From positions 1,920,001 through 1,984,000 of the forward strand of contig OZ245003.1 of the NCBI GenBank assembly GCA_965223425.1: 64,000 nt of DNA, written 5' to 3'. This document shows, in pieces, positions 1 to 64,000 of this stretch (the first letter of the stretch is position 1; every line of letters starts with the position of its first letter). The stretch is from Nitrosopumilus sp. (GTDB lineage: Archaea; Thermoproteota; Nitrososphaeria; Nitrososphaerales; Nitrosopumilaceae). The notes beneath the pieces are model-generated. The model ran no database searches. It was not told the origin of the DNA and worked only from the letters and a program-made list of their open reading frames with translations. The position numbers and the translations under genes are program-made.

Positions 1-168
1 ATCAGGCAAAAGGACACAGCAATCAGGCAAAAGGACACAGCAATCAGGCAAAAGGACACAGCAATCAAGCAGAACAACAGAGCAATCAAGCAGAACAACA
101 GAGCAATCAAGCAGAACAACAGAGCAATCAAGCAGAACAACAGAGCAATCAAGCAAAAGGACGCAGCA
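1..168 (+). repeat. 21-bp tandem repeat (at least 8 units) encoding heptads IRQKDTA/IKQNNRA in the transposase N-terminus
   Basis: ATCAGGCAAAAGGACACAGCA x3, ATCAAGCAGAACAACAGAGCA x4, ATCAAGCAAAAGGACGCAGCA x1. Confidence 0.95.
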
Positions 169-1431
169 ATCAGCAGGCGCGAGAAGACAATTGGCCTGCT
201 GCGCGAGCAGCTGCTGCTGCGCGAGGACAGCCTGTGGGCCGTTACAGATGCAGGCCGCTCTGATACGGACACGTCGCTGCTGCACATCAGGGAGGTGATC
301 CACGGCATACTGCACAACAGCGCAAAGCTTGCGGGAATTACCGTATGACCTTGACCAGTTTGACTACATCTGCAATGACTTTGTGGCAGAGTCAAAGAGG
401 CACAACAAAGACGCGCCGCTCTTTTCAGAGGACGAAACACCGGATCCCGGAAACCGCTGCCTGCCTGGCCGCAGATCTGTTCTGCTCATGGCGCTGTTCC
501 GCAAGCGCTCAAACGTGACGCAGGATGCACTGGGGCGCTGTTTGATGTGGATCAGTCCACCGTGTGCAGGTACCTCCGGTTCGCAGATTCCGTGCTGGCA
601 GGGATCCTGCCTACTGCAGACAGGATGACCCGTCTGGTAAAAAAGGCCGAGACATCAGAGCAGCTAGAGCAGCTAATGCCGGACAGAACCATCATAATTG
701 ACGGCACCGAGGTGGTGCCAAGGCAGCGTCCGCAGGACAGGGATAAAAGAAAAAACACGTACTCTGGCAAAAAGAAGCGCTTTACGATTAACACCACCAT
801 AATAACAAACAGGGCAGGCCTGATACTTGCAGCAGGCAGGTCCTTTGAGGGCGGGACGCACGACCTTACCATGATAAGAGAGGATCCGATAGACTTTGGC
901 AGGTGGTCTAAATCCATGTACAAAAAAGACACTCCGGAAAAGGACAGGATACGAGTACTTGCAGACAAGGGGTACCAGGGATGCCAATCACTACACGGGA
1001 ATAGCACTTGAGATGCCGGAAAAAAAGAGGCCGCGGACGGAGCTGACGCAGCAGCAAAAGGACTCGAACAAAAGGATCAGCGCCAAGAGGGTAAAGGCGG
1101 GGCACGCCATCGGAAGAATAAAGCAGTGGGCGAGGATGACAGACCCGTATGACGGCACGGTAGAGGAGTTTCGCGAGGAGCTGGCTGTGTGTACCGGCCT
1201 TGCGAACTTTCAACTGCTGTGGGATGCAAAGAAAAAGCGGCCGTCACTTGGTTATTGACGGCACAGCACAGGGTGCATGAGGCACTGCAAGAGTGCGCAC
1301 GGATTTCTAATTTCTGCGAATTTACAATGATCTTTTGCATCAAAATTAAATAATTTCCTGGACTGGCTTTGTGTGTCTTGGTAATGTATGCTGCAGAAAA
1401 AATTTGACGGGTCAATTATGCATAAAGTCTA
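1..1431 (+). mobile_element. IS5-superfamily (ISL2-like, DDE_Tnp_4-type) element, 5' end outside window, frameshifted transposase
   Basis: Transposase pieces in frames 329-628, 547-1011 and 896-1258 with motifs IIDGTEV, YSGKKK, ADKGYQG and GHAIGRIK. Right TIR TCAATTATGCATAAAGTCTA at 1412-1431. Second copy at 46025-47470. Confidence 0.85.
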
Positions 1432-1720
1432 CTGCGCGGTAGCTTATATCATGATTTTCCCTCAGTCTTTTTGCAGTGCGCAGAACCCCTACAGGGTTGT
1501 CCTGGTGCGCCCCAGTTACAAGGCGCATCTGGGCAGATGTGGCTGGGACATGCGGCCTGCCCATCTTCATGCGTGTTGTTCTGATTGTCGGAACCTGGCC
1601 CAGCCTTCGCACATGCCTTGCAGTGATGCCAAGATCTCGGGCTATCTGAGAGGAAACGACTCCTTTTTTGCGCTGCCTGATTATGTATTGCCGTGATTTT
1701 TCTGTCAGTCTTTTTGTCAT
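1432..1720 (-). pseudogene. N-terminal HTH fragment of an IS481-like transposase, truncated by the IS5-like element
   Basis: SSQIARDLGITARHVRRL HTH, then GRP and GVLRTAKRLR motifs. The frame runs directly into the TIR at 1431. Confidence 0.55.
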
Positions 1721-1773
1721 GGATTTTTGTGATCGGTACAGCCTGAAATAATCATCTATTGTTCTTCTGATCC

Positions 1774-2874
1774 TAGAGTGGCGATTATAATTAATTTCGC
1801 CTCTCCAGACAGGACTGAACAGAAAAGCTTATTGATCACCAGATCAGCTGCAAGCTGTGAACGAAGTACAGGCACTGACGGAGGCCATGCGTGCAGAGAA
1901 GAACATCAAGATTCGTGACAGGATGCTGGCAGTGCGCGGAGTCCTCATGGGACACTCTACGGCAGATCTTGCAGATATTGCCAACGTAGACCAACGCACA
2001 GTCCAGCTGTGGGTATGCAGGTTCAGAAAATATGGCGCAGATGGCCTCCGGGACGCGCCAGGAAGAGGCAAAAGCCCGGACGTCTTGTACGCATTGATAG
2101 AAAAGCTGGCCTACAGGCTTTGCAAAAAGAACACGCTGACTCCGCGAAAGCTGCGCAACCAGATACGTCGCAAGACAAACAGAAGATACAGCATGTCCAA
2201 CATGCGCAGGATAATGCGCGTCTTTGGATTCTCCTGCAAGACATCCACGACAGTATACGGGAACAGTGCAGGCGCCGACGAGGTACGACGGTGGCAAAAA
2301 GACGCCTCAGCAGTCATTTCACGTGCAAAAAGGCGTGGATTCCGGATTGCGATACAGGACGAGTCGATATTCATAAGGATCGGTGAGGACGGCAAGAAGC
2401 TGTGGTCGCGCATAGGCGATCCCGTGGAGATAGAAAGGTCAGGACGCAGGGACAAGACAGTCGTATACGGGGCGCTTGCAGATGACGGCACCAGACTGAT
2501 GCGCCTGTATGACAAGTTTGACGGCCCTACGTTTGTGAGGTACCTGGCAGAGGCCCGCCGCAAGTGGGGCAAGGTGCTGCTGATAATGGACAATGCCGGC
2601 CAGCACAAGACGGCGGCGGCAAGAAAATACTTGGAGGATCACAAGGGAGAGATCGAGATACTCTACCTGCCTGTTGCCACTCCGAAGCTTAGTGCCATCG
2701 AGGCGTTGTGGAAGCAGGCCAAGTACAGGCTGATCACGGCAGCACACTATGACACGCTTGAAGATCTCAAACACACAGTGTCAGAGTACTTTAGGACATG
2801 TTCCATTAAACTTGACATCTACAGGTATCTAGCTCGTTGTGTTTGAGGCGAAATTTTCAATGATCGCCACTCTA
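1774..2874 (+). mobile_element. IS630-family element, apparently intact
   Basis: ~30-bp imperfect TIRs (CTAGAGTGGCGAT...AATTTCGCCTC / GAGGCGAAATT...ATCGCCACTCTAG), with TA at both ends (1774-1775 and 2873-2874). Confidence 0.9.
1857..2846 (+). CDS. IS630-family transposase (329 aa)
   Basis: N-terminal HTH; DDE triad in QDES, MDNA and AIEALW; uninterrupted ORF. Confidence 0.9.
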   Translation: MNEVQALTEAMRAEKNIKIRDRMLAVRGVLMGHSTADLADIANVDQRTVQLWVCRFRKYGADGLRDAPGRGKSPDVLYALIEKLAYRLCKKNTLTPRKLRNQIRRKTNRRYSMSNMRRIMRVFGFSCKTSTTVYGNSAGADEVRRWQKDASAVISRAKRRGFRIAIQDESIFIRIGEDGKKLWSRIGDPVEIERSGRRDKTVVYGALADDGTRLMRLYDKFDGPTFVRYLAEARRKWGKVLLIMDNAGQHKTAAARKYLEDHKGEIEILYLPVATPKLSAIEALWKQAKYRLITAAHYDTLEDLKHTVSEYFRTCSIKLDIYRYLARCV

Positions 2875-2951
2875 GGCGGACTGACTTTTCATACAATTGA
2901 GGCTCAACGTATTACTAGAAAATTTATAATGTTGGTGATGTTATTGATAAC

Positions 2952-3146
2952 ATGAATCAAACAACCCCTGATCCTGAGATTTGCACTATCTGTTTTTCAG
3001 ATGAATCAGAGCAAGCCAAGGCATTCAATCATTTGATTCATTCTAAGGCAAGTATTAGTGGTGTTGATAAAAACACAATCACCATTAAAAAAAGTGATTG
3101 TGCCACACTAAAAAGTAAGAATATACAGTACCAAGAACTTTCCTAA
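2952..3146 (+). CDS. small hypothetical protein (64 aa)
   Basis: AT-rich ORF after a TTTATAA TATA-like motif, 1 nt upstream of the next ORF. Confidence 0.55.
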   Translation: MNQTTPDPEICTICFSDESEQAKAFNHLIHSKASISGVDKNTITIKKSDCATLKSKNIQYQELS

Positions 3147-3147
3147 C

Positions 3148-3486
3148 TTGATGCCTCTACTAAAACTCGAAATATTACTTCCACTTTATCATAATCCTAC
3201 TAAAAACAATAATCGTAAAAAAGTAGACGATGATGAATTTTTAGAAACATACAAGGATTTAATGAGAGAATTTGGCGGATGTACTATTGTTCCTAGTCCT
3301 TTATTTGGAGGTTGGTTAAATCCTGATACTAAAAAAGAGGCAACTGATGAACATATTGTGTATTGGGCTGTTTATGAAGATACAAAAGAGAATATTGAGT
3401 TTTTGAAAAATTTCAAATGTACTCTAAAGAAACGATTCAAACAAGACGATATTATGATGTACTCTGTTTCTATTACTCAGTTCTAA
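3148..3486 (+). CDS. hypothetical protein, possibly DUF3574/PII-like fold (112 aa)
   Basis: ILLP..N, EFGGCT, G.W and RFKQ..I motif pattern. Confidence 0.6.
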   Translation: MMPLLKLEILLPLYHNPTKNNNRKKVDDDEFLETYKDLMREFGGCTIVPSPLFGGWLNPDTKKEATDEHIVYWAVYEDTKENIEFLKNFKCTLKKRFKQDDIMMYSVSITQF

Positions 3487-3797
3487 TTCTCCCATACGAA
3501 ATCGTCTCTTATCCTACTGCGGGCCATTCTCAGTGTGCTTTGCTGAATCAGGACGTTTCTGATTTGTCTTGCATCTTCTTATACTTTCTTTGTGTCAACT
3601 CATGATTCTGTATGCGATATTCCTCCATGTTTGTTAGCATGTGCCAGATTATCTCAAGCATCATCTGCCTTGCAGCTGCTATCCTTGCCTTTTGTTTTCC
3701 TCTCCTTTTTGCAATTCTTGAATAAAATGATTCCATCCTTGGATCAAATCGTATCGTAGTGTTTGCAGCCTCCACCATTGCATTGCGCAGCCATGCA
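3487..3797 (-). pseudogene. IS110-family transposase C-terminal fragment plus element right end
   Basis: AWLRNAMVEAA...FYSRIAKRRGKQKARIAAARQ..IIWHML is the typical IS110 C-terminus. Cut at 3798 by an ISH3-like element. Confidence 0.85.
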
Positions 3798-5241
3798 CAG
3801 TAGATGAAAACGTGTTTTCACGGAGTGGAAGGACGACAAGATTTTGCCTGATCTGCAAACAATCTGGACAGAAAAGGCAATTGATCAGGTGCCCCTGCAG
3901 TTCCTTATGCTTCACCAAAAAGAGCAGCAAAGATACCGACTTGACATGGCAGGCAGGACGTTTAAAATGTTGCCTGCAATGCTGGGAAGAGTCGGCATCA
4001 GTTTCTCTGGCAGATACAACGCCCGTACGGGATAGGCGACTTTGTGCGCGTCATCATATCGATGTGCGAGAGCGGCTCGTGCGCCTCTGGCGTGACAAAG
4101 ATGCTCTCCGTGCGCCACGGGCTGTACCGCATACCGTCGTCGATGTGGATCCTCTCAAAGGTAAGGAATGTCTGCACTGACGCTGATGTGATGGAGAAGC
4201 GGTGCAGGGACATGATACGCGGCACCATACACGAGGCAAGGCGCACCGGCCTTCTCAGGGACATTCCCCACACCATGGCAATTGACACCCACCTGATACC
4301 CAGATATGACAAGAATCCCAGAACCCGGGAAGAGCAGCTGGTGCGCTCAAGACACCGCAGTGGAACCTCGCGGTTTGAGGGGGCGGGTATACCACGTCTA
4401 CATCTGGGCACAAGCTACATCTGGGAACTACTGGTGGAACCTCGCGGTTTGAGGGGGCGGGTATACCACGGCGCAGTGCGTGGACAAGCCCAACCTGAAC
4501 GTGGCGTGCAGGCCCCTCAGAAAGGGGCGGACAAACGCCGATCTCGTGCGTGATCTGCTAAATGATTGCAAGGATGCCTGGGTTTGCGCAGGACTGGTGC
4601 TGCTTGACTGCGGCTTCTTCTCAAGTGGTGTGATGCAGGAGATCCGGGAGGCGGGCCTCAAATTCATCATGCCGGCATCAAGAACCTCCGGAATAAAGAG
4701 GAGGATCATGGAGTACAGTCAGGGAAGGGCGGAGGCCGTCTTGACGTACCGGCTTACCACGCACAACCACAAACCCGGAGAGTCGTTCAGCTTGGTCATA
4801 ATTCCAAAGGAGAAAGGGGACAACGGATGGGATTCAGAGAACGTGCAAGAGAGGTACCTGGCGTATGCCACCAACATGGACTCCACAATGCGATATTTGA
4901 GATAGGAAAGATTCCAAGGGAGTACGAGAGGAGGAGGAGGAGGAGGAGGAGGAGGAGGAGGAGCATTGAAACAGGATACAGGGATACTGAAAGGACGAGG
5001 CCCAAAACCACCAGCCAGAATGCCCCTGTCAGAATGTTTCTGTTTTTCATGGCCCTTGTGATGTACAATCTGTGGGTGATCTCAGTTGCAAGGTCTGCTG
5101 CGTGGCATGGGAGCTACGACACTGCCGCAATCCAACTTGTGATTATGCTTGAGTATATGTCAAGGCTGTCTGTCGGCCTTGAGCATGACGATTAGGTTGG
5201 CCGGATCTGGCGTCTGCCGGGCAGCACATTTTCATCTACTG
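3798..5241 (+). mobile_element. ISH3-like (IS4-related) element with a degraded transposase
   Basis: 17-bp TIRs CAGTAGATGAAAAYGTG at 3798 and 5225-5241. Motifs AIDTH, LLDCGFFS and IETGYR spread over several frames. Internal ~37-bp duplication near 4360 and 4434. Confidence 0.85.
4928..4963 (+). repeat. (GAG)12 microsatellite
   Basis: Read directly; encodes poly-Arg just before IETGYR. Confidence 0.95.
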
Positions 5242-5243
5242 AT

Positions 5244-5474
5244 ACTGCCAGCAGGAATCCCTCCATACGGATGCTTTTTTTTGTTTTATCACTGGTGCTA
5301 AACAACATCTGGATAGGCCTGCGTCGCACGGTAGGCAGACAAAGATATCATGTGACACTTGCCGGTATTTTAAACAGGATGATCCACGTGGTTGTAACAT
5401 GTGTGTATGCTAGGTGGCTGCCGCCTACCGGGTGATTGGTGGGCTGCTTTGGAACGGTACAATCCCAACTACTG
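5244..5474 (+). mobile_element. 3' remnant of the ISH3-like element that is intact at 58817-60118
   Basis: High similarity to ~59888-60118, ending in TIR GTACAATCCCAACTACTG (5457-5474). Confidence 0.9.
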
Positions 5475-5479
5475 TGGTT

Positions 5480-5945
5480 GCACTAATATGTATAAATCTG
5501 GCCGTTCTACTGCAAGTAAAATATTATCACCACAATATGCTATATCAAATGCTGTTGAATTAAATGGGATTGATTTTGAAAAAATTTTGCATGAAGATAC
5601 TGAACCGTTATCTAAAATAATATTTTTTGTTAATGATGCCTATCTTCCAAACACATAATTCAAAATTTTAGAACTCTGTATCTATCTATTGAAGATCTTA
5701 AGGAAGAAGACTTTGGAATTGATCTTGAGAAATACCGACATCTTCGAAATGCTGTTAGTCATAATTGTATTTATCAAGGAACTCAAAATTCTATTAAAAA
5801 ATTTTTTGGTCCTAGTTATTTTGATTTTAGTTCTTATAACTAATTTGATTTCTATTCTGATAAAAACATTAAACATTTGAAAGATGAAGTTAGAATTTTG
5901 TTAAAGTTGATTCTAGACCATATCAAAGATGAATTGAAAAAATAA
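5480..5945 (+). pseudogene. AT-rich HEPN-like (ApeA-type) nuclease remnant
   Basis: Manual translation FRTLYLSIEDL...YRHLRNAVSH contains an Rx4H motif. Frameshift near 5655, internal stop near 5841, 5' end lost. Confidence 0.5.
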
Positions 5946-6196
5946 CTTTTGGCGATTGTAATAAGATGGTTCAAAAACTTACTATATCCACGAGAAAAAG
6001 TTCGCGTGATAAATCCTATTGAACCAAAAACAAACTTTTAGTATGGCACCTGAGAATGGCAGCAGTGTGACAGGAGACGGTTTTGTATGGGAGAACCCAA
6101 AATTTTCCATAAGACAGCAACTGATTATAAAAATAATAAAAAGATAGACTGATTTAAGAAAACAAAAATGAACTCTTAAATTAAAAAATTCATTGC

Positions 6197-6388
6197 CTAC
6201 TCTGATTTTTTGACTTTTTGTGCTGCTGGTCCTTTTTTACCTTCGCCTACTTCAAACTCGACTTTATCGCCTTCGTTGATGAATCCGTCAACATCTGATT
6301 TGTGTACAAACAGATCGTCTCCATCTTCTCTTTCAATAAAACCAAAGCCCTTAGTACGGTTAAACCATTTTACGGTACCTTGTTCCAT
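6197..6388 (-). CDS. cspA: cold-shock protein
   Basis: GTVKWFN, KGFGFI and LFVH motifs. Confidence 0.95.
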
Positions 6389-6459
6389 TTGATTTTGAGA
6401 TAATTAATCACTATATTAAGTAAGATGTCAAAAACGGATCATATCAAATAGAATTGAGA

Positions 6460-6771
6460 CTAGAAATCTTTAGGAATGTGATTATTTTCTTTTAACCATG
6501 TAACTTGAGGCAATGTAAACCTCCAAATAATATCACCACGTTCATTGTCTTTGAAATCCCAAGGAGCAATGATCACAATGTCATTATCTCGAATCCAAAC
6601 CCTTCGCTTGAGTTTTCCTCGAATTCTGCCCCGCCGGGTAACATCATCAGCACATTTTATCATGACGTTTTCTCCTCCAAGCATTCTCAAGACACGGCCA
6701 AAAAGTTCGCCCTCCTCTGGCATGCGGATCTCTTTTAGAGCACTTTCATTTTTTACCTGGCGCTTACCCAT
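6460..6771 (-). CDS. eif1a: translation initiation factor aIF-1A
   Basis: RIRGKLKRRVWIR..D.VIIAPW; likely start MGKRQ at 6771. Confidence 0.95.
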   Translation of the reverse strand: MGKRQVKNESALKEIRMPEEGELFGRVLRMLGGENVMIKCADDVTRRGRIRGKLKRRVWIRDNDIVIIAPWDFKDNERGDIIWRFTLPQVTWLKENNHIPKDF

Positions 6772-6879
6772 GACTCTCACTGCCATTGTGAGCATATAAC
6801 TGATAGGGTTTTTGATGCGCGGGGCGTGTGAGGCAGAATCAAACACAGGGGATTTTATCCACCTAATGAAAGCTAACTT

Positions 6880-7459
6880 GTGGAATTTAGATGCGTAGAG
6901 GAATGTGCGCAGTGCTGTATTGAAAGGGATTATTATCCCAGTAAAAAATTTGGAAAGATAGGGGTGCTAATCCTTCCCGAAGAAAAAGAAAGGATGGCAA
7001 AGTCAGAAGGGCAAGGGGAATAAAGATCCAGATTGCCAAGAATCGGGGTATCTGGAGGCAAAGACTTGATTCCAACGAAAGTTTTGGCATACCAGCTGAT
7101 GGGAGTTGAAGAAAACGGCAACGCCTGTCCTTTTTTGGACGGACAGCGCAGATGATAAATCTCCCCATGGGGGATTTCCGTGCAGAATTTACAAGCAAAG
7201 ACCGCTTGCATGCATGGCCTACCCGTTGATCGAGTCTGATCCAATCACGCTTGATCAGAGATGCAAGTTTGCAGAAAGCACGGCACTGCAGACTGGAACC
7301 TGGATTGAGACAGAGCCGCCTCTGAAAACTAGAAAAAGTGAACGCAGGTGGTTGTTCGTCTGGAGATACGCTGCGGGGACGCGAGGGGGAGGAAGCGGCG
7401 ACATACAGGTTCTCGGATCTGCGGGGTTTTGGAGGAATGGGCAGCCAGACGGTGCGTAG
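6880..7459 (+). pseudogene. YkgJ-family Cys-cluster protein pseudogene
   Basis: FRCVEECAQCC, CPFL and CRIYKQRPLACMAYP motifs. Premature stop at ~7021 and a frameshift near 7140. Confidence 0.8.
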
Positions 7460-7941
7460 CTCCGGCCATGGATGCAAAAGGTGCAGGAAACTGCCGGTTG
7501 GGGGTGATGCACAGGGGCTTGCCGCTGCCCGGGTCTGACCGGTGCGGAGACTGTCATGTCACCAGGCCGACAGAAAACAGCACTGCGATTGCAGACTGCA
7601 TATCAGAAGGGCCTGCCAGAGGCGCGTATTTGCGCAACGGGGTTTGCCAGGTTAAGAGCCAGAGAGGGCGCTGCCCATTATACGGCCAGGGATCTGAAAA
7701 GGGCGCTGCTGCTGCTGCTGCTGCTGCTGTTTGGAACGGCCAAGGAAAACAACGCATATGGGATGATGATATGATGATGCGCCGCAATCCGGTTGCAGGC
7801 TCAACTGGGGACTGCAGGGGTGGGGGTTGGTAAGACCCTGTGTGTGTGCGTGGTGCCAGACAAGCAGATCCTAGCTGCGTTCCCGGTGATCTGCGGCGGG
7901 CATCTGTCTTTGACTGGCAGGTGATACCCTTTGGCGTCCCC

Positions 7942-10900
7942 TCAGTTTAGCAGCAGCCCGCGCTGCCCGAGGTACGACAGCGCTGCGACAAACTCCTGCG
8001 CAGTCAGGCCGTCATCTGCGTCATCTGCGTCTGCGTCGAGGAACCACTTTGCTGTCTGCTTAAAGTATGTGGGGATGCTGGTGCCCTCTATTCCGAACTG
8101 GGCTAAAAGCTGCGAGTCAGATGCGGACTGGGACGCAAATCCGCCCCACTGCTTTAGGGTGTCAAGCTGTTCTGCGGTGAAGCCCTGTCGGGGTTGTTGT
8201 GGTTGCTGCTTGTCTGCAGTGTCAGCTGCGGTGCCGTTGCCAGTAGCGGTTGTTGTTGTTGTTGTGCCGTTGCCGCTGCCGGTGGCTGGGGGGACAGTAC
8301 TGCTGCTGCTGCTACCGCCGCCGCCTCCGCCTCCGCCGCCACTGCTGCTGCTGCCTCCGCCACCGCCGCCGCCGCTACTACTGCTGCCGCCTTTCCTTCC
8401 CTCAGACACCACAAGGGCGTCCTCAAGGTGGATGTAAAGCGCGTTTCTGCTGGTGTCCCACAGGCGGTACAGCACGTCAGAGAGCGGGACCTTCTTGGCA
8501 AAGGTTATGACAAACTCAAACTGCGCCTTTGTGGCATCAATGGCAGACGCATCCACAGTGGCACTGGCAATAAGGCCGTGCGGATCAGTTATCCGGATGT
8601 TGCCTGAATCGTATGTCACGTGGGTTTCTGTGCCGTCGTTGTGTATTGTCCTGCCGTCGTGTGCGACAAACATGTCGACGTGCTGTACGTTTTGCGCCCC
8701 GCCGTTCTCGTATACTGTGAGGGTGCTGAGAAGCCTCTCGCCGCTGCCTGCGCGTATCGTGGCAGTGTGGGGCGAGTTGATCGTGTCAGGGCCGTACTTT
8801 ATTCCGTCGTATACCAGGGGGTACTGGCCCGCGCCAAAGCCCGTGCGGATTGAGGGGGCAGAGACGTCTCCGCTGCTGCCACCACCACCGCCGCCAGAGG
8901 ATACAAGGCCCTCAAGGGTGCCTGATGATCCGTAATACCTGAATTCTGGCTCAAAGGAGGTCCCGCTGCCTGCATCAAGGGAGAGGACAAAGTAGTCAGC
9001 CTGCAGCAGGTCGCCGTACTCGTTGAGCGTGGTGTTGCCCATGGCAGGGTCTGTGTAGTGCCCGTTTGCGTTGTCTGCTACCTGCGCGATGTTGCCAATC
9101 AGGCCCTCGTTGACCATATTGCCTGCAGAGCCGCCGTTGAGGTGTATGGCAGTGCCGAGTATGAATACTGCGTCATATGCCGCATAAGAGTATACGTCAG
9201 CGTTGTCCACAGAGCTGTCTATCCTCTTGTTTTTCTCGTTTTCGTCTATTGCAAGGGTGAGCACGTTATAGTCGGTGCGCTCAAGGAATGTCTTGCGCTT
9301 CTCGTCCCGTCTGGTATCACCCTCAAGCAGCTTTGATGGCGCCACGGCGTCGCTGCCGTACCACTTTGCTGCAGGCAGGTTTGCAGTGGCTGCCGCCTCG
9401 CTGAGTATGTCAAGGGTCTCGCTAAATCCGAACACCACCACTGCGGGGGCCTTTTCACTGACGGAATCCCGACTTAGCGTGTCATTCAGCAAGGCAAGCG
9501 TTGTGTTGGCAGAAAGTGACACAGTGTCAGGGTTGTACAGTATTCCGCCGTGTACGGTTATTTTGCTGTCTGTGCTGTTGTTATGATCATCAATTTCATC
9601 TGCAAGGGTCCGGTTCAGTGCTACCCCCCACGCGTCGTTGCGGAACACCGGAATCACGTAATCGACAGAGTCTGCCTCAAAGAGGCTGACGTACGCCCTG
9701 ACGGTGTTGGAATCGTCAGGGACGGTCCTAAACACGCGGTCGTCCTTCTGCTTGAGATCCTCTGTGGGCGCAGTAGATGCGTAGCTTATGGCAAGCCTTG
9801 GCGGATTGTCAAACAGGGTGTTGTTCTTGACTTCAGACAGCGCCTCACTTGTGAGGGGGCCCACAATTGAGGTTATGTTGCTGCCTGCAAGCAGTTCCAG
9901 TGCTGCAATTGCGCCCTCAGAGGCAGACCCGTCATCATGTGTAGATACTGCAAGCCTCCATGCGGCCTCGTTTGGCGCAAGGTATCTGTCGTTAAAGTCG
10001 TTTACTGCCAGGTGTATGGTGTCATTTGCAGGTATGCCAAGTGACGAGATGGAGCCCGTAGTCGAGACGATTGCCCCTATGGTTACCGTGGCAGGTGCGC
10101 GCACGGTGAGTGTCTCTGTGATTGTGTGGTTGTTTGGCGAAACGGCCGAGTCAGAGACTGTATACTGTATGGTGTAATGTCCTATGGGAGGCCTGGTATT
10201 GTTAATGGAGTCGATCTTGTTTGCCTCAGTGGTGACAGCAGCATCGCCGGTGCCGTTATAGTACCTTATCTCCGTGCGAGTCGGAGGGCTGCCAGTCTCG
10301 GTAATGTTTTCTATCTTGCCGTTCCTGTAGGTCTGGCCTTCTGTTAGGGATGTAGCAAAGTCGGTTGCGTTGCCGTTTACCGTAAAGGTTGGAGGCGTGG
10401 TGTCAGGCAATACGGTGACTTTCCGGGTAACAGTATCTGACTCGTTGCCTGCAGCGTCCTTGCACGTGTACTCTATCTCGTAGGTGCCCGGTTCGGAGGT
10501 GTCTACAAAGCCGGATGTCACCAGTTCGGGGGAGTCATCCCGCAAGTCGGCGCACTCGGCTCCGGGATCATCGTAGGAGGCGCCCTTGTCGACTGTATGC
10601 TCAGGGTCGCCGACAAGTGAGATTGTGGGGCGTGTGGTGTCAGGTGCAGAAAGGTGCAGGACAACCTGGAGGTATACGATGATGCCGCCTGAATCCTCGC
10701 AAGAGTATGAGAGGGAATACCTGCCTGCTGTGTTTGGATCATACGTCGGACGCTCATCAAGCATAAGCGTAATGTCGCCATCCTCCGGGTCAGAGCATGT
10801 TACGCCCAGCTCGGCAAGCTCAAAGCCGGTATCGCGGTCCAGCGTGATTCTGGTAGTAGAGATTTGGTCGGTGTCCACCGTATGCAAGATGACAGGAGGT

Positions 10901-13900
10901 TTGTTGGGCGGTGGTGATGTGGTGTCACCCGGTGGCCGGCTTACGTTGGTTATGGTCATGGTGTGGTTTGCAGAGCCTGTGCCGCCGTCGTTGTCAGTTA
11001 CCACCAGCGTGATGACTAGCAGGGTGTCTTTTGTGACATTGGGTGCCGTAAATGATGCCGTTGCCTGGTCATCATAAGTTATTGTGATGGACGTGTCGTT
11101 GGTAGTCCACGCGTATGATGATATGGTGCCGTCATTATCTGTCGAGCCGGTTCCGTTAAGTGATACCGTTGCTCCCTCTGCTGCCCGGGCAGGCGCGCTG
11201 ATTCTCGCAGTCGGTGGGACGTTGACGTCCGGTGGTGGTGGTGGTGGTGGTGGTGGTGGTGGCATGGGCTCTGTAACAATTACGGTCCGGGTTACCGGAT
11301 CTGCGGGGTTGAACCCGTCTGAGCAGGTATATATCACATCGTACTGGCCGGCTACAGCCGTGTTCACCGCATCAAGGCCGCTGACTGTGACGGTAATGGA
11401 ACGGCCCGAGTCAGTGCAGGTTGCCCCGTCATCTGTGTATGGGTCGCCCACTGTCAGCGATACGGATGACAAGCCGATAAGGGAAAGCACGGGTGTCACG
11501 GTATCTGCCACAAGAACCTGTCTGGTCACGTTTTGCGCGGCAAGCCCGTGTTCGTCTGTACACGAGTAGGTGTACAAGTACGGAGCTAACGGGATCGTGT
11601 CTGTATCCACATTGGAGGAGTTGGTAAGCGTTGTGTCATCGCCGTCAGGATCGGCGCAGGTTGCCCCGGCATCGGTATACGTGACGTACCTTTCTGCAGT
11701 TGCAGGGTTGTCGCCAGTTAGGGTGATTGTCGGCTGCCGGTTTTCTGCCTGCGGGAGGAGGGAGACGCTGTATAATTCGTTGTCCCCGGTAGGCTGCGCA
11801 AAGAGCCGCACGTCGTTGCCTGCGGCGTCCTTGATGTCGCGTACTGAGAGCGGTGAGATGGAAAGGCCTACAGTGCCGTTTGCAGTTACTGTTACCCCCA
11901 CGTCGTATACGGCATCAGATTCCTTGGTGACTGCAGAGACTGTCGCTGTGGCGCTGCCTGTGGTCGCAAAGTCTGATTTATCCACGTTAACTACTGCCTC
12001 GCTGAAGGTTGCCCTGAAGGTCGGGGTGGAATCAGTTGTGTTTTCTGTGAGAGGGTCGTGCCTTGCAACGGATGCGAGGGTAGGTCTAGTGATATCTACG
12101 CTGTATGATTCGTCGTCCCCAGTCGGTGTCGTGCCAGACAGGGCGTTGCCTGCAGCATCTGTGATGTCGCTTGCCGTAGCATTGATGCCAAGGCTGACCG
12201 TGCCTTCTTCGAATACAAGTACGCGTACTTCGTATGTGGAGTTGGAGCTGGAAGGCACCGGGGTGACTAGCAAGCTGCCCGCATCGGCGTTGTCCAGGAT
12301 CTCAAAGTCTGATGGATCCACGTTGTTGACTGCCTCGCTGAAGGCGGCCCTGAAGACCAGGATACTGCTGCTTGTGTCCTCCTCTGCAGGGTTGTGCCTT
12401 GTAATGGATGCAAGGGTTGGGGCAACGGTATCTACGTTGTATGATTCGCTTACCTCGGTAGTAGGTGTTGTACCGGACAGGGCGTTGCCTGCGGCGTCCT
12501 TGATGTCGTTTGCAGTAGCATTGATGCCAAGGTTGACCGTGCCGTCTGCAGTTACTGTCACCTCCACGTCGTATACGGTATCAGATTCCTTGGTTACTGC
12601 AAAGACTGTGGCTGTGGCGCTGCCTGTGATCTCAAAGTCTGTCGTGTCCACGTTAACCACTGCCTCGCTGAAGGTTGCCCTGAAGGTCAGGGTGCCGTTG
12701 TTTGTGTTCTGTGTGGCAGGATCGTGCCTTACAACTGACAGGAGGGCCGGCTGAACGGCATCCGCAGGCGGCGTGCCCACCGGCACGCGGGGGAGGAGGA
12801 CGTTGTATGATTGGTCAGTTGCCGGCTCCTCATCAGACAGGGGGAGGCCTGCAGTGTCAATGATATTGTGTGTTGGTGAGATGCCAAGGCCGACTGTGCC
12901 GTTTGCAGTTACGGTCACCCCCACGTCGTATATTTTACCGCCGGGCACCGGGGCGACTGTGGAGACTGACGCTGTGGCGTTGCCCGTGGTATCAAAGTCT
13001 GACGTGTCCACGCTGGTGACTGCCTCGCTGAAGGTCACCCTGAAGGTGGGGGTGGAATCGTTTGTGTCCTGTGATGGGGGGCCATACCTTGCAACTGATA
13101 CGAGGGTCGGCAGAACGGTATCTACGGTGTAGGAATCGTCAGTATCAGGCTGTACATCAAGAGACAGGGCGTTGCCTGCAGCATCTGCGATGTTGTTTGC
13201 CGCTTTAATGTCAAGGCCTACCGTGCCGCCTGCAGTTACTGTCACCTCCACGCGGTATGTTTTACCGCCGGACACCGAGGTGACTGCAGAGACTGTTGCA
13301 GCGGCATCGCCTGAGGTTGCAAAGTCTTCCTCATTTACGCTGTTTACCCCCTCGCTGAAGGTTACCATGAAGGTGGGGGTGGTGTCGCCTGTGTCCTGCT
13401 CTGCGGGCTCGTGCCTTTCAACTGATACGAGGGTCGGCAGAACGGTATCTACCGTATATGACTCGTCAGTCTCAGGCGGTACCTCAAGGGACAGGGTGCT
13501 GCCTGTGACATCTGCAATGTCGTTTTCTGGTTTAATGTCAAGGCCTACCGTGCCGTCTCCAGTTACTGCCAGCTCCACGCGGTATTGGGCAGTGCCAGGT
13601 GCCCCGGTGACTGTTTTGATTTCCGCAGCGGCGCTGCCTGTAATCGCAAAGTCTTCCTTGTTTACGTTGTTTACTGCCTCGCTGAATGTGACGCTGAAGG
13701 TGGGGGTGTCATCGTTTGTGTCCTGTGATGCAGGCTCGTCCCTTTCAACTGATACGAGGGTCGGCCGAACTGTATCTATAATGTAGGAATCGTCTGTCCC
13801 AGTCGGTTCCGTACCGGACAGGGCGTTGCCTGCGACATCTTGGATGTCGTGTCCTGTAACGATGCCCAAGTCTACCGTGCCGTCTGCAGGTGCGATTGCT

Positions 13901-16900
13901 GTCACGTTGTATGCTGTGCCGCCGGGCATCCTGTTGATTGTAAAGTCTACCACATCGACGTCGCCTGTGGTCTTAAAGTCTGCCGCATCCACGTTGAACA
14001 CTTCCTCGCTGAACGTCACCTTGAAGGTCGGGTTACGATCGTTTGTGTTTTGTGTGGCAGGCTCGTGCCTTTCAACGGATACGAGGGTCGGCCGAACTCT
14101 ATCTACCGTGAGGGACGAGTCGTCAGCTACGGTAGGTGCCGTGCCGGACAGGGCGTTGCCTGCGGCGTCCTTGATGTCGTTGTTTGCGGCGATGTCAAGG
14201 ATGACCGTGCCGTCTGCAGTTATATCCACTGATATGTCGTATGTGGAGTTGTCAGATGATAGTACCGGAAAGACTTGCAAGTTGGTCACAACAGCGTCGC
14301 CTGTGGTCTCAAAGTCTGCCGCATCCACGTTGAACACATCCTCGCTGAAGGCTATCCTGAAGGTGAGGGTGTCGTCGTTTGTGTACTCTGATACGGAGCT
14401 TTGCCTTGTAATGGTTTTTAGGATTGGCTGAACTGTATCTATAATGTAGGAATCGTCAGTCACGGTAGGTCCCGTACCGGACAGGTCGTTGCCTACGGCA
14501 TCCTCAATGTCGTTTACTGCATTGATGCCAAGGCCGACAGTGCCGTCTGTAGTTGCAGTCACCAGCACTTCGTATACGGTACCAGATGCCGTGTTGACTG
14601 TGGTGACTGTGGCGGCAGCGTCGCCTGTGGTCACAAAGTCTGATGTGTCCACATTGGTGACTGCCTCGCTGAAGGTTGCTCTGAAGGTGGGGGTACGATC
14701 GTTTGTGTTTTGTGTGGCAGGATACAGCCTTTCAACTGATTCAAGGGTCGGGGCGGTGACCTTTACGTTGTATGTGCTTGTTTGGGCATCCCCGGTGCCG
14801 GAGGGCAGGGCGTTGCCTGCGACATCAGTAATGTCGTTTTCTTCTGCATCGATGCCAAGGCCGACAGTGCCGCCCGTATCTGCTGATACCACCACGAGGT
14901 AGTCGTTGTCAGATACCTTGGTTACCGTAGAGACTGTCGCATCAGCGTCGCCTGTGGTCTCAAAGTCTGGCGGATCCACGTTGATTACTGCCTCGTCGAA
15001 TGTTACCCTGAAGGTCAGGGTGGTGTTGCCTGTGTTCTGCGTGGCAGGATCATGTATTATGGCAAACGAGAGTGTTGGGGCGGTAATGTCTACGGCGTAC
15101 GACTCGTTGGTGGTTTGGTCCGCCGATTCGAGAACCGCGTTGGCCAGCGGGTTGCCCACAGCGTCTGCAATGTTGTGATTGTGGTTGAGTGTCTTGATGT
15201 AAAGTCCGACTGTGCCGTCTCTGACCACGTTTACCTCCACGTGGTATACGGTACCGCCGGACACCGGGGTTACGCTACTGACAACCGCACCCGCATTGGC
15301 GCTGCCTGAGATCTCAAAGTCTGATGCATCCACGTTAACGACTTCCTCGCTGAAGGTTACCCTGAAGGTGGGGGTGTCATCGTTTGTGTTTTCTGTGGCA
15401 GGATCGTGCCTTTCAACAGACAGGAATGCCGGGTCGGTGGTGTCTATGCTGTATGAATCGTTGATCCCCCCGGTAGGCGCAGTATCGGCGGACAGGGGGA
15501 CGCCTGCGGCATCTGCAATGTCGTTTTCTTCAGCGATGCCCAGGTCTACCGTGCCGTCTTCAGTTACGGTTACCAGCACGTGGTATACCGTGCCGCCGGA
15601 TATCCTGGTGACATTAGAGACTGCAGCGTCGGCAGTTCCCAGGGCCACAAAGTCTGATGCATCCACGTTGAACACCGGCTGGCTGAAGGTCACGTTGAAG
15701 ATGGGGGTGTCATCGTTTGTGTCCCGCGTGGTAGGATCATGCCTTTCAACTGATACGAGTTTCGGCTGAATGATGCTTACGTTGTATGACTCGTTGGTTC
15801 CGGTAGTAGGCGCAGTGCCAGAGGACAGGGCAGCTGCTGTAACGGCATCTGCAATGTCGTTTTCTTCTGCATTGATGCCAAGGCCTACCGTGCCGTCTGT
15901 AGTTACTGCCACCTCCACGCGGTATTCCGTGCCGCCAGACGCCCCGGTTACAGCAGAGACTGTGGAATTGGCGGTGCCTGTGGTGACAAAGTCTGATTGG
16001 TCCACGTTGACCACTCCCTTGTTGAACGTGACGCTGAAGGTCGGGGTGCTGTCGCTTGTTTCCTGTTCTGGAGGTTCATGCCTTTCAACTGATGCAAGTT
16101 CCGGTTGGGCAAAGTCCACACTGTACGATTGGTCTGCATCTGCTGCCGCAGGGGTCCTCAGGTCGACCAGCCGGTTGCCTGCAATATCTGCAATGTCGTT
16201 TGCTGTTTTAATGTCAAGGCCTACCGTGCCGATGCCAGTCACACGCACCAGTACGTCATATGTGGAGCCGGACACCGGGGTGACTGTGGAGACTGTAGCG
16301 GTGGCATTGCCTGAGATTGCAAAGTCACTGCTGCCAACCTCGGTTACCGGTTCGCTAAATGTCACCTGGAATGTTGGGTTTTGGCGGTCTGTTTCCTCCG
16401 ATGTAGGGTCGTGCCTCTTGATGGATAGAACTGTTGGCGCAAGGCCGTCAGTTACGCCTGCTGACACGTCAAATGCGGTGGGCAGGCCGTACTGGAAGAT
16501 GCCGCCGGTATGGGGATCAAGCATATACATTCTGCTGCCGTCATCAGAGAATGCAAGGGAATCAAAGATAAGGCTGCTGTGGGATGCCGTAAACGAGGCG
16601 CCTGCCGTGCCGTCAAGGGTCGCACTGGATACGCTAAAGGCCTCAGACAGGCCGTACTGGAAGATGTCGCCGTCATCAGAGTCAAGCACGTACATTTTGC
16701 TGCCGTCATCAGAGAATGCGACAGAGCCAGGCGAGTCCAGCCCGCCGTGGTCTGCCCTAAACGCATAGCCTGGCGGCGTGCCGCCGTCAAGGGTCGCGTT
16801 TGCCACGCTAAAGGCCGCAGGCAGGCTGTACTGGAATATGCCGCCGTCATCAGAGTCAAGCACGTACATTTTGCTGCCGTCATCAGAGAATGCGACAGAG

Positions 16901-19900
16901 CCAGGTTCACCTAGATCATCATGGGCTATGCTAAGCAGATAGCCGTTTGAGGAGGAGTCATCAAGGGTCGCGCCAGTCACGTCAAAGGCATCAGGCAGGC
17001 TGTACTGGAAGATGCGATGGCCGCTGCTGTCAAGCACGTACATCTTGCTGCCGTTGGCGGAGAATGCAACAGTGTCAGGGTTTGACAGATTGCCGTGGAA
17101 TGCAGTAAACGAGGCGCCTGCCGTGCCGTCAAGGGTCGCACTGGATACGTTAAAGGCCTCAGACAGGCCGTACTGGAAGATCTCGCCGTCCCTGCTGTCT
17201 AGCACGTACATTTTGCTGCCGTTGGCGGAGAATGCAACAGAGGTGGGGAATCCCAGATTGTCGTGTTTTGCAGCAAACAGGGCGCCTGCAGGCTGCGTGC
17301 CATCCAGTGTGGGGCCTGCGTTGATGGTTGCAGTGACCATCCTGTTGCCTGCCGCATCTGAAATGTCCCCTGCAGTGTATGTCACGTCAGGTGTCGCACC
17401 GGTGTCAAGTGCGTCTTGCAGCGTCATTACTGCGGTGCTACCGGTCCCGTCAAGGCCGGTGACTGCAGTGACCGTGCTTCCTTCTACGCCCCATGCAGTA
17501 TGGGAGTCAGCCGTGCTGTTGACGTTCTCAGAGAAGGTGACAGTCACCTGGTTTGTGTCAGGGCCGGTCCTTGCAGCAAACGTGGGCGGGGCGGTGTCAT
17601 CAGCTGGCGACGGTGTCGTCGTAGTCGTTGTCGTTCTCGGGAAGTACTTTTCATAGTCGTCATCATGTATAACGAAAATATTGGTTCCTTCTTCAACCAG
17701 GCCGCTGCCCTGTTCTGTGTTGTGAATCTCAAATATGATTACCAGTTCATCCAGGGAATAGTCGATTGGCACCTGTTTGGGGTCGATGCTGACTGTAACT
17801 GGGAAGAAGCCTACCTGCGTATCGTTTTGTGTGTATATTACCTTCTCGTCCTGCTCAAGGTATACCCTTGATTGGTAGATGGCATCCTGACTGGGTATGA
17901 TGTTGGTCCTTCTATCAAAGCCAAATGTGATGTCAAGCATGTCAGTTGTGTCATTATAATACGGAGTGAAATATGCACGATAAGATTGAGGGTATAAAAC
18001 AGGCCTGTCCGACTTTGTTATGGTCATGGTGTGGTTTGCAGAGCCGGTGTAGCCGTCATCATCAGTCACCTTCAGCGTGATGACCAGCGCGGTGTTCTCT
18101 GTGACCCGGGGCGCCGTAAATGATGCTGTTGACTGGTTGCTGCCGGCAATGGCTATTGTCGGGTCGCCGGCAGTCCATTCGTATGATGATATGGTGCCGT
18201 CAGTATCATCAGATGCTGTCCCGTCAAGGGGCACTGTTCTCCCCTCGCCGGCAGTTTCAGGCGCGCTGATTACCGCAGTCGGTGGCATGTTCACATCAGG
18301 CGTGGTGCTGTCAGTTGGGATGCTGTTTTGAACCTGCAATAGCGCAAATGACCCAAGCGGGTTTGGAAGGACGCCGGGATCAAAGGGTTTGGCAGGGGGC
18401 GCCAGAGTGTACTGTTTTACTGCAGGCGTCCGAGCAGATACTGAATCAGGAAAGTCGCTGCTCTCATCTAGCACGAACATGCGGGTGCCGTCAGCAGAAA
18501 AGGCCACATCTGAGGGCCGGAATGGCAGTTCCACATCAACAAAGGACAGGGAATCAGGGGAAAGAACGCTAAAGGTCGACGGCCCTGCGCTGAATGATCC
18601 CGCGTGGGTGGCACTTGAGATGTCCCAGGCCTCTGAAAGAGCAAACTCGCTTATGAGGTTTTTATCAGGCACTGCCACGAACATGCGGGTGCCGTCAGCA
18701 GAGAAGGTGATGCCTGCAATGACAGCAGCAGCGTCTGCCCGGGGGTCTTCTGCAGAGATGCTGTGCGCCAGGACGGCAGAGGAGGCGTTCCACGCCTCAG
18801 AGAGGGAGAACTCGCTTATCCGGTCGTTGCGGTCACTTGCGATGTACATCGCAGTGCCGTCCGGCGAGAAGGCAATGCCGCGCAGATCCGTGTTGGGCAG
18901 AATCCCGGCCGAGGAGAGCGTGTGATTGACATACGAGGAAAAGGACGCATCAGAGGCGTTCCACGGGGAGGAGAACACAAACTCGTGGATGGCAGAGCCG
19001 TCCAGCGCGTCTGTGGCAAACAGCCTGGTGCCGTCAGCAGAGAAGGTTAGGCCCACCATGGCAACAGCGGGGTTTACCGTGACTGTGCTGTTGACGGGGA
19101 TGGGCGGTATCAGGGATGCAAGCGAGGTGGTGTATGCGTGGGATGCGCCAGAGGAGGAGGAGGAGGAGGAGACTTCCCACGGGGCAGGCAGGGCATATGC
19201 GTGCAGGCTGTTAGAAAAGTCAAGCACAAAAATTGTTGTGCCGTCCTTTGAGAGGGCCATGGCGACGGGAAAGTCCGTCTGCTCGCCGATAGGAAGGGAG
19301 CCGGCAAGCAGGGTGCCCCCTGAGAGGTCGTTTATGGTGCCTCCCGAACCGGTGCTGATGCCGGCAGAACCGCCCTTTTGGTACGAGACCTTTACGTCCT
19401 GGTTTCCGTCCAGCGTGTCGTTCAGGAGGAGCGTGATGCTAGAGCCGTCAACTGACATGGAGGCAGCATGCGGAGTCGGACGGATGTCGTCTGCATGCAC
19501 TGTCATGTTGGTTATTACCCTGACTGCAGACAGCGCAAAGTCGCCGGGAGCGGCACCGGCATTAGTTACGGCCTCTGAAAGCTCGATGCGAATGGCAGTG
19601 GAGTTGGACGTGTGGGCAGATATTGCCACGGGAGGCACCTTGTCCACGGTTCCATCAAAGGTGCCTGCATGCGCGGGGATCCCGTTGGTGTCCTCCACGC
19701 TTCCGGATGCAGAATCATACGTGATGTCAGGCGGATCGCCAGTGGAGCTGCCGCGCCCGGTGATGCCAAGCGTTATCTGGGCTGTGGCGCCTGCCGGATC
19801 CGTGTTTGCGGCGACTGTTCCTGCAGACAGCGCGAATCCGGAGCCGTCAGTCGTGTTGGACTTTACGTCGACTGGCTCGCTGTAGGTCAGGACTATGGTG

Positions 19901-22900
19901 TCGTTTCTGATCAGGGCGGCACTGACAATTACGGGGGACACCGTATCGCGGACTGTAACCAGGCGGATCACGCGGTCTGCGGGAATGCCGCTGTCAGGGT
20001 CAGTGCAGTAGTAGTTTATCTCATAGTCGCCCACGGTGGATGCGTCAACTGGCGCGGTATAGTTTATCACGAGGTTCTCCGGCAAGAGTATGTCATTGCC
20101 GGCACCGTCAGTGCATATGGCGCCCGGCTCGTCGTATCCGGAGCCCCATTCCACAAAGTGCGGGGTGTCACCGTTTAGCTTGATTACGGGGGGCCTTGAA
20201 TCAGACACTATTACGGTCTCAGTTATCGTGTGCGAGTTGCCAGAGGCGTCAGTGACGGTGTAGGTGACGTAGTAGGTTCCAGGACTGTCCGTATCTACTG
20301 CGCCGGCGTTCCCTATGTTCTGGGTGGTCTGGTCGCGGTCAGTCACGTTTAGGATCGTGCCTGCAACGTACGTGCCCCCCAGGGTTATGGTGGTGGTATA
20401 GTCTGCGTCGTGCTCATCTACTGCAAATGCGGGCTTTACGGTGTCGCGGACCTCGATTACGCGGGTCACGGTGTCGGCCCTGCTGCTGTCGCTGTCATCT
20501 GCTGCACAGTCGTAGGTGACGTTGTACTCTCCCACGACAGGCCTGTTGACACTATCGCTGTTTATCACGATGTTTCCTGATATGTCGGTGCCGTCTGCAT
20601 CAGCACACGTGGCCCCGGACTCTGTATAGTTGGCGCCAAGCTCCATCTGTTGCGGGTTCGCACCCAAGAGTGTGATTGTTGGCAGATCCTGGTTCGCATC
20701 AGGCGTGCCGCCGCCGGTATCGCCCGTAAACGGCGTGCTCACCGGTATGTTTGCAAAGCTTGCCACGGGGTTGCCTGCAACGTCTGCCATGCTGCTGTCC
20801 ACCAGATCCTGGTTATAGTTGATAACCAGGGTGTTGTTGCCGACAGGACCGTCAAGGCCAAGCGTGAGGGTTGAAGAGTCAGTGAGTATTGTTTGCGGCA
20901 CCACAGCAGGTATTGGTATAGACGTTGTTGCGCTGCCTGCAGCACGCGAGAGCGAAAAGCTCCCGGCGCCATGCGAGCCCTTGACGTTCTCCGAGAAGGT
21001 TACGGTTATTGACGTTGACGTGGCAGAAGCTGCCGCGGCGCTGACTGGGACAGGCGGCAGGCCGTCATTTGCCATGATGTTGCGTGCGTTATCGAGGTAC
21101 TCGGTCCCGTTGAAGATGCCGCCCCTGTGTGAGGTGGCACCATCACCATCGGCAGGCGGCCTCTGGTAATGGGCGTGCACGGCATCAAACCTGGTGGCAG
21201 TGTCCGGCAGGGAGGCGTTCAGCGCAAGCGTCATGGCGTCTGTTGTCCCGCCGGGATCCGAGTTTGATTTTATGGCAAGGCCTGCCGCGTCTGCGCCAAA
21301 CAGGATCCATCCCGTGCCGTCAGTTATGTCCGTATCAACGTTGGACAAAAAGCGCACGGCAAGCTCGTTATGGGCTACGAGGGTAACAGATTCTATCAGC
21401 GGAAGAAATGCGCCGCTCTTGCCTATTGGCAGGTCGTTCTGGTTGTAATTAAATGAGAACCCGTTTTGGGAATATGTAAAGAATCCCTCTATGTCAGCCT
21501 CCGGGGATGCCAATGCCCTGACTGCGCTGTCTGTGGACGGGTCAAGCTTGTAATGCGCCGTGCTGCCACTCGTGTGCAGCAGTAGGGGGAAGGCAAGATC
21601 CGAGCCGCCAGAGTCAGAGCCGGACTCGCGGATATGGAACAAGTCAAGCTCAGTACTAATGAGCAGGTTGACGTCCTTGTTGAAGGTTACACCGAGGATG
21701 CCGTGGTTTTCATAGTATGTGGCAGACCTGGCAAAGATCGTCTGGTCGTCGTAGACTGTTACTGTTACCGTGTCATTGTTGCTTGACAGGGAGCCGTCAT
21801 TTGTTGTAAGCGCGAACGTCAGGGCAGTAAAGTTGGCAGTGGACGGTGCAGTGAAGGTGGGGCTTGTTGTGTTGGCGTTTGTCAGTGTTACGGCAGGGGA
21901 GCCGGATGTCTGGGACCACGAGTACGTCAGGGTGTCGCCGTCATCAGGATCCGCCGATCTAGTCCCGTCAAGGGTCACCGTGTCGCCCTCCTGCACGTGC
22001 TGGTTTGGGCCGGCATCGGCAGCTGGCAGCCTGTTTGTGTCGTAGAGCGTCATGGTGTGGTTTGCAGAGCCTGTGGCGCCGTCATCATCAGTTACCTTCA
22101 GCGTGATGACCAGAGTGGCGTTCGCAGTGACCTGGGGTGCCGTAAATGATGCTTCTGCCTTGTCAGCATCAATTATTGTGATGGACGTGTTGTTGGCAGT
22201 CCACGCGTATAATGATATTGTGCCGTCACTGTCACTGGAGCCGGTCCCGACAAGGGTTACAGTCGTGCCCTCTGCTGCCCGGGCAGGCGCGGCAATTGAG
22301 GCAGTCGGTGGGGCGTTGCCGTCCGGCGGCGTTGGAGGCGTTGGCGCAGACTGCGTGCCCACCGGTATTCCTTCAAAGCTTGCCACGGGGTTGCCTGCAA
22401 CGTCTGCTATGCCGCTGCCTGCCAGGTCCTGGTTGTAGGCGACAGTCAGGTCGTTGTTGCCGATGGTGCTATTAAGGTTGAGCGTGAGGGTCTCAGAGTC
22501 AGTGAATATCGTTTCTGGCACCACTGCAGGTACGGGCGTCGTGGTGGCGCTGCCTGCGGCACGTGAGAGCGAAAAGCTTCCGGCGCCATGCGAGCCCAGG
22601 ACGTTCTCTGAGAAGGTTACAGTTATCGACGTTGACATGGCAGAGGCTGCTGCGGCGCTGACTGGAACCGGCGGCAGGCCGTCGGCTGCCTTGATGTCAG
22701 CAGTGTTCCCGAGGTATTCAGTGCCGTTGAAGATGCCTCCGCCATCGCCTGACGGCCTCTGGTATTTGACGTGCACGTCATCGAACCTGGTGGCAGTGCC
22801 TGGCAGGGAGGCATTTAGCGCAAGCGTCATGGTGTCTTTTATTCCGCCCGGATCCGAGTTTGATTCTATGGCAAGGTTTGCTGCCGTTACGTCTGCGCCA

Positions 22901-25900
22901 AACAGGATCCACCCCGTGCCGTTAGTAATGTCCGTGTCGACGTTGGACAAAAAGCGCACGGTGAGCTCGTCACGGGCCGCAAGGGTAACAGATTCTATCA
23001 GCGGAAGAAATGCGCCGCTCTTTATTGGCAGGTCGTTCTGGTCGTAATCAAATGAGAATCCTCCTTGTGAATATGTGAAATCGGGTTCTATGTCAGCCTC
23101 CGGGGATGCCAATGCCCTGACTGCGCTGTCTGTGGATGAATCAAGCTTGAAATGCGCCGTGCTGCCCGTCGTGATCAGCAGCTTGGAGGAGAGAAGATTC
23201 GAGCCGCCATCATCAGAGCCGGACTCGCGGATATGGAACAAGTCAAGCTCAGTACTAATGAGCAGGTTGACGTCCTTGTTGAAGGTTACACCGAGGATGC
23301 CGTGGTTTTCATAGTATGTGGCAGACCTGGCAAAGATCGTCTGGTCGTCGTAGACTGTTACTGTTACCGTGTCATTGTTGCTTGACAGGGAGCCGTCATT
23401 TGTTGTAAGCGCGAACGTCAGGGCAGTAAAGTTGGCAGTGGACGGTGCAGTGAAGGTGGGGCTTGTTGTGTTGGCGTTTGTCAGGGTTACGGCAGGGGAG
23501 CCGGATGTCTGGGACCACGAGTACGTCAGGGTATCACCGTCAGGATCCGTCGAGTTGGTCCCGTCAAGGGTCACCGTGTCTCCTTCCTGCACGTGCTGGT
23601 TTGGGCCGGCATCGGCGATTGGGGGCGGTCTTACGACAACGTTGTACGTACTGTAGATGGCCATCGGATCAACAACCAGGACGTTGCCTGCGGCGTCTGT
23701 GATGTCGTTTTCTGCAGCAGCGATGCCAAGGCCTACAGTGCCGCCTGCAGTTACGGTTACCTCCACGCGGTATTCGGAACCAGATATCTGGGTTACGCCG
23801 GTGACTGCCGCATCAGCGCCGCCTGTGGTCTCAAAGTCTGATGCATCCACGTTAACGACTGCCTCGCCGAATAGGATCCTGAAGGTCGGGGTGGAATCGC
23901 TTGTGTCCTCTGCTGTAGGATCATGCCTTGTGACAAACGAGAGTGTCGGGGCCACAGTGTCTGTGGTGTATGACTCGTCGGTTTGGCCCGAGGTGAGAAG
24001 CGTGTTGGCCAGCGGGTTGCCTACAACGTCTGTAATGTTGTGAATATGGTCTGCTGTCTTGATGTAAAGGCTGACTGTGCCGTCTTTAGGTACGGCTACC
24101 TCCACGTGGTATACGGCACCGCCGGACGCCGGGGTTACGCTGCTGACAGTCGCACCCGTATTGAGGCCGCCTTGGATCACAAAGTCTGATTTATCCACGT
24201 TAACCACTTCCTCGCTGAAGGTTACCCTGAAGGTCGGGGTGGCATCGTTTGTGTTCTGCGGTGTGGGATCGTGCCTTTCAACTGACAGGAATGCCGGGGC
24301 GGCAATGTCTATGGTGTATGACTCGTTGGCCCCAGTCGGTGCCGTACCGGACAGGGCGCGGCCTGTAACGGCATCTGCAATGTTGTTTGCTGATGCGATG
24401 CCAAGGCCGACTGTGCCGCCTGTAGTTACGGTTACCCCCACGTCGTATGATTTACCGCCGGACACCGGGACGACTGTGGAGACTTCTGCAGTGGCGTTGC
24501 CATACGTCGCAAAGTCTGCCACGTCTACGTTGGCCACTGCCGTGCTGAACGTGACCCTGAAGGTCGGGGTTTTATCGTTTGTGTTTTGTGCTGTGGGGTC
24601 ATGCCTTACAACTGACACGAGCTCTGGTTGAATAAAGTTTACATTGTATGATTCATCAGATACAGTCGGTGTCACCGGGTCGTCGCCTGCCGGTGCTGCT
24701 GCCAGTAGCAAGTTGCCTGCAACGTCTGCAATGTTGCTGCTTGCCTTAATGTCAAGGCCGACTATACCGCTGGCAAACACAAACACCCGTACGTCATATG
24801 TGGAACCGGACACCTGGGTGACTGTGGAGGCACGCGCAGTGGCGTTACCAGAGGTCTCAAAGTCACTGCTGCCAACCCCGGTTACAGGTTCGCTAAATGT
24901 TACCCTGAAGAGTGGATTGTCCTTGTCCGTGTCCTGTTCTTCAGGGTCGTGCCTTGCAATGGATACAACTGTTGGCGCAAGGCCGTCAGTTACGCCTGGT
25001 GACACGTCAAATGCGGTGGGCAGGCTGTACTGGAAGATGTCGCCGTTATATGGATCAAGCACGTACATCTTGCTGCCGTTAGAGGAGAATGCAAGGGAAT
25101 CAGGATTGTCGCTGTGGAATGCCGTAAACGAGGCGCCTGGCTGTTGTTGTTGCGACGTGCTGCCGTCAAGGATTGCGCCAGTCACGTTAAAGGCATCAGG
25201 CAGGCCGTACTGGAAGATGTCGCCGTCATCGCCGTCAAGCACGTACATCTTGTTGCCGTCATCAGAGAACGCAACAGAGTTAGGCGTGTACAGATCGTCG
25301 TGTTCTGCCGTAAACGAGGCGCCTGGCTGCTGCGGCGTGCCGCCGTCAAGGGTCGCGTTTGCCACGCTAAAGGCCGCAGGCAGGCTGTACTGGTAGATGT
25401 CGCCGTCACGGCTGTCAAGCACGTACATTTTACTGCCGTTAGCAGAGAATGCAATAGAGTCAGGTAAGTTCAGATCGCGATGGGCTACATCGAACAGATA
25501 GCCGTCTGAGGACGCGCCGCCGTCAAGGGTGGCGCCAGTCACGTCAAAGGCATCAGGCAGGCTGTACTGGAAGATGCGATTGCCGCTGTTATCTAGCACG
25601 TACATCTTGCTGCCGTTAACAGAGAATGCAACAGAGTCAGGTCCCCGCAGATTGTCGTGTGTTGCAGTAAACGAGGCGCCTGCCGTGCCGTCAAGGGCCG
25701 CACTGGATACGTCAAAGGCCTCAGACAGGCTGTACTGGTAGATGTCGCCGCCACGGCTGTCAAGCACGTACATTTTGCTGCCGTCAACAGAGAATGCAAC
25801 AGAGGTGGGGAATCTCAGATTGCTGTGTGTTGCAGTAAACGAAGCGCCTGCAGGCTGCGTGCCATCCAGTGTGGGGCCTGCGTTAATGGTTGCAGTGGCC

Positions 25901-28900
25901 ATTTCGTTGCCTGCCGCATCTGAGATATCCCCCGCAGTGTATGTCACATCAGGTGTCGCACCGGTGTCAAGTGCGTTTTGCAGCGTTATTACTGCGGTGC
26001 TGCCTGTCCCGTCAAGGCCGGTGACTGCGGTGACCGTGTTTCCTTCCACGCCCCACACGGTGTGGGAGTCAGCCGTGCTGGTGACGTTCTCAGAGAACGT
26101 TACAGTTATCTGTTTTGTGTCAGGGCCGGTCCTTGCAGCAAACGTAGGCGGGGTGTTGTCATCGCCGGATGAAGGCGGCGTCGTTGTTGTTGTTGTCGGG
26201 TCAGTCGGGAAGTAATCTTCAAGCTCGCCGGCAGGTATACCGGAAATAACGGATCCCTCAACCAGGCCGCTGACCTGTTCCGTGTTGTGAATCTCAAATG
26301 TGATTATCAGATCCGTGGAATAGTCGACTGGCACCTGTTCGGGGTCAACACTGACTGTAACGGGTGGGAGGCCTGTCTGCGTATCGTTTTGTGTGTATAT
26401 TACCTTGTCGTCCTGCTCAAGGTACACCCTGGATTGGTAGGTGGCATCCTGACTGGGTATGGCATTTCTCACGTAAAGTGTGATGTCAAGCATGTTGGTT
26501 GTGTCGTTATAAGACGTAGTGACAGAAGCGCGATTAAGGTTAGAATAGGAATCAGGCCTGCCCGAGTCGCTTATGGTCATGGTGTGGTTTGCAGAGCCGG
26601 TAGCGCCGTCATCATCAGTTACCTGCAGCGTGATGACCAGCGTGGTGTCCTCTGTGACCCGGGGCGCCGTAAATGATGCAGTTGCCTGAGAGGGGTTTGT
26701 TATTGTAATTGACGTGTCGTTGGCGGTCCATCCGTATGATGATATGGTGCCGTCATCATCAGCAGACGCTGCCCCGTCAAGGGTTACCGCGTCGCCCTCG
26801 GTTACTCTGGCCGGTGCGCTGATTATCGCAGTAGGGGGCCGGTTCACGTCAGGCGTGTCCACATGTATGTTTGCAAAGCTTGCCACGGGGTTGCCTGCAA
26901 CGTCTGCCATGCTGCTGCCTTCCAGATCCTGGTTATAGTTGATAACCAGGGTGTTGTTGCCGACAGGACCGTCAAGGCCAAGCGTGAGGGTTGGGGAGTC
27001 AGTGAGTATTGTTTGCGGCACCACTGCAGGTATTGGTGTAGACGTTGTTGCGCTGCCTGCAGCACGTGAGAGCGAAAAGCTCCCGGTGCCATGCGAGCCC
27101 TTGACGTTCTCCGAGAAGGTTACGGTTATTGACGTTGACGTGTCAGAGGCTGCCGCGGCGCTGACTGGGACAGGCGGCAGGCCGTCATTTGCCATGATGT
27201 TGCGTGCGTTATCGAGGTACTCGGTCCCGTTGAAGATGCCGCCCCTCTGTCCGGCGGCACCATCACCATCGGCAGGCGGCCTCTGGTAATGGGCGTGCAC
27301 GGCATCAAACCTGGTGGCAGTGTCCGGCAGGGAGGCGTTCAGCGCAAGCGTCATGGCGTCTGTTGTCCCGCCGGGATCCGAGTTTGATTTTATGGCAAGG
27401 CCTGCCGCGTCTGCGCCAAACAGGATCCATCCCGTGCCGTCAGTTATGTCCGTATCAACGTTGGACAAAAAGCGCACGGCAAGCTCGTTATGGGCTACGA
27501 GGGTAACAGATTCTATCAGCGGAAGAAATGCGCCGCTTTTGCCTATTGGCAGGTCGTTCTGGTTGTAATTAAATGAGAACCCGTTTTGGGAATATGTAAA
27601 GAATCCCTCTATGTCAGCCTCCGGGGATGTCAAAGCCCTGAATGCGTTATCTGTGGACGGGTCAAGCTTGTAATGCGCCGTGCTGCCACTCGTGTGCAGC
27701 AGTAGGGGGAAGGCAAGATCCGAGCCGCCAGAGTCAGAGCCGGACTCGCGGATATGGAACAAGTCAAGCTCAGTACTAATGAGCAGGTTGACGTCCTTGT
27801 TGAAGGTTACACCGAGGATGCCGTGGTTTTCATAGTATGTGGCAGACCTGGCAAAGATCGTCTGGTCGTCGTAGACTGTTACTGTTACCGTGTCATTGTT
27901 GCTTGACAGGGAGCCGTCATTTGTTGTAAGCGCGAACGTCAGGGCAGTAAAGTTGGCAGTGGACGGTGCCGTGAATGTGGGGCTTGTTGTGTTGGCGTTT
28001 GCCAGTGTTATAGTAGAAGAGCCGGATGTCTGGGACCACGAGTATGTCAGGGTAGTGTCGTCGCCGTTATCAGGATCCGTCGAGTTGGTCCCGTCAAGGG
28101 TCACCGTGTCTCCTTCCTGCACGTGCTGGTTTGGGCCGGCATCGGCAATAGGGCGCAGGTTCACGTCAGGCGTGCCCACCGGTACGCCTGAAAAGCTTGC
28201 CAGGTAGTTGCCGTCAACGTCAGATATGATGTCTCCGGAATCCCTGTCGTAGCTGATAGTCAGGGTGCTGTTGCCGATGGGGCCGTCAAGGTTAAGCGTA
28301 AGGGTTGGATCAGCGTCGGCTCTGACCTGCTGCTGTGTCAGTCCAGGTACCGGCGTCGTGGTGAGGCTGCCTGCAACACGCGAGAACGAAAAGCTTTCGG
28401 CACTGGCCGTGCCTTTGATCCTCTCTGAGAAGGTTATGGTTATTGACGTGTCCGCGGGGGAGGGTGCGCTGGCACTTACTGGGATCGGTGATATGCCGTC
28501 GGCCAGTATGATGCGGTTGGTGCTGCCCATGTATTCGGTGCCGTTGAAGACGCCGGTGCTGCTGCTGCTGCCGTCATCAGACGGCCTCTGGTAGTCAAGG
28601 AAGATGGCACCTGACCTGAATCCTGTCGGCAGCAAGCCGTTTAGCGCAAGCGTCATGGTGTCTGTTGTCCCGCCGGGATCCGAGTTTGACTGTACGGCAA
28701 AGTCTTCTTTCAGGCCTATGTCCGGGGAGGCGCCCACGGACCATCCCGTGCCGTCATCAACGTCCGTGTCGACGTTGGACAAAAAGTGCACGGTGATCTC
28801 GTTTTGGGCAGTGGCAACAGCAGAGGCTACCCGCGGAAGAAATGCGCCGCTTTTGACGACTGGCAGGCCGCTCTGGTCGTGTTCGAAGAAGATGCTATTT

Positions 28901-31464
28901 GCGCCATACACGGCATAATTCGCTATGTCAATCACCGGGGATGTCAATGCTCTGACTGCGTTATCCGTGGGCTGATCAAGCATGAAGGTCATCGTGTTGC
29001 GCGCTGCCGTGTTTCGCAGCCATTCAGAGGAGGCAAGATTCGAGACTACAGCATCAGAGCCGGACTCGCGGATATCCAGGTCAGAGAGCATGGTCTGTTC
29101 ATCGTTAATGATGTCTTTGTTGAAGGTTATGTCAAGGATGCCGTGGTTTTCATAGTATGTGGCAGACCTGGCAAAGACTGTCTGGTCGTCGTAGACTGTT
29201 ACTGTTACCGTGTCAGTGCCGTTTGAGGAGGAAGAGTCGCTTGCCGTAAGCGTGAACTCTAGCGTGATAGGATCGGCGGCGGTGGTGGTGGACGGTGCAG
29301 TGAATGTGGGGCTTGTTGTGTTGGCGTTTGTCAGGGGTACGGTAGGGGAGCCGGATGTCTGGGACCACGAGTATGTCAGGGTAGTGTCGTCGCCGCCGTC
29401 AGGATCCGCCGAGTTGGTCCCGTCAAGGGTTACCGTGTCTCTTTCCTGCACGTGCTGGTTTGGGCCGGCATCGGCGATTGGGGCGGCATTGCCTATCTGA
29501 AATACAGGCGAGATGGCATAAAACTGAAGCGGGGAAGATGGGTTGAAAATATTATTACCGGATAATGGACCATCATCTGTGTTTGGACCCCCCAGTTGTA
29601 CCTGGAAGGTACTGCCTAATTGAGTGGCTGATGATTTTGTCCCATCATGATTAGAACCAGTAAATATAGAAGTAGTGCCAAACTCGAATTCATTTCCATG
29701 CTCGTTTCGCCCGGATGTCTCCTCATCCCATGATCCATCGTAAAAGTCCTGATAGTCGTCTGCCACCTTTGCGCCGTCTAGCCAGTAGATTGGGGGGCCC
29801 TTGTTTGCACTGGTATAGGTGGTACCGGTGTGGACGCGCGCATCGACTGCAGACGTACTGCCCACCACCCTGAATGACGAGCTGTATTCTTGGATGTCTG
29901 CATGGCCTGCTGCTACGAGGTTTTGGACGAATGTGTCATATACTGCTATGTCAGTAGATGTGGCGTTGCGTGTAGTCGATGTCACAATGAGCAGCCTGAA
30001 CCGGTCTTGTCCCTCGCCAAGGCCCGAGGGTATCAGGCCCCAGTCTGCCGGGACAAGCGTTGCATCTGCGGATGATTGTTTGCTTGTGGTAATAGGTTCT
30101 GTGTATGATTGTGTTGATGGCTCCAGCCTGTCTGCAGCGGATTCTTCTTCTGCTGCCGTCGAGATGTCAATTATCTGGACTCCGCGGTCACCAGATGCTG
30201 CGACCAAGGCGTAGGTGCTGGTACCTATTTTCACGGCAGTTATTCCATTGGCGCCTTCAAGCTTGTCAAATGTCTTGCCGTTGCCATATTCCTGGCTGTC
30301 AACAACAGAGGCAACTGGGACGGGGTTTGCAGGATCCGTGATGTCGACTATCTGGACGCCGTTGTCTTGATATGCCGTAACAAGGGCGTAGGTGCTGGAG
30401 CCGTCAGTTACAGTGGTGATGCCCCGTGCGCCTGCAAGCGTGTCAAATGTATTGCCGTCAGTAACAGAGGCAACCGGTACGGGGTTTGCGGGATCCGTGA
30501 TGTCGATTATCTGGACGCCAAAGTCGTTAGATGCCGCAACAAGGGCGTAGGTGCTGGAGTCTATCTTTACGGTGGTGATGTCCCATGCGCCATCAAGCTG
30601 GTCGTAGGTCTTGTTTTCCCCGCCGCCGACTGTGACGGTGTCCCCGTCACCAAAGGAGGAGGTCGGGACGGGGTTTGTGGGATTTGTGATGTCTACTATC
30701 AAGACGCCGTCGTCAAAAAATCCCGTAACAAGGGCGTAAGTGCTGGAGCCCATATCCACGGTGGTGATGTACTGTGGATACTCTAGCTTGTCAAATGTCT
30801 TGTCTGTCCCGTTGACTGTGACGGTGTCCCCTTTATCAAAGGAGAAGACTGGGGCAGGGCTTGCGGGATCCGTAATGTCAATTATCTGGACGCCGTTGTC
30901 AAGGGATGCTGCGACTAGGGCGTAGGTGCGGGCGTTGATAACCACGGTGGTGACGTCATGCGCGCCGCTAAGCTCGTTGAATGTCTTGCCGTTGAGATGG
31001 GTCTGGCTATCACGGATAGAGACGACCGGTGCTGGGTCTGCGGGATTTGTGATATTGATTATCTGGATGCCTTTCTCATTGAATGATGATGCTGCGACCA
31101 AGGCGTAGGTACTGGAGCCGATAGTTACGGTGGTGACGCCCCGTGGGGATCTAAGCGCGTCAAATGTATTGCCGTCACTGATAGCGGCTACAGGTGCGGG
31201 GCTTGCGGGATCTGTGATGTTGATTATCTGGACGCCATGGTCTGTACCTCCCGTAACAAGGGCGTAGGTGCTGGCGTTGATAACCACGGTGGTGACGTCA
31301 TGCGCGCCGCTAAGTTCGGGGTAGGCCGGGCTGTGAGTAACAGAGGCGACTGGAACAGGCGAATCTATCGCGGCATCAGCAAGGGAGACGCAGAGGGGAA
31401 TCAGAAGAGCAAGTGCCACTATTGCTGCTATTGCAGGCAACGGCGGCTTTGTCAATCGTTGCAA
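7942..31464 (-). CDS. giant secreted modular surface protein/adhesin (7,840 aa)
   Basis: TTG start and signal peptide. LVIVD-type propeller, lectin-like domain, PKD/Ig domains, three further beta-propellers, 18 Ig-like PTFRVTFSE repeats, DUF5011-like repeats, a type I periplasmic-binding domain and a thaumarchaeal C-terminal domain (IPTYFKQTAKW...EFVAALSYL). Confidence 0.93.
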   Translation of the reverse strand: MQRLTKPPLPAIAAIVALALLIPLCVSLADAAIDSPVPVASVTHSPAYPELSGAHDVTTVVINASTYALVTGGTDHGVQIINITDPASPAPVAAISDGNTFDALRSPRGVTTVTIGSSTYALVAASSFNEKGIQIINITNPADPAPVVSIRDSQTHLNGKTFNELSGAHDVTTVVINARTYALVAASLDNGVQIIDITDPASPAPVFSFDKGDTVTVNGTDKTFDKLEYPQYITTVDMGSSTYALVTGFFDDGVLIVDITNPTNPVPTSSFGDGDTVTVGGGENKTYDQLDGAWDITTVKIDSSTYALVAASNDFGVQIIDITDPANPVPVASVTDGNTFDTLAGARGITTVTDGSSTYALVTAYQDNGVQIVDITDPANPVPVASVVDSQEYGNGKTFDKLEGANGITAVKIGTSTYALVAASGDRGVQIIDISTAAEEESAADRLEPSTQSYTEPITTSKQSSADATLVPADWGLIPSGLGEGQDRFRLLIVTSTTRNATSTDIAVYDTFVQNLVAAGHADIQEYSSSFRVVGSTSAVDARVHTGTTYTSANKGPPIYWLDGAKVADDYQDFYDGSWDEETSGRNEHGNEFEFGTTSIFTGSNHDGTKSSATQLGSTFQVQLGGPNTDDGPLSGNNIFNPSSPLQFYAISPVFQIGNAAPIADAGPNQHVQERDTVTLDGTNSADPDGGDDTTLTYSWSQTSGSPTVPLTNANTTSPTFTAPSTTTAADPITLEFTLTASDSSSSNGTDTVTVTVYDDQTVFARSATYYENHGILDITFNKDIINDEQTMLSDLDIRESGSDAVVSNLASSEWLRNTAARNTMTFMLDQPTDNAVRALTSPVIDIANYAVYGANSIFFEHDQSGLPVVKSGAFLPRVASAVATAQNEITVHFLSNVDTDVDDGTGWSVGASPDIGLKEDFAVQSNSDPGGTTDTMTLALNGLLPTGFRSGAIFLDYQRPSDDGSSSSTGVFNGTEYMGSTNRIILADGISPIPVSASAPSPADTSITITFSERIKGTASAESFSFSRVAGSLTTTPVPGLTQQQVRADADPTLTLNLDGPIGNSTLTISYDRDSGDIISDVDGNYLASFSGVPVGTPDVNLRPIADAGPNQHVQEGDTVTLDGTNSTDPDNGDDTTLTYSWSQTSGSSTITLANANTTSPTFTAPSTANFTALTFALTTNDGSLSSNNDTVTVTVYDDQTIFARSATYYENHGILGVTFNKDVNLLISTELDLFHIRESGSDSGGSDLAFPLLLHTSGSTAHYKLDPSTDNAFRALTSPEADIEGFFTYSQNGFSFNYNQNDLPIGKSGAFLPLIESVTLVAHNELAVRFLSNVDTDITDGTGWILFGADAAGLAIKSNSDPGGTTDAMTLALNASLPDTATRFDAVHAHYQRPPADGDGAAGQRGGIFNGTEYLDNARNIMANDGLPPVPVSAAAASDTSTSITVTFSENVKGSHGTGSFSLSRAAGSATTSTPIPAVVPQTILTDSPTLTLGLDGPVGNNTLVINYNQDLEGSSMADVAGNPVASFANIHVDTPDVNRPPTAIISAPARVTEGDAVTLDGAASADDDGTISSYGWTANDTSITITNPSQATASFTAPRVTEDTTLVITLQVTDDDGATGSANHTMTISDSGRPDSYSNLNRASVTTSYNDTTNMLDITLYVRNAIPSQDATYQSRVYLEQDDKVIYTQNDTQTGLPPVTVSVDPEQVPVDYSTDLIITFEIHNTEQVSGLVEGSVISGIPAGELEDYFPTDPTTTTTTPPSSGDDNTPPTFAARTGPDTKQITVTFSENVTSTADSHTVWGVEGNTVTAVTGLDGTGSTAVITLQNALDTGATPDVTYTAGDISDAAGNEMATATINAGPTLDGTQPAGASFTATHSNLRFPTSVAFSVDGSKMYVLDSRGGDIYQYSLSEAFDVSSAALDGTAGASFTATHDNLRGPDSVAFSVNGSKMYVLDNSGNRIFQYSLPDAFDVTGATLDGGASSDGYLFDVAHRDLNLPDSIAFSANGSKMYVLDSRDGDIYQYSLPAAFSVANATLDGGTPQQPGASFTAEHDDLYTPNSVAFSDDGNKMYVLDGDDGDIFQYGLPDAFNVTGAILDGSTSQQQQPGASFTAFHSDNPDSLAFSSNGSKMYVLDPYNGDIFQYSLPTAFDVSPGVTDGLAPTVVSIARHDPEEQDTDKDNPLFRVTFSEPVTGVGSSDFETSGNATARASTVTQVSGSTYDVRVFVFASGIVGLDIKASSNIADVAGNLLLAAAPAGDDPVTPTVSDESYNVNFIQPELVSVVRHDPTAQNTNDKTPTFRVTFSTAVANVDVADFATYGNATAEVSTVVPVSGGKSYDVGVTVTTGGTVGLGIASANNIADAVTGRALSGTAPTGANESYTIDIAAPAFLSVERHDPTPQNTNDATPTFRVTFSEEVVNVDKSDFVIQGGLNTGATVSSVTPASGGAVYHVEVAVPKDGTVSLYIKTADHIHNITDVVGNPLANTLLTSGQTDESYTTDTVAPTLSFVTRHDPTAEDTSDSTPTFRILFGEAVVNVDASDFETTGGADAAVTGVTQISGSEYRVEVTVTAGGTVGLGIAAAENDITDAAGNVLVVDPMAIYSTYNVVVRPPPIADAGPNQHVQEGDTVTLDGTNSTDPDGDTLTYSWSQTSGSPAVTLTNANTTSPTFTAPSTANFTALTFALTTNDGSLSSNNDTVTVTVYDDQTIFARSATYYENHGILGVTFNKDVNLLISTELDLFHIRESGSDDGGSNLLSSKLLITTGSTAHFKLDSSTDSAVRALASPEADIEPDFTYSQGGFSFDYDQNDLPIKSGAFLPLIESVTLAARDELTVRFLSNVDTDITNGTGWILFGADVTAANLAIESNSDPGGIKDTMTLALNASLPGTATRFDDVHVKYQRPSGDGGGIFNGTEYLGNTADIKAADGLPPVPVSAAAASAMSTSITVTFSENVLGSHGAGSFSLSRAAGSATTTPVPAVVPETIFTDSETLTLNLNSTIGNNDLTVAYNQDLAGSGIADVAGNPVASFEGIPVGTQSAPTPPTPPDGNAPPTASIAAPARAAEGTTVTLVGTGSSDSDGTISLYAWTANNTSITIIDADKAEASFTAPQVTANATLVITLKVTDDDGATGSANHTMTLYDTNRLPAADAGPNQHVQEGDTVTLDGTRSADPDDGDTLTYSWSQTSGSPAVTLTNANTTSPTFTAPSTANFTALTFALTTNDGSLSSNNDTVTVTVYDDQTIFARSATYYENHGILGVTFNKDVNLLISTELDLFHIRESGSDSGGSDLAFPLLLHTSGSTAHYKLDPSTDSAVRALASPEADIEGFFTYSQNGFSFNYNQNDLPIGKSGAFLPLIESVTLVAHNELAVRFLSNVDTDITDGTGWILFGADAAGLAIKSNSDPGGTTDAMTLALNASLPDTATRFDAVHAHYQRPPADGDGATSHRGGIFNGTEYLDNARNIMANDGLPPVPVSAAAASATSTSITVTFSENVKGSHGAGSFSLSRAAGSATTSIPIPAVVPQTILTDSSTLTLGLDGPVGNNTLVINYNQDLVDSSMADVAGNPVASFANIPVSTPFTGDTGGGTPDANQDLPTITLLGANPQQMELGANYTESGATCADADGTDISGNIVINSDSVNRPVVGEYNVTYDCAADDSDSSRADTVTRVIEVRDTVKPAFAVDEHDADYTTTITLGGTYVAGTILNVTDRDQTTQNIGNAGAVDTDSPGTYYVTYTVTDASGNSHTITETVIVSDSRPPVIKLNGDTPHFVEWGSGYDEPGAICTDGAGNDILLPENLVINYTAPVDASTVGDYEINYYCTDPDSGIPADRVIRLVTVRDTVSPVIVSAALIRNDTIVLTYSEPVDVKSNTTDGSGFALSAGTVAANTDPAGATAQITLGITGRGSSTGDPPDITYDSASGSVEDTNGIPAHAGTFDGTVDKVPPVAISAHTSNSTAIRIELSEAVTNAGAAPGDFALSAVRVITNMTVHADDIRPTPHAASMSVDGSSITLLLNDTLDGNQDVKVSYQKGGSAGISTGSGGTINDLSGGTLLAGSLPIGEQTDFPVAMALSKDGTTIFVLDFSNSLHAYALPAPWEVSSSSSSSGASHAYTTSLASLIPPIPVNSTVTVNPAVAMVGLTFSADGTRLFATDALDGSAIHEFVFSSPWNASDASFSSYVNHTLSSAGILPNTDLRGIAFSPDGTAMYIASDRNDRISEFSLSEAWNASSAVLAHSISAEDPRADAAAVIAGITFSADGTRMFVAVPDKNLISEFALSEAWDISSATHAGSFSAGPSTFSVLSPDSLSFVDVELPFRPSDVAFSADGTRMFVLDESSDFPDSVSARTPAVKQYTLAPPAKPFDPGVLPNPLGSFALLQVQNSIPTDSTTPDVNMPPTAVISAPETAGEGRTVPLDGTASDDTDGTISSYEWTAGDPTIAIAGSNQSTASFTAPRVTENTALVITLKVTDDDGYTGSANHTMTITKSDRPVLYPQSYRAYFTPYYNDTTDMLDITFGFDRRTNIIPSQDAIYQSRVYLEQDEKVIYTQNDTQVGFFPVTVSIDPKQVPIDYSLDELVIIFEIHNTEQGSGLVEEGTNIFVIHDDDYEKYFPRTTTTTTTPSPADDTAPPTFAARTGPDTNQVTVTFSENVNSTADSHTAWGVEGSTVTAVTGLDGTGSTAVMTLQDALDTGATPDVTYTAGDISDAAGNRMVTATINAGPTLDGTQPAGALFAAKHDNLGFPTSVAFSANGSKMYVLDSRDGEIFQYGLSEAFNVSSATLDGTAGASFTAFHGNLSNPDTVAFSANGSKMYVLDSSGHRIFQYSLPDAFDVTGATLDDSSSNGYLLSIAHDDLGEPGSVAFSDDGSKMYVLDSDDGGIFQYSLPAAFSVANATLDGGTPPGYAFRADHGGLDSPGSVAFSDDGSKMYVLDSDDGDIFQYGLSEAFSVSSATLDGTAGASFTASHSSLIFDSLAFSDDGSRMYMLDPHTGGIFQYGLPTAFDVSAGVTDGLAPTVLSIKRHDPTSEETDRQNPTFQVTFSEPVTEVGSSDFAISGNATATVSTVTPVSGSTYDVLVRVTGIGTVGLDIKTANDIADIAGNRLVDLRTPAAADADQSYSVDFAQPELASVERHEPPEQETSDSTPTFSVTFNKGVVNVDQSDFVTTGTANSTVSAVTGASGGTEYRVEVAVTTDGTVGLGINAEENDIADAVTAAALSSGTAPTTGTNESYNVSIIQPKLVSVERHDPTTRDTNDDTPIFNVTFSQPVFNVDASDFVALGTADAAVSNVTRISGGTVYHVLVTVTEDGTVDLGIAEENDIADAAGVPLSADTAPTGGINDSYSIDTTDPAFLSVERHDPATENTNDDTPTFRVTFSEEVVNVDASDFEISGSANAGAVVSSVTPVSGGTVYHVEVNVVRDGTVGLYIKTLNHNHNIADAVGNPLANAVLESADQTTNESYAVDITAPTLSFAIIHDPATQNTGNTTLTFRVTFDEAVINVDPPDFETTGDADATVSTVTKVSDNDYLVVVSADTGGTVGLGIDAEENDITDVAGNALPSGTGDAQTSTYNVKVTAPTLESVERLYPATQNTNDRTPTFRATFSEAVTNVDTSDFVTTGDAAATVTTVNTASGTVYEVLVTATTDGTVGLGINAVNDIEDAVGNDLSGTGPTVTDDSYIIDTVQPILKTITRQSSVSEYTNDDTLTFRIAFSEDVFNVDAADFETTGDAVVTNLQVFPVLSSDNSTYDISVDITADGTVILDIAANNDIKDAAGNALSGTAPTVADDSSLTVDRVRPTLVSVERHEPATQNTNDRNPTFKVTFSEEVFNVDAADFKTTGDVDVVDFTINRMPGGTAYNVTAIAPADGTVDLGIVTGHDIQDVAGNALSGTEPTGTDDSYIIDTVRPTLVSVERDEPASQDTNDDTPTFSVTFSEAVNNVNKEDFAITGSAAAEIKTVTGAPGTAQYRVELAVTGDGTVGLDIKPENDIADVTGSTLSLEVPPETDESYTVDTVLPTLVSVERHEPAEQDTGDTTPTFMVTFSEGVNSVNEEDFATSGDAAATVSAVTSVSGGKTYRVEVTVTAGGTVGLDIKAANNIADAAGNALSLDVQPDTDDSYTVDTVLPTLVSVARYGPPSQDTNDSTPTFRVTFSEAVTSVDTSDFDTTGNATASVSTVAPVPGGKIYDVGVTVTANGTVGLGISPTHNIIDTAGLPLSDEEPATDQSYNVLLPRVPVGTPPADAVQPALLSVVRHDPATQNTNNGTLTFRATFSEAVVNVDTTDFEITGSATATVFAVTKESDTVYDVEVTVTADGTVNLGINATANDIKDAAGNALSGTTPTTEVSESYNVDTVAPTLASITRHNPAEEDTSSSILVFRAAFSEAVNNVDPSDFEILDNADAGSLLVTPVPSSSNSTYEVRVLVFEEGTVSLGINATASDITDAAGNALSGTTPTGDDESYSVDITRPTLASVARHDPLTENTTDSTPTFRATFSEAVVNVDKSDFATTGSATATVSAVTKESDAVYDVGVTVTANGTVGLSISPLSVRDIKDAAGNDVRLFAQPTGDNELYSVSLLPQAENRQPTITLTGDNPATAERYVTYTDAGATCADPDGDDTTLTNSSNVDTDTIPLAPYLYTYSCTDEHGLAAQNVTRQVLVADTVTPVLSLIGLSSVSLTVGDPYTDDGATCTDSGRSITVTVSGLDAVNTAVAGQYDVIYTCSDGFNPADPVTRTVIVTEPMPPPPPPPPPPPDVNVPPTARISAPARAAEGATVSLNGTGSTDNDGTISSYAWTTNDTSITITYDDQATASFTAPNVTKDTLLVITLVVTDNDGGTGSANHTMTITNVSRPPGDTTSPPPNKPPVILHTVDTDQISTTRITLDRDTGFELAELGVTCSDPEDGDITLMLDERPTYDPNTAGRYSLSYSCEDSGGIIVYLQVVLHLSAPDTTRPTISLVGDPEHTVDKGASYDDPGAECADLRDDSPELVTSGFVDTSEPGTYEIEYTCKDAAGNESDTVTRKVTVLPDTTPPTFTVNGNATDFATSLTEGQTYRNGKIENITETGSPPTRTEIRYYNGTGDAAVTTEANKIDSINNTRPPIGHYTIQYTVSDSAVSPNNHTITETLTVRAPATVTIGAIVSTTGSISSLGIPANDTIHLAVNDFNDRYLAPNEAAWRLAVSTHDDGSASEGAIAALELLAGSNITSIVGPLTSEALSEVKNNTLFDNPPRLAISYASTAPTEDLKQKDDRVFRTVPDDSNTVRAYVSLFEADSVDYVIPVFRNDAWGVALNRTLADEIDDHNNSTDSKITVHGGILYNPDTVSLSANTTLALLNDTLSRDSVSEKAPAVVVFGFSETLDILSEAAATANLPAAKWYGSDAVAPSKLLEGDTRRDEKRKTFLERTDYNVLTLAIDENEKNKRIDSSVDNADVYSYAAYDAVFILGTAIHLNGGSAGNMVNEGLIGNIAQVADNANGHYTDPAMGNTTLNEYGDLLQADYFVLSLDAGSGTSFEPEFRYYGSSGTLEGLVSSGGGGGGSSGDVSAPSIRTGFGAGQYPLVYDGIKYGPDTINSPHTATIRAGSGERLLSTLTVYENGGAQNVQHVDMFVAHDGRTIHNDGTETHVTYDSGNIRITDPHGLIASATVDASAIDATKAQFEFVITFAKKVPLSDVLYRLWDTSRNALYIHLEDALVVSEGRKGGSSSSGGGGGGGSSSSGGGGGGGGGSSSSSTVPPATGSGNGTTTTTTATGNGTAADTADKQQPQQPRQGFTAEQLDTLKQWGGFASQSASDSQLLAQFGIEGTSIPTYFKQTAKWFLDADADDADDGLTAQEFVAALSYLGQRGLLLN
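11760..16440 (-). repeat. 14 tandem ~110-aa Ig-like repeats (4 more at ~23640-24980)
   Basis: Consensus PTLVSVERHDP...TPTFRVTFSE.V.NVD.SDF...I.D.AGN counted in the translation. Confidence 0.9.
20745..22020 (-). repeat. ~1.3-kb near-identical internal duplication of ~26865-28145 (more diverged copies at ~22350-23620 and ~28150-29480)
   Basis: Long identical nucleotide and protein stretches, e.g. SATYYENHGILGVTFNKDV through VAGNPVASFANI. Confidence 0.92.
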
Positions 31465-31855
31465 CTGTCAGAATCTCCCGTCCTCTTCTTCTCCCAATAC
31501 CATTATTGCTGCCGCTGATCCTTTCTCCACACACGCACACGCACCCCCCCCCCCCGGGCGGAGTCAGGCAACATTGTGGCAGGGAAGGCAGAATTATTGC
31601 AGGAATGACAAAAGTACGGTACTGTTGGCAACGGCTTGAAAGCAGATAACTGAAAGGTGTAAATCAACAATTTGATGCTTTTGTTTTGGTATTTATATAT
31701 TTTTTTCAGACTCTGGATTCTGTTTGCAGAAATAAGATTGACCAAAACATGGCATGCGCAACAGATGCTGCCGGTTCTGCGGATCTCGATCATGGCAAAA
31801 GACGGATAAGGTTCTGATGGCGCGGCGCGGGTGGCAGATCCGAAGACGCTAGGTG

Positions 31856-31907
<52 letters not shown>

Positions 31908-31926
31908 TCTAAGGCATTCCAGACTA

Positions 31927-32023
31927 CAGGACTGAAATCCGCAAGTCCGAGGATCAGCGCCAACTTGTGCGGCAGGGCAGTCTTCAATTCCAGATGGCAG
32001 GACTGAAATCCGCAAGTCCGAGG
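31927..32023. repeat. two 26-bp direct repeats CAGGACTGAAATCCGCAAGTCCGAGG with a 45-bp spacer
   Basis: Copies at 31927-31952 and 31998-32023; internal GGACT/AGTCC inverted repeat. Confidence 0.9.
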
Positions 32024-32031
32024 GCAGCAGG

Positions 32032-33108
32032 CTACGGGTTAATCACGGCGCGGCCAATAATCTTTCGTGCCTTGAGATCCTCAAGTGCGGCATTTGCATC
32101 ATCAAGAGAATATCGTTTGGATATTACAGGATTGATTACCCCTTTTCTTGCAAGATCGAGAAGCTCAACCATGTCACTGTAGTTTCCAGTGTAAGCGCCC
32201 TGAATAATTATTGATTTGAGTGGAACCGTCACCAAGGACAGGTCAACAGAACCGCCAAAGAGTCCAACAAGCACCAGGTTGCCTCGCTTTCGTAAAACAC
32301 CAAGTGCGGTTTTTACAGTTTGAGGTGCATTTACAAAGTCAATAACGCTATCTGCGCCCTTGCCGTTACAAATTGAAATAATTTTCTCTATTGAACCCCC
32401 GGATCCTGTTGCTATAGAGCCGGCAACGTTGGTATTAACAACAGAGTCTGCGCCCATCTTCTTTGCAGTGTCAAATTTTTTGTCATCGTTATCAATGCAT
32501 ATTATTTTGGCTTTTGTTATTGCTTTTGCAATTTGGATTCCCATTAATCCCAGTCCGCCAGCTCCGATTATCACTAAGAACTCTGGTGAATTTGCATTTG
32601 CTTTTTTGACTGCATTGTATGCAGTAAGTCCAGAGCATGCAAGTGAGGTTGCAGAGTCTGGATCAACGCCATCAAGCTTTGCCAAGTATTTGAAATGAGG
32701 AACCAAAGCGTAATCAGAATAACCACCGTCCTCAAAGACGCCCATTGATTTGGGAGTGTCACATAGGTTTTCGTTTCCCACTTTACATGCGGGACATTCT
32801 CCGCAGCCTATCCAGGGAAAAACTAAGACCTCATCCCCTATTGATGTGTCAGAGACACTGTCGCCAATTTCTTCAACAGTGCCGACAATTTCGTGCCCCG
32901 GAGTCACCGGATATTTTACACCCCTGTCTGTAACCTTCATGACTTGTCCGTCACCGAGGTCATAACCGCCTTCCAACAAGTGCAAGTCACTGTGACAGAC
33001 ACCAACGGACTTTACTTTAACAAGAACCTGATTTCCTTGAGGTTTTGGAGTCTCAAATTCAGATACCGTAATGGGTTCATTGGGGCCTGGAATTCGAGCA
33101 GATTTCAT
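32032..33108 (-). CDS. adh: Zn-dependent alcohol dehydrogenase (MDR family)
   Basis: GVCHSD, GHE, CGECPAC..G..NLC and GAGGLG motifs; likely start MKSARI. Confidence 0.93.
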   Translation of the reverse strand: MKSARIPGPNEPITVSEFETPKPQGNQVLVKVKSVGVCHSDLHLLEGGYDLGDGQVMKVTDRGVKYPVTPGHEIVGTVEEIGDSVSDTSIGDEVLVFPWIGCGECPACKVGNENLCDTPKSMGVFEDGGYSDYALVPHFKYLAKLDGVDPDSATSLACSGLTAYNAVKKANANSPEFLVIIGAGGLGLMGIQIAKAITKAKIICIDNDDKKFDTAKKMGADSVVNTNVAGSIATGSGGSIEKIISICNGKGADSVIDFVNAPQTVKTALGVLRKRGNLVLVGLFGGSVDLSLVTVPLKSIIIQGAYTGNYSDMVELLDLARKGVINPVISKRYSLDDANAALEDLKARKIIGRAVINP

Positions 33109-33202
33109 AGGTTGGTTTTTGGTCATAACAATATAAGAGTTGACTGGAAATGAGAAAAAAATAGAGCCCTTAGATATTATTGGATGCGGCAAAAGATACC
33201 AC

Positions 33203-33880
33203 ATGAGCGAGTCAGAGACTCCCAAGAGTATTTCCCAGGAACCGGTAAACGTTCTGTTTAGTCCCTCATCTGTTGCCAAGAAAGACGTCTGGGAGATTGA
33301 CTTGATTCAGATTTTGAATTTGTTGGTAAAAATTCTGGAAAAATCAGGCAAGAAGGATCTCAAGGTCGCAGGAATGGCAGCACTGTCATCATCACTAATC
33401 TACAGAATGAAAGTTGAGAGTATTTTTGCATTACAAAAGGCAGCAATGGCAAAAAAACCAATACATCAAAGAACAGACGTAGATATCGAGTTGATTGATA
33501 TTCCATTTAGGCACGAATCAACATATCCCGTATCTTTGGATGATCTGTTGGGACTGCTCCAAAACCTCATAGGCACTATTGCAAACCCTCAATCAAGAAG
33601 AAACAGACAACTGGAAATAGAGCCAATTGAAGCTCCTGATTTTCAAGAATATTTTACTTCACTTGAAAGCATTATTGGAAAGTACGAAGACCTGGTAATG
33701 AAGAAAATTTCATCAGCAGGATTTGGACTATTGCAGGATATTATTGCAGAACTTGATGAAATTGACTCCATAAGATGCTTCTTTGCGGCGTTATTTTTAG
33801 CCAGAGACCAAAAAGTGAGCCTTGAACAAATTGAGGGGGACATCAAGATTACAGCAATTAAAGAAGGGTTAACAAACTGA
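33203..33880 (+). CDS. scpA: segregation/condensation protein ScpA
   Basis: DVWEIDL N-terminal motif, C-terminal F.A.LFLA...V.LEQ motif, adjacent to scpB. Confidence 0.85.
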   Translation: MSESETPKSISQEPVNVLFSPSSVAKKDVWEIDLIQILNLLVKILEKSGKKDLKVAGMAALSSSLIYRMKVESIFALQKAAMAKKPIHQRTDVDIELIDIPFRHESTYPVSLDDLLGLLQNLIGTIANPQSRRNRQLEIEPIEAPDFQEYFTSLESIIGKYEDLVMKKISSAGFGLLQDIIAELDEIDSIRCFFAALFLARDQKVSLEQIEGDIKITAIKEGLTN

Positions 33881-33933
33881 TCAAAAATGGAGAAAAGGCT
33901 TCTTTAACTAGATTTTAGAGGATTGATGAACAG

Positions 33934-34512
33934 TTGGCTAAAATTGAGAATATGGACGAAGCAACAGCAAGGGTAGAGGCTGCGTTATACTCAGCAGGAA
34001 GGCCCCTTAGAATAGAAGACATAATCAGAGCCTCAGGCACAGAATCTAGAACAAAGACGCTGGAATTGCTCAGCAATCTCATGAAAAAGACAAGGTCAGC
34101 ATTCAGAGCACTGGAGGTGGCCATACTTCCAGACGGCTCGTACGTATTCCAGCTAAAACCAGAATACAGCGCCACAGTGAAAAGATACGCCTCAAAGCCG
34201 GTTCTTCCAAACGCAACGCTCAAGACTTTATCCTACATTGCATATATGCAACCAATCTCATCAAAACAACTTGTAGAGACAAGGGGTACCGGGGTTTATG
34301 CGCATCTGAAAGAACTGCGACAGCTAGACTACATCAGTCATCAAAATGTCGGAAGGCTAAAAATTTACACAACAACTGAAAAGTTCCAAAAGTATTTTGG
34401 AATCAAGGGAGATGTGGAGGATCTGAAACAAAGACTGTTCTCCAAGGTGAGAAAAACGGCAAGCATGAATCACGCAAGCCCCACTACCCAGACTGTTACA
34501 GAATCGAACTAG
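33934..34512 (+). CDS. scpB: SMC-Scp complex subunit ScpB
   Basis: VEAALYSAG, TLSYIAYMQPI and YTTTEKF..YFG motifs. Confidence 0.93.
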   Translation: MAKIENMDEATARVEAALYSAGRPLRIEDIIRASGTESRTKTLELLSNLMKKTRSAFRALEVAILPDGSYVFQLKPEYSATVKRYASKPVLPNATLKTLSYIAYMQPISSKQLVETRGTGVYAHLKELRQLDYISHQNVGRLKIYTTTEKFQKYFGIKGDVEDLKQRLFSKVRKTASMNHASPTTQTVTESN

Positions 34513-34577
34513 CAGGTTTCAGCCCGAGGCCAATCTTTTGCGTTTTGTATAAATTAGAGTAATTCAGACAAGGCTTT

Positions 34578-34964
34578 GTGAGAAAGTCCGTAGAAAATTT
34601 AGCAACCAGTAAAACCACCGGGGGAAGAAGACGGCCACTCAGAAGTAGAAGAAAGTATGAAACCGACAGATATCCAAACGAGGCTGTAAACGGAGCTCAG
34701 GTAACCATTACAAGAAGAATTCGCGGGGACAGCAGAAAGACAGCCCTGAAATCAATTGATTTTGCCAATCTGGCAACAGGGGATGCCAAAGTTAAGAAAA
34801 CAAAAATTCTCAAAGTTTTAGAGAATTCAACAAATAACGACTATCAAAGACGGGGCATCATTACAAAGGGTGCAATACTAGAGACACAGGAAGGCAAGTG
34901 CAGAGTGGTTTCCAAACCAGGGCAGACCGGAATAGTTAACGCAGTCTTGCTAGGGATAAAATGA
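34578..34964 (+). CDS. rps8e: 30S ribosomal protein S8e
   Basis: K.TGGRR and IITKGA...SKPGQ.G.VNA motifs. Confidence 0.95.
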   Translation: MRKSVENLATSKTTGGRRRPLRSRRKYETDRYPNEAVNGAQVTITRRIRGDSRKTALKSIDFANLATGDAKVKKTKILKVLENSTNNDYQRRGIITKGAILETQEGKCRVVSKPGQTGIVNAVLLGIK

Positions 34965-35260
34965 AAGATTACGAACATGTCGTAGTCTGGCTGGATTACT
35001 TTAACAAGAACTTGAAAAAGTCCAAAGGAAGAAGGCAGGGAATGGAAAAATGTGTTTTTGATCCCTCGCTAAAGGAATTAACGGATGCAACAACGGCCGC
35101 AGGATTTGAAATTACAGAGTCTGATGACAAGGTAAGGTTTCCCAAAAGGCCATATGTCAGATCAGGGTATGTTATTTTACCAAAAGGATCCTCCAAGACA
35201 AAAATTCTTGACAAAATTTCAGAAAAACTGATTTCAAAGAGAGCCAAACAGTCGAAATAG
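34961..35260 (+). CDS. srp19: signal recognition particle protein SRP19
   Basis: VW.DYFN...SKGRR and FPK.P motifs; conserved archaeal context. Confidence 0.9.
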   Translation: MKDYEHVVVWLDYFNKNLKKSKGRRQGMEKCVFDPSLKELTDATTAAGFEITESDDKVRFPKRPYVRSGYVILPKGSSKTKILDKISEKLISKRAKQSK

Positions 35261-35332
35261 AATCAAATCTAGCTCTAGCTAAAGTAAAGTTGACAGAAGT
35301 GTATGATAGGAGTATATGATTAGTGTTTTTAA

Positions 35333-35602
35333 TTGCAGGAGGTAGGCGAAATAATGCACCTGGCCGGTAGTGGCAGGGTTATCGTTCAACTGTCTAACAA
35401 ACTAGTTGAAGGACAAATACTCTGTGACAAAAAAGGAACCAGGGTCGCAAAAGTAATGGAACTAATCGGTCCAGTAAAAAGACCGTTTGCATCAGCGACT
35501 CCGCTAACAAACAACATCAAAAAATACATTGGCAAAAGTGTTTTCGCATCTGAACAGTCTCCTGCAAATACCTACAAAAAACTTAGGAGAAGAAAAAATT
35601 GA
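35333..35602 (+). CDS. gar1: H/ACA RNP subunit Gar1
   Basis: V.ELIGPVKRP motif; lies between srp19 and tfb. Confidence 0.88.
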   Translation: MQEVGEIMHLAGSGRVIVQLSNKLVEGQILCDKKGTRVAKVMELIGPVKRPFASATPLTNNIKKYIGKSVFASEQSPANTYKKLRRRKN

Positions 35603-36555
35603 ACATACTAGAAAAACAGAGCTGTCCTGAATGTAAATCAACGCTAGTTGATGACATGCAGAATGGCGAAATAATCTGCTCTGGTTGCGGCGTTGTAGTC
35701 GATGATCAGATTGCAGACTTTGGTCCAGAAACAGTTAGTTCAAATCTTGAAGACAAGATGAAGCTGGCAAGGGCGACCGGACAGACCACCTATTCCCAAC
35801 ACGATTTGGGAATAACGACTGAGATCTCAATTAGTGCAAGGGACTTTAGTGGAAAAACAATCAACCACGAAGTTGCAAATCAGATGCACAGTCTCAGAAA
35901 GTGGCAGCAAAGAATACGGGTTTCCTCACCAAGAGAGAGAAGACTGGCAAATGTTTTGTCAAAAATGGGCGAAACGTGTGACGGTCTTGGTCTTTCAAAA
36001 AATGTTTTGGAGACTGCTTCTATGATATACAGAAACATGGATGGACATGTTGATGTGAAGGGAAAATCAGTAGTCAGCATCACAGCTGCTACAGTTTACA
36101 TGGCATGCAAGCAATGTAACGTGGTAAGATCACTAGAAGAAATTTGCCGGGGAATATGTCTAGCAAAGGATGTCAAATCAAAAACAAAACTTGCAGCAAG
36201 ATACTATAGAATCATGGTAATGGAAATGGGGCAACTGACAGCCCCGGTTGTAACCATGGACAAATACATCTCAAAGATGGCAAACACCACACAAACTGAG
36301 GTCAAAGTCGAGAGACTGGCCTTGGAAATTGCAGAAAAAACCAAAAACAGTAACATTGCAGATGGAAAGGCTCCAAACGGAATTGCCGCAGCATACCTGT
36401 ATGTTGCATCAGTCCTGCTTGGACAGAACGTGCTACAAAGAGACGTTTCAAACATTGCAGGAGTTACAGAAGTCACCATCAGAAACAGATGCAAGGAGAT
36501 TCTAACAAGTTACAAACTCAAAATCGCTTTGAGGCCGTCTCTGACCAAAAACTAA
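35599..36555 (+). CDS. tfb: transcription initiation factor IIB
   Basis: CPEC...CSGCG zinc ribbon, cyclin repeats, AGVTEVTIRNR. Confidence 0.95.
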   Translation: MNILEKQSCPECKSTLVDDMQNGEIICSGCGVVVDDQIADFGPETVSSNLEDKMKLARATGQTTYSQHDLGITTEISISARDFSGKTINHEVANQMHSLRKWQQRIRVSSPRERRLANVLSKMGETCDGLGLSKNVLETASMIYRNMDGHVDVKGKSVVSITAATVYMACKQCNVVRSLEEICRGICLAKDVKSKTKLAARYYRIMVMEMGQLTAPVVTMDKYISKMANTTQTEVKVERLALEIAEKTKNSNIADGKAPNGIAAAYLYVASVLLGQNVLQRDVSNIAGVTEVTIRNRCKEILTSYKLKIALRPSLTKN

Positions 36556-36664
36556 CCCACCACCCCCCCCCCCCTTCCTCTTTTTTCATTCTATTACCAA
36601 AAATGTACGTTAGGATCAGCTAAATTTCGTCGGCATTATATAACGAAACAAGACATTTTGCAAC

Positions 36665-37435
36665 ATGGGCATATTAGAAATCAAAGACCTTCATGTAACA
36701 AGGGAGGGTAAAGAGATTCTCAAGGGTGTCAATCTAAAAACAGAACCAGGCGAAGTTCATGCCATCATGGGGCCAAACGGTTCAGGAAAAAGTACGCTGG
36801 CTTGTACATTACTTGCACATCCAAAATATGAAGTTACGTCAGGAGATATTTTGTTGGACGGTGAAAGTATCTTAGATTTAACTGCAGATGAAAGGGCAAA
36901 GAAAGGGCTGTTCTTGGGATTCCAGTACCCAACCGAAGTTTCAGGTGTGGGATTTTCTCATTTTCTTAGAACAGCTTACAACTCGTTGAGTAAAGCACTT
37001 GAAGGGGATGACAGGGAGGTGTTCATAACAGTAAGAGAGTTTCAAAAATATCTAAAAGAAAACTTGGAAAAAGTTGGATTAAAAGAGGAATTTCTTTCAA
37101 GATATCTCAACGAGGGATTCTCTGGGGGAGAAAAGAAACGTGCCGAGGTTTTACAAATGGCAGTACTAAAACCAAAAATTTCAATTTTAGATGAACCAGA
37201 TTCAGGTTTGGACATTGATGCAGTTCAGGCAGTAGCAAAAGCAATCAGTCAGGTATCTGGCAAAGACGCAACAATTATTGTAATTACCCATTATGCCAGA
37301 ATTCTAAAGTTCCTAGACAAACTAGACTTTGTACATGTATTTGCCAAAGGAAAAGTCTTGAAAACCGGTGATGCATCACTTGCAGATAAACTAGAAAAAG
37401 ACGGTTATGATTGGGTCTTAGAGCAGACAGCCTAA
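36665..37435 (+). CDS. sufC: Fe-S assembly ABC ATPase SufC
   Basis: GPNGSGKST, NEGFSGGEKKR and DEPDSGLDIDA motifs. Confidence 0.95.
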   Translation: MGILEIKDLHVTREGKEILKGVNLKTEPGEVHAIMGPNGSGKSTLACTLLAHPKYEVTSGDILLDGESILDLTADERAKKGLFLGFQYPTEVSGVGFSHFLRTAYNSLSKALEGDDREVFITVREFQKYLKENLEKVGLKEEFLSRYLNEGFSGGEKKRAEVLQMAVLKPKISILDEPDSGLDIDAVQAVAKAISQVSGKDATIIVITHYARILKFLDKLDFVHVFAKGKVLKTGDASLADKLEKDGYDWVLEQTA

Positions 37436-37466
37436 TCAAATCTAAACAAAATATTTTTCCAAAACA

Positions 37467-37688
37467 TTGTTGATTTACAAAGTTAATGTAGAATTTTCCA
37501 AAGGTTCCAGAAATAAAAGAAAATCAAACCAAATCAACATGGGAGCAAAATCAAAACCATCCAAAGGGAAAGCAGGTGAAGAAATCACGGAGAGCCCACC
37601 ACAGCATCGGTGCCAAAGTCTTGTCAAAGTAAAGTCGCGGCACAAATCCCGAGAAAAAATCACAGAGATTCTGCAATATGGAACCTGA
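37467..37688 (+). pseudogene. degenerate DUF167/YggU-like gene
   Basis: Residual pattern KSKP.KGKA..EI...V.VKS.HKSREK..EI with many non-conservative changes. Confidence 0.5.
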
Positions 37689-37725
37689 TTTTTTGTTTAA
37701 ATAGGGTTTCAAGTTTGGAAAAATC

Positions 37726-38400
37726 ATGTCAGAGGACGACGGCCAATATTATTTCAATTTCTCATTTTTCAAGGTAGATCCCAAATGGAGATGGATGGCA
37801 GACTTGGCTAAAGAAGAGTCTGCAAAAGAGGTTGAAAACATAATTAAAAATTCGGGAATAATGTTTAGATCATATTCAAATCTAGGACTGCGAGATGATT
37901 CTGATTTTTTGTTTTGGTTTGCCGCAAAAACAGTTGAGGAGATTCAGACTGCCATTGAGAAACTATACAAAACTGTGTTTGGAAAATACATCATACCATC
38001 TATGACATATCTCTCCTGTACCAGACCGTCAATTTATGCACAAGAGCAAAAAGCTCATGGGTTCATCACAGGCAATGATCCAAAAAGGCACGTCATAGTA
38101 TATCCATTTACAAAGACTAGGGAGTGGTATCTCTTGCCAAAAGAAAAACGCCAAGAGATTATGGATGAGCACATGGAGGCAAGCAAGAAGTACCCACAAA
38201 TTGTACTAAACACCACATACTCTTTTGGAATACACGATGAGGACTTTATGCTGGCATTTGAAGTAGACGATATCAGAGATTTCCAAGATCTTATCATGGA
38301 CTTGAGGGAGACCCGAGTATCATCATATGTAAAAAATGACATTCCAATGATCGTGTGCGTCAAAAAAGATCTGATTCCCCTGATATCCAGTCTGGGTTAG
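37726..38400 (+). CDS. chlorite dismutase/coproheme decarboxylase-family protein
   Basis: VYPFTKTREWYLLP.EKRQEIM.EH and YSFGIHDEDF motifs. Confidence 0.9.
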   Translation: MSEDDGQYYFNFSFFKVDPKWRWMADLAKEESAKEVENIIKNSGIMFRSYSNLGLRDDSDFLFWFAAKTVEEIQTAIEKLYKTVFGKYIIPSMTYLSCTRPSIYAQEQKAHGFITGNDPKRHVIVYPFTKTREWYLLPKEKRQEIMDEHMEASKKYPQIVLNTTYSFGIHDEDFMLAFEVDDIRDFQDLIMDLRETRVSSYVKNDIPMIVCVKKDLIPLISSLG

Positions 38401-38497
38401 GATTTTACAAAAATAATTTTCCTTGAAAATTCCAGCATTACATTGAAAGTCTCGGATAAACATAAATGATGAAGTCAAAAGTATAGGAAATAGAAGA

Positions 38498-39496
38498 TTG
38501 GACTACAACAAACTTGGAAAAACAGACATCAAAGTATCAGAATTAGGATTTGGCGCATGGGCCATTGCCCTTGATTGGTGGGGCAAGAAAATTGAAGAGG
38601 ACGAGGCAAAAAGGATGCTAAAAAAGGCATACGATGTAGGAATTAACTTCTTTGAGACAGGAGACATGTATGGAAAGGGAAAAAGTGAGAGGCTGATCGG
38701 GGAGGTTTTCAGGGACATGAGAGACGAAGTTGTCATCTCTACAAAATATGGCTATGATTTTCGGGGAGCGGAGCAGATCGGACATGGCGAATTACCGCAA
38801 AAATTTGATGAGGACTTTACAAGAATGGCACTAAGGGACAGCTTGGAGAGACTGCAAACTGATCATTTAGACATGTACGGACTGCACAATCCAAAGCTAG
38901 CTCACATCAGGGATGATTCAATATTTAGTGCGCTTGATAGTTTTATTGCAGACGGGTCCATCAAGACATATCAGGTTGCATTAGGCCCTGCAATTGGCTG
39001 GATGCAGGAGGGTCTTGAAGCAATGGATAGGCCAAACATCAGCGCAGTCCAGACTGTGTATAATATTTTAGAACAGACTCCAGGAAACGAATTAATGAGA
39101 AAAGCCGAAGAGAAAAACGTCGGGATTCTAGTTAGGGTTCCCGAGGCATCAGGAATACTGACAGGAAAAGTAAATGCCGATACAAAGATTGATGAAAAAG
39201 ATCACAGATCAGTAAGAAAGGGCGAATGGATTAAAGCATCACTAGAAAAAGTCGAACAGTTAAGACCGATTGCAGAAAGAAACGGACTAAACATTACAGA
39301 GCTGGCAATGAGGTTTATCATGACAAAGAAGGGATTTGCATCAGTATTTCCAACGATGGTCAGCGAAGAAGAAATCATCACTAATGCAGAGATGGCAAAA
39401 GGCAGATACGTCTCAGCAGCAGACATGAAGGAGATAGAAGAGCTGTACGATGCCTGGCCGCCCTATGAACTAAAAGCGACACCCCAAGCAAGCTAA
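38498..39496 (+). CDS. aldo/keto reductase
   Basis: LGKTDIKVSELGFG, Y..GKSE and SLERLQTDHLD motifs. Confidence 0.92.
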   Translation: MDYNKLGKTDIKVSELGFGAWAIALDWWGKKIEEDEAKRMLKKAYDVGINFFETGDMYGKGKSERLIGEVFRDMRDEVVISTKYGYDFRGAEQIGHGELPQKFDEDFTRMALRDSLERLQTDHLDMYGLHNPKLAHIRDDSIFSALDSFIADGSIKTYQVALGPAIGWMQEGLEAMDRPNISAVQTVYNILEQTPGNELMRKAEEKNVGILVRVPEASGILTGKVNADTKIDEKDHRSVRKGEWIKASLEKVEQLRPIAERNGLNITELAMRFIMTKKGFASVFPTMVSEEEIITNAEMAKGRYVSAADMKEIEELYDAWPPYELKATPQAS

Positions 39497-39514
39497 TTTG
39501 CAAATGGACACTCC

Positions 39515-39841
39515 ATGGATTCGCAAAAAACGCTCGAAGTCATTGAAAGAATGAAACTGGCCAAAATTGGGGAGTATGGCAAATGGGAAGCAATCATTAA
39601 AAAAATCAAAAACCAGCAGCCGCTAAATCCAGGAGAACTCGAATATTACGCGAATCTAACAAGAATTTACAAAGACTCAGGCATTACCAGCAGAAGCAAG
39701 GTCTACCATACAAAACTATCAGAACACGACGAAAAGCCACCATGCAAGGCATGCGGGGAGGATTCCCTTTACTATTGCAACATGAATGATCAATACTTTT
39801 GTACAATCCATGTCGTCGGACACGATGAAAACGAACTCTAA
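39515..39841 (+). CDS. hypothetical protein with C-terminal Zn-binding motif
   Basis: CxxC...C....FC..H...H pattern. Confidence 0.75.
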   Translation: MDSQKTLEVIERMKLAKIGEYGKWEAIIKKIKNQQPLNPGELEYYANLTRIYKDSGITSRSKVYHTKLSEHDEKPPCKACGEDSLYYCNMNDQYFCTIHVVGHDENEL

Positions 39842-40854
39842 GACGCCGGAACTGTCTCTTCCAAAGTAAAGGAGTTTTCTACGAAATACTCAACCCGGGT
39901 CTTTTTGAATTCACGAGAGCTAAAGAGAATTCGGTACTCGTCAACGCTAATCTGGTCTTGTATTGTTTTTGCCATCTCATGGGCCTCATCATGAGTCTTG
40001 CAGTGAATCATTGAAAATACATTGTATGGCCAGTCAGAATACGTAGGTCTCTCATAACAATGGCTGACCTGAGGGAATGCGCCTAGCTTTGCTCCAACAT
40101 CAGATATTTTATCTTCTGGAACTCTCCAAACTATCATTCCATTAGCAGTGAATCCCACCTGCCTGTGTCTCAGGATTGCTGCAAAGCGTCTCATTACTCC
40201 AATGCTTTCGTAGTGTCGCATCCTTGCAAATAATTCATTTTCAGTGGTTCCAAGATTGTCAGCTGCCTTTGCAAACGGCTCGTCAATAATTTCCATATCC
40301 TTTTGTAATTCACGGACAAAGTCTTTGTCCTCTTCTGTGGGTTCAAACTTTACATTCTTGATCTCTTTTTTTTCTTCAGATGGCGCAACTTTGTGCTTCT
40401 TATCGTCAACCATGTCTAACTTTACACCAATTTTGAACAGTTGCAGGGTTGGAAGCATTCGAACTTTTTTGATTCCTTTTAGGACGTTAAATTTGTCAAG
40501 CTCTGTTTTCAAATCAGAGCCGGGGGGAACGGCCAAAGTGAACCAAAGATTGAATTGATGGTCACGCTCATAGTTATGACTGACACCGGGATGACAGTTG
40601 ATCTGACTTGCGACATGTTCTAGTTTGTCAGACTCGACCTCCATTGCAACAAGAGAGCTTGTGTAACCGAGTCTTCTTGTATCAAAAATGGCACTAAGTT
40701 GTCTTAGGACGCCAATCTCTTTTAGGTTGCTGAGATGTTCTTTTACAGTCTCCGGAGTAGTGTTAAATTTTTTAGCAATGGCATCAAAGGGCCTTCTCAC
40801 AAGTGGGAATGTCCATTGAATTTCGTTAAGAAGTTCTTTGTCCAGTTCATCCAT
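39838..40854 (-). CDS. siroheme decarboxylase AhbA/AhbB (NirDL-like) fusion, Lrp/AsnC-like
   Basis: Two tandem domains with GVSHNYER and VSHCYER motifs; next to siroheme/heme genes. Confidence 0.88.
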   Translation of the reverse strand: MDELDKELLNEIQWTFPLVRRPFDAIAKKFNTTPETVKEHLSNLKEIGVLRQLSAIFDTRRLGYTSSLVAMEVESDKLEHVASQINCHPGVSHNYERDHQFNLWFTLAVPPGSDLKTELDKFNVLKGIKKVRMLPTLQLFKIGVKLDMVDDKKHKVAPSEEKKEIKNVKFEPTEEDKDFVRELQKDMEIIDEPFAKAADNLGTTENELFARMRHYESIGVMRRFAAILRHRQVGFTANGMIVWRVPEDKISDVGAKLGAFPQVSHCYERPTYSDWPYNVFSMIHCKTHDEAHEMAKTIQDQISVDEYRILFSSREFKKTRVEYFVENSFTLEETVPAS

Positions 40855-40954
40855 AGGTCAACAAGTCAATGACTTGACCATTCAATTAAAAATGTAGCTG
40901 GGATTTTACGCATTGTTTCAATACATAAATAGAAACCCGAGTCTTTTTGATCGG

Positions 40955-41608
40955 ATGATAGTTGATCTGAACCTTCAAGACAAAACGGTGATTGTGATTG
41001 GCAGTGGGAATGAGGCACAAAAAAGAATCAATTCATTGCCAAAACAAGGCTGTGAAGTTCTAGTGATTAGTGACTCTGTAAACTCTCAAATCAAAAAACT
41101 GGTAAGAACAAGGAAAATCAAATTTAAAAAACAAAAAGTTCAAGATACGAAATTTATTGCAAAGTTCAAGCCATACATGATCATTACAACAACTGATGAC
41201 AGAAGATTAAATCAGAGAATTGTCAACTGTGCAAGAAGACGCAAAATCATTGCATACAGCGCAGATAGTCCCGAAGATAGTGATTTTTCAAATCCGGCCA
41301 TAATTGATTTTGAAAATGTGGTTCAGATTGCAGTTTTTACAGGGGGTCAAAGTCCAGCAATGGCAAAGAAAATTAAAAACAAATCAGAGGGAATGCTCAA
41401 AAAGATAATTACAAGACAGGACGTTGCCCAAATCAAAATTCAAAGGATCGCAAGAAAACTAGCAAAAGAGGCCATACCAAATCAAATCCAGAGAAGGGAG
41501 TATCTCCGTGCCATCATGAATGACAATAAGATTGATCAGTTAATAAAAGACGGCCAGGTAAAAAAAGCTGAAAAGCAAGCCATTACAATATTGAGGGATT
41601 GGAAATGA
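40955..41608 (+). CDS. precorrin-2 dehydrogenase / siroheme synthase N-terminal domain
   Basis: VIGSG Rossmann motif, DF.NPA and TGGQSPA motifs. Confidence 0.88.
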   Translation: MIVDLNLQDKTVIVIGSGNEAQKRINSLPKQGCEVLVISDSVNSQIKKLVRTRKIKFKKQKVQDTKFIAKFKPYMIITTTDDRRLNQRIVNCARRRKIIAYSADSPEDSDFSNPAIIDFENVVQIAVFTGGQSPAMAKKIKNKSEGMLKKIITRQDVAQIKIQRIARKLAKEAIPNQIQRREYLRAIMNDNKIDQLIKDGQVKKAEKQAITILRDWK

Positions 41609-42873
41609 ACCAAAATATCATCATCAATGCACGTGTAACTTTTCGTAACTCACCAATACACGTTCTTGAGCAATTTACAATAAAAGACATGCAAGATGCG
41701 TATGAGCAGTTCAAAAAACACTCAGGATTAGACGAATGTGTGATTATTCAGACATGTAACAGAATAGAACTGTTTGGCAAATCAAAGACACATGATTTGG
41801 ACAAGATCAAGAAAACGTGGGCATCACTAACTGGACTCGAAGAAGAGGTATTCAAAGACAATGTCGAATTTGTTGAAAATCAAGAAGCACTGCACCACCT
41901 CTTAAAATTAACATCAGGTCTGGATTCCATGGTATTAGGGGAAGAGCAAATTTTAGGTCAGATAAAAAATTCCATTACTTCTGCCAGAGAGACAAAGGCA
42001 TCGGGCCAGCATCTTAACACTCTGTTTGACAAGGCAATTAGAATTGGAACTAGGATTAGAAACTCGAGTGGGATTGGCAAGGGGGGGATTTCAGTTGGCT
42101 CTATGGCAGTAAAGCTTGCAGAAGAAAATATTGATGAATTAAAAACAAAGAAGGTTTTGTTGATTGGTACCGGAGAGGTATCAACCCTTGTTGCAAAATC
42201 ATTGCAGAGAAGAGGGTATGCATTTGATGTCACTAGCAGGACCATAAGAAGATCACAAATATTTTGTGAGACGATGGGAGGAAACCCAATTAAATTTGAA
42301 GAGGTTCTTTCAGGATTTGATAATTATGACGTGTTATTTGTGGCAACAACTGCGCCATATTTTCTCGTAACTCATGAAAGAATCACAAAAGCCATGAAAG
42401 AAAAAAGTAAGGGGATGATGATTCTGGATTTGTCAAACCCCAGAACAGTGGATGAAAAAGTTGCAACTATTGGCGGCGTAAAGCTAATGAATCTAGACCA
42501 AATTGCGGAAATGGTTGAAAAAAATATGAACACACGGCAAAACAAGGTAAAAACCATTGAAAACATAATTAACGAAGAAGTATCCGTATTAGAGGCCTCA
42601 ATGAAAAGACTAGATGCAGAACCACTTGTAAAGGACGTATTCAAGAATATAGACTCTCTAAGAGCAAAAGAACTGCAAAAGGCACTACAAATGCTTGATG
42701 AGAAAGATGAAGAAAAGATCAAAATTATTGACGAATTAACAAAAGCAGTTGTTGAAGGCATTGTTTCGACTCCAATGAACAACATCAGAAGGGCATCAGA
42801 ACAAGGCAAGCCTGACATAGTGGAGTTGGCAAGCAAACTGTTTGACTATAAAAAACAAGACGAGACAGACTAG
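41599..42873 (+). CDS. hemA: glutamyl-tRNA reductase
   Basis: TCNRIE, SGLDSMVLGEEQILGQ and DLSNPR motifs. Confidence 0.96.
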   Translation: MEMNQNIIINARVTFRNSPIHVLEQFTIKDMQDAYEQFKKHSGLDECVIIQTCNRIELFGKSKTHDLDKIKKTWASLTGLEEEVFKDNVEFVENQEALHHLLKLTSGLDSMVLGEEQILGQIKNSITSARETKASGQHLNTLFDKAIRIGTRIRNSSGIGKGGISVGSMAVKLAEENIDELKTKKVLLIGTGEVSTLVAKSLQRRGYAFDVTSRTIRRSQIFCETMGGNPIKFEEVLSGFDNYDVLFVATTAPYFLVTHERITKAMKEKSKGMMILDLSNPRTVDEKVATIGGVKLMNLDQIAEMVEKNMNTRQNKVKTIENIINEEVSVLEASMKRLDAEPLVKDVFKNIDSLRAKELQKALQMLDEKDEEKIKIIDELTKAVVEGIVSTPMNNIRRASEQGKPDIVELASKLFDYKKQDETD

Positions 42874-42904
42874 GATTATATTTTACCCAAAGAGAATTTC
42901 TAAC

Positions 42905-43885
42905 ATGTCATTTCCTGCCAGGCGCCTTCGCAGACTAAGAACCTCAGACAAAATGAGAGAGCTGATTCAACAGACCACGCTTTCTCCAAGGGATTTCATT
43001 TGTCCAGTATTTGTTCAAGAGGGTCTAAAGAGTAGAATCAAAATAGAATCAATGTCAGAGATGGAGAGGCTGCCGTTAGATGATGTTAATGACGAGGTAG
43101 GAACAATCAGTGATTTGGGAATTCCCGCAATCATGCTATTTGGAATTCCAGCTCAAAAAGATGACGCGGGTTCTTCTGCATTTGACGACAATGGGGTTGT
43201 TCAAAAAGCAATTTCCCAAATTAGGGAAAATTTTGGAGATAAGATGGTAGTAATGGCAGATGTCTGTCTATGCCAGTTTACATCAGCTGGACACTGTGGA
43301 ATCATTCAAGGGGATAAAATTGACAATGATGCCAGTATTGACACACTTTCAAAGATAGCAGTTAGCCAGGCAAAGGCAGGAGTTGACACGGTATCGCCAT
43401 CTGCAATGATGGACGGTCAAGTAGCTGCAATCAGAAAGGCACTTGATGACAAAGGATACACAGATACTTCAATAATGTCACACTCTGCCAAACACAGCTC
43501 AAGCTTTTATGCGCCATTTAGGAATGCTGCTGAATGTGCGCCAAGATTTGGAGACAGAAAAACCTACCAAGTTCCATATACAAATGCCAGAGAAGCAATG
43601 ATGGAAGTTGAGACGGACATTAATGAAGGAGTAGATATTGTGATGATAAAACCAGCATTGTCTTATTTGGATTTGATAGCAGAAACAAGAAGAAGGTTCA
43701 ACATTCCAGTTTCTGCATATAGCGTTTCTGGAGAATATGCATTGGTAAAAGCTGCAGCACAGCAAGGATACGTAGATGAAAAAGACATCACAGAGGAGAT
43801 TCTGTATTCAATTAAAAGAGCAGGGGCAGATATGATAGTCACATATTTTGCAAAATCAGCTGCAAAATTTCTTCAGGAATCATGA
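42905..43885 (+). CDS. hemB: porphobilinogen synthase
   Basis: DVCLC...GHCG, SAMMDG, MIKPA and VSGEY motifs. Confidence 0.96.
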   Translation: MSFPARRLRRLRTSDKMRELIQQTTLSPRDFICPVFVQEGLKSRIKIESMSEMERLPLDDVNDEVGTISDLGIPAIMLFGIPAQKDDAGSSAFDDNGVVQKAISQIRENFGDKMVVMADVCLCQFTSAGHCGIIQGDKIDNDASIDTLSKIAVSQAKAGVDTVSPSAMMDGQVAAIRKALDDKGYTDTSIMSHSAKHSSSFYAPFRNAAECAPRFGDRKTYQVPYTNAREAMMEVETDINEGVDIVMIKPALSYLDLIAETRRRFNIPVSAYSVSGEYALVKAAAQQGYVDEKDITEEILYSIKRAGADMIVTYFAKSAAKFLQES

Positions 43886-44196
43886 GAAACGACGAACGTT
43901 TTGAGATTGAAAGGGCATTTGATTTATTGCCACATGTTGTAGGCTCAAGTTGGGCAGTTATTTGGTTTAGAATGAAAGGAATCAAGAACCCCACCAGAGA
44001 AGAATACAGGGAGAAGACATTAGAGTATCTAAAGAAAATCGAACCAGTTTTTGATTCTTATCCAAAAGAAGGAGAAGAATTTGCAGCGATTCGCAAGTAC
44101 ATTGAATTTAGAAAAAATGAGGCATATGAAAAAATAAAATCAGGTGAAAACAAAGAAGTCGAAACCAGGTACGACAGATATGTCGATTATGGCTAA
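43882..44196 (+). CDS. hypothetical protein
   Basis: Overlaps the hemB stop (ATGA); host-like composition. Confidence 0.75.
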   Translation: MRNDERFEIERAFDLLPHVVGSSWAVIWFRMKGIKNPTREEYREKTLEYLKKIEPVFDSYPKEGEEFAAIRKYIEFRKNEAYEKIKSGENKEVETRYDRYVDYG

Positions 44197-44813
44197 AGTT
44201 CCTGTTTTAGTTGTGTTAGATACTCCTTTAGCATCTTGGTTCTCTTTTTTGCTTCTGCCTTTCCAGATTTTGTGTTCATCAACGATTCTAGTTTGAGTAG
44301 TTTTTGAAAAAAGTGATCAACTGTCCAAGTTTTATCATCTGGGTTTCTTTTTTTACAAAAAGGATCATCAATGTTGTAAAATGGTCGCTTGAGAGAGCCG
44401 CCTGTAGCAAAAACTCTTGCAATTCCTATTGCACCCAACGCATCCAGCCTGTCAGCATCCTGGAGGATTTTTCCTTCAATGGTGTTAGGGGTTTTGCTTC
44501 GTGAAAAGCTGTGATCGCGAACTGCATCTGAGATTATTGTGATCTCTTCTTCATCAAAACCATATTTTTTCAAGATTTGTTTTGATTTTTTTGCGCTCTT
44601 AACAGAAGATGTTTTTGAGCGTTTGTCAGACTTGGGATATGATACTAGGTCATGCAGTAACGCAGCACTGAGAACTAGTTTTTCATTTGCTTTTTCTTTT
44701 TTGCAGATTTTTTGCGCGTTACTATACACTCTCATAATATGTTCAAAATCGTGTGCAGAATCATTTTCCATTCTTTTTTTTACATCACTTTTAAGGGAAT
44801 CAAGGACTTTCAT
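44193..44813 (-). CDS. HD-domain metal-dependent phosphohydrolase
   Basis: AHDFEHIMRV, LLHD and QDADRLDALGAIG motifs. Confidence 0.92.
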   Translation of the reverse strand: MKVLDSLKSDVKKRMENDSAHDFEHIMRVYSNAQKICKKEKANEKLVLSAALLHDLVSYPKSDKRSKTSSVKSAKKSKQILKKYGFDEEEITIISDAVRDHSFSRSKTPNTIEGKILQDADRLDALGAIGIARVFATGGSLKRPFYNIDDPFCKKRNPDDKTWTVDHFFQKLLKLESLMNTKSGKAEAKKRTKMLKEYLTQLKQEL

Positions 44814-45434
44814 TTAGAATCTCCATATTTTTGGCTTGACAAATTTTATTTTCTTCTGAGTAATTAAAACCGTCCAATTGATTGACGCAAAAAGAATAAT
44901 CACGCCGATTCCTGCACCATCAATTAGCAAAATTCCCATAAGGCGATCTTCAAATATTTCCAGAAATGGAGTCAGAACAGCATTTCCAAAGTATATCATA
45001 ATGACATAAGAGATGACTCTACCAAGCCAAAATCCAACATAGATCCCCATGCTCTTTGCCCGCATCAGCCCATAGGTGATAAACAAGAAATTGCTTGGAA
45101 GGGGCGTTGCTCCAAAGAGGAATGAGGCTATGACATAGCCGTGTTTTTTGTGATTTAGATAATCTCCAATAATGTCAAGGTTAGATTTCTGCTCCTGCCC
45201 AGCAAATCTCCTAAATAAACCACTAATCATTTTTAGGAAAAATCTGCCTATTGTTGCCCCGGTTGCGCCCACCATGGCAAGAATGACAACATTCAAGCTA
45301 GGATCAAGAAGATAAAATGATGTCAAGACAATCCAGCTAGGTGGCATCAAAATTGGGGCAGCATTTACACCAATCAGAACTAGAAAGATTCCAAGATACG
45401 AGTACTCTCCAAAAATTTCAAAGATATCCACCAT
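44814..45434 (-). CDS. membrane protein (DedA/VTT-like)
   Basis: Multiple hydrophobic helices; GAT.G and TPLPS motifs. Confidence 0.75.
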   Translation of the reverse strand: MVDIFEIFGEYSYLGIFLVLIGVNAAPILMPPSWIVLTSFYLLDPSLNVVILAMVGATGATIGRFFLKMISGLFRRFAGQEQKSNLDIIGDYLNHKKHGYVIASFLFGATPLPSNFLFITYGLMRAKSMGIYVGFWLGRVISYVIMIYFGNAVLTPFLEIFEDRLMGILLIDGAGIGVIILFASINWTVLITQKKIKFVKPKIWRF

Positions 45435-45620
45435 ATTTCTAAGGTTATGTCATGTTTTTTGTTTCTAAACCCTTGGATTTAGCTTTTAGTCAGAAGAAAA
45501 TTTCATTATGATCCAATAAATTAAAAAAATTACATGTTTTTCAAAACAATGATCATGTATTGCAACTAATAGAATCAATTATGCAATATATTTATAAGCA
45601 GTTTACGCTCATATTTAACC

Positions 45621-45743
45621 ATGTCCGAGATGGTTTGGAAGTGTTTTAGATGCAATCTGTCTTTCAAGGACGAGGATTTGGCTGAAATACACAAACAAAT
45701 TTCAGAACATTCTGTTACCAAAGTAAAGACACTAGCTGCATAA
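45621..45743 (+). CDS. small zinc-finger protein (40 aa), below the ORF-track cutoff
   Basis: MSEMVWKCFRCNLSFKDEDLAEIHKQISEH (C2H2-like), preceded by TTTATAA and followed by a T-run. Confidence 0.7.
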   Translation: MSEMVWKCFRCNLSFKDEDLAEIHKQISEHSVTKVKTLAA

Positions 45744-45781
45744 TTTTTAAAAATTTTCTAAATATCATGAATAAAATTTAG

Positions 45782-45882
45782 TGCAGAGGGTGGGATTTGA
45801 ACCCACGAACTCCTGAGAGAAGGGATTTCCTATTTTGAGGATCTTGAGTCCCTCTCGGTTGACCGGGCTTCGATACCTCTGC
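45782..45882 (-). tRNA. tRNA-Leu(CAA) with a 16-nt canonical 37/38 intron (45827-45842)
   Basis: Acceptor GCAGAGG/CCTCTGC-A, anticodon arm AGGGA-CTCAAG[intron]A-TCCCT, variable arm, GTTCAAATC T-loop. Confidence 0.93.
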
Positions 45883-46024
45883 AATGAGGTTGGATAATGA
45901 CTGATATTTTTCGATTGCTATTATGGGAATTGGATACTCTAGCGGGATTAATTTTAGATCTTCTTTCTGTTTACTTTCGGGGGATACATTCATTCTTAAA
46001 AAAAATTGTTTGAAATTTATACAC

Positions 46025-47470
46025 TAGACATTATGCATAATTGACCAGTCAAATTTTTTTTCTACAGCGCAAGCCATCAAGATACAAAGACAGGTCCAAA
46101 AAATGACCCGTCTGGCACAAAACATACGATCACTCAACAGATCCGGGAGAATTCAAGCGCACATGTGCGCACCATTCCATGCATCATGCACCCTGTATCA
46201 CATATCAACAGTCAAGTGACGGCCGCTTTTTCTTTGCATCCCACAGCAAACCAAAGTTTGCAAGGCCGGTACACACAGCCAGCTCCTCGCGAAACTCCTC
46301 TACCGTGCCGTCGTACGGGTCTGTCATCCTCGCCCGCTGCTTTATTCTTCCGATGGCGTGCCCCGCCTTTACCCTCTTGGCGCTGATCCTTTTGTTCGAG
46401 TCCTTTTGCTGCTGCGTCAGCTCCGCTCGTGGCCTCTTTTTTTCCGGCATCTCAAGTGCTATTCCCTCGTAGTGATTGGCATCCCTGGTACCCCTTGTCT
46501 GCAAGCACCGTATCCTGTCCTTTTCCGGAGTGTCTTTTTTGTACATGGATTTAGACCACCTGCCAGTCTGTCGGATCCTCTCTTATCATGGCAAGATCGT
46601 GCGTCCCGCCCTCAAAGGACCTGCCTGCTGCAAGCATCGGGCCTGCCCTGTTTGTTGTTATGGTGGTGTTAATCGTAAAGCGCTTCTTTTTGCCAGAGTA
46701 CGTGTTTTTTCTTTTATCCCTGTCCTGCGGACGCTGCCTTGGCACCACCTCGGTGCCGTCAATTATGATGGTTCTGTCCGGCATTAGCTGCTCTAGCTGC
46801 CCTGATGTCTCGGCCTTTTTTACCAGACGGGTCATCCTGTCTGCAGTAGGCAGGATCCCTGCCAGCACGGAACCTGCGAACCGGAGGTACCTGCACACTG
46901 TGGACTGATCCGCATCAAACAGCGCCCCAGGGCGTCCTGCGTCACGTTTGAGCGCCTGCGGAACAGCGCAAGCAACAGGACGGATCTGCGGCCAGGCAGG
47001 CAGCGGTTTCCGGGATCCGGTGTTTCGTCCTCTGAAAAGAGCGGCGCGTCTTTGTTGTGCCTCTTTGACTCTGCCACAAAGTCGTTGCAGATGTAGTCAA
47101 ACTGGTCAAGGTCATACGGTAATCCCTGCAAGCTTTGCGCTGTTGTGCAGTATGCCGTGGATCACCTCCCTGCTGTGCAGCAGCGACGTGTCCGTATCAG
47201 AGCGGCCTGCATCTGTAACGGCCCACAGGCTGTCCTCGCGCAGCAGCTGCTGCTCGCGCAGCAGGCCAATCGTCTTCTCGCGCTTGCTGATTGCTCTGTT
47301 GTTCTGCTTGATTGCTGTGTCCTTTTGCCTGATTGCTGTGTCCTTTTGCTTGAGCTCTTTTTGCAGCCTGCGTATAGTCTGTTCTGAAGATTCCATTACC
47401 TGTTGCGGCGATCAAAATGGATCTAAATCTTTCGGAAAAATTTTTATGATTCAATTATGCATAAAGTCTA
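46025..47470 (-). mobile_element. IS5-superfamily (ISL2-like) element, full length, frameshifted transposase
   Basis: 20-bp TIRs TAGACWTTATGCATAATTGA at 46025-46044 and 47451-47470; homologous to 1-1431. Confidence 0.9.
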
Positions 47471-47551
47471 ATTTAATCAGATGCTTGCGTTTTTCATGTT
47501 TGTTCTCATTTAGAATATTTGTAAAGATTGGGTCTGTTGCTGTAATACCAT

Positions 47552-49306
47552 TCATGTGTTGGAATGAACCTCATATTTTAGATATATTGGTTTTTCCTTT
47601 ACGTCCAAAATATCTAATATTTTTTTGAATTCATCAAAATCCTTGATATCGTCTCTTCCTTCCTTGATAGCTTGATCTACAAAGGATTCTAGTGATTGCA
47701 TGCTATACATTACCGTATACATGATAAATAATTTTCTATTCAAGGTCAAAGATGTCTTTTCATGCATATAGTCTTGAACTATTCGTCTGCTCTGATTCCT
47801 GCTATCTGTCTTACAATTATCTTGCTCGAACTGCAAAATACGTTTTTCATGCATGATGATGCGATGATATAGTTCGCCAAAATCCTTAGAGGGTAGTAAA
47901 TCTTGGACGGATCTACCATGTTGTTTTTTATTGTATCTTGATAAGATATTGATTCTCTCTGATGCCTTTGAAAACTCGTATGTAAGTGATTCTGGATATA
48001 GCAATGCTTGTTTTTCATACGAATCCTTGGGACTGTGACCAAGAACATGATCTGCAACGTCAGGCCTGCATCCAGAATCAATCAGTGTGGATTTTAACAG
48101 ATCCCGCATTTCATGTGGAGTGCACCGATTCATTGTATGATCACCACGTAGTAATTCTACTCTTGCAACCAGCTTGTGAAATCTTCTTGATAGCCAGTTT
48201 ACTGTAATCGGTTTTTTGGCTCTGTTTACAAATAATGCCTCACCAACTTTTGGTTTTGCATGGCGGACATGCAGGTATTCTACTAGAGCAACAACTGCAT
48301 CTGTGTCAAGAAATCCCATATGCAAAAAATCTGTCTTTGTTCTTCTCAACTGTATTGGTACTGAAGTATTTTTGACATCCCATAATTCTGGTTTATCTGA
48401 TTGAAAGTGCTCTACAAGCTGTTCCCATACCTCAAAATTGAATCTGTCTGCAAACGTTGAGCTGTCAAGTCCCCTCTGGAATTTGCATAAAAATACCGCT
48501 TTCTCTATTGGCTGTATGTTTCTAATGGTGAGAATTTTTTGTAGAGTTTCAATGGATAGGGGAGCAGTTGGTATGTTTTTTGTTAATCTAATTCGAGATT
48601 TAAAATAAAATATAATCTCTGATTCGTTTTCCCGAAAAAATGATCTTATTGCATACATGGAATTTTTTACCAGATGTGGTTTCTCATCAAAGGCAATTTT
48701 ACCCAAATACTCCTTTATCTGCCGGGCACACTGACTCGGTACTATTTCGTCATGTACGGATCCCAGGCTTGCAGACTCCATCTGTTCTACGGCCTTTATG
48801 GCATACATCTCAGAGGCATCGATTTTCACATCGTATCTGTCAAGCAGGCTGTGGACGCGGTTTATCACGCGTGTCCTGTCCTGTACGGTCCTGATCCTCT
48901 GTCTGACCATGGCCCGGACTCCTCTTGTGTCAGCTGACGGCACATAACACTCTGGTATTGAATCCATCCTCAATACGTTTGCTATCTTTTGTGCGTCAAT
49001 CTTGTCTGTCTTCTTTCCCGTCTTTGCAATTATTGCCATCTTGTAGGTGTTGGCAAGCTTTATGTCGATTCCATGTCTCTCAAAGGCGCCGTATGTGATG
49101 TTCCACATGTTGCCCGTCGTCTCGCATGCTGCCTGACATCTTCTGGCAGAATACCTGAGTGCCGTCTGTTCTGCGAATCTGTCTGCATCTGAGACGGTGT
49201 TTTGATACTGGCCAGTATGCAAAACCTTTCCCTTCCCGTCCATGACGCATACGTCACATTTTCTCTTTCCAATGTCTATTCCTATGCTGATTGTTCCTTT
49301 GCTCAT
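47552..49306 (-). CDS. chimeric ORF: IS110 DEDD (RuvC-like) domain and coiled coil fused to a tyrosine-recombinase catalytic domain (~584 aa)
   Basis: SD GGAGGTGA before MSKG. IS110 motifs GIDIG, ACETTG and KTDKIDA. After ~48715, integrase motifs FQRGLD, R.KT, HEMR, LGH and downstream Y. Single open frame. Confidence 0.85.
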   Translation of the reverse strand: MSKGTISIGIDIGKRKCDVCVMDGKGKVLHTGQYQNTVSDADRFAEQTALRYSARRCQAACETTGNMWNITYGAFERHGIDIKLANTYKMAIIAKTGKKTDKIDAQKIANVLRMDSIPECYVPSADTRGVRAMVRQRIRTVQDRTRVINRVHSLLDRYDVKIDASEMYAIKAVEQMESASLGSVHDEIVPSQCARQIKEYLGKIAFDEKPHLVKNSMYAIRSFFRENESEIIFYFKSRIRLTKNIPTAPLSIETLQKILTIRNIQPIEKAVFLCKFQRGLDSSTFADRFNFEVWEQLVEHFQSDKPELWDVKNTSVPIQLRRTKTDFLHMGFLDTDAVVALVEYLHVRHAKPKVGEALFVNRAKKPITVNWLSRRFHKLVARVELLRGDHTMNRCTPHEMRDLLKSTLIDSGCRPDVADHVLGHSPKDSYEKQALLYPESLTYEFSKASERINILSRYNKKQHGRSVQDLLPSKDFGELYHRIIMHEKRILQFEQDNCKTDSRNQSRRIVQDYMHEKTSLTLNRKLFIMYTVMYSMQSLESFVDQAIKEGRDDIKDFDEFKKILDILDVKEKPIYLKYEVHSNT

Positions 49307-49488
49307 CCTTCTATCACCTCCTTTCGGATCTTTGACGGATCGGAAGCTGCATACACCTATCAGGGCGCAAGGCCCAGTCACACAGCAGCTCGGATTGCCC
49401 CATTCAAGATCAAGGGCGCATGGCCCATACGTACACAGGGGTCGATTCATCACTACAACTACGACGAGGTGGTTATCATGTGTTCAAG
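49307..49488 (-). ncRNA. candidate IS110 bridge-RNA-like leader
   Basis: Two consecutive stem-loops (49398-49441 and 49345-49390), each capped by a GGGC-N5-GCCC hairpin with a large internal loop, immediately upstream of the IS110 ORF. Confidence 0.6.
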
Positions 49489-50961
49489 CTAAGGAACATT
49501 CATGATTCCTTCTTTGATCAGAAACTGTATTCCTCGAATGAAAGAGTCATCGTCTATTTGTCCTGCTGCCCACCACTCTGCATTGTTTTTAATCCAAGAT
49601 GGGATTTCATTTGAACCAGAACCAGTATTGGATGTTGGCGGAATCTTTATGATTCCTTCTTTGATCAGAAACTGTATTCCTCGAATGAAAGAGTCATCGT
49701 CTATTTGTCCTGCTGCCCACCACTCTGCATTGTTTTTAATCCATGGCGGTATTTCAGAATAGGACACATCATTATCACTTGATTCTTCAAGAAGCGGATT
49801 CTCTGCAATCTCAACTTCCACTATCACATATCCGCCCAATTCAGAATTTGGTACTTCATATTCGTATCCTGTGCCGTGAACAAATATTGCATAACGGACA
49901 GTGCCTGCCTTTTCTTCTATTGGAAGAAGAATGTGGGCCTGGCCAAACCCGTTAAACAGATCTGCACGTCCAATGTCTTTGGCATACGAGCGAATTCTGT
50001 TGTTATCCTCATCTACTACCCAGATGTCATAATGAACCTGATCAACAAATTCCACTTCATTGTACTTGTTCATGAAATTTATTTTCCAGTCAATGTTGCA
50101 GCCCTCAATAGGTACCTCCGGAGAATAGTTGTACTGTACCAGCATGGAAAATGTGTTTGTGGATGCACGGCCACTCACATAATCATGAAATACGGTTGGA
50201 CATCCCAGCAGCTGTTCTTTTTTGACTGTTGATTCAACATCTCTGAAAGGATCATCTGTAACGTTTTCTTCATAATCTAACAAAGTGTACTGATGCATTA
50301 TTGGGGCAATGCCTGTTGTGACCCATGCAAAAGTAAGTGCCTTGAGGGGGAAAGGAAAATCATCCAGTATCCAAATCTCATTATTGTTTCCGCTGTACCA
50401 CCCAACTACAACGGCATCAGCAGTTCCTGCAGGAGTGTTTATCGTCTCCACTCGTTTTGGAATTAGCTGGGCGCCTCCAATGGCTGCAATCTTTCCCCAT
50501 GCGGCATCCCGGAATTCCTTTGGCCCGTGAACTCTATCATCTTCATTTGCAGTGGCAAAAGCAGACAGCCAGCTCAATGAGGACTTGAATCCAATTGCAT
50601 AGTCAAAAAGATCATCATCAAACAAAAAGGGGTTGGGGGCAACCTTGCCAAGCCCCATCGAGCCTTTGATGATCTTATTGCCGTCAATGACTACAACCTT
50701 TGCATCCCACAATGACTCACTTTCATTTTGTATCTCTCCTTTGATCCACATCTTCAGTTTGATTGGTGCACAGTCATTGAGATCTATTTCACACAAAGAA
50801 TACTCAAAGTAATCTCCAATTTTTAGTCCCTCGCCTGAATACCAAGAGCCGTCAACATCAACGCCGCCTGATGTTTGAACGCCCTGGCCAAAAGAGAGGT
50901 TTGAAAATGCAGGAATCGCACCTAAAATTAAAACTGACGCAACAATCAATACTAGTCTCAA
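49489..50961 (-). CDS. secreted protein with two thaumarchaeal C-terminal IPxWIKNNA.WW domains
   Basis: Signal peptide; duplicated IP.WIKNNAEWWAAGQIDDDSFIRGIQFLIKEGI. Confidence 0.85.
   Translation of the reverse strand: MRLVLIVASVLILGAIPAFSNLSFGQGVQTSGGVDVDGSWYSGEGLKIGDYFEYSLCEIDLNDCAPIKLKMWIKGEIQNESESLWDAKVVVIDGNKIIKGSMGLGKVAPNPFLFDDDLFDYAIGFKSSLSWLSAFATANEDDRVHGPKEFRDAAWGKIAAIGGAQLIPKRVETINTPAGTADAVVVGWYSGNNNEIWILDDFPFPLKALTFAWVTTGIAPIMHQYTLLDYEENVTDDPFRDVESTVKKEQLLGCPTVFHDYVSGRASTNTFSMLVQYNYSPEVPIEGCNIDWKINFMNKYNEVEFVDQVHYDIWVVDEDNNRIRSYAKDIGRADLFNGFGQAHILLPIEEKAGTVRYAIFVHGTGYEYEVPNSELGGYVIVEVEIAENPLLEESSDNDVSYSEIPPWIKNNAEWWAAGQIDDDSFIRGIQFLIKEGIIKIPPTSNTGSGSNEIPSWIKNNAEWWAAGQIDDDSFIRGIQFLIKEGIMNVP
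49502..49743. repeat. 95-bp perfect direct repeat (49502-49596 and 49649-49743)
   Basis: Identical nucleotide copies encoding the duplicated C-terminal domain. Confidence 0.9.
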
Positions 50962-51177
50962 TATGAGATCAATTCAAATGCGTGCCTCATAAGTTATTCT
51001 ATGTTTTCTCACATATGACAATATTATGAATAGCAAAACCACAGTTTGAGCAGGCGGTTCTTAGAATCTAAAAGTATCAACATGGCAATCTTGAAACAAA
51101 ACACCGGTTGCTGGATTTTCTTGATACCAGACACACACACACATCATGCTTAATAATTATCAGCACGTATCTATGTA

Positions 51178-52251
51178 ATGAATGTTTTATTTCTTGGATT
51201 GCTGTTGATGATCTTGTTTTTGAGTACTGGAATGTATTCTGCTGATGCCGTAAAGGCCAAGGGAACCTATCTGCCTGAAATTAATTCTGACAAGGTCTGC
51301 GGTGACAGGCTGTGCTCTGAGATTAGCCAAGAGACAAAAGAGGCCAAATCCCAGATGTCAGAACAGGAAGATCCGGCAGTTGAGGACAAAGGGGAGGAAT
51401 CTGTCATGGATGATTCCCCGTACACCATAACAAATGTTGTGGGAAACATACATGTCCTCACAGACGGAAGATACAACTCGATGTTCATTCCAACTGGCGA
51501 GGGCGTGATAGTGTTTGATGCGCCCAACAATTTTGGTGAGAACCTCGTAGAGTTAATCCAGGGGACTACAGGCAAGTCAGTAACACATCTGGTGTATAGC
51601 CACGCACACAAAGATCATATAGGTGCGGCGCACGTGTTTGGAGATGGCGTGACAATCATTGCACACGAGGAGACCAAGGCATGGCTTGAGCGCTCTAATG
51701 ATTCACAGCGTCCAATACCTGACATAGCATTCTCAGACCAGTACACGCTTGAGCTTGGGGATACTATAGTAGAGCTGTCATACAAGGGGCCGGCACATGT
51801 AAGGGGAAACATCTTCTCATACATTCCAGAATACAAGACGCTGTTTCTAGTTGATCATGTGCAGCCTGGCTGGGTTCCATTTTATGCCCTTGGAATATCC
51901 GAAGACATAGGTGCATACATGGATGCATACGAATGGATTTTAGAGTATGACTTTGAATATTTTGTTCCAGGACACGGCATGGTAGGTGACAGGGACGATG
52001 TATTATTACACCAAAAATACGTCATGGATTTACGTGACAGTGCCCTTGATGCAATCCAAACAGTTGACTATGCAGAGGCCACTGCCAACGTGGATCCACA
52101 TGGATACAATGTCTTTGATGCGTATCTTACTACCTTGGCAGACAGATGCGCCAAGCTCAGCGACGATACATGGCGAGATGTGCTAATCGGCACGGATACG
52201 TGGACTGAGAGCAGCTGCAAGAGGATGATCCTGAGCATTTTTGTCGATTGA
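51178..52251 (+). CDS. secreted MBL-fold metallo-hydrolase
   Basis: Signal peptide, KVCGDRLCSE motif, SHAHKDH and PGHG motifs. Confidence 0.9.
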   Translation: MNVLFLGLLLMILFLSTGMYSADAVKAKGTYLPEINSDKVCGDRLCSEISQETKEAKSQMSEQEDPAVEDKGEESVMDDSPYTITNVVGNIHVLTDGRYNSMFIPTGEGVIVFDAPNNFGENLVELIQGTTGKSVTHLVYSHAHKDHIGAAHVFGDGVTIIAHEETKAWLERSNDSQRPIPDIAFSDQYTLELGDTIVELSYKGPAHVRGNIFSYIPEYKTLFLVDHVQPGWVPFYALGISEDIGAYMDAYEWILEYDFEYFVPGHGMVGDRDDVLLHQKYVMDLRDSALDAIQTVDYAEATANVDPHGYNVFDAYLTTLADRCAKLSDDTWRDVLIGTDTWTESSCKRMILSIFVD

Positions 52252-52639
52252 TAAACTGGGACAGATGAGCAGATGCATGCAACCTTTGCAGGTATGAAAT
52301 ATGCAAAAGAGCCACATATACACACACACAGTAGCTGCTGTCTCAGGTCAGACGTGCCGCAGTTAATCAAAAAGGGTTGTGGGTAACGCTTCCCTAGCTC
52401 ATGATGGGACATTGCATAACAGGCATGGCACGGGTCAATGTTCTGGCGATCTGGGTTTTGGAAAAAGATAGCCTTACTTTTAGTGCGAGAATCTGAACAA
52501 GCATACATTGAATTAAGACATGCAAAAATTCGCAGACAGTGCAACTTTCCACACATCATATTTGCAACTCAGCTGAGTTAGGTGCAAGTTCCACAGTGAA
52601 CATCTTTTAGGCAGATCAGATGAATTCGTGCCATAAATT

Positions 52640-53650
52640 CTATGGAAAGTTTTTCAGAGTCATGTACCCGTGCGACTTTGCATTTGCATAGTGGTTTCTG
52701 ATAATTTTTTCAAAATCCGAGTCAAATCGGGTTAGAGATTTTTCCAGCATTGGTATTTTTTCCCGGTAATCTTTGTTTCTCTCAATGAGCTTATTGAGGT
52801 AATCCATTGGAGGCAGCGCACCTAGCTTCTGCAGATTACATTTTTGACACGCCAGGGTAAGATTCCAAATGTCATCTTCGGCAATGTAATCAAATGGAAT
52901 GACGTGCTCTACATGCGTGTCCCTTCCGTCCGGAAGGAGTTTTTTGCAATAAAAACAGTCTTTAAAATGAGGTTCCAATGATTTTCTGAACTTGGTCAGT
53001 GATTTTCTAGACATGTTCTTTCCTTCTGTTTTGGTTATTATTTTGGGAAGGCCAATGTTTAGCTTTTCAAGAAATTTGGCCCACTCTAGTATCACTGCCT
53101 TGAGCAAAACGGCATTGTACCTCTTGAAAAACTGTATTGCATTTGGATTAAGGTTTATACCATAATCAAGATCAACATATTTTCTGTTGGGATTCTTTAC
53201 TCTGGCAACTTTGTAGTCAAAGAACAGTCTAACTTCGGTGGCCTTGCTGACCTTGACTCTCTGAAACCTCCACACCACATTATGAAAGCACGACTTTACA
53301 ATTTTGTCAACGCAGTTTTGAATTTTTTCAGGCTCTTGCATCGCCATCTCCTTGAATGTTTGTGGGTAGTACGGCTTGGGAAATTCCTTTTCTATGATTT
53401 TTACTATCTCTGGTTTCTTTGTAGATTGGGGCGCATGCTTCATCTTTAGTTTGCATATCTGGGTCCAGTAGTATTTTAGAAAGTATTGTGCAATGACATT
53501 AAAATTCACATGTGTTTTGGTGTGGTCCCTGCTGTATTCTAACATAAACCGGGCTAGTGCAAACTTGTAAGTGTTGTCCTTGGCGCCATGACTTATTACA
53601 TTTAGAAATACCCTCTCAAATTCATCATCTGAGATAATATCGAAGATCAA
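52640..53650 (-). CDS. HNH endonuclease-domain protein
   Basis: CFYC...HVEHVIP...NLTLACQKCNLQK; N-terminal NTYKFAL motif. Confidence 0.88.
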   Translation of the reverse strand: MIFDIISDDEFERVFLNVISHGAKDNTYKFALARFMLEYSRDHTKTHVNFNVIAQYFLKYYWTQICKLKMKHAPQSTKKPEIVKIIEKEFPKPYYPQTFKEMAMQEPEKIQNCVDKIVKSCFHNVVWRFQRVKVSKATEVRLFFDYKVARVKNPNRKYVDLDYGINLNPNAIQFFKRYNAVLLKAVILEWAKFLEKLNIGLPKIITKTEGKNMSRKSLTKFRKSLEPHFKDCFYCKKLLPDGRDTHVEHVIPFDYIAEDDIWNLTLACQKCNLQKLGALPPMDYLNKLIERNKDYREKIPMLEKSLTRFDSDFEKIIRNHYANAKSHGYMTLKNFP

Positions 53651-53974
53651 TGTTTTAAAAGATACACTAACAAAAATATGCGTTTCTCAAATACGTGTTG
53701 ATTTAGGATTTATGTTCACGACATCAATAAATAAGTTGGTTATTAATTTATACGGAGTTGCCCGATAACGCCGTAATTTGATCAAGGAGACCACCCCCCG
53801 GGATCGTCTCAAGGCATCCTGTCGTTATCCTATGACAGAATTGACTAAACATCTTTTCTGTTGCTTGTTGCCATTTGACGTGGCGGCACATATACAAAAA
53901 ATCCGAGATTTGTAATGTTTTTTTTCTTTAGTTGGTTTTCCTTCCTGTCCACTTGCATAAAGGGTTCCACTGTT

Positions 53975-55432
53975 TTAACTCATAGAGCGAACTTGTTCTT
54001 TGCAGATATCTGCATTGCAGCCACACGTAGCATCACATAGACAGGCGCCTTGCATTACACAATCACATTCGGAGCTCATATCTGCAGATGCTGCACAACC
54101 ACATGCTGCATCTTGAGTAGTGGAAGCTACTGCAGGTGGTGGTGGTGGTGGGCTTTGCTGTGTAGTTTCTTCATAAACGCTTCTGGTGTACTGATAACTA
54201 GCATCGTCTTTTAGTTGGGCCTCACCTCTGTTGGTCTGATAGCCACCAGATGATGAACTGGTTTCATAACCTACTAGTCTGCCGGGATCAATTCCCTGTT
54301 GGCCTTGTGCCTCGCGTTTAAGTGATCTATTACTGAAAATAAAGAACCCAATTCCTGCAATAGCTGCAAGGCCTGCCATTCCATAAACTATCATAATTGG
54401 AAATCCGCCAGTCGAAGTCGTTGCGTAACCTTCTGGAGGAGTTGGGGTAATGCCTGCAATTTCGATTCCATCTAAACTATCTAATGCGCCAAATCCTATT
54501 GCAGCAAGTGTACCTTGATCAGCAGACTGCACACTTCGAACAGTATATGGTTGATCTGCCATTACTTCAGCTTCAAAGACTCTTTCTACTTGCCTTCCTT
54601 CCCTTAGACTGCTCTCTCCCATAGTCCAACTAGACACAACAAATCCAGAAATTTCTTCATCTAATCCAAATGTTCCAGCATCCACATTGATTCCGGTTGG
54701 ATCAAACAAAAAGTGCCAGTTTGTTATCGGTTGTTCTAAAATAAAGTCCGCATCAATAAGATGCCTGTTCAAAACATCTTCTGCTGCAGTCCCAGCAAGG
54801 AAGGCATAAACTCCAGGTTCTTGGTCTCTAAGTAGATTTATTGGAATGTTAATCTCTACACCATCAACTACAATTTCATCAGTAACAGTTAGTCCTCTCC
54901 AACCCAAATCAACTAGCGTTCTTTGAGAGTCTTTTGTAATTACATAATTAGTTAATGTTCCCTCTATGATTACCTGGTAATCAATAGAGGTACTGACATT
55001 TCTTGCTTTAAGATGAAAATCATAAGTAACCTCCAAGTCAGAAACTTTTGCTTGACTTCCATCAGATGCAATTGATCCATTGAGTTTGTCTATCAAATTT
55101 TGAACTCCGGCATTTGACGAGTCAGCAGTTCCTGCTATTGTCCATTCTTTTCCTTGTAATTCATCAAACAGATCTCCCCCATTTGGATATTCAATAAAAA
55201 CAGTTTTTTGATAATTCATCTTAAATGGAGATGACTCATTATTTGGATTAACTCTAGCATCTAGTTGTGCAGCCCACGCAGCAGGGGCACTAGTACCTGC
55301 AACGATAAGACCAGCAAGTAAAACTGTTAAAACTATGGCCCTAGACACGAAAAAAATCAAGTTCAAGAAAGTAATAAACCTATCCAAATTATTGATCGCT
55401 GTTTTTTGAAAAAGTAATATTGAGCAAGACAT
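53975..55432 (-). CDS. membrane-anchored protein with a Cys-rich C-terminal tail (true start probably ~55350)
   Basis: Signal peptide, C-terminal TM helix, tail CGC...CDC...CLC...CGC...C. Confidence 0.8.
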   Translation of the reverse strand: MSCSILLFQKTAINNLDRFITFLNLIFFVSRAIVLTVLLAGLIVAGTSAPAAWAAQLDARVNPNNESSPFKMNYQKTVFIEYPNGGDLFDELQGKEWTIAGTADSSNAGVQNLIDKLNGSIASDGSQAKVSDLEVTYDFHLKARNVSTSIDYQVIIEGTLTNYVITKDSQRTLVDLGWRGLTVTDEIVVDGVEINIPINLLRDQEPGVYAFLAGTAAEDVLNRHLIDADFILEQPITNWHFLFDPTGINVDAGTFGLDEEISGFVVSSWTMGESSLREGRQVERVFEAEVMADQPYTVRSVQSADQGTLAAIGFGALDSLDGIEIAGITPTPPEGYATTSTGGFPIMIVYGMAGLAAIAGIGFFIFSNRSLKREAQGQQGIDPGRLVGYETSSSSGGYQTNRGEAQLKDDASYQYTRSVYEETTQQSPPPPPPAVASTTQDAACGCAASADMSSECDCVMQGACLCDATCGCNADICKEQVRSMS

Positions 55433-55462
55433 GTAGACTTTGCAGTTTTAGGAGAAAATGGT

Positions 55463-56383
55463 ATGATCACAGTTTTGGCAGGAGGTACAGGTTCAGTCAA
55501 GTTAGTTAGAGGTCTGGTTTCCCAAGAATCCAAAGTTAATGTGATTAGCAATGTAGGAGACAATTACTGGCTTTACGGGTTATACGTATGTCCAGACATT
55601 GACACCATTGTTTATGGTTTGGCAGATTTACTTGATCAAGAAAAAGGATGGGGAGTAAAAAAAGATACTTTCAACTTTTTACGCCAGATGGAGGTTTTTG
55701 GAGAAGAGACCTGGTTTAGAATAGGGGACAGAGATGCTGCAACGCATTTGATCAGAACAAACATGCTAAAGAACGGAAAAAATCTCAGCGATATTACAAA
55801 ATGGATGTGTGAGAAATTTGCAGTTAGTGCCAACATCATACCAGTTACAGACAACAGTATTGAAACAAGAATTATCACAGACAAGGGAGAACTGCATTTG
55901 CAAGAATATTGGGTCAAACACAGAGGAAAAGACCCCGTTGAAGGAATTCAGTATATCGGGGCAGAGAAATCACGTCCAAACCCTGAAGCCGTAAATGCAA
56001 TACATGATGCAGACATGGTAATCTTGGCCCCGGGAAACCCACTAACGTCAATAGGGCCGATGCTCCAGATCAAGGGAATCAGAAAAGAATTATCAAAGAT
56101 AAAGAAGAAGGTAGTGGCAGTTAGCCCATTAATTGGAGACAATTCCATTAGTGGCCCGGCAGGAAAATATATGCAGGCTGCAGGAATAGAATCAAATGCG
56201 TATGGATTGGCAAAAATGTATTCAGACGTTTGTTCTAACATTATCGTAGACACTAAAGACAGAATGCTAATAAAGAAAATACAAAGCCTGGACATGAAAG
56301 TTTTTGAAACAAAAATCACTATGAAAAATAAACTGGCAGAAGACGCATTGGCAAATTTCATTTTAAAACAAGTACACGTATAA
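55463..56383 (+). CDS. cofD: 2-phospho-L-lactate transferase (F420 biosynthesis)
   Basis: LAGGTG, CPDIDT, WFRIGDRD, LQEYWV and P.NPLTSIGP motifs. Confidence 0.95.
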   Translation: MITVLAGGTGSVKLVRGLVSQESKVNVISNVGDNYWLYGLYVCPDIDTIVYGLADLLDQEKGWGVKKDTFNFLRQMEVFGEETWFRIGDRDAATHLIRTNMLKNGKNLSDITKWMCEKFAVSANIIPVTDNSIETRIITDKGELHLQEYWVKHRGKDPVEGIQYIGAEKSRPNPEAVNAIHDADMVILAPGNPLTSIGPMLQIKGIRKELSKIKKKVVAVSPLIGDNSISGPAGKYMQAAGIESNAYGLAKMYSDVCSNIIVDTKDRMLIKKIQSLDMKVFETKITMKNKLAEDALANFILKQVHV

Positions 56384-56384
56384 C

Positions 56385-57017
56385 TTGAAAATAGCGGCCA
56401 TAATTCCTGTAAAGGCTTTCTCTAATGCAAAAAACCGCTTAGATTTACCTCCGCATCAAAAAGAGGAGCTATGCAAAATAATGTTAGAGGAAATTTTATA
56501 CACAATATCAATATCGCCTAAAATCGAAAAAACAGTCATTGTAACAAAGGAGGAAAAAGCAATTGAGATGGGTAAAAAATTCAACGCCACAACCATAACT
56601 GATGAAAAAGAAGAAAGTGTCAACAGCGCAGTTGCGCTTGCAGACAAGTATCTTTTAGAGAACAACTTTGATGCCTCAATTGTATTTCCCCAGGACATCC
56701 CGTTTATGAAAACCCAAGACATTGATTTTATGCTAAACTATGTTGCCCCCCCAAATTTTGCCATAGTTGTTCCATCTAGAAGGTTTGATGGCACCAATGC
56801 GCTAGTCAGAATGCCAGTAAATTTGATGGAGACCCACTATGATGAGGACAGCTACAAAATTCACATGAATACAGCCAAGGAGCATACGCTAAATGCGGCG
56901 CTGGTTTTTGTGAAACGGATCATGCTGGACATAGACAATACTGAGGATCTAGGCTTTCTGCTAGGGCAAAGCGAAAAACCTCTGGTTGTGGAAAAAATCA
57001 AGAAGATTTTAGAGTAG
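56385..57017 (+). CDS. cofC: 2-phospho-L-lactate guanylyltransferase
   Basis: IIPVK...AK.RL, GTNAL and DID..EDL motifs; adjacent to cofD. Confidence 0.92.
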   Translation: MKIAAIIPVKAFSNAKNRLDLPPHQKEELCKIMLEEILYTISISPKIEKTVIVTKEEKAIEMGKKFNATTITDEKEESVNSAVALADKYLLENNFDASIVFPQDIPFMKTQDIDFMLNYVAPPNFAIVVPSRRFDGTNALVRMPVNLMETHYDEDSYKIHMNTAKEHTLNAALVFVKRIMLDIDNTEDLGFLLGQSEKPLVVEKIKKILE

Positions 57018-57215
57018 GTTCAGGAATATGCCAGGAGTAGCACAAAAAATTACAGTTTTCATGGGTTATCACACTCTAAATCTTCGGCGGGGGATCTTCT
57101 CAAAGTAACAGATCGGTTGGTTTTGCATTTTTGAGGGGACATCACCCAAGATGAATTTAGATTCTTGTTGAGGTAAACGCATATTTTTACTAAATCCTAT
57201 TCAGCATATGATTTT

Positions 57216-57421
57216 TTACAAATATTTTTTATTTTCTTTAATATAATATTTCATAAACCATTTTACAAAAAACATTTCATCGTTTTTCAGCTGTGATCTT
57301 TCTAATGATTTGAAATATTTTCTTCTATCTTTATTTTTGATTAACATGAATGGACAGTCAAATTTGAATAAAAGATAATTCATAATCAATCTGGACATCC
57401 TGCCGTTTCCGTCAACAAATG
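57216..57421 (-). pseudogene. Fic-domain protein C-terminal remnant
   Basis: Reads (P)FVDGNGRMSRLIMNYLL directly after the IS66 TIR. Confidence 0.85.
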
Positions 57422-57437
57422 GTAAGAGGCTAGGTCT

Positions 57438-58811
57438 CTAGTACAGTCTCAGTATCTCTTCTTGAATGCTGGTGCCCCTTTTCTGCCATGTCAGCAAGCA
57501 GCTCACAAGTATGCCAAATACCTTCATGCCTGCTTCGGTGACAAGACGCTGTCTAATCTTGCGCGATATGACGACCCGGCGAAGCATCCTTTCTGATTCG
57601 TTGTTTGTGGGATCCATTCCGGGATGCTTTAGAAACGTAAACAGGTTTGGTGTGGCCTTTTCCAGCTTGTCTCCGAACTTGCAGTCCGGACAGCCCTTGT
57701 ACGAATCCGCAATTGCCGTGCAGGAGATCACAAACGAGTCATAATGCGTGTGCGCGTCAGGCCGCAGCGCAACCTGCTTTGCATCGTGGTATAGCAAACG
57801 CAGTTTCTCATACAGCATGGTTTTTGGTTCATCACCATCATCACCATCATCCTGTTCAAATTCGGCATCACACAGTATGTGCGACCGGCACCGTTGAATT
57901 GTTCTGAAACGATTGTATGCCGCATAACCGTCGACTGTCACGGGAATATCCCAGTGAGGAAAGTGAAGATCCAGTACGGCAGCGGCCCTGCTTCTGTCCA
58001 CATGAATCAGTACCGCATCATCACCGATGCATACCCAGACATATCCCAGTTTGTCGTATATTGTATATGACGTCTCATCAAGTTTCAGGTATTTTGATCT
58101 GCCAATATTTTCTTTCCATGACTCTACCTCCGGCTCTAACGCTCCTCCTAATGCAAACAGCGCGTTTTGTATTGTTTTTTTGCAGATTGACGTGTCATAC
58201 AGGCTTGCTGCCTCCCTGATTGAGTTCAGGCTGCAGCCTTGTTTATACATCGACATGGTTATTGTCATGAGGTTCTTGCCAATCGATGTTCCGTCTATTC
58301 CGACCTGGGGTGTTGTGACATGTCCGCACCTGCAGGTGCAGTGCTGTATGACGTTGTTTGTGGATGCGGTCCTTGGAATCTCCGGAATGTCGACTGTCAT
58401 CTTTGTCGTGGTCTTTGTAACTGTAATGCCTTTGCTGCCGCACTTTGCGCATTTCTTTGGCCTGTGCACCGTTGTGTGATCAGGCCTTCTCTTGTGGGAT
58501 GCGCCGACGTGGCCTGCACTTGCTCCGCCCTTGTTTGGAGGAGGGGAGGAGGAGGAGGAGGAACCGCCTTTTGCACGGTCTGCCTTTTTTCGGCGCGTGG
58601 GAATGGAGTTTGCCGACGGCGGTGAGTGCGGATTCTCGTAGAACGCTACGCGCCTCTTTAGTTCCGCCATTGTCAAATCCTTCTCGGCTTCCCTTGCCTG
58701 TAATTTTTTTACATCGCCTGCCAACTGGCTGACAATCTTTCGCAAGCTGTCGTTTTCAGCAAATGATTTTGCCAGAGCATCCCGTAATATCTTGATCTCC
58801 GAGTCACTCAT
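57438..58811 (-). CDS. IS66-family transposase
   Basis: Coiled coil, CxxCG zinc finger, DET, DGY..Y and TNN.SER.LR motifs; start MSDSE at 58811. Confidence 0.9.
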   Translation of the reverse strand: MSDSEIKILRDALAKSFAENDSLRKIVSQLAGDVKKLQAREAEKDLTMAELKRRVAFYENPHSPPSANSIPTRRKKADRAKGGSSSSSSPPPNKGGASAGHVGASHKRRPDHTTVHRPKKCAKCGSKGITVTKTTTKMTVDIPEIPRTASTNNVIQHCTCRCGHVTTPQVGIDGTSIGKNLMTITMSMYKQGCSLNSIREAASLYDTSICKKTIQNALFALGGALEPEVESWKENIGRSKYLKLDETSYTIYDKLGYVWVCIGDDAVLIHVDRSRAAAVLDLHFPHWDIPVTVDGYAAYNRFRTIQRCRSHILCDAEFEQDDGDDGDEPKTMLYEKLRLLYHDAKQVALRPDAHTHYDSFVISCTAIADSYKGCPDCKFGDKLEKATPNLFTFLKHPGMDPTNNESERMLRRVVISRKIRQRLVTEAGMKVFGILVSCLLTWQKRGTSIQEEILRLY

Positions 58812-58816
58812 TAGAC

Positions 58817-60118
58817 CAGTAGTTGGGATTGTACATTTTGGATAGCCCAAACTGATCATTTTGAGAACAAAACACGATCAACCAGATCCAAATACAAGGC
58901 ATGCTCACCCACCTTAACATGTACGAAAAAGATGGGCAAACACACCAACAGAACCAAGACATCAGGGGATTTAAAATCTTCCAGTCCGCACTGCAACACC
59001 TGAACCTTGCCTTTGGCACAAGACACAACACGCTGTACTGCCTCAGGGATGCAGCGCACATGCTTCTGGTCATGGCCAGCTCCAACGGATACGCCAACGG
59101 CGCGCGAGATCTCGGCTCTCCCGGCATCCGCATGCCGTCGGGCAGCTGGCTGCTCAAAAAGCTGCGCATCATAAAGCAGGACAAGATGAACCGCTTCTGC
59201 GACCAGATGATGCATGATACGGTCAACACGGCATGCCGCAGCATGAGGCGACGCATCAGCAACGAAACGGCAGTGGCTGCAATAGACAAGCACAAGATTC
59301 CGCACCATGACAAAAACCCCGACCTCAAACACCTCATACAGTCAAAATACGAGTCAGGAACGTACAGGTTTGAGTCATACATGACATCCAAGATAGTGCA
59401 GGGCGGCAAAGAGGCCAACCTGTGCTTCAGTCCGGTCACCCGGGGTACATCCAACGGCGAATTCGTGCGTAAAACCATCAAAAAGTGCTCCAAGCTGCAC
59501 CTTGGAATCAATCTTTACCTTCTTGACAGGGAGTTTTACGCAACAGACGTGATGCGGACTGTCAGATCGCTTCACAGGCATTTTATCATGCCGGCAAAAA
59601 AGAATGCCGGCATCAAGCGCGCCATTGTACAGCACGCCCAAGGAAAGCGCGGTGATGTCTCTAGGTACACCATAAAATCAGGCTCCGAAAAGTTCACGTT
59701 CAACCTGGTTCTGATCAGGGATGACGCCAGGAAAAAAGACGGCACCATGTTTGACAGGTACCACGCATTTGCAACGTCGCTGCCATACGAGAATGAAAGG
59801 GACGTTGTCAAGTACATCCCAGAGCAGTACAAAAAACGTTGGGGAATTGAAACGGGGTACAGGTCTGCAAAGAGCGTACGCGCGCGCACTGCCAGCAGGA
59901 ACCCCTCCGTACGGATGCTTTTGTTTGTCTTGTCACTGGTGATAAACAACATCTGGATAGGCCTGCGTCGCACGGTGTGCAGACAAAGATATCATGTGAC
60001 ACTTGCCGGTGTTTTAAACAGGATGATCCGCGTGTTTGCAGAATATGTGTATGCCAGGTGGCCACCGCCTATCGGGTGATTTGTGGGCTGTTTTGGAACG
60101 GTACAATCCCAACTACTG
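58817..60118 (+). mobile_element. ISH3-like element, intact
   Basis: 18-bp perfect TIRs CAGTAGTTGGGATTGTAC; 6-bp TSD TTAGAC on both sides. Confidence 0.93.
58901..60079 (+). CDS. ISH3/IS4-like DDE transposase (392 aa)
   Basis: AIDKH, LLDREFY and YKKRWGIETGYR motifs. Confidence 0.9.
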   Translation: MLTHLNMYEKDGQTHQQNQDIRGFKIFQSALQHLNLAFGTRHNTLYCLRDAAHMLLVMASSNGYANGARDLGSPGIRMPSGSWLLKKLRIIKQDKMNRFCDQMMHDTVNTACRSMRRRISNETAVAAIDKHKIPHHDKNPDLKHLIQSKYESGTYRFESYMTSKIVQGGKEANLCFSPVTRGTSNGEFVRKTIKKCSKLHLGINLYLLDREFYATDVMRTVRSLHRHFIMPAKKNAGIKRAIVQHAQGKRGDVSRYTIKSGSEKFTFNLVLIRDDARKKDGTMFDRYHAFATSLPYENERDVVKYIPEQYKKRWGIETGYRSAKSVRARTASRNPSVRMLLFVLSLVINNIWIGLRRTVCRQRYHVTLAGVLNRMIRVFAEYVYARWPPPIG

Positions 60119-60262
60119 TTAGACAGAATCAGGGATCATCGAATTTGGATCAGTATGATCTAGAATGTTTGAGTTCGTGACTAACCTAGCCTCTTACGAG
60201 CCGATCATCAGCAGACTTATAAGGAATGATTTAGAAAATGTTAAATATTATCATAAAAGGTT

Positions 60263-61183
60263 TTGATGAATATAATGGTTAAAACAGTAAATCCAAAAGA
60301 CAAGTGTCCAAGATGCGGACAGAGCACTCTAGTTACAGATGCAAACACCGGGGAAAATTTTTGTGGAAAGTGTGGATTTGTAATTACAGACAAAGTAGAA
60401 GAGTCAGGACCAGAATGGAGATCATTTTCAAACGAAGGGGAAAACAAAAGCAGGGCAGGGGTTCCAACATCACTTGCTATGCACGATATGGGATTAGCAA
60501 CAGTCATCAATCCTCAAAACAGGGACGCAACGGGAAAACCATTAACAGCTTCTATGAAAAGTACGATTGAAAGACTTAGGACTTGGGACAGCAGAAGTCA
60601 AGTTCACGAACCAGTAGACAGGAACTTTAGACAGGCATTTAGCGAGCTAGACAGGTTAAAAGATAAGCTTGCAGTAGGTGATGCAGTTATTGAAAAAGCA
60701 GCATACATTTACAGAAAGGCACTTGAAAAAGGGCTAGTCAGAGGACGTTCTATTTCAGCGTTGATTGCATCTGCACTTTATGCAGCATGCAGAGACACAG
60801 AAACGCCTAGAACGCTAAAAGATATCGGACAGTCAAGCAACATTAAACGAAAAGACATTGCCAGATGCTACCGTCTATTATTAAGAGAGCTTAATTTGAA
60901 GATGCCAGTAGTTGATCCAGTCAAATGTATTTCAAGGATAGCAAGCAAGGCAGGATTATCTGAAAAAACAAAAAGAAAAGCTACAAAGATTTTACAGACA
61001 GCCGAAGAATTGAAAATTTCTGCAGGAAAAGATCCGATGGGGTTAGCCGCAGCTGCACTTTATGTTGCATGTGTAACTAACGGTGAAAATAAAACTCAAA
61101 GAGACGTGGCCGAAGCAGCAGGGGTGACTGAAGTTACCATCAGAAACAGATACAAGGGATTGAAAGTGGCGCTAAACCTCTAG
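60263..61183 (+). CDS. tfb: transcription initiation factor IIB
   Basis: CPRCG...CGKCG, GPEWRSF and AGVTEVTIRNRY motifs. Confidence 0.96.
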   Translation: MMNIMVKTVNPKDKCPRCGQSTLVTDANTGENFCGKCGFVITDKVEESGPEWRSFSNEGENKSRAGVPTSLAMHDMGLATVINPQNRDATGKPLTASMKSTIERLRTWDSRSQVHEPVDRNFRQAFSELDRLKDKLAVGDAVIEKAAYIYRKALEKGLVRGRSISALIASALYAACRDTETPRTLKDIGQSSNIKRKDIARCYRLLLRELNLKMPVVDPVKCISRIASKAGLSEKTKRKATKILQTAEELKISAGKDPMGLAAAALYVACVTNGENKTQRDVAEAAGVTEVTIRNRYKGLKVALNL

Positions 61184-62161
61184 ATCAGGTCTTTTTTTAG
61201 AATAATATCTTTTTGCAAGCAATATAAAAATCGACAAAGCGCCCGTAACTAGGAACAGTGACTCTAGTGAGGACATCAATGAATGGGAAAATGCTTGCTC
61301 AATCGAAATGAGATTCAATTGTGAAATAAAATTTGCATATGAGAATACAAAATAGTTGGTGGCCCAGTGAATCAAAAGCGCGGCCACAAAGCCATATCTA
61401 AGATAGACCCACCCCAGAATAATTCCGCTTGCGGCAGCCTGTGCAAACTTGCCTTCACTCCAAGGTTCACCTAAAGCAATGTGGGCAAATCCAAAAATGA
61501 TTCCAACAAGGACAATCAGGAAAATTGCTTTTTTATAATCATGGATGTCTAAATTATATGGCCGCCACAAACATTTGATAAAATATTTTGCAGAAGATCT
61601 ACTAGAATACAGCGCAAATAAAGGGACTCCAATCAGAATCAAACGAAATCCAAATTCTTCTATCACAGGAGCAAGACTCACGTAAAAAAATTGGATGAGA
61701 TCATTTTCAACAAGAGGTGGATCAATCATAATTCCAAATCCTTCCTGAACATAATTGATCAATACAGAAACGAAGATCAAAATGGAAAACCATTTTGTTA
61801 CACCAATCATATAGTTTGATACAGTATCATATTTTCCAAAAGAAATTATTGGCAAGAGTGATTTTAGAAATCCATGTTTTGGACCCAGCATTGCAATTAC
61901 AAAGATTATTGCATAAAAAGTCCACAATACAACAAATACATCTCCAACACTTACATCAATTGTGGCCTGATAGAGTGCAGTGCCATCAAACAAAGCCAAA
62001 TGTGTAAACGGGTATTCATAATTGATGTCTCCGCCTATTTCACTCTCAAAAACAACAAAGAGCCCTATGGGAAAAGAGACAAGAAACAATCCAAAGATCA
62101 CAGATATTAGCGCAGTGAAAGGAATTCCAAGAGCTTGAAGTATTTTGTTTGAGCTTTGCAA
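61172..62161 (-). CDS. CPBP-family intramembrane glutamic endopeptidase
   Basis: EEFGFR, FGFAH and H.ATN motifs. Confidence 0.88.
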   Translation of the reverse strand: MQSSNKILQALGIPFTALISVIFGLFLVSFPIGLFVVFESEIGGDINYEYPFTHLALFDGTALYQATIDVSVGDVFVVLWTFYAIIFVIAMLGPKHGFLKSLLPIISFGKYDTVSNYMIGVTKWFSILIFVSVLINYVQEGFGIMIDPPLVENDLIQFFYVSLAPVIEEFGFRLILIGVPLFALYSSRSSAKYFIKCLWRPYNLDIHDYKKAIFLIVLVGIIFGFAHIALGEPWSEGKFAQAAASGIILGWVYLRYGFVAALLIHWATNYFVFSYANFISQLNLISIEQAFSHSLMSSLESLFLVTGALSIFILLAKRYYSKKRPDLEV

Positions 62162-62167
62162 TTTGTT

Positions 62168-62476
62168 CTAATGTAGTTCTATACTCTCTTCAGGGAATCC
62201 CAAACCAATCAAAGTGTCTTTGATAGTGTCTCTATGATCACCTTGTAAAAAGATGTAGCCTTCTTTTGCAGTACCACCACAGGCATATTTATTTTTGAGT
62301 TCTTTGGCAACAGTTTCTAAATTATTTAGTTTAGGATCTAGTCCTTCAATCATTGTACCTTTTTTCTTAAATCGTCTTGTTTCCAATCGAATTATAATTT
62401 TAGTACTATCTTTGGCAAGTTCACCACATGCGCACAAGTCTTCTGGAAGACCACAAGTATTACAAATTACTGCCAT
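62168..62476 (-). CDS. translation initiation factor SUI1/aIF-1
   Basis: C..CGLP..LC.C, LK...ACGGT and LQGDH motifs. Confidence 0.93.
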   Translation of the reverse strand: MAVICNTCGLPEDLCACGELAKDSTKIIIRLETRRFKKKGTMIEGLDPKLNNLETVAKELKNKYACGGTAKEGYIFLQGDHRDTIKDTLIGLGFPEESIELH

Positions 62477-62567
62477 TCGTTCGAAATGATTTCAGTTATA
62501 CGCACTATTAAGCCTTGTTTGGTGAACTCAGAATTAAAATAATTGTACTTTTTAGATAGGAAATCAA

Positions 62568-62909
62568 ATGAGAATGGTGTCAAAAGATCTTACAAAAAAA
62601 GCTGCCGAAATACTGCTAAAAGGAGGAACGCTGCTTGGTGAAAAATGCCCATATTGCTCGGGAGTGAGGGTGATAAAAGACGGACATGCTTTATGCACAA
62701 GTTGTGGGCGTAAACCCGAAAAAAAAGAAATTCCAAAAGAGGCAGTACAACAAAGTACAAAATCATCATTAGAAGAAGCTTTAGAAAAAAAGATGGAGCA
62801 TCTATCAAAAGAGCTGGAACAGGAAAAGAACCATGAAAAGCAACAGGAGATTTTAAAATCGATCAACTCTTTATTGGAAACTTTGGAAAAAACCAAGAAC
62901 AGGCAATAA
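62568..62909 (+). CDS. SSSCA1/autoantigen-p27 family Zn-ribbon protein
   Basis: LLKGGTLL...CPYC...C..C followed by a coiled coil. Confidence 0.8.
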   Translation: MRMVSKDLTKKAAEILLKGGTLLGEKCPYCSGVRVIKDGHALCTSCGRKPEKKEIPKEAVQQSTKSSLEEALEKKMEHLSKELEQEKNHEKQQEILKSINSLLETLEKTKNRQ

Positions 62910-63071
62910 AGTTGATTGTTAAGTGGGGAACCGGCCTTAAAAATCACCCCAGCCTCGATATGTCAGGCCCTAAGATTCTTTTGCAGGAATAACTGAACTG
63001 CCTTTGATTCCTACACCTAACCTGGATTATCACATGGATGAAACTTTTTTCAAGAATTCCTAGCTAAAGTA

Positions 63072-63151
63072 TTATTTTTTTTTTTCAATCAAGTCAGGAC
63101 AGTTAATTTCATCAAATATTGCAATCACGTTGTCGCACCCAATACCCTCAA
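63072..63151 (-). pseudogene. possible PIN-domain toxin N-terminal remnant
   Basis: With one frameshift reads MRVLGATT/VIAIFDEINCPDLIEK and stops after an A-run; directly downstream of an antitoxin-like gene. Confidence 0.35.
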
Positions 63152-63152
63152 T

Positions 63153-63740
63153 TTATCCTAGAACAGCTATTCCTTTTTCTTTCATTTTATCAATAATATG
63201 ATCTTGGGGCTTGTTCAACAACTCAGCTGCCCGTTGAGCACTAATTTTCTGTTTTTTTATCAAGGACAGAATATAATCTTCCATGTATGGTTTTAGATTT
63301 TCGTATTCTATAGATTCTTCAGTCATATCCGGATAGGCCAAATAAACATATGCCAACAATTCTTTACTGGTAAGATCATTTAGGAACTCCTTGTATTCAT
63401 CTAATGCTCTTAGGATGCTTTTATTCTCATTTTTCACAATTTCTTTTGCAATTTCTTTTCCTTCTCTGGTGACTGCGATTTCTTCAGGACTAATTGACAG
63501 CACTCCTATTTTTTCCAAATATTGTGACTCTTGATCAATGACTTTACTGTATGGCCCATAATTATCAGCATCATAACTGCCCTGCTCTTTAATTTCATCA
63601 ATTTTGTCAGATAGTAAAAACATCATTTTTTGAAGTTTAGTTTGTCCTTTGATTGGTTCATCACTAGCATACGCTAGCAAAATAATGTATTTCTGTAACT
63701 TGTCATTGTTTTCCAATACTTTTTCTTTGACTCCTGCCAT
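63153..63740 (-). CDS. antitoxin-like protein: SocA/DUF4065-like N-domain plus UPF0175-like HTH
   Basis: G.TKLQK..FL and YGPYS motifs; C-terminal KISAQRAAELL. Confidence 0.7.
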   Translation of the reverse strand: MAGVKEKVLENNDKLQKYIILLAYASDEPIKGQTKLQKMMFLLSDKIDEIKEQGSYDADNYGPYSKVIDQESQYLEKIGVLSISPEEIAVTREGKEIAKEIVKNENKSILRALDEYKEFLNDLTSKELLAYVYLAYPDMTEESIEYENLKPYMEDYILSLIKKQKISAQRAAELLNKPQDHIIDKMKEKGIAVLG

Positions 63741-64000
63741 TCTCCTAACAAAATAACTACTCGTCGGGCATATACATGCTCTTCAATATTTTATCTCATT
63801 TTCTGAATCTCTTTCCATTTGGCCATGCACAGGATACAAGGGGTTTTCAAGGCAGATTTGGCTCTAATTTGATAATTTTTGAGGGAGAGGTTATTTCTTG
63901 ATTGACAGTTGGGTTGCCTGATGACATAGGAAAAAAATTAGCTGTTATTGGAATCCTTTTTCTGCCTGCTTTAATTGCGTGGTCATCCAGCATTGAATTA

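Follow-up and report, generated by a model that had tools for sequence, protein, structure and literature searches.

An open reading frame joining IS110 transposase and tyrosine integrase sequences in a Nitrosopumilus genome is most likely a recent deletion scar

A 584-residue open reading frame in the genome of Nitrosopumilus sp. begins as an IS110 transposase and ends as a tyrosine recombinase, which raises the question of whether it encodes a new kind of recombinase or is a remnant of genome rearrangement. The frame lies in a 64,000-nucleotide stretch of contig OZ245003.1 (positions 1,920,001 to 1,984,000), hereafter the window, to which all coordinates refer unless stated otherwise. An earlier note on this DNA had put the protein forward as a candidate RNA-guided hybrid recombinase and had named, as the other explanation, a chance in-frame scar of IS110 insertion and deletion. 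Our analysis indicates that the frame is very probably a pseudogene-type chimera produced by one illegitimate deletion. The chimeric locus consists of the following features.

49307 to 49488, minus strand: left end of the IS110 copy with its 182-nt non-coding leader, common to other copies, with a private 1-nt deletion near 49311
47552 to 49306, minus strand: chimeric 584-aa ORF (P0001), IS110 transposase residues 1-197 followed by integrase residues equivalent to 102 to the end of stand-alone homologues
48715 to 49306, minus strand: first 197 codons of the IS110 transposase gene, specifying its RuvC-like DEDD domain and coiled coil; missing is the Tnp domain (PF02371) with its conserved Ser
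48715 to 48718, minus strand: junction; IS110 identity ends at 48715, and ATAA (48718-48715) is assignable to either parent
47552 to 48714, minus strand: integrase remnant of 387 codons, covering the whole catalytic domain and running through to the native C-terminal tail

The frame itself is largely as it had been described. It runs on the minus strand from an ATG at 49306 to a TGA at 47554-47552, and the strong SD reported for it is GGAGGTG, a few bases 5′ of the ATG; this ribosome-binding-like sequence and the start codon are the IS110 element's own. An HMM scan, proposed earlier as a check, found both expected Pfam domains, DEDD_Tnp_IS110 (PF01548) at residues 8-158 (E = 8.9e-29, 100.7 bits; cut-off 29) and Phage_integrase (PF00589) at residues 310-426 (E = 2e-10, 41.2 bits; cut-off 27.1). 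The serine Tnp domain (PF02371) gave no match in P0001 at E ≤ 1, in keeping with its reported absence. All four DEDD residues are in place (D11, E62, D101, and D104), and in an alignment the intact sister copy, which shares these residues, places them in the matching columns of the ISCro4 transposase, whose structure is solved. The catalytic domain that had been assigned to the C-terminal half carries a full tyrosine-recombinase residue set (R278, K324, H398, R401, H424, Y430, and Y437), with Y430 and Y437 as the candidate nucleophiles. Because the counterparts of these residues are invariant in 35 of 35 aligned homologues, the Arg in FQRGLD, singled out in the earlier note, is a normal first catalytic Arg. 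The turn to AT-rich DNA at the join was also borne out, with a GC content of 0.46-0.52 across 48700-49500 versus 0.31-0.43 across 47500-48700. With the frame open and both the catalytic residues and the DEDD tetrad intact, the protein could be made and might keep partial activities. Thus, the long open frame is real, but the reading of P0001 as a hybrid enzyme is not upheld by the evidence presented below.

The parent of the N-terminal half is present in the same genome. The leader and the IS110 codons together make up the first 774 nt of an IS110 element that is ~1407 bp long. An intact copy of this element lies at G000 C1:2063371-2064777, and the two copies are 98.6-99% identical from 49491/49488 down to 48715. 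The IS110 origin of the first part of the protein therefore stands, whereas its length, given before as ~195 residues, is 197 by alignment of the copies. The intact copy encodes a 364-aa protein with both PF01548 and PF02371 (Tnp domain at aa 222-308); it is a full IS110 member that aligns with the ISCro4 (9t56) and IS621 (8wt6) proteins. Against the NF033542 profile (cut-off 140), the intact copy scored 212.6 bits over profile positions 2-343, and P0001 scored 110.1 bits over positions 2-193 of 343. The IS110 part is a six-copy repeat in the genome, and all 4 other copies aligned with the window copy keep IS110 sequence past 48715. Some other IS110 copies are interrupted by a ~1.1-kb element. 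Only two changes in ~774 nt are private to the window copy, namely, one Ser-to-Asn substitution and the 1-nt deletion 5′ of the ATG; because this half is nearly undiverged from its sister copies, the join must be very young. No right end of IS110 was found at the window locus, where homology to the element ends at about position 774-782, and no IS110 piece starting near element position 777 was found anywhere in the genome, which is 99.99% complete.

Like the IS621 and ISCro4 bridge-RNA elements of the IS110 family, the window copy thus specifies a RuvC-like DEDD domain and a coiled coil and keeps a non-coding left end. Unlike them, it stops at element position ~774 of ~1407 and has neither the Tnp domain nor the right end; judged from these missing parts, it would be able neither to move nor to supply the serine nucleophile. 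The RNA leader that had been described as retained is indeed present as 182 nt of DNA; it gave no Rfam match at E ≤ 1, and its minimum free energy in a single-sequence fold was no better than that of shuffled sequences (z 0.21). A scan of 45000-52000 against Rfam matched a tRNA alone and no bridge-RNA family. Every copy has this leader, which is nothing more than the left end of the IS.

The C-terminal half likewise has intact relatives, here in related assemblies. A homology search returned, among the best 120 of 472 matches, 119 stand-alone proteins and one near-identical variant of P0001. The closest stand-alone integrases among the matches listed were P0004 (426 aa, 89% identical), P0005 (428 aa), and P0006 (422 aa), which places the parent among thaumarchaeal integrases of about 420-430 aa that are up to 89% identical to the 387 codons. 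As in these integrases, which belong to elements of ammonia-oxidizing archaea, residues 198-584 carry the invariant catalytic positions, and the C-terminal tail of P0001 also occurs in integrases P0007 and P0212. P0001 differs from them in carrying IS110 sequence in place of the first ~101 residues, and hence of most of the N-terminal domain. The integrase part begins at LIK/EYLGK, equivalent to residue 102 of P0004. In the AlphaFold model of P0004 (mean pLDDT 82.6), this residue falls within a confidently predicted helix, 95-111, of an N-terminal domain spanning 1-130, and the remnant keeps the last one and a half helices of that domain. A fold search with the model matched the two-domain tyrosine recombinases Tn1549 Int, archaeal XerA, and XerH; a PDB sequence search with P0004 gave no match. 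The remnant has no internal stop or frameshift. Scanning P0004 against the genome contigs found no relative, and the N-terminal ~97-107 residues of P0004, P0005, and P0006 gave no tblastn match near the window locus, their sole other genomic match being a complete, 38%-identical paralogue. The 5′ end of the integrase gene was thus not found anywhere in the 99.99%-complete genome. Both halves of P0001 are cut inside structural domains, and what meets exactly at 48715 are truncated pieces of parents that exist intact as stand-alone genes.

We mapped the join, placed earlier at ~48715, to 48715/48714. The six-copy repeat on its IS110 side suggests an obvious artefact, in which the two parents were joined by assembling across the repeated IS, and the contigs of runs X1 and X4 do end 22 nt beyond the join. 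We did not count these two contigs as bridging it, and their ends lie where a 31-letter word falls wholly inside the repeat, as is expected of graph assembly. Loose ends at 48715 in X1, X4, and X6 continue as intact IS110. However, a 3055-nt contig of run X2, from a different study, spans 48000-48913 with one differing letter and extends about 200 nt onto the IS110 side of the join, and a 270-kb contig of a second assembly carries the gene for the same 584-aa protein (P0003), identical at 581 of 584 residues. Since both the other-study contig and the second assembly carry it, the junction is real DNA, and an assembly chimera is the least probable of all the readings considered here. The join has lasted at least across very close strains or samples. 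Beyond these, the search for the same fusion that the earlier note had proposed gave no further case among the matches listed. No protein spanned both halves among the best 150 of 4161 HMMER matches to 1.84 billion cluster representatives, each having its best stretch within query residues 4-214 or within 156-584. We also scanned 401 genomes of the family, 96 of which had matches (at most 3 candidates scored per genome), and among 150 of the 188 matches the window locus alone spanned both halves. P0003 was the only other carrier among the matches listed, and in a literature search no title among the papers listed described a fusion of DEDD/IS110 and tyrosine recombinase domains. The architecture is therefore seen only in this organism or a near-identical strain, although the two domain types may also be fused in very distant proteins elsewhere in nature.

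These observations bear directly on the proposal of a functional hybrid, in which the DEDD domain and coiled coil would bind a bridge-type leader RNA and bring the tyrosine-recombinase domain, in place of the serine Tnp domain, to RNA-specified DNA. Such an enzyme would fit the single 584-aa frame, its two Pfam domains with their complete catalytic residues, the retained leader, and the occurrence of the junction in two assemblies. However, P0001 lacks the whole Tnp domain, and PMC11208158 reports that mutating either catalytic requirement abolishes recombination. Residues 1-101 of the integrase are also gone, with the N-terminal domain cut mid-helix, and the IS110 half, at ~99% identity to sister copies that look active, has had no time to adapt. 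Neither the database matches nor the 400 other family genomes yielded a second example in a diverged lineage among the matches listed. A structure prediction, suggested earlier as a check, lent the hybrid no support: the two halves folded separately, without a defined arrangement (pTM 0.45), and residues 210-242, just past the join, had pLDDT values below 50. Nor is the open frame more than chance could give, since one in three junctions between co-oriented genes is in frame. We consider a working hybrid very improbable, and neither recombination chemistry is likely to operate in P0001. A more modest role is that of an expressed by-product, whose RuvC and coiled-coil half would dimerize with intact IS110 transposase or soak up its RNA and so damp transposition, with the integrase half as a passenger. 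In other transposon families, transposases that have been truncated can be inhibitory. The coiled-coil alignment region (about residues 125-197) is kept in the fusion, the cell holds intact and near-intact copies of the same IS, and dimerization of IS621 is mediated by its coiled-coil domain, according to PMC11208158. Still, the truncated copy is like the genome's other IS fragments, with nothing to suggest selection, and such a by-product is very improbable, if somewhat less so than the hybrid. Between the two in likelihood lies the speculation that a translated chimera, by binding leader RNA or pairing with full-length transposase, serves as an IS110 trans-inhibitor or, more boldly, brings its complete catalytic domain to RNA-specified DNA and so forms a natural, if accidental, prototype of RNA-guided tyrosine recombinases.

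The surroundings of the locus also point to rearrangement. Its neighbors are as follows.

49489 to 50961, minus strand: upstream gene encoding 490 aa, ending in a TAG stop immediately next to the IS110 left end
46165 to 47470, strand not assigned: one of 20 or more genomic copies of a GC-rich DDE_Tnp_4 insertion sequence, its transposase frame here split into several ORFs
45782 to 45882, minus strand: tRNA-Leu with a long variable arm (Rfam; anticodon CAA read from the alignment)

The upstream gene is unique DNA except for an internal tandem repeat. The DDE_Tnp_4 copy ends about 80 bp downstream of the P0001 stop. Beyond it, synteny with three congeners ends at the tRNA-Leu, which Rfam detected although ARAGORN called no tRNA across the window. 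The chimeric locus thus sits between IS copies at a synteny break, and its integrase gene is away from the position seen for the syntenic region in the congeners. We considered integration at the neighboring tRNA-Leu and rejected it. In the three congeners, the 5′ side of the tRNA, where the integrase sits here, is occupied by genes that in this genome are ~1.15 Mb distant; rearrangement therefore seems to have brought integrase and tRNA-Leu together. ARAGORN called a tRNA at 2 of 14 loci carrying 38-50%-identical integrases, a count of little weight given flanks of only about 1.5 kb.

Taken together, these data suggest that the frame is most likely a scar left by a recent deletion, at a rearrangement breakpoint rich in IS copies, and not a new kind of recombinase. 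In the sequence of events that we propose, a copy of the recently expanded IS110 element would have inserted with its left end adjoining the stop of the 49489-50961 gene, co-oriented with a nearby tyrosine integrase gene of the type carried by integrated mobile elements of ammonia-oxidizing archaea. A later deletion would then have taken out IS110 from position ~775 to its end at ~1407, any DNA lying between the two genes, and the integrase up to about codon 101. The deletion may have proceeded via the ATAA common to both parents, a possible 4-nt microhomology provided that the integrase Ile codon was ATA, the DNA on the integrase side being deduced. With both Ile codons in the same phase, the join would have been in frame and open to the native stop of the integrase. 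The product would be the protein seen today, with the IS110 RuvC-like domain and coiled coil, the integrase catalytic domain, and most of the integrase N-terminal domain lost, presumably with no selected function. Two other routes to the deletion were rejected: cleavage by the IS110 enzyme itself, as the break is internal to the IS and not at an end, and recombination between a pair of the ~1.1-kb elements found interrupting other IS110 copies, since none remains at the join.

The candidate hybrid recombinase of the earlier note thus comes down to a very young join of two halves, each cut inside a domain, in one organism or a near-identical strain, and the chance in-frame scar named beside it is the explanation that the evidence supports, with intact IS110 at ~99% identity in the genome and intact integrases at up to 89% in related assemblies, a finding of the kind that the note had named as refuting the hybrid. 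The locus resembles known chimeric frames from IS-associated deletions in IS-rich genomes in its truncated parents, its arbitrary internal join with little or no homology, the loss of the reciprocal parts, and a site flanked by other IS copies at a synteny break. Nothing of substance differs; what is unusual is that both parents are DNA recombinases and that the join is in frame. If the hybrid were real, a chance that is very small at most, it would be the first of a new class of RNA-guided recombinases, one relevant to genome engineering. The case also carries a caution, as a deletion in an IS-rich genome can join two truncated recombinase genes in frame and so mimic a new architecture. Scar and invention were told apart here by looking for intact parents, both within the genome and among relatives, by placing the breakpoint on the domain structure of the parents, and by searching for the reciprocal pieces. 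For this archaeon, the locus documents how the activity of IS110 and DDE-type elements has reshaped the genome.

The chimeric protein P0001 is encoded by a single 584-aa open frame on the minus strand of the window, running from an ATG at 49306 to a TGA at 47552. The longest version of P0001, 633 aa, starts at a GTG at 49453, but the ATG is the likely start codon, since the same upstream extension is present in an intact sister gene and the family profiles start at residue ~7 counted from the ATG. In Pfam searches, DEDD_Tnp_IS110 matched aa 8-158 (E 8.9e-29) and Phage_integrase aa 310-426 (E 2e-10), both over the curated cut-offs. The GC content is about 0.5 at 48700-49500 versus 0.31-0.43 at 47500-48700. 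The earlier note, which had reported a 584-aa frame with both domains and a GC step, thus described the fused frame accurately.

Within the window's own genome (two contigs, 2.64 Mb, 99.99% complete), where the window occupies C1:1920001-1984000, positions 48716-49488 match six long places at 98-100% identity, together with fragments. BLAST with the best copy as the query delimited an IS110 element of ~1407 bp at C1:2063371-2064777. The product of this intact copy (364 aa; PF01548 and PF02371) scores 212.6 bits over profile positions 2-343 of NF033542 (NCBIfam 'IS110 family RNA-guided transposase'; cut-off, 140 bits) and can be aligned with the solved transposases ISCro4 (9t56) and IS621 (8wt6). 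On the same profile, P0001 scores 110.1 bits over positions 2-193 of 343. Four of the five remaining long copies were aligned with the window copy; the fifth, C1:276311, was set aside as internally rearranged. The window copy tracks the intact copy base by base from 49491/49488 to 48715 and then diverges, and beyond 48715 the same IS110 sequence continues in all four of the others; two changes in ~774 nt are private to the window copy. In contigs of three public sequencing runs, loose ends lie exactly at 48715 and read on as intact IS110.

In IS621, the RuvC-like domain comprises residues 1-122 and the Tnp domain residues 189-326, the composite active site combines S241 of one protomer's Tnp domain with the DEDD residues of another protomer, and recombination is abolished by mutation of S241 or of any DEDD active-site residue, as described in PMC11208158. 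By alignment to ISCro4 and IS621, the break after residue 197 falls approximately where the coiled coil gives way to the Tnp domain, so of IS110 the fusion retains only the RuvC-like and coiled-coil domains, whereas the Tnp domain, which supplies S241 in IS621, is missing entirely. The IS110 leader (49307-49488, minus strand) had no match in Rfam, and its single-sequence fold was not more stable than those of shuffled sequences (z 0.21).

Other IS110 copies in this genome are themselves interrupted. Inserts of ~1.13 kb split those at C1:850532-853072 and C1:2133301-2135839 at an identical element position, and the flanks overlap by 4 nt, which correspond to window 48884-48887; in the copy at C1:1871987-1874298, a ~1.1-kb insert lies about 80 nt farther along the element. 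Public contigs with loose ends at 48884 and 48887 show the same insert ends. Two explanations fit: this IS110 is a target for a second element, or copies already interrupted were duplicated.

For the other parent, the 387 integrase residues past the join (P0002) were searched against 5.8 billion clustered proteins (E <= 0.001), and the best 120 of 472 matches were considered. All but one of these (119/120) are roughly 325-600 aa long with PF00589 alone or no family recorded; only P0003, a near-identical variant of P0001, has PF01548 plus PF00589. The closest stand-alone integrases among the same best 120 of 472 are P0004 (426 aa, 89% identical), P0006 (422 aa, 86%) and P0005 (428 aa, 81%). By alignment, the integrase part of the fusion starts at the K of ...EFVRLIK-EYLGKIAFDEKP..., corresponding to residue 102 of P0004, and the fusion lacks an N-terminal stretch of about 101 residues that integrase homologues conserve well. 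An AlphaFold model of P0004 (mean pLDDT 82.6, 35-sequence alignment) matches two-domain tyrosine recombinases (Tn1549 integrase, archaeal XerA, XerH, IntI, lambda Int and Cre) with E-values as low as 1e-6 across some 360-380 aligned columns. Its N-terminal domain, residues 1-130, is modeled as helices and a beta-hairpin, with residue 102 inside a helix at 95-111 (block pLDDT 91-93). In the predicted model of P0001 (pTM 0.45, mixed 28-sequence alignment), the IS110 and integrase halves fold apart and residues 210-242, just past the join, have pLDDT < 50. What is left of the integrase N-terminal domain, a region modeled with confidence in the full-length integrase, is deprived of its context in the fusion. 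The window copy has every residue of the catalytic set R, K, H-x-x-R, H, Y, and these residues do not vary in any of 35 homologues. The long C-terminal tail (P0001 residues ~495-584) is not a product of the fusion, since the integrase homologues P0007 and P0212 have the same tail.

We also looked for the architecture elsewhere. An exhaustive HMMER search with P0001 of 1.84 billion cluster representatives (E <= 0.001) gave 4161 matches, the best 150 of which extend down to ~102 bits; in these, the best-matched stretch lies within query residues 4-214 (IS110-type proteins) or 156-584 (integrases). Three of the best 150 have two matched stretches: two carry PF00589 only, and the other one has 243 aa. 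A scan of 401 family genomes, including the window's own and two flagged unpublished (E <= 1e-10, at most three candidates scored per genome), found 188 matches in 96 genomes, and among the 150 listed, residues 1-584 were spanned only at the window's own locus. Of 151 family genomes, 22 have a match to the integrase half. A fusion whose halves had diverged well would head both lists; one that combines these two domain types but is very remote may exist in nature.

The join is real DNA. A 3055-nt contig of public run X2, from a different study, spans 48000-48913 with one letter different, and P0003 is the same 584-aa protein on a 270-kb contig of a second assembly, identical at 581/584 residues. 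The contigs of runs X1 and X4 end only 22 nt past the join and were not counted as bridging. The three differences in P0003 (R43K, N109S and P190L) are confined to the IS110 half, and each is a state found in other IS110 copies of the window's genome; they could reflect gene conversion or repeat copies mixed during assembly. Given the X2 contig and P0003, there is a very small chance that the frame is an assembly artefact.

How the halves came together is suggested by what the genome lacks. Nowhere else in it does an IS110 fragment begin close to element position 777. In tblastn searches with P0004, P0005 and P0006, the window locus was matched from residues 98-108 on, and the sole other match was a complete paralogue (38% identical, C1:1579333-1580499); the N-terminal ~100 integrase residues had no other match. 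This absence of the reciprocal pieces points to deletion rather than inversion or translocation. On the minus strand, the junction reads ...CAG ATA AAG GAG TAT... versus ...CAG ATA AGG AGC C... in intact IS110, and integrase homologues have Ile-Lys-Glu-Tyr at this position. If the integrase Ile codon was ATA, ATAA would have been common to both parents (we infer the integrase-side DNA), and a crossover inside it would give the observed sequence with no base added or lost. When co-oriented genes are joined, the prior for an in-frame result is one in three. We are highly confident of a history in which IS110 would have inserted at the locus and a single illegitimate deletion, in frame by chance, would have followed. 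The earlier note had proposed an RNA-guided hybrid recombinase, with a chance scar as the alternative; the fused frame it saw is confirmed, but its functional interpretation is unsupported. A functioning hybrid recombinase is highly improbable, with the whole Tnp domain gone and ~101 integrase N-terminal residues lost. That P0001 is an expressed by-product interfering with the intact IS110 copies we consider quite improbable.

The chimera is flanked by the following features:

49489-50961, minus strand: 490-aa gene, its TAG stop immediately next to the left end of IS110
51178-52251, plus strand: 357-aa gene adjoining the locus
46165-47470: DDE_Tnp_4 insertion sequence, GC-rich (0.5-0.6), downstream of the P0001 stop
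45782-45882, minus strand: tRNA-Leu (Rfam, 43.8 bits), the next feature past the DDE_Tnp_4 element

The 490-aa gene has no Pfam match and ends abruptly (...MNVP) after the second of two tandem ~40-aa C-terminal repeats; IS110 may have truncated its original C-terminus. Among 12 congeners, the best matches to the 357-aa gene reach 33-37% identity, none of them a close orthologue, so the region past IS110 may also be strain-specific. On the other side, the DDE_Tnp_4 element is present in at least 20 copies genome-wide at 84-97% identity, and in this copy the transposase is split across at least three or four ORFs. The tRNA-Leu is 101 nt long with a long variable arm and the anticodon CAA, read off the Rfam alignment; an ARAGORN scan of the entire window missed it. 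Tyrosine integrases are common on thaumarchaeal integrated elements, and tRNA genes are the integration site of 39 of the 68 such elements with defined sites (PMC6563490). Here the integrase lies on the 5' side of the tRNA-Leu, and their adjacency seems to be secondary. The genes through tRNA-Leu are shared with three congeners at 75-90% protein identity, and the next ~15 kb of genes in those congeners correspond to C1:~811,900 down to 792,000, about 1.15 Mb off, in this 2.64-Mb genome, which is larger than those of most congeners listed (1.2-2.8 Mb). This interruption of synteny is the sign of a large rearrangement, associated with IS elements, that has one of its breakpoints beside the chimera, which thus lies between IS copies at that breakpoint.

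Follow-up and report, generated by a model that had tools for sequence, protein, structure and literature searches.

The 180-nt non-coding leader upstream of a DEDD transposase gene, on the minus strand of the window (the whole 64,000-nucleotide stretch of DNA analysed here), is with a probability of roughly 0.9 a bridge RNA (seekRNA) gene, forming the left end of an IS110-family element with IS1111-type ends in the Nitrosopumilaceae. A preliminary description of this DNA had proposed an archaeal bridge RNA, and that proposal is supported by the place of the leader, outside the coding region at the left end of an element of the IS110 family (about 1403 bp), and by the guides that could be assigned. 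The element looks IS1111-type by its subterminal inverted repeats (sTIRs), its terminal extensions and the order of its guide arms.

Conserved structure of the leader

The leader is flanked by the stop codon of a 490-aa open reading frame on one side, and by the Shine-Dalgarno-like sequence (SD) and start codon of the transposase gene on the other (Table 1). The twin hairpins with matching caps that had been reported between stop codon and SD were recovered letter for letter on the minus strand, with agreeing coordinates. In the first one (target-binding loop, TBL), an 11-nt 5' arm and a 12-nt 3' arm separate a CCCC/GGGG basal stem from the cap GGGC-catgc-GCCC; in the second one (donor-binding loop, DBL), a 9-nt and a 12-nt arm separate the stem (G)AGCTGC/GCAGCT(T) from the cap GGGC-cttgc-GCCC. 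The left target flank of the window insertion, AGCT, overlaps the stop codon of the upstream reading frame.

Table 1. Features of the left end and adjoining genes in window coordinates
Feature	Position	Strand	Evidence or remark
Stop codon TAG of the 490-aa upstream ORF	49489..49491	-	
Left target flank (LT) AGCT	49487..49490	-	Copies diverge upstream of here; loose contig ends start here
Non-coding leader, 180 nt	49304..49486	-	
Left end of the IS110-family element	49333..49486	-	
Core dinucleotide TG, common to target and donor	49485..49486	-	Empty versus occupied sites, two independent target families
Left-end tip AACAC, right-donor (RD) sequence	49480..49484	-	DBL 5' arm TGTGT complementary to ACACA
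Left subterminal inverted repeat ATGATAACCACC	49468..49479	-	Against the reverse complement of GGTGGTTAACAT at the right end of copy A, 11/12 positions
Enclosing helix P1, 5' strand TGATGAATCG	49443..49452	-	Compensatory changes in 7/10 pairs
TBL basal stem, 5' strand CCCC	49438..49441	-	Helix 97.5% paired
TBL 5' arm TGTGTACGTAT, right-target guide, complementary to top strand	49427..49437	-	45/70 Watson-Crick pairs, 14 loci
GTACG within TBL 5' arm, reads RT1-5	49430..49434	-	
UA within TBL 5' arm, opposite the core	49428..49429	-	
TBL distal stem-loop GGGC-catgc-GCCC	49414..49426	-	Pair types GC/UA/AU/CG
TBL 3' arm TTGATCTTGAAT, identical to top strand, hence pairing with bottom strand	49402..49413	-	LT perfect in 20/28 loci
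Left-target guide ATCT within TBL 3' arm	49407..49410	-	
Core TG within TBL 3' arm	49405..49406	-	
AA within TBL 3' arm	49403..49404	-	The first two bases of the left end
TBL basal stem, 3' strand GGGG	49398..49401	-	Covariation alignment
DBL basal stem, 5' strand GAGCTGC	49385..49391	-	Helix 97.6% paired
DBL 5' arm TGTGTGACT; TGTGT complementary to left-end tip ACACA	49376..49384	-	73/100 Watson-Crick pairs
DBL distal stem-loop GGGC-cttgc-GCCC	49363..49375	-	Compensatory changes in 4/4 pairs; pair types GC/UA/AU/CG, as in the TBL cap
DBL 3' arm TGATAGGTGTAT; ATAGG = right-end tip, TG = core	49351..49362	-	Tracks the right end by lineage
DBL basal stem, 3' strand GCAGCTT	49344..49350	-	Covariation alignment
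Enclosing helix P1, 3' strand CGATCCGTCA	49333..49342	-	RNAalifold and covariation alignment
Shine-Dalgarno-like GGAGGTGAT of the transposase gene	49313..49321	-	Predicted pairing with AACCACC (49468..49474), without covariation support
Start codon ATG of the transposase gene	49304..49306	-	
Transposase gene, N-terminal DEDD half, residues 1 to ~207	48710..49306	-	Homology to other copies ends at ~48710
5'-truncated tyrosine-recombinase gene, in-frame fusion, outside the IS	47552..48709	-	Junction recurs in a contig of run X3

Relatives at 69-70% amino-acid identity are found in Nitrosopumilaceae MAGs. Of 401 family genomes sampled, 31 contained matching left-end DNA, distributed over 8 of 27 genera, and a phylum-wide sample gave matches in 6 of 56 family genomes and in none of 344 genomes from other families.

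The preliminary description had called for folding the leader and for a covariance analysis across homologous ones. Folded alone, the leader has a minimum free energy of -51.3 kcal/mol, which is unexceptional (z = +0.89, with 163 of 200 shuffled sequences at least as stable), although such a single-sequence fold says little because the energy model penalises large internal loops. The comparative fold, on the other hand, is conserved: from nine sequences, RNAalifold recovers a helix (P1) that encloses both hairpins by pairing TGATGAATCG with CGATCCGTCA, and in 30 related sequences the named structure is paired in 93.3% of the cells, with compensatory (two-sided) changes at 16 of its 34 pairs. 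None of 500 shuffles reaches any of these measures, and sliding the partners by 1-3 columns lowers the fraction of paired cells to 31.6-50.1%. The stems keep pairing via compensatory changes while the loops are free to vary, and on the question of chance this comparative evidence is decisive. No Rfam family was matched by the leader at the gathering and E-value thresholds; the best match, the snoRNA family RF01552 (20.1 bits against a threshold of 35, E = 0.21), is unrelated.

Ends, targets and guides of the element

The right ends of four copies in the same genome (A to D, described below) read ...GGTGGTTAACATAGG-TG, followed by the flank. The terminal extensions are AGG (3 bp) on the right and TGAACAC (7 bp, the core TG plus the tip AACAC) on the left, and the 12-bp sTIRs, which agree at 11 of 12 positions in copy A, agree at 10 or more positions in 9 of 16 related loci and co-vary between lineages. 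The unoccupied flanking repeat reads TAGCT-TG-TTGCATAACACGCC, with a second subtype TAGTT-TG-..., and exact empty sites number 7 for TAGCT-TG-TTGCATAAC and 21 for the TAGTT variant. Where the element is inserted, the sequence becomes TAGCT-TG-AACACATG...ATAGG-TG-TTGCATAAC. Another target, unrelated to this one, is ggcggCATCT-TG-CGCACAAAGGcc (CATCT-TG-CGCACAAAGG), represented by three empty sites and two occupied ones (copies B and C). The comparison of empty with occupied sites therefore places the core at TG, with nothing further duplicated, insertion setting the element between LT-TG and TG-RT (left and right target). Loose contig ends from four runs coincide with both element boundaries. 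The main targets are termini of other multicopy elements.

Comparing the loop arms with insertion sites, as had been suggested, assigns hairpin 1 to the target, with one guide for each flank, in the copies of the window's own genome, in the empty sites and in 28 related loci. These loci derive from a search with an nhmmer profile, which superseded a first strict twin-hairpin regular expression (10 loci) and recovered 33 left ends from the retrieved loci. Four of them were left unparsed (L038, whose left end is off the locus, and L047, L050 and L051, which are without the GGGG anchor), and removal of one duplicate from the 29 parsed left ends gave 28 distinct loci. Within the 3' arm, the left-target guide equals the four bases left of the core perfectly in 20 of the 28 loci (95 of 112 positions), as compared with 0.66% of 752 cross-pairs, and none of 20000 permutations reaches the observed sum. 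Three of the eight loci with an imperfect match (L031, L032 and L048) had an unalignable left-end start. On the right side, tested in the 14 loci with a right end found and a parsed 5' arm, RT1-5 can pair with positions 8-4 of the 5' arm in Watson-Crick fashion at 45 of 70 places, against a cross-pair mean of 1.44 out of 5, and again no permutation out of 20000 is as good; as the related genomes are kin, the permutation figures here and below overstate independence. The right-target signal is weaker than the left-target one, with a poor fit at L030, L040 and L048, and copy A fits only if one T is bulged.

Among the copies of the window's own genome, the succession of left target, core and left end (LE) recurs in the 3' arm of hairpin 1 as TTG-NNNN-TG-AA-T, an exact match to the copy's own junction in A, B, G, H and I. 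The 5' arm is hypervariable between copies. The window copy differs from its own flank at one of four positions (guide ATCT, flank AGCT). Its loop (ATCT / GTACG) is that of copy B, programmed for ATCT-TG-CGTAC(A), and fits the repeat ggcggCATCT-TG-CGCACAAAGG that hosts B and C, with one mismatch at CATCT-TG-CGCAC. The exact site ATCTTGCGTAC does not occur in the own genome, where 46 sites are found at no more than one mismatch. For the A-type guide, the in-register site AGCTTGTGCAT was found nine times, all in one other IS family and none occupied, which amounts to one independent occurrence, about the level of chance. The preliminary description had also remarked that CGTATGGG in the first hairpin recurs at window positions 3491-3498, in an IS110 right end; this recurrence is due to chance (2 matches where 1.07 were expected, with two or more in 29 of 100 shuffles), and the match belongs to a different IS110-family remnant.

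Hairpin 2, in turn, reads the element's own joined ends, its arms matching the tips of both the left and the right end. The 3' arm, TG-ATAGG-TG-TAT, repeats the right-end tip (last 5 nt) and the core, and the 5' arm is complementary to left-end positions 2-6, the two changing together by lineage (TGTGT/ACACA, TGTAT/ATACA, TGTCT/AGACA and TGCGT/ATGCA for arm and tip). The 5' arm yields 73 of 100 Watson-Crick pairs, and 107 of 20000 permutations are as good; conservation of both partners makes this test statistically weak (cross-pair mean 3.1 out of 5). In 6 of 8 distinct loci the right-end tip, located independently, recurs in the 3' arm, a count restricted to right ends derived from the regular expression, those located by a DBL-derived 7-mer being circular for the LD test. 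Both the arm (ATAGG, ATAGA or ATGGA) and the core (TG or AG) track the right end of each lineage. The core is TG in most loci, and the change from TG to AG occurs jointly in the TBL arm, the DBL arm and the left-end junction of L030 and L033: AG occupies all four places in L030, whose right end was located via the DBL arm, and three in L033, whose right end is off the locus. The DBL 5' arm stops short of the core. The AA of the TBL equals that of the left end in most loci, both being nearly invariant, and positions 10-11 of the DBL 3' arm show no match to the target in the arms and flanks that were read, leaving a second 'handshake' without support.

Could these hairpins instead act as DNA only, as subterminal repeats or cruciforms that the transposase would bind without any guide RNA? 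True inverted repeats do exist at the DNA level (the sTIRs), and the palindromic stems GGGC/GCCC and AGCTGC/GCAGCT would form on either strand. We nevertheless hold this very improbable, as one DBL pair is G-U in 28 of 30 sequences and one P1 pair U-G in 15 of 30, combinations that would be A-C mismatches on the other strand and that fit an RNA of the sense strand only; besides, the stems compensate while the loops vary freely, and it is the loop arms, not the stems, that track flanking target DNA which was never part of the element. A mainly cis-acting mRNA leader, sequestering the SD or blocking activation by read-through, with the flank matches as a by-product, is improbable too, if slightly less so. 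RNAalifold also predicts that AACCACC in the left-end sTIR pairs with the SD, and 87.8-91.7% of these pairs are kept, but variation in this anti-SD:SD helix is nearly all one-sided, with a single compensated cell in one of five pairs, and the helix was rejected. Its left strand is better explained as a DNA-level sTIR co-varying with the right end, and an mRNA leader leaves the matches of the arms to flanks and element ends unaccounted for. Leader and guide roles are not mutually exclusive.

The probability that the two similar hairpins are a chance pair, without function, in a decayed IS fragment is close to negligible. The truncation of the window copy and its single-sequence z of +0.89 are what one might expect under such a view, but 31 of 401 family genomes share the architecture, and the covariation and the guide-flank matches likewise speak against it. 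At the family level, chance is already refuted.

Copies, the broken window copy and guide variation

A search with an 821-nt query against the window's own 2.64-Mb genome gave 19 matches, corresponding to about 12 left-end copies or fragments (A-L). Copy A is the sole contiguous full copy (C1:2063373-2064777, about 1403 bp) and the only one in the genome to encode an intact transposase, of 364 aa with domains PF01548 and PF02371. Copies B-E are each split by other insertion sequences of about 1.1 kb, F is the window copy, G and H are diverged relatives, and I-L are four solo left-end fragments. A possible guide-directed deletion at the origin of fragment I was dismissed, its junction lying away from the core.

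The window copy is evidently truncated and non-autonomous. All matches to it end at query position 811 (window 48710), and its alignment with copy A shows identity through ...CCCGGCAGATAA and none beyond, while GC content near 48700 falls from about 0.48-0.51 to about 0.35-0.40. The open reading frame at 47552-49306 contains DEDD_Tnp_IS110 (PF01548) at residues 8-158 and Phage_integrase at residues 310-426, and lacks Transposase_20. A 560-aa paralogue of its tyrosine-recombinase part exists, relative to which copy F is without about 190 N-terminal residues; this comparison and the stop in homology together lead to the conclusion that the 633-aa reading frame is a deletion chimera. The fusion junction is no assembly artefact of the window, because it is also present in a contig of run X3. 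Cut at about 48710 and fused to a truncated tyrosine recombinase, the window copy is for that reason unable to move itself, and it could serve only as a trans-acting guide gene for copy A, or else be a relic. A guided origin of the fusion was rejected, the breakpoint being without TG or guide-like features.

Polymorphism among copies A-F affects 5 of 9 guide positions, as against 17 of 566 positions elsewhere (Fisher p = 5.8e-6), as retargeting would predict. The arms assort independently: two 5'-arm variants and three 3'-arm variants allow six pairings, of which five are present, and beyond copy A at least five left ends retain intact RNA folds with differently programmed target loops. Three guide variants coexist in this one genome. 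As in a known case of an IS that enters the terminus of another mobile element, position and orientation of insertion are fixed; the targets here are the ends of archaeal elements present in many copies. Copies C, D, E and F mismatch their own flank, and each such flank matches the guide of another copy, a pattern that fits trans-guidance or gene conversion. That decayed copies persist as orphan guide genes whose bridge RNAs act in trans is a tentative idea, which we consider doubtful; if true, the broken copies would together keep a small, recombining stock of target programmes on which the last active recombinase could draw.

Known systems and significance

By analogy with IS621 and ISEc11, the element would excise as a circle joining ...GGTGGTTAACAT-AGG-TG-AACAC-ATGATAACCACC..., so that the joined donor ends would read ...ATAGG-TG-AACACA.... 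The DEDD/Ser recombinase would then act with the RNA, the donor loop pairing with the circle junction and the target loop with a site NNNN-TG-NNNNN, and strands would be exchanged at TG. A possible promoter is the TATA-like TTAACATA noted by eye in the right end, from which transcription would run over the circle junction. No such 'go back' joint was found when contigs of four runs were compared with copy A, contigs being blind to rare circles. One contig of run X5 shows a 492-nt skip in the comparison with copy A, with a side of 23 nt.

The loop logic of bridge RNAs has been described for IS621, as far as the accessible parts of PMC11208160 and PMC11208158 extend. As in that system, the RNA lies in the non-coding left end (about 180 nt) upstream of the DEDD recombinase gene, the first internal loop corresponds to the target and the second to the donor, the same 2-nt core appears in both, the two sides are read on opposite strands within each loop, and a long arm runs past the core, with bases that may correspond to the other partner where a handshake guide would lie. 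The arm order implied by the IS621 model is not the one found. In IS621, according to the available text of PMC11208160, the 5' arm carries LTG/LDG and addresses the bottom strand, whereas here the 5' arm addresses the top strand and the right side, and the 3' arm the bottom strand, the left side and the core, which is the order of IS1111-type seekRNAs. The element further differs in its core (TG, or AG in one lineage, against CT in IS621), in its 12-bp sTIR (against 2-3 bp in the IS110 group), in its archaeal host and in its enclosing helix, of which the accessible parts of the IS621 papers make no mention.

End architecture, arm order and RNA position are used to separate the IS110 and IS1111 groups in PMC11187229, whose accessible part describes IS1111-type elements as having the top-strand complement first, sTIRs of 11-13 bp, and terminal extensions that measure 7 bp (left) and 3 bp (right), and places the IS1111 family in both bacteria and archaea. 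The element resembles the seekRNA systems of that source, for example ISEc11, in sTIR length, 7/3-bp extensions, absence of target duplication and arm order, and likewise in natural reprogramming among close relatives. Unlike the usual IS1111 type, where the non-coding region lies downstream of tnp, it has its non-coding region of about 180 nt upstream, the right end following about 130 nt past the stop codon; 'a few' such exceptions appear in the same portion of PMC11187229. The element thus appears to belong to a known kind of system, to which the archaeal copy would add the conjunction of IS1111-type ends and an upstream RNA.

Archaeal IS110-family recombinases number 662 in a 2024 survey, going by the part of it at hand (bioRxiv 10.1101/2024.06.21.599552). 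An IS110-family element on a Halorubrum ezzemoulense megaplasmid (L055, NZ_CP034941.1; 34.7% amino-acid identity) shares, judged by eye, an sTIR (18 bp), the TG core, the AGG right extension and a long upstream non-coding region; its upstream arm TTCTGTTGAC repeats its own left junction, also by eye, sequence similarity being low. This haloarchaeal element suggests that the clade uniting IS1111-type ends with an upstream RNA may be broad. For naming the subgroup, the plasmid annotations give only 'IS110 family transposase'. Our literature search found no account of bridge RNAs in Nitrosopumilaceae, and the supplementary tables of Durrant and Siddiquee may hold archaeal or IS1111-type elements with an upstream non-coding region.

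The leader offers a well-resolved archaeal example of the RNA-guided DEDD recombinases, in which guides, core, donor ends and targets emerge from genomic copies alone, and in which IS1111-type ends and arm order co-occur with an upstream guide RNA. For annotation, the leader and its relatives in 31 of 401 Nitrosopumilaceae genomes would become bridge/seek RNA genes, and the 633-aa reading frame a deletion chimera. With its compact size, a 4+2+5-nt target code, a TG core, three natural guide variants and known empty targets, the element would be a ready test case for archaeal bridge recombination, and for the possible guidance in trans by defective copies.

The truncated copy and its neighbourhood

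The 633-aa ORF of the truncated copy (window 47552-49306, minus strand) is a chimera between a transposase and a tyrosine recombinase: residues 1 to ~207 of the transposase are fused in frame to a truncated tyrosine recombinase, which lacks ~190 N-terminal residues relative to a 560-aa paralogue (C1:1579078-1580760). In the other copies of the IS the normal transposase continues past the fusion point. The same junction was found in a contig of the DNA sequencing run X3.

Upstream of the element, a 490-aa ORF (window 49489-50961, minus strand) carries at its C-terminus two tandem copies of a ~40-aa motif (…WIKNNAEWWAAGQIDDDSFIRGIQFLIKEGI…), and its stop codon is overlapped by the IS insertion point. 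A 101-nt tRNA detected with Rfam at window 45782-45882 (minus strand; 43.8 bits) is absent from the ARAGORN output and probably represents an archaeal tRNA with an intron. This tRNA adjoins a GC-rich block (46100-47450) and the integrase remnant, and this region looks like an integration hot spot.

The preliminary description had noted a recurrence of the hairpin-1 sequence CGTATGGG in the IS110 right end near window 3491-3498; this recurrence is at chance level, and it falls within a different IS110-family remnant (C1:1923566-1923781; 36% identity to residues 288-360).

Target sites, solo left ends and nested insertions

Two other multicopy elements are targeted by the element at their termini (TAGCTTG|TTGCATAACACGCCTAAAATC and TAGTTTG|TTGCATAACACGCCTAAGCC), as is a third repeat (ggcggCATCTTG|CGCACAAAGGcc), and empty target sites are still numerous in the same genome. 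The breakpoints of two solo left ends, fragments I and J, both lie within the target-binding loop (hairpin 1): fragment I breaks in the 3' arm and is followed immediately by the usual right-hand flank of the target (GAGTTTGAAT|GCATAACACGCC), and fragment J breaks directly after the 5' arm, adjoining the end of another repeat.

The IS load of this genome is heavy. Copies B-E host insertions of two further IS families, of ~1.14 kb (24 BLAST hits) and ~1.11 kb (17 BLAST hits), the former occupying an identical position in copies B and C.

Coordinates of element-related features (C1, the genome containing the window)
Feature	Coordinates	Genome
Target sites, examples	C1:836974, 2463560, 459255, 311529	own
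Nested IS, copies B-E	C1:851137-852267, 1872674-1873781, 274253-275603, others	own
Fragment I, solo left-end remnant	C1:367312-367401	own
Fragment J, solo left-end remnant	C1:1117455-1117519	own
L055, IS110-family element	NZ_CP034941.1 330200-332180	Halorubrum

A haloarchaeal relative

The ends of L055, an IS110-family element on a Halorubrum ezzemoulense megaplasmid, comprise an 18-bp subterminal inverted repeat, a TG core and an AGG right extension, and its upstream non-coding region contains an arm (TTCTGTTGAC) that repeats its own left junction. Judging from L055, the design combining IS1111-type ends with an RNA upstream may be widely distributed among archaea.
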